Shown one piece after another: positions 1-26,005 of a DNA stretch of 26,005 nucleotides (within the stretch, counting starts at the first letter, position 1; every line of letters starts with the position of its first letter). The stretch lies in the IMG/VR virus record IMGVR_UViG_3300000358_000075. The stretch is one strand, 5' to 3'. Below the pieces are notes generated by a model that was not told the DNA's origin, did not search any database, and was given only the letters and a program-made list of their open reading frames with translations. The translations under genes were made by a program, and so were the position numbers. The stretch comes from a virus (Duplodnaviria; Heunggongvirae; Uroviricota; Caudoviricetes).

Positions 1-90
1 TTGCCTCCCCCCCGTTGATGGGTAAAATAGCCGCAATTTTTCGTTTTCAACAAGCGCGGCGCGATGCCGCTTACTCAAGAAGAAAGAATT

Positions 91-165
91 ATGACGTTGT
101 CTCCTTATTTGCAAGAGGTGGCGAAGCGCCGCACTTTTGCCATTATTTCTCACCCCAATAATTAA
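91..165 (+). pseudogene. prfC: Displaced 5' fragment of host prfC (peptide chain release factor RF3), truncated by prophage insertion
   Basis: ATG at 91 encodes [22 protein letters not shown], which matches the RF3 N-terminus as recalled; homology to prfC ends near 155 and the frame stops two codons later (NN*). Confidence 0.75.
145..165. other. attL junction between host prfC sequence and prophage DNA (core inferred, not precisely delimited)
   Basis: Host-like prfC coding sequence runs to about 155, followed by AT-rich non-prfC sequence and then an integrase gene. Confidence 0.5.
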
Positions 166-319
166 GCCTAAATTAAAGCTCTTTTACTTTTTCAAAGTCC
201 TTTCAGTTAATTGATGTTTGATTTTATAAGTCATTTAAATACAGTTAGTTATGTGGCTTCTTTAATTGAAAATTCTTTCATGTAACTTTAAATCGATCAG
301 GTTGCTTTCATCAAAAATC

Positions 320-377
320 TGTACATATGCTTGTACATAATGTACAAAGCAGCAGAGGTGTTTTGCGATTTGTACAA
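320..377. promoter_or_regulatory. Cluster of four TGTACA palindromic hexamers immediately upstream of int
   Basis: TGTACA at 320-325, 332-337, 341-346 and 371-376, ending just before the AGGTGAG Shine-Dalgarno of int. Confidence 0.35.
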
Positions 378-385
378 GGTGAGTA

Positions 386-1621
386 ATGGCGCTGTCTGAT
401 GCGTGGTTGCGTTCAGTCGTTGGAAAGGAACGTGATAAGGTTTTGGTTAAATCCGATCGTGATGGTCTGTCTGTCAGAGTATCACCGAAAGGTCGCGTAG
501 TGTTCCAATATCGTTATCAATGGGCAGGGAAAGGTGAGCGCCTTGATATCGGAACTTACCCGGCAACTGGATTAAAAGAGGCCAGAGAAGAAGTTATCCG
601 TCTCCGTGGTGAACTCGAGTCAAACCGCAATCCACGATTAGTCAAGCAGGCTGAAAAACGAAAAGCTACTGAAGCCATGACGGTAGAGTCTGTGATCCGT
701 GCCTGGTATGAAGCATATTGTGTAAAAAATAAAAAAGGTTCTGAACAGATACTCCGCTCGTTTGAGCTGCACCTGTTCTCTAAAATCGGGAATATCCCTC
801 ACGATGCAGCTACATTGCATGATTGGTTAGAAGTCCTGGAGCCTCTTAGCACCAAGACTCCAGCAATAGTAGACCGATTGCTAATTAACGCAAAGCAGGC
901 CCATGTCTGGGCGTATAAGAGAAAGCTCATTGAAACTCGCCCACTGTCGGATATCACGGGTAAAGATATGGATATCCGTAAAGGTCAGAAAAAACGGTTT
1001 CTGACACATGATGAAATTAACATCCTTTATGCTGCGATCGATGGTTCTCGAATGGTTCCTAAATACCGAGCCTTCATTAAACTATTGCTGCATTTTGGTT
1101 GCCGTAGTTCAGAGCTAATTACTGCTAGGGTGGATGATTTTGATTTCATAAATAAGGTATGGACTGTACCACCAGAACGACATAAGACTGGGGACATAAC
1201 AGGCGAACCGCTAAAGCGGCCCATTATTGAACCGGTTGAAGAGCTTATAAAATACGCTATCTCTATGAACAACGGTTCCGATATGCTTTTTACTAAGGAA
1301 GGAAGCAGGGAGCCAGTTGGTCGGACATCATTGCAGTCGCTGCCTTACAATTTAATGCAGTTCGCATGGCGACGTTTGGGGTATCAATTTCCTCATTGGT
1401 CTCTTCATGATTTGAGACGAACAGCACGAACAAACTTTTCTGATCTTACTGCTCCTCATATTGCTGAAATAATGCTCGGTCATAAACTGCCAGGTGTATG
1501 GCAAGTTTATGATAAGAGCGATTATCTAGAAGAACAGCGTAAAGCTTACTGGGCATGGTGGGAGAGGGTTGAATCGATCGTTACTTGTACTGACTTAATC
1601 TCCAACGGACAGTTTGCGTAG
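386..1621 (+). CDS. int: Phage integrase, tyrosine site-specific recombinase
   Basis: 411 aa ORF next to the att junction with a good SD; C-terminal catalytic region HDLRRT...GHK...VYDKSDY fits the R-H-R-Y recombinase signature. Confidence 0.9.
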   Translation: MALSDAWLRSVVGKERDKVLVKSDRDGLSVRVSPKGRVVFQYRYQWAGKGERLDIGTYPATGLKEAREEVIRLRGELESNRNPRLVKQAEKRKATEAMTVESVIRAWYEAYCVKNKKGSEQILRSFELHLFSKIGNIPHDAATLHDWLEVLEPLSTKTPAIVDRLLINAKQAHVWAYKRKLIETRPLSDITGKDMDIRKGQKKRFLTHDEINILYAAIDGSRMVPKYRAFIKLLLHFGCRSSELITARVDDFDFINKVWTVPPERHKTGDITGEPLKRPIIEPVEELIKYAISMNNGSDMLFTKEGSREPVGRTSLQSLPYNLMQFAWRRLGYQFPHWSLHDLRRTARTNFSDLTAPHIAEIMLGHKLPGVWQVYDKSDYLEEQRKAYWAWWERVESIVTCTDLISNGQFA

Positions 1622-1779
1622 CCAGAGCGTAATCATATCTGCCAGTCCGCTGCGGATACCTTGTGTACTGGGTTTTTAGCCAGACTACGTTAACCGGTAG
1701 CTTCAGTATTTGGGGGGGCGGCAGGAGTTCGATGGTTTATTGGGTTACTGTGGGACTAAGGATGTAGGGATGCCAATCA

Positions 1780-2913
1780 ATGAATTATGAAAAATATCAT
1801 AGCACAAACAGAAGCAAGGGTTTGCGAACCTTCTGCTACTTAATTTATTATGTGCAGGTGATTTTTAATGTGATGAAGTGTTTTATGACTCGCGGAAACT
1901 TTGATTTTATAAACTCTAACGTGGTTTTCTCAGAAGCCGATAAGTCATTGTGGATTGATCTCATTAACACCGATTGTATTTGGTATGATATGATAATTAA
2001 TCCTCCTGATGATATAAGAACAAATAAGATAATAAAGAACTATCTCAGAATTATGGAAAAATATACGAGGGAAAGCTGTGAAAAGAGATTTATTTATTTC
2101 TTAGGTTCAAGAAAAAAAGTAAGGTTTTCAACCAAGAAACAGCCTAGGTATAACCCATTCACAAAAAATATAGTATTCACTCTGTTGATTGGCAAAGAAG
2201 AGCGAAAGCTTCGGATAAAATATTCCTTTTGCACGTTTACGCAGAATGGGGTAGTGAAGGTAACTCCAAATGTTAGAGTAACTGAGAAGTTTCTCTACAT
2301 TGAATATGAAAATGGCAATTTATGTGTGATGTCAGTTCATGACTTCGTAAACGGACATTATATTGATTTAGGAATTCATACAGAAGTGCATTACGTAGGA
2401 TATACACGTCATCCGCATCGGCGCCCTGTTGATTTTATTCACCGTGGCTTATCAAAGATGCTGTATAGCGTTTCAAATGACGATAATGATTTTTTTGTTT
2501 GTTTTAGTATATTTAATCCAAGGATTATATCTCTGAATAATAAATGTAATGTGGTCTTTAATATTTCAAATTCTCTACTGGATGAAATTGATGTTGATAA
2601 TGAGGGGAGAATTATTGAAAACTGCTTAATACGTTACTTTGATCCTAAGCTTCAAGATGATGACAAGGAAAGTAAAAGGTCAGATTTAAATAAAATGTTT
2701 ATGGACCTGGTGGAAAATAAAAAAATTAAAAAAATATACGTTAATTTTCAATATGAAAGGAATAATGAGTATTTCTGCTTTTACTCTAAAGTTGTTCCGC
2801 CGAAATTTCATCATTTCTTTGTGTTGGATTTTTCTGATGGCAAGATAAATATTGATAGAGACCAGGATATGATGACTCAGATGGCATTGTGTATGGGGTA
2901 TTATAATTATTAA
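1780..2913 (+). CDS. AT-rich orphan protein of unknown function (moron between int and xis); start uncertain, alternative ATGs at 1873 and 1885
   Basis: Long uninterrupted ORF (377 aa), visibly far more AT-rich than flanking phage genes; Asn/Lys/Ile/Phe/Tyr-rich product with no motif I recognise; possible sigma70-like promoter TTGCGA-N17-TTATTA at 1822-1850. Confidence 0.6.
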   Translation: MNYEKYHSTNRSKGLRTFCYLIYYVQVIFNVMKCFMTRGNFDFINSNVVFSEADKSLWIDLINTDCIWYDMIINPPDDIRTNKIIKNYLRIMEKYTRESCEKRFIYFLGSRKKVRFSTKKQPRYNPFTKNIVFTLLIGKEERKLRIKYSFCTFTQNGVVKVTPNVRVTEKFLYIEYENGNLCVMSVHDFVNGHYIDLGIHTEVHYVGYTRHPHRRPVDFIHRGLSKMLYSVSNDDNDFFVCFSIFNPRIISLNNKCNVVFNISNSLLDEIDVDNEGRIIENCLIRYFDPKLQDDDKESKRSDLNKMFMDLVENKKIKKIYVNFQYERNNEYFCFYSKVVPPKFHHFFVLDFSDGKINIDRDQDMMTQMALCMGYYNY

Positions 2914-3122
2914 TATTTCGCTTGATACCAACTCAAAATCTTTTTTGTCGCATCCATTGTGGATTAATATTCAGAGGTAAGGGGTATCTGCGGAATTTAT
3001 ATTTTGCAGGATGAGCATACAATACATGATATAACATCTGTTTTTGGCACAGAGCATATAGTCAGATTATGTTTAGTTCTGTGCCATAGATGGATACTAT
3101 CTCACCTCTTGGCTAACTCTCA

Positions 3123-3317
3123 TTACTCAATAACTCCAGCAAATCTGTATATTTTGCGTGATGCCCATTTATTTGGGCAGGATTTGATATCAGGATCTGG
3201 AAAATCAGGCCTGTATTTCTGGCCAGTTCTCCTGTTTACGCTGTTCCAGCGAAGAACAGTCGATACTGAAACGCCACAGAAGTCGGCGACTTGTTTAGTT
3301 GTCATTAAGTTGTTCAT
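3123..3317 (-). CDS. AlpA/excisionase-family small DNA-binding protein (Xis-like)
   Basis: 64 aa; HTH-like N-terminus (TTKQVADFCGVSVSTVLRW); position next to int; TAATG stop/start overlap with the upstream gene. Confidence 0.6.
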   Translation of the reverse strand: MNNLMTTKQVADFCGVSVSTVLRWNSVNRRTGQKYRPDFPDPDIKSCPNKWASRKIYRFAGVIE

Positions 3318-3937
3318 TACTTCACCTCCTGCGGCGGCTCCGGTAGCGGCATCCAGTGGGTTACTTTCGATGCCGGTTCTTCCCCATCGTCAGTAACTGC
3401 CCACCATTTGTTTCTCGACCAATCGTAATACCCTTCGAAGGTATCGCACTCAGTCCAGCCGTAAGACTTACCCCAACACCAAACATACTGTTTATCGTCC
3501 GGCATTCGCTCACTACAGCTTATCCAACCATCCGGAGTTACCGGAGAGTTGCCCGACAGCTCGTTCAACTTGTAAGACTGGCTTACAGGTTCGGCACCAT
3601 GAAGCATGGCGGCGCGGCAGGCGTTCCAGCCTTCATCAAAGCCGACTATGCCATTATTTAAAGACGGACGAACATCTGGCACCATCGGCACTGGCTTGGC
3701 TATATATAGCGGCTGAACATACCAGCCCTTTGATAACCAACTGTCAGCAATGTTTTTACTCCGTGTTATTGCCGGAATACCTAAGCCATTGTCTGAATGC
3801 AGCCATGCCACCGGTTCTGCTTTCAGCGAGGCTAACGCTATTTCATAAGCTCGGTGCTCAATATTGTCTCGCACGTCCAAGCTGCCTATGCGCTCTTTGA
3901 TTTCTTTAATCAGTTCTTTGTCGGTGAAAGTGGTCAT
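3317..3937 (-). CDS. Phage protein with C-terminal DUF551-like domain
   Basis: 206 aa with AGGAGA SD; Trp/Cys-rich C-terminus (…WISCSERMPDD…THWMPLPEPP) typical of DUF551. Confidence 0.55.
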   Translation of the reverse strand: MTTFTDKELIKEIKERIGSLDVRDNIEHRAYEIALASLKAEPVAWLHSDNGLGIPAITRSKNIADSWLSKGWYVQPLYIAKPVPMVPDVRPSLNNGIVGFDEGWNACRAAMLHGAEPVSQSYKLNELSGNSPVTPDGWISCSERMPDDKQYVWCWGKSYGWTECDTFEGYYDWSRNKWWAVTDDGEEPASKVTHWMPLPEPPQEVK

Positions 3938-3938
3938 C

Positions 3939-4268
3939 TCACTCTCCTTTGATGCGAATGCCAGCGACGCGTAGTGCGTGTTCTAAGTCAATCAGGCAAA
4001 GCCAACTGCCATTTTCTTTAGGTATCATGACATGCCGCTTATTAGCATTTATTGGGTGCCCATATCGAAGGTCGTAGCGAGTCGGTAATTGAACTTCCCT
4101 CGCTTCCAGTTCTGTAATGCGTTTGTTTTTAGCTTCTAGTTCATCCAGCAGCGCCAGCACAACCTGCGGTGTGACTTTCATACGAAATGCCAGCAATTTT
4201 TGTGGTGTGGCTACTATTTTTATTGCTTCTGCCGCCTCACGCAGTACCTGATAGTCAATCTTGTTCAC
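3939..4268 (-). CDS. Hypothetical early-left phage protein
   Basis: GTG start preceded by AAGGAGG; stop overlaps the upstream gene start, indicating an operon. Confidence 0.5.
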   Translation of the reverse strand: MNKIDYQVLREAAEAIKIVATPQKLLAFRMKVTPQVVLALLDELEAKNKRITELEAREVQLPTRYDLRYGHPINANKRHVMIPKENGSWLCLIDLEHALRVAGIRIKGE

Positions 4269-4504
4269 TGGTTGCCTCCTTTACGGATCTGCGCTGCGAT
4301 GCACGAAAAAAAAGACTCTCGCGTATGACTGTTAAGAGCTGGCGCGAACGCCGCGTTAAGAACGGCAGCATCACAGCCGTCATCGATATAGAGCGCAATT
4401 TTTTTCTCCAGGCGTGCTTTGGCTTCCTGCAACTGCATACCCCGGCACGCACGCGGGATATACTCAGCAATTTGAGCGATAGATTTTTCGTTCTGTTTAA
4501 ACAT
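4265..4504 (-). CDS. Hypothetical early-left phage protein
   Basis: 79 aa with GAGGTGA SD; coupled stop/start overlaps with both neighbours. Confidence 0.5.
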   Translation of the reverse strand: MFKQNEKSIAQIAEYIPRACRGMQLQEAKARLEKKIALYIDDGCDAAVLNAAFAPALNSHTRESFFSCIAAQIRKGGNQ

Positions 4505-4700
4505 GCTTCACCTCGATAGGCTTGATGGTATCGATCAGCAGTCGGCGGCGAGTATTTTCTGCAAAGTGGCGGCGTCCGTTTTCTTTGTGGTAAAACTCGT
4601 TTTTTCCGACGACCCACATCCGCTTTGTCTGGTGCAGTTTTTTTACCTGCGGACCGTCTCGGGTGATAACAATTCCTGTATGAGTTTTTATCACGCTCAT
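4497..4700 (-). CDS. Hypothetical early-left phage protein
   Basis: 67 aa with GGAGAA SD; overlapping stop/start with neighbours. Confidence 0.45.
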   Translation of the reverse strand: MSVIKTHTGIVITRDGPQVKKLHQTKRMWVVGKNEFYHKENGRRHFAENTRRRLLIDTIKPIEVKHV

Positions 4701-5059
4701 TTCTTATTCTCCGGTGCTTTCGGCATTACTGCCCAGTGAGTGATATTGACGTTTTCAAGGTCCCCGACCTGAAATGTCCACTGCCATTCTCCGGTTTCTT
4801 TTTGTCCCCAGGTGTACCAGAGAGAACGCCAGCCAATTAGCCAGCCTTCTCCGTTAGCATCAAATAACAGAACACTTTCATTTGCTGGCGGCAGTTCAGC
4901 TGACACTGGTATTATTTTGTTTTCCAGTGCCGCACATTTAGCTTCAAGCGCATCGAATTTACGTACCAGGTACTCAGCATTTGTTTCGTTCACTTTCAGA
5001 TCTCGCGGTACACATTTCCCGCGAAGAAACCCTTCCATTTCGAAAACATTCATGCGCAT
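4697..5059 (-). CDS. Phage protein, DUF551-like C-terminus (YfdS-like position and size)
   Basis: 120 aa; C-terminal …NITHWAVMPKAPE resembles DUF551; stop overlaps the upstream HD-domain gene. Confidence 0.5.
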   Translation of the reverse strand: MRMNVFEMEGFLRGKCVPRDLKVNETNAEYLVRKFDALEAKCAALENKIIPVSAELPPANESVLLFDANGEGWLIGWRSLWYTWGQKETGEWQWTFQVGDLENVNITHWAVMPKAPENKK

Positions 5060-5586
5060 TTGCGTAACTCCGATAACTCGTTAAAACGTTCCATAAACAT
5101 CCCGTAGGCATGGCCCGGTGCCAGTGGAATCACGTTGAACATCTCTGTTGCCGGGATGCCTTCCAGTACAGGCCAGAAAGAGCCATCATCAAGCCCGAGA
5201 TCGCGGCGTTCGGTTGCCAGCATGATGAGATCGGCATATTTCACAGGCGTGCTCATAACCGGGGGTAACCCGTATTTCTCACGGATTACGGCATCTATTT
5301 TTTCTTCCATCCGTTTATAGTCAGGAAGAAGGCGTTTCAGTGGAGCGGGGATGTCCTGGCAATATGCTTCTGTTGCATCATGCATTAACGCTTCAAAAGC
5401 AAATTCCTGCGGTACCAGCTGGCTGCAAAGCACCGCATGCTGGGCGACGCTGTAGAAGTGTGAAAGATGTCCTGCAAAGCGACAGATATTTGAAAGGGAA
5501 ACTGCGATATCGTTAATCACGATGTCGTCTTTATTTATCTTGTCATAATAAAAATGCTTCCCGGAAAAAGTTTTAATAAATGACAT
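5050..5586 (-). CDS. HD-domain metal-dependent phosphohydrolase (YfdR-like 5'-deoxynucleotidase family)
   Basis: ATG at 5586 with GGAGA SD gives 178 aa; conserved His/Asp of the HD fold (…VAQHAVL…LMHDATEAY…). Confidence 0.8.
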   Translation of the reverse strand: MSFIKTFSGKHFYYDKINKDDIVINDIAVSLSNICRFAGHLSHFYSVAQHAVLCSQLVPQEFAFEALMHDATEAYCQDIPAPLKRLLPDYKRMEEKIDAVIREKYGLPPVMSTPVKYADLIMLATERRDLGLDDGSFWPVLEGIPATEMFNVIPLAPGHAYGMFMERFNELSELRKCA

Positions 5587-5714
5587 TTCGGTCTCCACTT
5601 TATATGCGCTGCACCGCGCTGAATTCTGCTAAAAGGAAGCTCTCACCATCCGGTGATTATTGAGTTAATTACGTTTCCATAAATGCCCCCGCAGGGGCAT
5701 TTGCAGTAATGAAA

Positions 5715-6539
5715 TCAGGCGGTGAAAGTACCAATAAAGGTTTCTACTTTGCTGTCTTTGAATTTCTCAACAAGCAGATCACGAAATTCGTTAGCCATTT
5801 CTTCCTGCATCGCTTCCAGCTGAATAATGCGCAGAACCAGTACAGGACGATCGCCAGTGATAATGCTGAGGCGTAATTTAAACGGACGTTCTTTCAGACC
5901 TTCAAACGGAACGCATTTAAATTCAAATGCCACTGGCATAATGTCTTTGGTCTTCGCTTCGACAGACTCCATCAGGGAGCGTTTGCCGCTGAAGTCATTA
6001 TCTTCAAAATCAGCGGTCTGGTTTGCTTCAATCGTGATTTTACGGACTGCCGCAGCCGCTTTTGTTGCCTGAATAGCGTCACCATTGGCATCAAAGCCCA
6101 CAAGGTAGTCGGCCCAGTCTTCAATCCATTCTGCCAGTGACTTCTGGGAGTTACGCTCGCCGTTAACAGACAACAGGGCAGAGAACGGTGCTGTCTTTTT
6201 CAGTTTGAGAGTGGCGGTGTTATCTGCGTGACCTGGTTCATCAATAGTACCCAGGTTAAGTACACTGACGGCACGCATATTATCAGCATCGATAAAGCAG
6301 CGGGTGCCTTCATCTGCAAGATCTTTAGAATAACGGGTAAAGTCATCGATGCTGGCAGTGGAAAGCGCACCACGGAAACGGAAGCGATTTAAATTAAATT
6401 TTTCCAGATCATGAATGCGGAAATTCTCAGGCAATGCCACAGCATCGGCACCAATATTACTGATAATTTCATTAACACCCTGAGCAGAAATAAGGGCATG
6501 GATTTGATTAATTGCGGTTGCGTCTAAGTTCTGAGACAT
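5715..6539 (-). CDS. DUF2303 / YfdQ-like phage protein
   Basis: 274 aa with GAGGA SD; same size and neighbourhood as yfdQ in CPS-53, as recalled. Confidence 0.65.
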
Positions 6540-6604
6540 AATAAGTCCTCACAATATTAAGATATTCAGTGATGAGATAAATAATCAGTTAATTAAGAAC
6601 GATA

Positions 6605-6967
6605 TTAATGACCTGCTGCGCGGAGTTTTCCGTCAGGTTCACCGGCAAGAGTCAGTAATTGTCCCTGGTCTTCCTGCAGAATAGTCAGGCGACCACCGCG
6701 ATTGACATACATCGGCGTTTCGGTGGTGTCTTCTTCGGAAATTTTCCCGCGGTTAGTCGGGCGAACATATGAGAGTTTGTGTTTGATTTTCACACGGTTC
6801 TCATCAAACGGTTCGATTTCCAGGTTGAGCGAGACCTTACCTTTGGTTTTCGTGTTCATCACACCGGAAGCGACTTCACTGAGAACTGCGCCGATTTTGG
6901 TTTCAAATACGCCGCCGTCCAGCTCCCCGATAAATGCCTGCACATCAGTACTGCGTTCGCTAGCCAT
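6605..6967 (-). CDS. Hypothetical phage protein (YfdP-like size and position)
   Basis: Internal ATG at 6967 with GAGGAG SD gives 120 aa (MASERSTDVQAFIGELDGG…); the longer track ORF extension has no SD and a low-complexity N-terminus. Confidence 0.55.
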   Translation of the reverse strand: MASERSTDVQAFIGELDGGVFETKIGAVLSEVASGVMNTKTKGKVSLNLEIEPFDENRVKIKHKLSYVRPTNRGKISEEDTTETPMYVNRGGRLTILQEDQGQLLTLAGEPDGKLRAAGH

Positions 6968-7223
6968 TTTGCTGCTCCTCATCATATCGACCCTGCAAGG
7001 TCGGTTGGTTTCTCCACAAAACAGAGAAGAACACCTGCGGTGGCAGCCGCCCGGGTGGATTGGGTTATGAGCCCGTCGTCCGGTGATGCTCTTCTCTGTT
7101 TTGTAAAAAGAGCGGTACCAGCCGGAAGCAAGTGTACAAACTGGTACCGCCAAAGCAGTGGCTGTTGTGGTGGGGTTGTCACTCAGGCGTATGGTCAACC
7201 TGACAATCCGGTGTCCTCAACGG

Positions 7224-7299
7224 NNNNNNNNNNNNNNNNNNNNNNNNNNNNNNNNNNNNNNNNNNNNNNNNNNNNNNNNNNNNNNNNNNNNNNNNNNNN
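7224..7299. other. Assembly gap (76 N)
   Basis: Run of N in the sequence. Confidence 1.
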
Positions 7300-7697
7300 A
7301 ACCCAGCCATACTTACCGCCGCGCCATTTCGCGGATTACCACAACGCTGAGAGCACTTAGCCAGTTATGGCACCACACTTTGTCGCGGCTCCATAAATGC
7401 CCTCATCGTTGCACCCTGGTCTCTTCCCAGGCGTCAAACCGAACCGCCACGCTGGTTAGGCGTCTTATCAGCATCCTCATTGACTTGCACATTCCGGCTA
7501 CCTGGTTTGTTTGCCCGAGCAAGGAGTGGATTGTCCCCTTTAACGTCCCCAGACCGCTAACGACGCATGTGCCATACGCCGTGTTACAACCAAATTTTGT
7601 TAGTACCTTGTTTGTAGGTCTGGAAAGAAAGATAAAATGAAGTTGCACATTATGCAAGTGTTTTATTGCGAGATATGCAATTTGGTGGGTAATGAAA

Positions 7698-7715
7698 AGC
7701 CACCTTCTGGTGGCT
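7698..7715 (-). terminator. Putative intrinsic terminator downstream of the repressor gene
   Basis: GC-rich hairpin AGCCACC-TTCT-GGTGGCT about 20 nt past the repressor stop, followed on the minus strand by TTTTCATT. Confidence 0.4.
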
Positions 7716-7736
7716 AATTGATGTTGAGGTAGGGGG

Positions 7737-8429
7737 TTAATTGTGTCGCTTAAGGGTCTGTGACTGACTGATTAAGACCTTTCCAAAGACCATAAACCGG
7801 TGTTCGTTTTCGCTGGTAATTCCCCATTCGCGGTAAATCTGATTATCAGAAATTACCAGCAGTTTATCAGGTATCATTTGCAGTCGTTTGACGTAAATTT
7901 TATCATCAAAACCAAATACATATATACCATCCCCATCAAACTGATTGATACTGATATCAACGAAGATGAGATCTCCTGGCTCAATGGTTGGACACATACT
8001 GTCCCCACGAACGTTGATAACTTTAATGTGATTTGCTGGTCGTCCACCAAACATCGATACAGCATTATCAGTTCTGTATTCAATGGCATGAATCACATCA
8101 ATGACATCACCGCCCTGGATAAGGCCATTTCCCGCACTGGCACTGACATCCAGCATTTCAATACGGAATACATCCTTCACCTGCGCAACATCCTCACTAA
8201 CACTGTTTTTACATACAGTATTACTTTTGAAGTCTGAGGTAAAGAGATCAGCAATATCAACACCTAAGCTCCTGGCAATATTACTCAGGGCTTGTTCAGT
8301 GAATTGTTTCTGCTTACCTGTTTCCAGGCGTGAGATATTCGCCGCATCCACTCCTATTGCTTCAGCGAGATCGGCGATTTTCATGTTCTTCGCCTGGCGA
8401 AGTTGTCTGACTCGATTTCCTATGTTCAT
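7737..8429 (-). CDS. CI-like prophage repressor (HTH plus S24 LexA-like autopeptidase domain)
   Basis: 230 aa; N-terminal HTH (…MKIADLAEAIGVDAANISRLETGK…) and C-terminal GDSMCPT…VKRL serine/lysine dyad region; divergent from a Cro-like gene. Confidence 0.9.
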   Translation of the reverse strand: MNIGNRVRQLRQAKNMKIADLAEAIGVDAANISRLETGKQKQFTEQALSNIARSLGVDIADLFTSDFKSNTVCKNSVSEDVAQVKDVFRIEMLDVSASAGNGLIQGGDVIDVIHAIEYRTDNAVSMFGGRPANHIKVINVRGDSMCPTIEPGDLIFVDISINQFDGDGIYVFGFDDKIYVKRLQMIPDKLLVISDNQIYREWGITSENEHRFMVFGKVLISQSQTLKRHN

Positions 8430-8526
8430 GCGTTTATTACATTTCTTTATTGCGCGTTAAGCAAATCAACTTGCGCAAAATATTTGCGTGAAATAATATG
8501 CTCATCACGCAATATGTGGAGGTCAT
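8430..8526. promoter_or_regulatory. Immunity-region divergent promoter/operator between cI-like and cro-like genes
   Basis: 97 bp intergenic with repeated TTGCG(C/T) half-sites in both orientations (TTGCGCG, TTGCGCAAAATATTTGCGTG, CACGCAA); GGAGG SD before cro; no SD before the repressor ATG. Confidence 0.6.
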
Positions 8527-8787
8527 ATGCAATCACCATTACGGAATGTGCGTAAGGCGCACGGATTTACTTTGCAGCATGTTGCTGCGGGCGTTCAGGT
8601 CAATCCAGCGACGCTGAGTCGTATTGAAAGACTGGAACAAATTCCATCTATCGATCTTGCAGAACGTCTGGCCAATTTTTTTAAGGGTGAAATCAGCGAA
8701 ATGCAGATTCTTTATCCGGCACGTTTTCAATCTAGCCAAAACCAGAATGGGTTTAAACCACAGGAACAGGAGGTAAGCCGTGGGTAA
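8527..8787 (+). CDS. Cro-like HTH transcriptional regulator
   Basis: 86 aa; HTH (…FTLQHVAAGVQVNPATLSRIER…); first gene of the rightward operon opposite the repressor. Confidence 0.75.
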   Translation: MQSPLRNVRKAHGFTLQHVAAGVQVNPATLSRIERLEQIPSIDLAERLANFFKGEISEMQILYPARFQSSQNQNGFKPQEQEVSRG

Positions 8788-17116: not shown

Positions 17117-17332
17117 ATGTCAAATAAAATGACTGGTTTAGTAAAATGGTTTAACGCTGATAAAGGTTTTGGCTTTATTTCTCCTGTTGATGGTAGTAAA
17201 GATGTGTTTGTGCATTTTTCTGCGATTCAGAATGATAATTATCGAACCTTATTTGAAGGTCAAAAGGTTACCTTCTCTGTAGAGAGTGGTGCTAAAGGTC
17301 CTGCAGCAGCAAATGTCATAATTACTGATTAA
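17117..17332 (+). CDS. cspB: Cold-shock protein, CspB-like
   Basis: 71 aa [53 protein letters not shown]…, with RNP1/RNP2 motifs; long leader typical of csp genes. Confidence 0.85.
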
Positions 17333-17613
17333 AATTCATAGTTTGTCTGTATACGATAACGAAGAAGGCTGATGCCTGAGTGGAGATACAGACAGAGTGG
17401 TGAATATTGGATCTCTTTAATAAATAGTAAGGAGGTCCAATACATGAAACAATGGCCAGCATATTTGGCAATAACTTAATCAGGAAAAGTATGCTAACCA
17501 TTGTGGTGAAGTGCAGGTTTGCTGCATGAATAGTTTTACAGCAGAAGCTAACTGCTGGCATAGCAAAACAAAGTGCGTAAGTGGATGACTCCCACAAAAA
17601 GTACCACAATATT

Positions 17614-17637
17614 AAACCCGCTCAGGCGGGTTTTTTA
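17614..17637. terminator. Bidirectional-looking intrinsic terminator
   Basis: AAACCCGC-TCAG-GCGGGTTTTTT hairpin flanked by an A-tract upstream and a T-tract downstream. Confidence 0.5.
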
Positions 17638-17695
17638 TTATCTGCTTTAAATATGTTATTAAAATATAAAAAATACTTGTTACGAATAAAATCAA

Positions 17696-17866
17696 TCAAG
17701 CTACAGCTTTAAGATTTGTCTGGAATACTTTGTTGCAATGAGGGCAGATCAAAAGGGCACCTTTTTGTATTCTTGAAAAACTGTGTTCTGACTCTTGGGT
17801 GCAGTTTGGGCAGGAACATTTAACGAGATAATTACGGCGTGATTTTGAGTCTTTACGTTCTGACAT
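17696..17866 (-). CDS. Small zinc-ribbon protein (two CxxC pairs; YnfU-like)
   Basis: 56 aa from ATG 17866 with AGGAAAA SD: MSERKDSKSRRNYLVKCSCPNCTQ…LICPHCNK…. Confidence 0.5.
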   Translation of the reverse strand: MSERKDSKSRRNYLVKCSCPNCTQESEHSFSRIQKGALLICPHCNKVFQTNLKAVA

Positions 17867-18084
17867 AGGCTTTTCCTGTATAAATGGCCGTATACAGTAC
17901 ACTAAATATGAAAACATATCTCGTATTATTATTTAATATATGATTTTCTTTTAAAATAATTACCCACATTTTTAATGTGTCTGTTTTTTAGCGCCGTTGA
18001 GAACAACGTTTGCTATAAAAACTACCCCATAGACTCCGATCTTTTCAAACATATTGCACCATCTGTGTACATCGGGGTGAGGAT

Positions 18085-18300
18085 ATGAAATCAATGGATA
18101 AGTTAACAACAGGTATCGCCTATGGCACATCGGCTGGTAATGCTGGTTTCTGGGCATTGCAGTTACTCGATAAAGTAACTCCGTCACAGTGGGCTGCAAT
18201 CGGTGTGCTGGGTAGTCTGGTATTTGGCTTGCTGACGTACCTGACAAACCTTTATTTCAAGATTAAAGAAGACAAGCGTAAGGTTGCACGGGGAGAGTAA
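18085..18300 (+). CDS. Class II holin / pinholin (phage 21 S-like) with dual start motif
   Basis: 71 aa; MKSMDK dual-start N-terminus and two TM segments (…[18 protein letters not shown]…[23 protein letters not shown]…); GGGGTGAGGA SD. Confidence 0.8.
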
Positions 18301-18304
18301 TTCA

Positions 18305-18649
18305 ATGACACAAAACTATGAACTGATTGTGAAAGGGATCCGCAATTTTGAGAATAAAGTTGCGGTAACTGTAGCATTAAGGGACAAAAAACGCTTTGAC
18401 GGTGAAATTTTTGACCTGGACATCTCGCTGGACCGTGTTGAAGGTGCCGCGCTGGAGTTTTATGAGGCAGCAGCCAGAAGGAGCATCAGACAGGTCTTCC
18501 TGGAAGTTGCAGCCGGGTTATGTGAAGGGGATGAGCAGTCGCCGGAAAAGCGCCCCGTAATTTTAGAGGCGCAGAATGTGTGGATAACCTACAAAGGAAA
18601 GCTACCAGGAAGAATTACTGATTCTCTGAAGACTCCACCGAAATGGTAA
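18305..18649 (+). CDS. Hypothetical protein between holin and endolysin (YdfR-like position)
   Basis: 114 aa from ATG 18305 with GGGGAGAG SD directly after the holin stop. Confidence 0.5.
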   Translation: MTQNYELIVKGIRNFENKVAVTVALRDKKRFDGEIFDLDISLDRVEGAALEFYEAAARRSIRQVFLEVAAGLCEGDEQSPEKRPVILEAQNVWITYKGKLPGRITDSLKTPPKW

Positions 18650-18887
18650 TTTTACCAGCATATTTTTCTTCCAGTAATGCCGCCAGCCACTTGAAAGAAT
18701 TTTGTTGTTCCTGGGACCATTTGGGGTTGCGTGATTCAAGCAGGAGCGATGCCAGTGTTGGTTGCATTTGTTCTCTGGGAATTGATAAGGCCAAATATGA
18801 AAATGCAACAGTGAGGGCATTTACATCATCCCGAAGCTTTGAAATGCAGTCGAGCAACTCCTGTAGAGAAATGGTGTTATTGTCCAT
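18615..18887 (-). CDS. Hypothetical small protein encoded antisense within the lysis cassette
   Basis: 90 aa with strong AAGAGGA SD; 3' end overlaps the 3' end of the 18305..18649 gene by about 35 nt. Confidence 0.45.
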   Translation of the reverse strand: MDNNTISLQELLDCISKLRDDVNALTVAFSYLALSIPREQMQPTLASLLLESRNPKWSQEQQNSFKWLAALLEEKYAGKITISVESSENQ

Positions 18888-18992
18888 AAATAATCCTCTT
18901 GATTGTCTTTACCTTTTCCCCGCCTGATTCAACAGGCCGGGACAGATAAACATATCCAGGGTTCAGAAACCGATAAATCCTGATAAATATCC

Positions 18993-20014
<1,022 letters not shown>

Positions 20015-20382
20015 ATGTAGATTAACATTAAATCGGATTATTTTTAGCGCTGAATGTGAAATTTAAATAAAAAGGACTCTTCCATGAGTCAAAATCCTTG
20101 AAATCTTAAGGGTAAGATAAAAGGTCATTAGACAGAATGATACGTTTTATTAATAAATAAAGCTATTGTTTCATTCGTGTGTTTTTCTTTACAAAAGTAA
20201 TCCTTGCTATGGTTGGTTAATCATGCGTTAATGGTGTTCTGGTTTGTTACAAAATTATCTGAAGCAGTCATTGTTATAATTTTATTATTTGTACCTCTTG
20301 AGATTTCCTTGTTGGTTTTTCTCTCTGATATTTTTTTCGGACCATTCTGCCCAAGGGCTAACTTCTTCAAAAGGTAATAATG

Positions 20383-20595
20383 ATGTCTAACAAAATGACT
20401 GGTTTAGTGAAATGGTTTAACCCTGAAAAAGGTTTTGGTTTCATCACGCCGAAAGATGGTAGCAAAGATGTGTTTGTCCATTTCTCAGCTATTCAGAGCA
20501 ACGATTTCAAAACGTTAACTGAGAATCAGCAAGTCGAATTTGGTATTGAGAACGGACCTAAAGGCCCCGCGGCTGTTCATGTAGTGGCACTTTGA
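20383..20595 (+). CDS. cspI: Cold-shock protein, CspI-like
   Basis: 70 aa [76 protein letters not shown]. Confidence 0.85.
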
Positions 20596-20800
20596 GGTAG
20601 AAAATATTACAAACCATATTCACTTTAGATGCCCGTGTTGCCATGGTTCTCAGTATAGAACATCATCTTTTGATGTTTCTGACAGGAATCCTTTCGGGGC
20701 AAAATGTATCTTTTGTAAATCAATGATGATTACATTTGATAATATTTCACAATACTTAAATGTTAGCCGTCTGTCGTTAGATTTAAGAAAGTGAAAATGA

Positions 20801-20822
20801 AGGCTCCTTCGGGAGCTTTTTT
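20801..20822 (+). terminator. Intrinsic terminator downstream of the cspI-like gene
   Basis: GGCTCC-TTCG-GGAGC hairpin followed by TTTTTT. Confidence 0.55.
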
Positions 20823-20866
20823 GCTTAGTGTCTAGTCGATGGATACTCACATATTATGGTAACATC

Positions 20867-21097
20867 ATGAAAAAAATAATAGTTTTTTTTAACTCTGAAC
20901 CAGCAATGGTAGTGCCAGTGATGACCGGAGTTAACACCATCATGCGTGAATATCCAAATGGCGAAACAACACATCTCACTGTAATGGCTGCAGGGTTTCC
21001 ATCTCTGACCGGAGATCATAAAGTCATTTATGTAGCAGCGGATCGACATGTAACTTCAGAAGAAATTCTGGAAGCAGCAATGAGACTCTTGAATTGA
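20867..21097 (+). CDS. Hypothetical small protein; start ambiguous (alternative GTG at 20828)
   Basis: 76-89 aa ORF between the cspI-like and gnsB-like genes; weak SD. Confidence 0.35.
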   Translation: MKKIIVFFNSEPAMVVPVMTGVNTIMREYPNGETTHLTVMAAGFPSLTGDHKVIYVAADRHVTSEEILEAAMRLLN

Positions 21098-21269
21098 TTT
21101 CATTCTAATGCCTTGATAATAAAGGATAATCATCTTTATCTGTTTGTGCGAAATTTAGACTGTCGTATGTTGATTATTGCGATGTTTCATCTTATCTTTT
21201 ATACGTTTGCTCCATATAATTGACACTACTGTGTACCAGGAAAGTCATAACAGACTAAAAGAGGAAATG

Positions 21270-21443
21270 ATGAACATTGAAGAGTTAAAAACAAAAACAG
21301 AAGCAGATATTTCTGAATATATAACAAAAAAAATTATTGAGCTTAAGAAAAAGACCGGGAAAGAAGTTACCAGTATCCAGTTTACTGCACGGGAAAAAAT
21401 GACTGGTCTTGAAAGCTATGATATCAAGATTGATTTAATCTAG
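21270..21443 (+). CDS. gnsB: GnsA/GnsB-family protein
   Basis: 57 aa MNIEELKTKTEADISEYITKKIIELKKKTGKEVTSIQFTAREKMTGLESYDIKIDLI, close to GnsB as recalled; GAGGA SD. Confidence 0.7.
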   Translation: MNIEELKTKTEADISEYITKKIIELKKKTGKEVTSIQFTAREKMTGLESYDIKIDLI

Positions 21444-21738
21444 TGTGTTTATAGTATTAGCATCAATTTCTTATCAGATGCTATTCAACAATACAATTTA
21501 CCCATAAACCTCGTTTTTACGGGGTTTTGTTATATTTAAACATTACCGAATAGATATAAATCTCGATAGTCGGTGGTATTGGTTGTGTGACAATACCTAG
21601 TCTTTCCGGTATGCCTGGAGAGAATACAAACGACAGATTATGTAAGGGAAACGCGCTGAAACTTTCACACTTTCATGCTGAGTGATTTGACGTTATATTT
21701 TTAGCCGCAAGTGAAGAACAAACGCATGGAGCGACAAA

Positions 21739-21945
21739 ATGCATAAAGATCAATACACTGATGACTCATCCTTGGATCAGGTCCGTGTAAAAACTATGCT
21801 CACTAGCACCATTTCTATGAGTTATCCGGATGTTGTAATTGCATGTATAGAACATCAAGTGTCTCTGGAAGCATTCAGGGCAATTGAGGCAGCGTTGGTG
21901 AAGCACGATAAGAATTCGAAGGATTATTCCCTGGTGGTTGACTGA
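21739..21945 (+). CDS. Hypothetical small protein in the lambda-like right-end region
   Basis: 68 aa; GGAG SD 8 nt upstream. Confidence 0.45.
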
Positions 21946-22198
21946 TCGCCATAACTGCTAACCATTCAAACTATTTCACCTGTGACAGAGTCAATATCGC
22001 ATTCTGTCACTGTCAGGCTAATACAGAACTACAATTCAACTACTGCAATGCCTCGTAATTAGGTGAAGTTACAATATCGTCCTGTTCGGATGCCAACTGC
22101 ATTTCTGAAGATAAGGCGTTTATGACTCACATATTTGTCCCACACGTTCGCCAGTCCTGTGCGGGGTGGGAGGGGAGGTAAAGAAACCGGGATATTCA

Positions 22199-22390
22199 TT
22201 ATTCATCACTTTTGATTGATGTAGATGCTCTCTTTTCTGACGTTAGTCTCCGACGGCAGGCTTCAATGACCCAGGCTGAGAAATTCCCGGACCCTTTTTG
22301 ATCAAGAGCGATGTTAATTTGTTCAATCATTTGGTTAGGAAAGCGGATGTTGCGGGTTGTTGTTCTGCGGGTTCTGTTCTTCGTTGACAT
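22199..22390 (-). CDS. Small basic protein (DUF3950/YlcI-like), just left of cos
   Basis: Internal ATG at 22390 gives 63 aa (MSTKNRTRRTTTRNIRFPNQMIEQINIALDQKGSGNFSAWVIEACRRRL…); weak SD. Confidence 0.4.
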   Translation of the reverse strand: MSTKNRTRRTTTRNIRFPNQMIEQINIALDQKGSGNFSAWVIEACRRRLTSEKRASTSIKSDE

Positions 22391-22579
22391 GAGGTTGTCC
22401 CGTATTCTGTGTCGCTGATTTGTATTGTCTGAAGTTGTTTTTACGTTAAGTTGATGCGGATCAATTAATACGATACCTGCGTCATAATTGATTATTTGAC
22501 GTGGTTTGATGGCGTACACGCACGTTGTGATATGTAGATGATAATTATTATCATTTTGTGGGTCCTTTCCGGCGATCCG

Positions 22580-22591
22580 ACAGGTTACGGG
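22580..22591. other. cosN cohesive-end site, lambda type
   Basis: …CCGACAGGTTACG|GGGCGGCGACCT|CGCGGGTTTTCGCTATTTATGAAAATTTTCCGG… matches the joined lambda right and left ends as recalled; Nu1 starts about 200 bp downstream. Confidence 0.8.
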
Positions 22592-22778
22592 GCGGCGACC
22601 TCGCGGGTTTTCGCTATTTATGAAAATTTTCCGGTTTAAGGCGTTTCCGTTCTTCTTCGCCGTAACTTAATGTTTTTATTTAAAACACCCCCTGAAAAGA
22701 AAGGAAACGACAGGTGCTGAAAACGGGCTTTTTGGCCTCTGTCGTTTCCTTTCTCTGTTTTTGTCCGGGGAATGAACA
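22592..22778. promoter_or_regulatory. cosB region (terminase small-subunit and IHF binding elements) between cosN and Nu1
   Basis: Position relative to cosN and Nu1; sequence near-identical to lambda as recalled. Confidence 0.6.
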
Positions 22779-23298
22779 ATGGAAGTCAACAAAAAGCAGC
22801 TGGCTGATATTTTCGGTGCGAGTATCCGTACCATTCAGAACTGGCAGGAGCAGGGAATGCCCGTTCTGCGAGGCGGTGGCAAGGGTAATGAGGTGCTTTA
22901 TGACTCTGCCGCCGTCATAAAATGGTATGCCGAAAGGGATGCTGAAATTGAGAGCGAAAAGCTGCGCCGGGAGGTTGAAGAACTGCGGCTGGCCAGCGAG
23001 GCAGATCTTCACCCCGGAACACTTGAATTTGAGCGCCATCGCCTGACTCGTGCTCAGGCGACGGCGCAGGAACTGAAAAATGCCAAAGAATCGGCTGAAG
23101 TGGTGGAAACCGCATTCTGTACTTTCGTGCTGTCGCGTATAGCAAGGGAAATATCCAGTATTCTCGACGGTATTCCTCTGTCGGTGCAGCGACGTTTTCC
23201 TGAGCTGGATAACCGGCATATTGATTTCCTGAAACGGGATATCATCAAAGCCATGAACAAAGCAGCCGCGCTGGATGAACTGATACCGGGGTTGCTGA

Positions 23299-23324
<26 letters not shown>
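22779..23324 (+). CDS. nu1: Terminase small subunit (lambda Nu1)
   Basis: 181 aa MEVNKKQLADIFGASIRTIQNWQEQGMPVLRGGGKGNEVLYDSAAVIKWYAERDAEIE…, near-identical to lambda gpNu1 as recalled. Confidence 0.95.

Positions 23325-26005
<2,681 letters not shown>

Follow-up and report, generated by a model that had tools for sequence, protein, structure and literature searches.

A lambdoid prophage at Escherichia coli prfC displaces the native gene start and brings a substitute 5' end

A prophage lying inside the 5' coding region of a conserved gene raises the question of what becomes of that gene. The DNA considered here, 26,005 nucleotides of a Caudoviricetes record (IMGVR_UViG_3300000358_000075) and referred to below as the window, opens with such a junction. 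An earlier note, made from the sequence alone, had placed a prophage within the start of prfC and proposed that the phage supplies a replacement 5' end. In the reading favoured here, to which a probability of about 0.9 is given, a lambdoid prophage of the cdtI / Stx1a / Stx2c-at-prfC type has its attL at the window start, with a displaced stub at this end and a rebuilt, probably functional prfC at the other. The features recognised in the window are collected in Table 1.

Table 1. Features of the window and the basis of their assignment
Feature	Position	Strand	Basis
Host yjjG-prfC intergenic region with native prfC upstream signals	1..90	+	100% identity to host locus
Native prfC 5' stub displaced to attL: 22 codons from the host (91-156), 2 phage codons AAT AAT, TAA	91..165	+	Translation
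att core ATTATTTCTCACCC, 14 bp, codons I-I-S-H-P at start of RF3 P-loop AIISHPDAGKT	142..155	+	Same in attL, attR and attB (three-way comparison)
Phage P' arm, 30% G+C, putative arm-type integrase sites TGTACA at 320, 332, 341, 371	156..385	+	Last 15 nt before int ATG
Tyrosine integrase (Int), 411 aa, transcribed away from core	386..1621	+	Pfam Arm-DNA-bind_3 + Phage_int_M + Phage_integrase
Left ~24 kb of lambdoid prophage, continuing past window	1622..26005		Annotation of 99.9%-identical JNE25-003 prophage; Pfam
ORF directly after int	1780-2913	+	phrog_7779, function unassigned; start annotated in relatives at ~1885
CI-like repressor	7737-8429	-	

The host side of the junction was read by megablast: of 5426 complete E. 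coli genomes searched with window 1-400, 5425 matched. Window 1-155 was 100% identical to the prfC locus in thousands of these genomes, taking in the yjjG-prfC intergenic region and the prfC start, and where the insertion is absent this match ended exactly at position 155, indicating that the prophage does lie inside the prfC 5' coding region. The alignment to an uninterrupted prfC that had been suggested for the window start thus succeeded over 1-155 and defined the core. K-12-type DNA has the identical 155 bases and then continues ..CACCCGGACGCCGGTAAG..; after ..TCTCACCC it runs on as GGACGCCGGTAAGACT (D-A-G-K-T), whereas the window runs on as CAATAATTAAGCC, base 156 being C in the window against G in the host and the DNA from there on belonging to the phage. 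The frame at window 91-165 reads ATG ACG TTG TCT CCT TAT TTG CAA GAG GTG GCG AAG CGC CGC ACT TTT GCC ATT ATT TCT CAC CCC AAT AAT TAA, the codons AAT AAT and the stop occupying 157-165. An RF3 start at 91-155 closed by two phage codons and a stop had been described before and is confirmed, with the small correction that codon 22 ends at 156, not at 155. With homologous host sequence up to 155 and phage sequence beyond, the fragment is the displaced native 5' end at attL, as the earlier note held.

The same junction was found in two genomes that served as close relatives, JNE25-003 (locus L003; 99.9% identical over 25 kb of the window and differing at the four window N runs) and MS8345 (sharing the first 5.3 kb and mosaic beyond), in both of which PGAP annotates the stub as a partial CDS without a C-terminus. 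The window begins one base past the yjjG stop (yjjG ends at position 2988 of the MS8345 locus, L001, and the window starts at 2989), and a promoter-like site, TTGCCT-16-TAAAAT, lies at window 1-28 with 9/12 matching positions, a consensus match only.

This junction is common in E. coli. The same attL, with at least 80% of the 400-base query covered, was present in 701 complete genomes, and among the matches listed with attL the identity was 97-100% across all 400 bases. These matches were annotated as 'hypothetical protein' and 'tyrosine-type recombinase/integrase', while most of the others were annotated as prfC and covered 1-155 only. A matching attR was found in 692 complete genomes and an intact native prfC site in 4717 of the 5425; the three counts add up, leaving almost no other occupant at the site, and about 13% of complete E. 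coli genomes have an element of this type at prfC. The 14-bp core occurs once in the window (0 expected by chance), and in the closest relative, JNE25-003, core identity reaches 20 bp (TTTGCCATTATTTCTCACCC, window 136-155). In the Stx2c phage record LC727876, as in other deposited records of Stx2c and Stx1a prfC phages, the 14-bp core carries the annotation 'duplication due to insertion'. A 17-bp core consensus, ATcATcTCtCACCCtGA, has been published for SXT/R391 elements (PMC9058013) and covers the 14-bp phage core, which aligns with the cores of the Proteus mirabilis H63 and R997 integrative and conjugative elements (ICEs) as well as with this consensus.

Neither a second core copy nor an attR was found inside the 26-kb window, the prophage running past the window end, and the rebuilt prfC was therefore read from the two close relatives, the 99.9% identical one and the mosaic one. 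The prophage measures ~48 kb in JNE25-003, where it is lambdoid and has both att sites, and ~40.5 kb in MS8345. At its far end, both genomes show a minus-strand DinI-like gene, a 219-bp spacer and then a CDS annotated as prfC, whose product is the same 528-aa protein (WP_000202563.1, annotated RF3). The attR sequence is ..aatcaaagagacaacaatt ATG ACA AGC CTT TTG GCC GCA GAG GTA GCG AAA AGA AGA ACC TTT GC(A/C) ATT ATT TCT CAC CCG GAC GCC GGT AAG.., in which a purine-rich tract resembling a ribosome-binding site (RBS), the ATG and 16-17 recoded codons come from the phage and are joined in frame to the host prfC through ATTATTTCTCACCC. The hybrid RF3 matches the RF3 equivalog model TIGR00503 over residues 6-528 with 1089.6 bits (cut-off 467), and differs from the native 529-aa RF3 in its first 8 residues only. 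The replacement 5' end that had been predicted for the other prophage end is thereby borne out as a reconstituted, in-frame, full-length prfC at the attR of MS8345 and JNE25-003. Unlike gene-disrupting insertions of the wrbA or mlrA type, this one does not leave the target ORF truncated, and the element's new in-frame 5' coding end is seen both at these two attR sites and in the attP of free phages. This structural account, with the prophage in prfC and the gene rebuilt in frame at the far end, we hold to be highly probable.

A predicted attP of 614 bp, assembled from the phage halves of attR and attL, is contiguous in free phages: 2H10 (97.2% identity, 100% coverage), cdtI (96.1%, 100% coverage) and Ayreon (86% coverage). 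The substitute start is present there as a small ORF 220 bp upstream of int. In cdtI itself this 23-codon RF3-like ORF has no annotation. A CDS annotated across the cdtI attP, orf31 (L085 1618-1821), was considered as the substitute start and rejected, since its frame is not that of the RF3-like start, within which it ends; the annotation is probably an artefact. Each arm of the 474-bp attP holds four copies of the hexamer TGTACA, eight in total where 0.17 would be expected, and the other 25.6 kb of the window have only two more. Copies at conserved distances from the core are also present in the P' arms of 14 of 16 related loci from other genera, and R997, an SXT/R391 ICE, has the hexamer in both arms. 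From this position and conservation, we infer that the repeats are putative arm-type binding sites of this integrase clade.

The integrase itself is 98% identical to that of phage cdtI and aligns with the R997 integrase over its full length at 38% identity (E 1e-89). The cdtI integrase and IntSXT have been grouped in one 'SXT cluster' of tyrosine recombinases, all members of which insert at prfC (Smyshlyaev et al. 2021, PMC8138268), and these identities together with the domains place the window integrase in that cluster. As judged from the att sites, Int would have joined the attP core of the phage to its identical 14-20 bp counterpart in prfC, in codons 17/18-22, which encode the start of the GTP-binding P-loop. 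Integration has carried the promoter region, RBS and first 22 codons of native prfC over to attL, and what remains there is a dead-end ORF of 24 codons immediately before int; excision would restore the native prfC.

Relatives of this integrase with 45-97% identity were found in E. coli, Pantoea, Serratia, Pseudomonas, Marinobacterium, Methylomonas, Methylibium, Halomonas, Variovorax, Microbulbifer and others; a prfC stub ending in ..AIISHP precedes each of them by 200-235 bp. This shared stub end implies that Gamma- and Betaproteobacteria alike have the crossover fixed at the bases encoding the P-loop. The loci from other genera, taken from the genome_contigs collection, give the int-side junctions, and outside the E. 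coli phages the substitute start was read for ICE R997 only. Among relatives at 40-49% identity from Xenorhabdus, Photorhabdus, Morganella, Acinetobacter and Shewanella (loci L014, L017-L028 and L030-L043), no prfC stub was found within 1.2 kb upstream and no prfC within 6 kb, so that this sister group presumably uses another attachment site. A search of viral_contigs for divergent attP sites with an integrase alignment returned only near-identical E. coli proviruses, many of them cut at int.

Among phages, the nearest described counterpart is cdtI (Asakura et al. 2007; NC_009514), which, along with the CC119 Stx1a and Stx2c phages, is located at prfC. Over 614 bp, substitute start included, its attP shows 96% identity. 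The cdtI phage and the Stx1a and Stx2c prfC phages (Ogura et al. 2007; Nakamura et al. 2023, LC7278xx) have the same 14-bp duplication and lambdoid genome plan, and the Stx1 phage in prfC was described as changing RF3 over a short stretch at its N-terminus (Ogura et al. 2007, PMC2323221). The window differs from these phages in its cargo and in much of its early and late regions, which are mosaic; it holds no cdt or stx genes and has a different ORF (phrog_7779) after int. The lambdoid gene order and the contiguous attP-int module, seen in the 99.9% relative and in 2H10, cdtI and Ayreon, fit the cdtI / Stx1a / Stx2c-at-prfC type.

[quoted passage not shown] In R997, the arm opposite int carries its own substitute prfC start, as the phage does, and ends ..ATG GCA AAC CAA GAT TTT CTT AAT GAA ATC AAT AAG CGA AGG ACC TTT GCT ATC ATC; in the P. 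mirabilis H63 ICE, the native stub is left beside int, as in the phage, and ends +AAQPFNA*. In contrast to the phage, SXT/R391 is a conjugative element and its core is 3 bp longer, extending to ..CCTGA. In R997, int points toward the core with a convergent xis between them, whereas int here points away from the core with no xis between. An SXT/R391 ICE proper is taken to have a conjugative backbone (tra genes, setCD/setR) and an integrase nearly identical to IntSXT; the window and its relatives instead encode a lambdoid phage, with repressor, Q, lysis, terminase, head and tail genes, and their integrase is only 38% identical to that of R997. Elements specific for dusA (Farrugia et al. 2015; IMEVchUSA3, PMC8409611) have another target gene and are of another type. 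Two PLSDB entries filed as plasmids are in fact something else: NZ_KY433363.1 (L168/L170) is the SXT/R391 ICE R997 cut at the att core, with six core bases duplicated on circularisation, and NZ_OL790811.1 (L169) is a 4.08-Mb P. mirabilis chromosome. The arrangement is already known from the cdtI/Stx phages and the SXT/R391 elements, and the element in the window is a further instance of the cdtI-type phage group, having its integration module in common with the SXT/R391 ICEs without being one of them.

Beyond int, the prophage follows the order cargo ORF, early-left operon (minus strand), CI-like repressor, cro/replication/Q region, lysis genes and terminase. For the ORF that follows int, searches of Pfam, NCBIfam and PADLOC gave no match, phrog_7779 being its only assignment. 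The gene in this position differs in cdtI and Ayreon, where longer CDSs (2133 and 2190 nt) stand, and in an O103:H2 relative a Dsr1 defence sirtuin is annotated somewhere within the matched prophage region; the slot after int may be a cargo or defence site. In the MS8345 prophage, a tRNA-Ile gene and two tRNA-Arg genes lie downstream of Q (L001 18143-18392). The late region at ~16600-21950 (homologous to L003 16914-21897) contains Qin-like small host-type genes, annotated in the 99.9% relative as cspF, cspB, cspI, ymcF, ynfN, gnsB and ynfU. The window has four N runs, at 7224-7299, 11546-11628, 23667-23676 and 24356-24365 (76, 83, 10 and 10 bases). The flanks of the last two overlap the same reference bases in the closest genome (~129 and 255 nt), which identifies the window as a scaffolded draft in which contig ends were joined without merging overlaps.

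Integration that leaves the target gene intact is familiar from e14 and phage 21 in icd and from tRNA genes, where the element carries a copy of the displaced gene part. Those elements replace the 3' end, whereas the prfC phage replaces the 5' end. Replacing a 3' end needs no promoter or start codon; with a 5' end, the expression signals must also come from the element. Several sequence features bear on whether the rebuilt gene is expressed. Over codons 9-17, the phage and host copies differ at 8 of 27 bases, all of them synonymous (GTA/GTG, AAA/AAG, AGA/CGC twice, ACC/ACT, GCA/GCC), and none of 1,000,000 random placements of 8 substitutions kept the peptide. Such purely synonymous recoding argues that the substitute start is translated, although the pattern could in part be a legacy of a host gene that once donated the segment. 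The R997 ICE has a third nucleotide version of the same 11-residue RF3 peptide. Most of the synonymous changes in the substitute start go toward A, fitting the AT-rich arm, and two consecutive rare AGA Arg codons stand where the host has CGC CGC (L001 43632-43637).

The signals for transcription are less conspicuous. In a consensus scan, the P-arm stretch shared by all three free phages yielded no sigma-70-like promoter on the prfC strand. The sole plus-strand promoter-like match, TCTACA-16-TATTAT (9/12), falls in a dinI/LexA-box segment that is absent from Ayreon, and Ayreon keeps the substitute start despite lacking this segment. The match overlaps the first of two tandem LexA-box-like sites, CTGT-N8-ACAG, between the DinI-like gene and the phage-borne prfC start (L001 43394-43413 and 43421-43440; L003 ~48445-48491). 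By eye, the -10-like hexamers CATAAT and TACAAT were seen inside TGTACA sites, without a good -35. At the same prfC site, SXT is reported to have been shown experimentally to supply a working promoter for the hybrid prfC. By analogy, the hybrid gene in these lysogens would be transcribed from a promoter in the phage arm, and on its sequence features it is probably both expressed and functional.

An opposing view is that the insertion inactivates prfC, the in-frame phage start being present but not transcribed or translated, so that lysogens live without RF3. This would agree with the listing of prfC among genes 'disrupted' by prophages (Bobay et al. 2013, PMC3603311), with the scan of the conserved P arm, and with Ogura et al. 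(2007, PMC2323221), who pointed out that an Stx1 phage inserted here takes away the authentic RBS and promoter, and who explicitly left open whether the hybrid is expressed. In the same work, prfC is absent from the list of essential genes, so a silent hybrid would be tolerated. Against inactivation, the phage arm has kept a start codon, a purine-rich tract, the frame and RF3 residues 9-22 despite eight base changes, and the same features have been kept again in an ICE system whose integrase is only 38% related. In the genomes inspected, PGAP moreover annotates the hybrid as an intact prfC, and the working promoter reported for SXT serves the very same site. Inactivation is accordingly judged unlikely. 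It is still less likely, and indeed very improbable, that the stub belongs to a decayed remnant or island unable to excise, with attL, attR and the substitute start as fossils. Many E. coli prophages are defective, and the window shows one end only, with scaffold gaps; but the lambdoid genome of the closest relative is complete at ~48 kb and has both att sites, attP-int modules nearly identical to this one are present in cdtI, 2H10 and Ayreon, which were sequenced as free or circular genomes, and int is an intact ORF here. As for the junction being an assembly or scaffolding chimera, which the four N runs of a scaffolded draft might bring to mind, the nearest N run is 7 kb away and the identical junction stands in 701 complete genomes and in Stx phage records with the same 14-bp duplication; its presence in complete genomes refutes this idea, the chance of which is negligible.

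A different proposal accepts the rebuilt gene and holds that integration swaps control regions rather than merely preserving prfC. The host prfC promoter and stub ORF would then read toward int, a consensus scan of window 1-450 having found no terminator-like site between stub and int. RF3 in turn would depend on a phage arm whose sole promoter-like elements overlap TGTACA sites and which, in most members, abuts two LexA boxes shared with the divergent dinI-like gene. If this were true, a housekeeping promoter would drive int in the lysogen, and in about 13% of E. coli the amount of RF3 would be governed by the SOS state or by occupancy of the arm by phage Int. We regard this proposal as quite unlikely.

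The preferred reading, a displaced stub at attL and a rebuilt prfC at attR, leaves current understanding unchanged. For annotation, it means that the 24-codon stub is a by-product and not a pseudogene of a lost prfC, and that these lysogens should not be counted among those with a 'disrupted' prfC; as regards the reading frame at least, the listing in PMC3603311 scores the gene wrongly. By their sequence, about one in eight complete E. coli genomes would encode an RF3 ORF with a phage-encoded N-terminus. The locus is a clean example of a rare strategy: the 5' end of a conserved gene is hit where its bases are most conserved, in the P-loop, by a mobile element that brings a substitute start with it, so that the gene is not lost to the host.

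Follow-up and report, generated by a model that had tools for sequence, protein, structure and literature searches.

A candidate anti-phage nuclease with a divergent GIY-YIG-type core in the int-xis slot of an E. coli prophage

On balance, we think that the AT-rich orphan gene located between the integrase and the excisionase-like gene of an E. coli prophage encodes a stand-alone nuclease that acts against phages and belongs to an uncharacterised family with a divergent GIY-YIG core; we infer both the nuclease activity and the defence phenotype computationally. Sister prophages have known anti-phage genes in the slot that it occupies, which makes it a good candidate for a defence nuclease. As far as computation goes, its status as horizontally acquired accessory cargo is supported. 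The stretch of DNA that was analysed, referred to here as the window, is 26,005 nucleotides long.

A defence-gene hotspot between int and xis

The host element is a lambdoid prophage with a yfdPQR-type early region, integrated beside yjjG. As the initial annotation had stated, the orphan gene lies between a convergent integrase and a Xis/AlpA-like gene (Table 1); it points in the same direction as int and converges with the helix-turn-helix gene, whose 64-aa product is named 'DNA-binding protein' or 'helix-turn-helix domain-containing protein' in PGAP. In blastn comparisons with eight sister prophages, similarity in the left flank stops at 1616-1651 and restarts in the right flank at 3033-3078, and the cargo that separates the flanks is unrelated. 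Sister prophages bearing other cargo have an integrase with about 95% identity. The horizontal acquisition that had been proposed for the gene is thus supported by a replaceable cassette (approximately 1650-3035) with sharp borders against the conserved int and xis flanks.

In sister prophages at the same site, the slot is occupied by Dsr1 (PGAP name; SIR2_2 domain), by a dGTPase (PADLOC match 8.7e-105), by AbiU (PADLOC match 2.6e-111), or by an Mrr-like nuclease with an Mrr_cat domain, accompanied by a HEPN/RES-NTD protein. The int-xis slot of the yjjG-site prophage group is a defence-gene hotspot, in keeping with the earlier suggestion that this position is a home of defence-type accessory genes. 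At least four more orphan cargo types found in the slot have no match to anything known, so the slot can be mined directly for more candidates, and the prophage group that carries it is widespread in E. coli. The concept of defence hotspots in temperate phages and satellites is established (PMC13586616). Those of P2/P4, for example, likewise consist of a fixed slot with conserved phage-gene borders and interchangeable, unrelated defence systems, whereas the present slot belongs to a lambdoid prophage of yfdPQR type beside yjjG and lies between int and a xis-like gene. A description of this particular hotspot was not found in the literature searched, an absence that is not proof of its being undescribed.

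Table 1. Coordinates of the features of the orphan gene and its slot in the window
Feature	Position	Strand	Basis
Tyrosine integrase, conserved left flank of slot	386..1621	+	Pfam Phage_integrase, Arm-DNA-bind_3, Phage_int_M
Exchangeable cargo cassette, borders approximate	1650..3035		blastn against eight sister prophages
Non-conserved 5' ORF extension (35 codons)	1780..1884	+	absent or out of frame in relatives
Sigma-70-like promoter candidate, TTGCGA-18 nt-TATTAT	1822..1851	+	9/12 consensus matches; 34 nt upstream of ATG 1885
Probable orphan protein CDS, 342 aa + stop	1885..2913	+	PHROG 7779, PGAP, homologue starts, upstream stops in relatives
N-terminal part, residues 1-145: short helices and beta-rich module (predicted)	1885..2319	+	near-invariant basic strand K-R-F-I-Y-F-x-x-S-R-x-K-V-R-F (R76, R80)
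Predicted GIY-YIG-like nuclease core, residues 146-262	2320..2670	+	strands S-V-H152-D-F and H-Y170-V-G172-Y-T, R180, H186, strand from D202, helix E240/E245, Q257
C-terminal part, residues 263-342: beta strands after a long helix (predicted)	2671..2910	+	AlphaFold secondary structure; near-invariant S301, H310
64-aa AlpA/excisionase-like HTH protein, conserved right flank	3123..3317	-	weak HTH_17/MerR-type matches; PGAP name

A mobile, AT-rich, one-gene family

The reading frame of 377 codons annotated initially is present and open on the plus strand (1780-2913), but the gene itself probably comprises the 342 codons from 1885. The PHROG 7779 alignment spans residues 36-377 of the longer frame, the PGAP model of the protein (WP_225092812.1) has 342 aa, M-x-R-G is the N-terminus of all homologues (n = 40), and relatives have an in-frame stop 4-13 codons upstream of the ATG that matches 1885. 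The 5' extension is itself missing or frame-shifted in the homologues of Dryocola, Pantoea, Serratia, Proteus, Hafnia and Budviciaceae. On these grounds the 377-codon gene model was dropped. Translation most likely starts at the ATG at 1885 (MTRGNF...), possibly at the alternative position 1873, and 1780-1884 is most likely an untranslated leader and promoter region.

The promoter that had been proposed for the gene, TTGCGA and TTATTA separated by 17 nt, is present as a site and can also be read with the spacing given in Table 1. If the real start is 1885, the candidate lies upstream of the gene and not within it. Statistical support did not follow, however: a consensus scan found 6 promoter-like sites against 7.3 expected in shuffled sequence, and since such sites are no commoner than in the shuffle, the candidate is plausible but does not count as evidence. 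Dryocola and Pantoea have cassettes with 82% identity, in which the -35 element is conserved and the -10 element partly so.

The gene is much more AT-rich than the prophage around it, as had been noted. Its GC content is 0.319 over 1780-2913 and 0.320 over 1885-2913 (GC3 0.324), compared with 0.467 for the window without it. A comparison with other ORFs (the initial annotation had advised one with flanking genes) places it about 4.9 standard deviations below the mean of the 17 others of at least 150 aa (mean GC 0.501, sd 0.037), and the lowest-GC kilobase of the window lies within it. Asn, Lys, Ile, Phe and Tyr, the residues in which the protein had been described as rich, make up 39.7% of it. 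The GC content of the gene is also below that of its surroundings in all 44 loci read from 44 species, with a mean gap of 12.6 points.

The only family match of the protein is to PHROG 7779, of unknown function. Searches of Pfam gave a chance-level match to NNH2 only, NCBIfam gave no match, and PADLOC-DB v2.0.0, the type of defence database against which a search had been recommended, gave 0 families at E values up to 10. The family thus appears to be undescribed, as had been suspected. Literature searches on the protein, its accession and GIY-YIG prophage defence found no description of the family, and WP_225092812 is absent from the accessible part of the DefensePredictor supplements. The family is small and scattered, mainly in Proteobacteria: among 1.84 billion proteins it has 216 representatives at 50% identity, and 47 clusters were counted at 90% identity. 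Nearly all homologues are 300-350 aa long and share a single architecture. In E. coli the gene was found in 62 of 5,426 genomes, with one copy per genome. When 158 near neighbours taken from the 44 species were compared all against all, no conserved partner gene emerged outside a small Enterobacterales subgroup (2-3 loci), which has two upstream genes in common. The orphan gene and the region upstream of it move as a single-gene, AT-rich cassette.

The flanks of the homologues are unrelated across the 44 species, and they are often of defence type. In Robbsia a homologue lies between BilABCD and Drt3a/Drt3b, on a metagenomic contig one adjoins the Olokun genes OloA/OloB, in Proteus one adjoins LmuB (Lamassu), and in Salmonella one lies in an integrative conjugative element beside a restriction-modification (R-M) system. 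Genes within 3.5 kb or less in the 44 species include HamB, AriAB, DitA/B, PDC-S05, TRIP13, CBASS effectors, AbiEii, QatC and PD-Lambda-3_B. Overall, the defence-type neighbours represent Bil, DRT3, Olokun, Lamassu, R-M, Hachiman, PARIS, parts of CBASS, AbiE and Qat. Genes of Avs3, Gabija, Druantia and MADS also occur among the more distant controls, 6-10 kb away, which therefore give no clean background for enrichment, and the neighbourhood pattern is a qualitative one. Together with the known defence genes in the prophage slot, these homologues beside defence systems give computational support to the original proposal that the gene is candidate defence cargo.

Predicted fold and residue conservation

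The AlphaFold model of the orphan protein has a pLDDT of 90.1 and a pTM of 0.88. Residues 146-262 follow the order strand, strand, helix, strand, helix of the GIY-YIG domain, and the model contains the three-stranded antiparallel sheet flanked by helices that characterises the GIY-YIG core. The homing enzyme I-TevI is among the closest folds, and of the GIY-YIG proteins T4 EndoII matches best in structure. The Foldseek search proposed at the outset found nothing with E < 0.02 in the PDB and BFVD, with TM-scores of about 0.1, and the overall fold is hence unmatched there. Searches of PDB sequences and searches with full-length and core-only profiles gave chance matches only. When the core was modelled in isolation (residues 141-282, 22 sequences) the pLDDT was 62, too poor for a fold search, which suggests that the core is not an independent domain.

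At the sequence level, PF01541 is the Pfam family with matches in the largest number of members, 8 of 97, with a best E value of 1.8e-4. The two located matches cover the YIG segment and score 14.7 and 15.6 bits; all matches are below the gathering score (22.6 bits), and the window protein itself has no PF01541 match. In hhalign comparisons with T4 EndoII, I-TevI and a 10-sequence I-TevI-like profile the same segment is aligned each time, with Y170 on Y17 and R180 on R27, at probabilities of 1.5-14% over 13-19 columns; the 10-residue spacing of the two residues is equal to that in I-TevI (PDB 1ln0). A profile-profile comparison that included SegG also recovered the right segment only, at low probability. 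In T4 EndoII (DenA, PDB 2wsh) the stretch L-V-Y-I-G-K-T-K-N-L-R-K-R aligns with V-H-Y-V-G-Y-T-R-H-P-H-R-R of the orphan protein, but no homology is detectable beyond the motif (hhalign probability 14%). The initial annotation had recognised no nuclease motif. This holds for Pfam matches to the sequence, but the predicted structure points to a divergent GIY-YIG-type core set in a larger, otherwise unmatched fold, with sequence-level membership remaining sub-threshold.

The YIG-like motif reads H-Y170-V-G172-Y-T174-x-[ND]-P177-x-x-R180, with the Arg about 10 residues after Y170. Y170 is kept in 84 of the 97 members, G172 in 88, T174 in 89 and R180 in 83. In the 40 closer homologues these four residues are invariant, as are H186, E240 and Q257, and the combination of Y170, G172, R180, H186 and E240 is complete in 77/97. 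This pattern indicates selection on the canonical set. The first motif strand, [SP]-[IV]-[HY]152-D-F, has S-[IV]-H in place of G-I-Y; position 152 is His in 76/97 members, including the window protein, and Tyr in 13/97, and His152 could stand in for Tyr as the base. The metal-binding Glu may be E240 (79/97) or E245 (84/97), and Q257 (65/97) would take the place of Asn, an assignment made from order and rough spacing. The two motif halves are separated by 18 residues instead of the usual 10-11. In Eco29kI (PDB 3mx4), too, long insertions separate the GIY half from the YIG half, and T4 EndoII tolerates an insertion there as well.

The strictest conservation in the family falls outside the canonical set, on R76, R80, D202, Y251/F252, S301 and H310. 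S301 and H310 are each found in 88/97 members, and among the 20 members without the canonical set S301 is kept in 17 and H310 in all 20. Two divergent clades have lost Y170, G172, R180, H186 and E240 and kept the positions with the strictest conservation. One reading of this is that the likeness to GIY-YIG is a structural relic and that the protein is a non-nuclease sensor, a binder or another enzyme acting through R76, R80, H/Y152, D202, S301 and H310, which are retained in nearly all 97 members, including the two clades without YIG, Arg, His and Glu; a defence role would still be possible. The sub-threshold nature of every sequence-level GIY-YIG signal and the absence of a Foldseek match for the overall fold also speak for it. 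We regard it as unlikely, if the least unlikely of the alternatives, since the full canonical set is intact in the window protein as well as in the majority of members, and invariant among the closer homologues. A related idea, which we find rather doubtful, is that the family is a new type of immune module, consisting of one protein, that combines a GIY-YIG scaffold within a novel fold with a second, undescribed catalytic or sensing site made up of the same six positions, some clades keeping only the second site. If so, it would represent a new biochemical activity or mode of infection sensing in a partner-less protein of 340 residues.

Possible mechanism and alternative roles

Under the nuclease reading that we favour, the orphan gene would be expressed in the lysogen from its own promoter, and its product would cut DNA by the one-metal GIY-YIG mechanism, with H152 (Tyr in some homologues), Y170, R180, H186, E240 and Q257 as candidate residues. 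Cutting would restrict incoming phages or other mobile DNA. The flanking N-terminal beta-rich module and C-terminal strands probably serve in target recognition or regulation. As no methyltransferase, immunity gene or conserved partner accompanies the gene in the loci read, self-protection would have to be intrinsic. The protein may be specific for a feature of foreign DNA, for example modified bases, like the Type IV enzyme PD-T4-3/CMoRE, an option that we slightly favour; or it may be auto-inhibited and released on infection, with an abortive-infection outcome. A Type II R-M enzyme was considered and rejected. GIY-YIG enzymes of that type, such as Eco29kI and Hpy188I, differ in having a cognate methyltransferase, of which there is none in the loci read, and no neighbour recurs in the 44 loci beyond one subgroup. 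The sole nearby methylase, in Salmonella, is part of its own Dcm/DUF4928/Vsr module. The orphan gene also differs from UvrC/Cho in lacking a repair-gene context.

The closest known parallel is PD-T4-3/CMoRE, a single-protein GIY-YIG Type IV restriction/defence enzyme of E. coli (PDB 9u75; PMC12923530). Both are single, partner-less genes on E. coli mobile elements, both combine a GIY-YIG-type core with an additional domain that presumably selects the target, and the [SP]-I-[HY]-D-[FY] of the orphan family echoes the extended 'GIYxY' of CMoRE, although the two tyrosines of CMoRE are replaced by His and Phe (S-V-H-D-F) in the orphan protein. There is no sequence homology between them and the PADLOC PD-T4-3 model does not match. 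CMoRE has 248 aa, with an N-terminal nuclease and a C-terminal sensing domain, whereas the orphan protein has 342 aa and a central core with additions at both termini. If the orphan gene is protective, it would provide a second partner-less GIY-YIG defence architecture after PD-T4-3/CMoRE, and a new, very compact nuclease family (one gene of 1 kb) in the bacterial immune repertoire. Its discrimination between self and foreign DNA would require no methylase, and such a specificity, for example for modified bases, could be usable as a tool, as has been proposed for CMoRE in 5hmC detection. Many candidate defence genes of this kind are now reported, so the finding is useful to specialists rather than startling.

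It is rather improbable that the cargo has a role other than defence of the lysogen, such as a phage-serving nuclease that degrades host or competitor DNA in lytic growth, an anti-defence factor or an element-stabilising toxin. T4 EndoII, the best structural match among GIY-YIG proteins, is an enzyme of 136 aa with which the phage degrades host cytosine DNA in lytic growth, one homologue adjoins the toxin-antitoxin genes CcdAB and PIN, and hotspots are known to carry anti-defence and addiction genes as well. However, the orphan protein is 2.5 times larger than T4 EndoII and occurs in defence contexts, most homologues being located outside prophages, in chromosomal islands beside defence systems. 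The gene is directed away from the early-left operon and has its own upstream region, like lysogen-expressed morons, and no conserved, antitoxin-like small partner was found.

Phages commonly carry free-standing homing genes of the GIY-YIG type, which are often AT-rich. Like I-TevI and Seg genes, the orphan gene is AT-rich, sporadic and carried in a phage genome, and it might be a selfish homing endonuclease that cuts int-xis alleles lacking the gene and is copied into them by repair without benefiting the lysogen. The presence of I-TevI among the closest folds, the sharp cassette borders in conserved flanks and the sporadic distribution in E. coli fit with homing. We nevertheless consider homing quite improbable. 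The protein has no linker, Pfam detected no DNA-binding module of the NUMOD, HTH or zinc-finger type, and the core is central and not N-terminal as in I-TevI and the Seg proteins. Dsr1, dGTPase and AbiU, which are not homing enzymes, occupy the same slot, and this suggests that the slot turns over by recombination in the flanks, whatever the cargo. Neither the gene, which occupies a general cargo slot, nor its homologues, which lie in chromosomal defence islands and in an integrative conjugative element and have unrelated flanks across the 44 species, are inserted into or adjacent to a conserved target gene; the single copy per genome also argues against homing.

Least probable of all is a decaying or silenced passenger without current function, to which H-NS silencing, likely for a gene of such low GC (32%) in E. 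coli, an IS1 that interrupts the gene in strain 2015C-3121 and another directly after its 3' end in strain MMC-J-0091, and truncated copies in the cluster might point, but which is made unlikely by a full-length, intact frame from E. coli to Campylobacterota with many invariant residues at 28-82% identity, indicative of purifying selection, and by the E. coli copies themselves, 53 of the 62 being intact and at least 99% identical.

The int-xis slot and its gene

As the initial annotation had noticed, an AT-rich ORF of 377 codons follows the tyrosine integrase gene and is followed in turn by an opposite-strand HTH gene, beyond which lie a DUF551 gene and then yfdPQR-type early genes (see table). 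The GC content of the ORF is 0.32, against 0.467 across the remainder of the window and a mean of 0.501 (sd 0.037) in the seventeen other long ORFs; the lowest-GC kilobase of the window falls within it, and Asn, Lys, Ile, Phe and Tyr make up 39.7% of its residues. The gene itself is, on the sequence evidence, shorter, and the 377-codon model is replaced by a predicted coding sequence starting at ATG 1885. The PHROG 7779 alignment spans residues 36-377 of the long ORF, the PGAP product in E. coli MS8345 has 342 residues, all 39 aligned homologues start with M-x-R-G, and in Dryocola, Pantoea, Serratia, Proteus, Hafnia and one Budviciaceae genome the frame is broken by a stop codon 4-13 codons 5' of the corresponding ATG. 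A weak GAAG Shine-Dalgarno sequence can be read directly 6 nt before this ATG; 1873 may be an alternative start. The promoter site proposed initially does exist, 34 nt upstream of the ATG, but with 6 such sites in the AT-rich stretch against 7.3 expected from shuffling, they are no commoner than by chance. Antisense to the AlpA-like gene there is also a 130-codon TTG ORF, probably not a true gene; phage PhiR63_1 has the first part of this ORF annotated as hypothetical (record 2851-3216).

Features of the window and of loci in other genomes (L numbers)
Feature	Locus	Coordinates	Strand	Remark
Tyrosine integrase	window	386-1621	+	upstream of orphan gene
AT-rich ORF	window	1780-2913	+	377 codons
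Predicted coding sequence	window	1885-2913	+	orphan gene
Promoter-like site	window	1822-1851	+	TTGCGA, 18 nt, TATTAT
HTH protein gene	window	3123-3317	-	64 residues, AlpA/excisionase kind; downstream of orphan gene
TTG ORF	window	3004-3396	+	antisense
isrK and C4 matches	window	9688-9764, 9789-9876	+	early-right region
AT-rich islands	window	16956-17395, 20226-20641	+	cold-shock protein genes
csp ORFs	window	17117-17332, 20380-20595	+	in AT-rich islands
Third csp-like ORF	window	16604-16816	-	AT-rich islands around lysis genes
Orphan cargo	L013	1825-2277, 2319-2801		150 + 160 aa
Orphan cargo	L015	1879-2694		271 aa
Orphan cargo	L016	2011-2730		239 aa
Orphan cargo	L017	2909-4150		413 aa
Upstream pair	L065	6682-8145, 8222-9799		Enterobacterales
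Upstream pair	L080	6670-8139, 8205-9779		Enterobacterales
Homologue of 526-aa protein	L068	6849-8447		Providencia
WYL regulator	L064	9036-9944		Desulfurivibrio
WYL regulator	L003	3969-4829		Robbsia

Eight sister E. coli prophages, likewise inserted after yjjG, served for comparison. The left flank is ~95% identical to the sisters up to window position 1616-1651, identity restarts at 3033-3078, and the DNA between is unrelated, a cassette of ~1.4 kb with the orphan gene as its sole gene. In this slot sister prophages hold a dGTPase (PADLOC, 8.7e-105), an AbiU/AIPR protein (PADLOC, 2.6e-111), Dsr1 (PGAP name, SIR2_2 domain) and an Mrr-type nuclease with a HEPN/RES-NTD protein (Pfam). This cargo marks the slot as a defence hotspot; the first annotator had named the position as one where temperate phages commonly carry accessory genes such as abortive-infection determinants. 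Sister prophages also carry four kinds of orphan protein with no Pfam or PADLOC match, whose position makes them just as promising as unknown defence genes. The Dryocola and Pantoea copies of our orphan gene are 82% identical and have ~245 nt of upstream sequence in common, including the -35 element; the gene thus travels with its own 5' region.

A small family in defence islands

The orphan protein has no match among Pfam, NCBIfam and PADLOC models and is annotated as hypothetical in every source. The family is missing from PADLOC v2 (2023), and a literature search, with catalogues covered up to 2023, found no paper describing it, in agreement with the earlier proposal of an undescribed family. 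The family is nevertheless real: it forms 47 clusters at the 90% identity level, and 1.84 billion proteins yield 216 representatives at the 50% level. Nearly all members share one architecture and a length of 300-350 residues. A survey of 185,579 species genomes gave just 47 loci, in Gamma- and Betaproteobacteria, Campylobacterota and single Desulfurivibrio, Verrucomicrobiaceae and Bryobacteraceae genomes. The gene is lower in GC than its 20-kb surroundings in 44/44 loci analysed (mean gap 12.6 points), so the AT bias belongs to the family as a whole, which fits a gene in repeated transfer between hosts. Of complete E. coli genomes, 62/5,426 have the gene, always in single copy and on the chromosome; it is also present in one sequenced phage, PhiR63_1 from ECOR13 (99.3% identical).

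Outside E. coli prophages, homologues are flanked by BilABCD and Drt3a/Drt3b in Robbsia, and adjoin Olokun on a metagenomic contig, LmuB in a Proteus island close to smpB (also with CTD6 and MC2 proteins), a Dcm/DUF4928/Vsr module within an integrative conjugative element in Salmonella, and CcdAB and a PIN toxin in another genome. Among 148 ORFs within 3.5 kb of a homologue in 44 species, strong PADLOC matches were to HamB, AriAB, DitA/B, PDC-S05, TRIP13, CBASS effectors, AbiEii, QatC and PD-Lambda-3_B; ORFs 6-10 kb away also include Avs3, Gabija, Druantia and MADS genes and are not a clean control. The islands are large. No neighbour family recurs across the loci, except in a small Enterobacterales subgroup with two common upstream genes; the orphan gene would act on its own or together with host factors.

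Just upstream of the homologue, on the same strand, Pantoea eucrina and Enterobacter bugandensis have two genes for proteins of ~490 and 526 aa, and a homologue of the larger protein is encoded upstream in a Providencia genome. PADLOC matched neither Pantoea eucrina protein; the two may form a neighbouring system of unknown type or serve as a partner specific to the lineage. WYL-domain regulators (BrxR/CapW-like) lie near the homologue in two unrelated genomes, in Desulfurivibrio directly upstream on the same strand, a hint that the gene is under regulation in defence islands.

A GIY-YIG-like core

The AlphaFold model, from a 40-sequence alignment, has a pLDDT of 90.1 and a pTM of 0.88. Foldseek found nothing comparable in PDB or BFVD, so the overall fold is unmatched. 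No nuclease motif was recognised initially, but residues 146-262 in the model follow the GIY-YIG element order. Structural comparison gave T4 endonuclease II (2wsh, 6.6), the defence enzyme PD-T4-3/CMoRE (9u75, 5.7), the UvrC N-terminal domain (1ycz, 5.2), I-TevI (1ln0, 5.0) and Eco29kI (3mx4, 4.9). The core bears the family's most recognisable motif, H-Y170-V-G172-Y-T174-x-N-P-x-x-R180-P-x4-H186, which corresponds to the canonical Y-I-G-x-T-x-N-x-x-x-R-x-x-x-H lengthened by two residues ahead of the His. This motif, the preceding strand ([SP]-[IV]-[HY]152-D-F), E240 and E245 on a helix, and the subsequent Q257 are invariant in 40 closer homologues. Sequence methods give only a consistent hint of membership: PF01541, the Pfam family with the largest number of member matches, is hit by 8/97 (best E 1.8e-4), always below the gathering score, with two located matches spanning the YIG segment, and hhalign returns to one stretch of 13-19 columns whether the target is T4 EndoII, I-TevI or a 10-sequence I-TevI-like profile, pairing Y170 with Y17 and R180 with R27, at a probability of only 1.5-14%. 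The core on its own is not confidently folded (pLDDT 62) and so is unlikely to be an autonomous domain. Kinship to GIY-YIG enzymes at the level of the fold is judged highly probable, and is more secure than a role as a defence nuclease.

Function and its alternatives

The evidence best supports single-gene defence cargo encoding a nuclease that acts alone, belongs to an undescribed family and is built around a divergent GIY-YIG core; we give this defence nuclease slightly better than even chances. It would not be a new category, because GIY-YIG defence by a single protein has a precedent. In the loci compared, the gene is never accompanied by a methylase or immunity partner, so self-protection would have to be built in. 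The protein might recognise a feature of foreign DNA, like CMoRE, a Type IV enzyme recognising hmC (PMC12923530), or might be auto-inhibited until infection; the analogy with CMoRE tilts us slightly towards the former.

Near-universal across the 97 members are R76, R80, H/Y152, D202, Y251-F252, S301 and H310; these could line an enlarged GIY-YIG cleft or make up a site of their own. Y170, G172, R180, H186 and E240 are retained in 77/97 diverse members. Two divergent clades in the family alignment A2 (P0105, P0112, P0116, P0118, P0123, P0144 and P0140, P0149, P0165, P0169, P0177) lack the YIG, Arg, His and Glu positions and strictly retain R76, R80, H/Y152, D202, Y251/F252 and H310, and S301 with one exception. 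These clades may have lost nuclease activity, or they may show that the conserved function resides in another site; that the orphan protein is a non-nuclease acting through such a site we consider unlikely. Slightly less likely is cargo of non-defence function. A selfish homing endonuclease is improbable. Least credible is a silenced passenger, although H-NS is likely to target a gene of 32% GC. In strain 2015C-3121 the gene is interrupted close to its 5' end by IS1, and in MMC-J-0091 (annotated product 339 aa) an IS1 directly follows the 3' end; these insertions may reflect IS1 preference for AT-rich DNA, or carriage cost.

Elsewhere in the window, an Rfam match to isrK Hfq-binding RNA (61 bits) adjoins one to C4 antisense RNA (81 bits), two small RNAs familiar as a pair from P1/P7-type immunity and from anti-Q control. 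The lysis genes lie between two more AT-rich islands (GC 0.32-0.41) that hold cold-shock protein genes, two of which have the full cspA thermoregulator 5' leader (RF01766, 157 and 114 bits).

Follow-up and report, generated by a model that had tools for sequence, protein, structure and literature searches.

The DNA analyzed here (26,005 nucleotides, hereafter the window) is a Qin-like lambdoid prophage, 100% identical to the corresponding sequence of E. coli O55:H7 CB9615. Its lysis genes begin with a class II (S21-type) holin of 71 amino acids (positions 18085 to 18300, plus strand; PF04971, E value of 1.1e-33, 115 bits) that resembles essQ and carries that name in the identical RefSeq record. 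On the same strand follows a gene of the YdfR family (DUF1327) coding for 114 amino acids (18305 to 18649), with an ATG start and a GGAG motif 7 nt upstream. The next gene lies on the minus strand (18615 to 18887), also starts with ATG, and codes for 90 amino acids; we call it orf90, and it belongs to an uncharacterized family, phrog_2411 (E value of 4.9e-57). Divergent from orf90, and separated from it by a spacer of 105 nt, is a plus-strand gene for an rrrQ-like lysozyme of 177 amino acids, annotated as rrrQ (18993 to 19526; PF00959, E value of 8e-25), the N terminus of which contains a Gly/Ala/Ser-rich stretch (residues 8 to 24) that appears SAR-like, as judged only by eye. The last component is an Rz-like spanin of the DUF2514 family on the plus strand (19523 to 20014; PF10721, E value of 1.8e-38), with an embedded Rz1-like ORF (19674 to 19970) that has an LTSC lipobox and corresponds in place to rzoQ of K-12. 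The locus has both the S21-family class II holin and the Rz and embedded Rz1 spanin pair of a phage-21-type cassette and, judged from its sequence, is a normal S21-type lysis cassette made up of holin, YdfR, a putatively SAR-type lysozyme and Rz/Rz1. The ORF coordinates place the 3' ends of ydfR and orf90 in a convergent overlap of 35 nt (18615 to 18649). The first-pass annotation had described such a convergent, 3'-overlapping pair between holin and endolysin, and all its coordinates were confirmed; both ORFs are also annotated by RefSeq/PGAP in the identical O55:H7 CB9615 sequence, as a "YdfR family protein" and a "hypothetical protein" (WP_001315200.1). No RNA family was matched by an Rfam scan of the region from 17.4 to 20.2 kb.

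The same annotation had seen in the 114-amino-acid gene an unusual insertion into the cassette, and this proved to be wrong. Its product matches PF07041 along residues 1 to 112 (144.9 bits, the gathering cut-off being 25; E value of 8.9e-43) and phrog_406 along its full length, and ydfR is found between a class II holin and a lysozyme in K-12 Qin, BP-4795, H-19B, mEp460, PhiR40_1, 2H10, and many Stx phages, its core being present in 4349 of 5426 complete E. coli genomes. The gene is YdfR, which normally fills the holin-endolysin gap of lambdoid phages of E. coli, and therefore no insertion. With the YdfR of K-12 Qin, the gene in the window has in common its N-terminal domain (residues 1 to 69) and its place directly after the class II holin, but it differs in the C-terminal tail, residues 70 to 114 being a different allele; at the DNA level, the blastn homology of the window ydfR to K-12 Qin ends at position 18512. 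The AlphaFold2 (AF2) model of the window protein consists of a beta-sheet and a helix with pLDDT values of 65 to 80, falling below 50 in the tail. Another difference is that in K-12 ydfR and rrrQ are translationally coupled by an ATGA overlap, whereas in the window ydfR has no such coupling to the lysozyme gene. A search of the literature for YdfR, DUF1327, the protein accessions, and phrog_2411 retrieved only the paper that describes K-12 YdfR as an RNase E interactor (PMC13232886) and nothing on orf90. Residues 1 to 72 of K-12 YdfR bind the catalytic (N-terminal) half of RNase E, with RNA copurifying, and overexpression of the protein altered only a few transcripts (PMC13232886).

The minus-strand gene, on the other hand, required more scrutiny as to whether it is a gene at all. 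Upstream of its ATG, at a distance of 6 to 7 nt, the Shine-Dalgarno sequence AAGAGGA can be read from the sequence (18894 to 18900, minus strand); its GAGGA core is kept in all 19 distinct upstream sequences compared, including that of a copy located in an island next to iha. Of 27 distinct DNA variants, 25 keep the ORF intact at its 90 codons, with no indels. It could be argued that orf90 is a chance open frame in noncoding DNA, or in DNA coding on the plus strand, that has been spread by automatic annotation. It has no Pfam or NCBIfam family, several database entries are truncated or frameshifted (the 94-amino-acid "homologs" from the first protein search were frameshifted forms and were left out of the alignments), and the same DNA is covered on the plus strand by a mirror-image ORF (18643 to 18927). 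The dN/dS values of orf90 are low (0.17 to 0.4, with 24/22/52 variable sites by codon position), but those of the mirror ORF are equally low, the third codon positions being common to both frames. As a strand discriminator dN/dS therefore failed, and the choice of strand was based on tests of ORF integrity instead. The length of the mirror ORF is 94, 89, 68, 60, 52, or fewer than 45 amino acids depending on the lineage; it is interrupted in the diverged lineages, and no remote homolog has it open, whereas the minus-strand ORF is always open, and in each of the 14 members of the phrog_2411 family that we examined the sense frame is the only open one. Furthermore, homologs with 28 to 60% identity align without gaps, the AF2 model of the protein is confident, the Shine-Dalgarno sequence is conserved, and the ORF has been retained within a decayed context. 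This last case is the copy adjoining iha, which keeps exactly 90 codons in spite of a DNA divergence of 26 to 30%, while the remnants of ydfR and rrrQ that flank it have decayed; in a neutral simulation, this ORF stayed open in just 4% of the runs. The 60 genomes with the iha-island copy belong to one clone (identity of 99% or more in every case), and this copy was therefore counted as one observation. Taken together, these comparisons identify orf90 as a genuine protein-coding gene on the minus strand, and we consider a spurious ORF extremely improbable. There is a practical warning in this: where a mirror-image ORF has its third codon positions in common with the real gene, the two give equally low dN/dS values, and the strand must therefore be assigned with the help of ORF integrity in diverged and remote homologs.

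The presence of orf90 in the cassette is optional. Only 3 of the 101 phage records that bear YdfR carry it, the other 98 having ydfR without orf90, and among the complete E. coli genomes it was found in 1053 of 5426 (ca. 19%, E. coli B laboratory strains among them), versus 4349 for the ydfR core. K-12 Qin, PhiR40_1, 2H10, BP-4795, and mEp460 have holin, ydfR, and lysozyme only. Comparison by blastn with K-12 Qin delimited a segment of 470 bp (18513 to 18982) that contains the alternative YdfR tail and orf90 and replaces 90 bp of K-12. Against PhiR40_1, which lacks orf90, the difference is reduced to an indel segment of 292 bp (18645 to 18936) in place of 19 bp, with sharp breakpoints at 18644/18937 in the window and 2140/2160 in PhiR40_1 (L103). 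This segment holds codons 1 to 81 of orf90, its Shine-Dalgarno sequence, and 49 nt upstream, and its GC content (42.8%) differs little from those of the holin gene (45.4%), ydfR (47.1%), and rrrQ (51.3%). The gap between ydfR and the lysozyme gene is, from these alignments, a polymorphic slot, one allele of which carries orf90 as an optional, backward-facing accessory gene. The apparent oddity of the locus is resolved in this way: YdfR is the normal resident of the gap, the gap is polymorphic, and one of its alleles has a bona fide gene for an unstudied small protein. The 35-nt overlap, which encodes the end of YdfR (...ITDSLKTPPKW) and the tail of orf90 (residues 79 to 90, approximately), falls outside the 292-bp segment. 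It would exist because orf90 has no stop codon of its own before the junction and reads about 10 codons into the antisense strand of ydfR, and it looks like a by-product of that junction.

The arrangement of holin, ydfR, and orf90 is also present in the deposited complete genomes of the phages Chlobot and phiSTEC1575-Stx2k; phages with a backward orf90 are viable, and the arrangement is compatible with lytic growth. In phiSTEC1575-Stx2k, the downstream lysozyme has been swapped for other lysis genes, while holin, ydfR, and orf90 remain together. Extra genes between core components of lambdoid lysis cassettes are tolerated elsewhere too, as in the case of ant, located between R and Rz in BP-4795, although ant occupies another gap and is codirectional with the late operon, whereas orf90 is on the opposite strand.

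The phrog_2411 profile covers residues 1 to 90 of the 90 of orf90 and was matched by all 14 aligned members of the family; the entry in PHROGs v4 has no functional annotation. The family is one of Enterobacterales. Homologs of 81 to 106 amino acids were found by profile searches in Citrobacter, Serratia, Sodalis, Chania, Gibbsiella, and Acerihabitans, and they align without gaps over residues 8 to 78, at identities that go down to 28 to 36% (Citrobacter, Serratia, and Sodalis). AF2 modeled orf90 as a three-helix bundle (residues 8 to 34, 38 to 52, and 59 to 77) with a mean pLDDT of 83.7, except for residues 81 to 90, where pLDDT is below 50 and the tail is variable among homologs. Considering also its net charge of -4 and its maximum Kyte-Doolittle value of 0.93 in windows of 19 residues, with no transmembrane or hydrophobic segment, the product is predicted to be a small, acidic, soluble, cytoplasmic three-helix protein. 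Searches of Pfam, NCBIfam, and PADLOC with orf90 gave no match, a sequence profile search of the PDB found nothing below an E value of 0.5, and Foldseek found nothing in the PDB or BFVD at an E value of 0.001 or less. Published work on defense by Gifsy prophages was considered for orf90 and turned out to be unrelated.

Members of phrog_2411 are found in a variety of slots, facing backward in all those listed here. One lies between M and L, two tail genes of another prophage, and a Citrobacter prophage has its copy immediately before the holin. Others precede terminase genes or, in pathogenicity islands, adjoin iha or an AIDA autotransporter, and dinI and bssS flank a chromosomal member. YdfR is missing from all these contexts (iha, AIDA, tail M-L, preholin, terminase, and dinI-bssS) and from that of Sodalis. 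To what was recorded for the family, the present analysis adds a predicted fold, a taxonomic range, the chromosomal dinI-bssS homologs, and the recurrent backward placement. No LexA box was seen by eye near orf90 or near the chromosomal homolog adjoining dinI, a gene that has its own LexA box and terminator.

Candidate signals of a separate transcription unit surround orf90. A custom scan found a weak sigma-70-like promoter candidate (TTTATC-17 nt-TATGTT, 7 matches out of 12) at 18949 to 18977 on the minus strand. Both hexamers and their spacing are kept in the 26%-diverged copy L006 and in L004 and are missing from PhiR40_1, which lacks orf90, although most of the candidate lies within sequence that cassettes without orf90 also have. 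For the putative 5' leader, RNA folding predicted a stable stem-loop on the minus strand (18906 to 18952, with a GC core at 18917 to 18942) of -23.8 kcal/mol (z = -4.65; none of 200 shuffled sequences folds as well), and among the upstream sequences compared there were variants in which one arm or both had changed. Inside the coding sequence of ydfR, some 40 nt past the orf90 stop codon, there is a terminator-like hairpin on the minus strand (18546 to 18572), predicted to have a 7-bp GC stem, a 9-nt loop, and UUUU; in the decayed iha-island copy this hairpin has a stem of 9 bp, and nothing else downstream of the ORF is as well conserved. A standard consensus scan for promoters and terminators called nothing for orf90, the promoter candidate being below its threshold and the hairpin being passed over because its U-tract is short (four U).

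Of the three roles that had been offered for the pair (a lysis-timing regulator, an antisense-controlled toxin-like pair, and a moron), only the last fits the evidence: the gene is optional, the 292-bp indel is sharp, and its relatives sit backward in varied slots. As expected of a moron, orf90 is present in some phages and absent, with sharp boundaries, from otherwise collinear relatives. We think it probable that orf90 is a moron-like accessory gene, an optional backward-facing unit and not a component of lysis. It would form a self-contained unit with transcription opposed to that of the late operon, running from the weak promoter in the orf90-rrrQ spacer through the structured leader and the strong Shine-Dalgarno sequence to the hairpin inside ydfR. 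From its orientation and by analogy, it may be expressed for the most part in the lysogen, at times when no Q-dependent late transcript is made, and its product would bind a partner from the host or from a phage and act in trans, in an accessory function between prophage and host or between phages. During lytic growth, the antiterminated late transcript has to read through orf90 before it arrives at the lysozyme and spanin genes, and an additional antisense effect on this transcript is conceivable.

The genes bor and lom of lambda are morons of lambdoid phages in the concept of Hendrix and Juhala; bor, located after Rz, codes for an exported lipoprotein with a serum resistance phenotype. Like bor, orf90 is a small extra gene at or in the lysis region, runs against the late operon, is absent from some collinear relatives, and is presumably expressed in the prophage. 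They differ in that Bor is exported and its gene follows Rz, whereas orf90 interrupts the cassette itself, with ydfR on one side and the lysozyme gene on the other, and its product is predicted to be cytoplasmic; the two proteins are related neither in sequence nor in fold.

The position of orf90 also invites an explanation in cis, for which lambda and P22 offer parallels in their antisense promoters and RNAs, and in which transcription of orf90 or an RNA duplex would, wholly or in part, damp leaky expression of lysozyme and spanins in the lysogen or tune the timing of lysis after induction. Not only the 35 nt of the overlap but the entire orf90 has its complement in the polycistronic late transcript, which crosses it on the way to rrrQ, and in three independent prophage contexts a member of the family opposes the late operon immediately upstream of the lysozyme (in the window), the holin, or the tail gene L. 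In addition, the insertion in the window parts rrrQ from ydfR, a pair coupled through the ATGA overlap in K-12. Such an explanation does not account for the conservation of the amino acid sequence down to about 30% identity, nor for that of members at the dinI-bssS, Sodalis, iha, and AIDA loci, where there is no late operon to oppose, and most S21-type cassettes work without orf90. For a regulator of lysis timing, as first suggested, no positive evidence was obtained, the overlap encoding only a disordered, nonconserved tail. We regard a function in cis as unlikely.

A different possibility is that the orf90-family protein works together with its convergent partner (here YdfR or its tail), as a toxin-antitoxin-like pair or as a ligand with its binder, the 3' overlap holding the two together. 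The partners have similar ends in YdfR (...ITDSLKTPPKW), in a 63-amino-acid protein of the Citrobacter prophage (...ITGSLRAPIKL), and in a 71-amino-acid protein of the tail region (...IFGDLKKPPSY), the 3' ends overlap in all three contexts (by 35, 14, and 7 nt, respectively), and ydfR and orf90 stay together in phiSTEC1575-Stx2k despite the swap of the downstream lysis genes. However, most cassettes have a YdfR with the same tail and no orf90, the homologs at iha, AIDA, dinI-bssS, and Sodalis have no such partner, and another convergent partner lacks the peptide motif. The partners are otherwise without detectable homology, and the Citrobacter case is one of DNA homology simply extending past the stop codon. 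When the convergent partners of 63, 71, and 85 amino acids were considered as homologs of the YdfR tail, blastp, an HMM of 59 YdfR tails, Pfam, and PHROGs gave nothing significant. Neither protein is toxin-like, orf90 having no transmembrane segment and overexpressed K-12 YdfR having altered few transcripts (PMC13232886). All this makes a module of two genes highly improbable.

The variant with an antisense-controlled toxin can be compared with type I toxin-antitoxin systems such as hok/sok (hokD in K-12 Qin), which resemble this pair in being convergent units with overlapping 3' ends in a prophage. The resemblance ends there. Those systems have a small, hydrophobic, membrane-active toxin and an obligatory partner, whereas orf90 is acidic without a hydrophobic segment, the two genes co-occur in just 3 of 101 records, and homologs are found without YdfR; the orf90/ydfR overlap, for its part, encodes a disordered tail, and no known antisense RNA family was found there. 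A system of this type is not supported for the pair.

It is also conceivable, though distinctly doubtful, that the phrog_2411 gene and the partner peptide (I-x-G-x-L-K/R-x-P-P) form a conserved two-part module inserted backward in late operons as a safety device, with the protein, the antisense transcript, or both holding back the lysozyme, holin, or tail gene in the lysogen, or alternatively that this module is a new small factor of prophage defense or exclusion. Returning to the moron-like accessory gene, a family that is so widespread and runs against late transcription may plausibly have a function expressed in the lysogen, such as exclusion, defense, or host modulation. The orf90 gene is present in about a fifth of the complete E. 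coli genomes, also beside virulence genes such as iha.

Separately, a C-terminal peptide recurs in the convergent partner in three contexts; the moron model leaves this recurrence unexplained, and it may point to a functional link.

Between the holin and the lysozyme gene of the lysis cassette we found two convergent genes whose 3' ends overlap by 35 nt, as the first-pass annotation had described. The class II holin (PF04971, E 1e-33 in Pfam) is followed by a 114-aa gene of the YdfR/DUF1327 family (18305-18649, plus strand; PF07041, E 9e-43) and by a 90-aa gene on the minus strand (18615-18887), here called orf90. The latter matches phrog_2411 over its full length (E 5e-57), and its ATG is preceded at 6-7 nt by the Shine-Dalgarno sequence AAGAGGA, again as annotated. 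Downstream lie the lysozyme gene (PF00959) and a gene for an Rz-like protein (DUF2514). Escherichia coli O55:H7 CB9615 and other E. coli chromosomes are 100% identical over 1.7 kb around the pair. In these records the region sits within a Qin-like lambdoid prophage, with the order antiterminator, cspF, cspB, ynfU, essQ (class II holin), "YdfR family protein," a minus-strand "hypothetical protein" (WP_001315200.1), rrrQ (lysozyme), rzpQ, cspI, and terminase.

The premise that cassettes of the phage 21 type run from holin to endolysin without interruption proved untrue for E. coli prophages, since YdfR is an ordinary occupant of this gap. It lies between the class II holin and the lysozyme gene in Qin of K-12 and likewise in BP-4795, mEp460, PhiR40_1, and 2H10; tblastn found it in 101 phage records, many of them Stx phages, and its core was matched in 4349 of 5426 complete E. 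coli genomes. The variation of YdfR is at its C-terminal end. Alleles of 103, 114, 116, 176, and 183 aa have differing tails, and the core through "...SLKTPP" is common to these alleles except that of K-12 (103 aa), which departs from it from residue 70 onward; homology with K-12 ends at 18512 and restarts at 18983, leaving 470 bp in the window versus 90 bp in K-12. AlphaFold2 (AF2) predicted an N-terminal three-stranded sheet plus a helix with moderate confidence, and a low-confidence tail (residues 72-114). The sole source of functional data on YdfR that we found (PMC13232886, 2026) reports that the K-12 protein binds the catalytic half of RNase E, residues 1-72 being enough, that RNA copurifies with it, and that its overexpression alters few transcripts. 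YdfR is already known, while orf90 is new and uncharacterized.

The slot that separates the YdfR core from the lysozyme gene (18513-18982; compared loci L002 and L103-L106) is polymorphic, with at least five alleles: a 103-aa YdfR with ATGA coupling to rrrQ in K-12, a 116-aa YdfR plus 63 nt in PhiR40_1, a 114-aa YdfR plus 50 nt in BP-4795, a 183-aa YdfR plus 320 nt in 2H10, and a 114-aa YdfR plus orf90 in the window. The lysozyme gene has no recognizable Shine-Dalgarno sequence (18983-18995, …CTGATAAATATCCATG); phages without orf90 use the identical leader, and K-12 instead relies on the ATGA overlap with ydfR.

We found no match for orf90 in Pfam, NCBIfam, or PADLOC, and the only hosts of close homologues in a protein search were Escherichia and Shigella. 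Taken together with the window, 89 copies extracted from IMG/VR contigs, from records of phage and E. coli genomes, and from a single E. ruysiae genome fell into 27 distinct DNA variants, each 273 nt long and free of indels; an internal stop was present in two and a stop one codon early in two. Pairwise dN/dS is 0.17-0.4. However, a 94-aa mirror ORF antisense to orf90 (18643-18927, plus strand) has its third codon positions in common with it and scores equally low (0.11-0.39), so that dN/dS cannot assign the strand; the mirror ORF is a clear case of this ratio pointing to the wrong coding strand. Its length depends on the lineage (94, 89, 68, 60, 52, or <45 aa), whereas the minus-strand ORF holds 90 aa, and the GAGGA core of the Shine-Dalgarno sequence is kept in 19 of 19 distinct upstream sequences. 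A profile search of 1.8 billion representatives and a second profile search recovered remote homologues of 81-106 aa in Citrobacter, Serratia, Sodalis, Chania, Gibbsiella, and Acerihabitans, which align without gaps across residues 8-78 at 28-60% identity. The mirror ORF is closed in all of them, and the sense frame is the sole open one in all 14 family members examined. At the sequence level, ORF integrity, the Shine-Dalgarno sequence, the remote homologues, and the frame check identify orf90 as a real gene, and a frame open by chance is effectively excluded. Eight 94-aa database "homologues" (P0041, P0046, P0048, P0051, P0054, P0057, P0062, and P0065) were rejected; they are frameshifted, switching into the second minus-strand frame, and are either sequencing errors or pseudogenes. 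Several truncated forms of 50-61 aa are also in the protein database.

The orf90 product is predicted to be a three-helix bundle (helices 8-34, 38-52, and 59-77; AF2, 16-sequence alignment, mean pLDDT 83.7, 59 residues at 90 or above), with the last ten residues below 50 and predicted to be disordered. It is acidic (12 D/E versus 8 K/R) and has no hydrophobic segment. The homologue and structure search suggested earlier gave relatives across Enterobacterales genera in its first part and no informative structural relative in its second: the best Foldseek match in the PDB had an E of 3.2, BFVD held nothing at E ≤ 0.001, and a sequence profile search of the PDB returned nothing. For such a small helical protein we infer a trans-acting binding role.

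Mapped against PhiR40_1, which has the 116-aa YdfR and no orf90, the insertion shows sharp breakpoints at 18644 and 18937, with 292 bp in the window replacing 19 bp of the phage. This segment holds orf90 codons 1-81, the Shine-Dalgarno sequence, and 49 nt upstream. Codons 82-90 fall outside, within antisense ydfR, and correspond exactly to the disordered tail, which is also variable among homologues; a junction effect is thus the best reading of the overlap. With no stop codon ahead of the junction, orf90 continues to the first one it meets in antisense ydfR. The YdfR end "...ITGSLKTPP" is conserved in alleles without orf90, and the overlap sequence appears to be held by YdfR.

The orf90 segment (coverage of at least 80%) is present in 1053 of 5426 complete E. 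coli genomes, E. coli B derivatives among them, and also in E. ruysiae, and 209 matched stretches of IMG/VR viral contigs encode a relative. Among the 101 YdfR-bearing phage records, only Chlobot, vB_EcoS-783R2, and phiSTEC1575-Stx2k carry it. In the last (L004 1285-3303), class II holin, ydfR, and orf90 lead not into rrrQ, the putatively SAR-type lysozyme gene, but into two other holin genes and one for an M15 metallopeptidase, so this lysis region is composite. In E. coli SCU-115 (L006 2811-3365), a diverged orf90 lies upstream of the adhesin/siderophore receptor gene iha, in a pathogenicity island with IS elements around it, and is flanked by what is still recognizable, in decayed form, as the 3' end of ydfR and the 5' end of rrrQ. 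This copy represents one clone, shared by 60 complete genomes with identities of 99% or more. Its DNA has diverged by 26-30% and protein identity is 60%, with 90 aa retained; in a neutral simulation the ORF stays open in just 4% of runs. Remote homologues were found in backward orientation at three kinds of site: in one prophage between the tail genes M and L, in a Citrobacter freundii prophage directly upstream of the holin gene, and upstream of genes for terminase. Others adjoin an AIDA-type autotransporter, occur in Sodalis, or lie between dinI and bssS in Serratia-like chromosomes (L100 4001-4279, L117 2501-2776, and L120 2501-2770). The order at this last locus is pyrC-dinI-X-bssS-solA, X being the family member; a LexA box and a terminator of its own accompany dinI, and no LexA box was seen ahead of X.

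Optional, mobile, backward in late operons, and also present in islands, orf90 follows the pattern of a moron, which was one of the options first proposed. We consider it probable that orf90 is an accessory gene resembling a moron, that its protein product is the selected entity, and that it is expressed in opposition to the late operon, most plausibly from the resident prophage. A toxin-antitoxin or other obligate pair fails, as both co-occurrence and protein character are contrary to it, and a role as lysis-timing regulator was not supported. Since all of orf90 is complementary to the late mRNA that has to extend to rrrQ, the gene may in addition act on that transcript in cis or as antisense; conservation of the protein at loci without a late operon means, however, that such an effect cannot be what mainly constrains orf90.

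Three elements are suggestive of an independent transcription unit. The sole promoter-like site upstream of orf90 on the minus strand, TTTATC-17-TATGTT (18977-18949, 7 of 12 matches), is below the threshold of a standard promoter scan; it is kept in diverged copies and missing from PhiR40_1. It is followed by a very stable leader stem-loop (18952-18906, -23.8 kcal/mol, z = -4.65), and a GC hairpin with UUUU (18572-18546) lies inside ydfR, about 40 nt beyond the orf90 stop. Of the sequence downstream of the ORF, the decayed copy has preserved this hairpin best, there with a 9-bp stem. Within the first lysozyme codons (the putative SAR-coding region), a terminator-like hairpin with a T-run (19012-19030, minus strand) may be due to chance; it would end antisense transcription just ahead of the candidate promoter of orf90. 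In E. coli 21AR0707 (L008 2350-3519), an ISEc52-like IS3 element has inserted between orf90 and rrrQ, roughly 35 nt ahead of the orf90 start codon, which removes the candidate promoter and cuts the lysozyme gene off from the late operon.

Similar C-terminal peptides (I-x-G-x-L-K/R-x-P-P) are seen in the genes that converge on the family member in three prophage contexts, each with a 3' overlap: ITDSLKTPPKW in YdfR (18617-18649), ITGSLRAPIKL in a 63-aa Citrobacter gene (L107 4239-4430, minus strand), and IFGDLKKPPSY in a 71-aa tail-region gene (L091 4261-4476, minus strand). Outside this peptide the three partners have no detectable homology. In the Citrobacter case DNA homology simply continues beyond the stop; for the tail-region gene, where substitutions should have saturated the DNA, this does not account for the recurring peptide. 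The peptide and the overlaps are the basis for reading gene and partner peptide as a two-part module restraining a late gene, or as a prophage defense or exclusion factor, which we regard as improbable.

Two cspA-type thermoregulator leaders (Rfam RF01766; 16956-17395 and 20226-20641, plus strand) lie on either side of the lysis cassette and belong to cspB-like and cspI-like cold-shock genes; a cspF-like gene is found at 16604-16816 on the minus strand. Rfam also placed isrK (9688-9764, 61 bits) next to a C4 antisense RNA (9789-9876, 81 bits), both on the plus strand, the RNA pair of P1/Gifsy-type antirepressor immunity regions.
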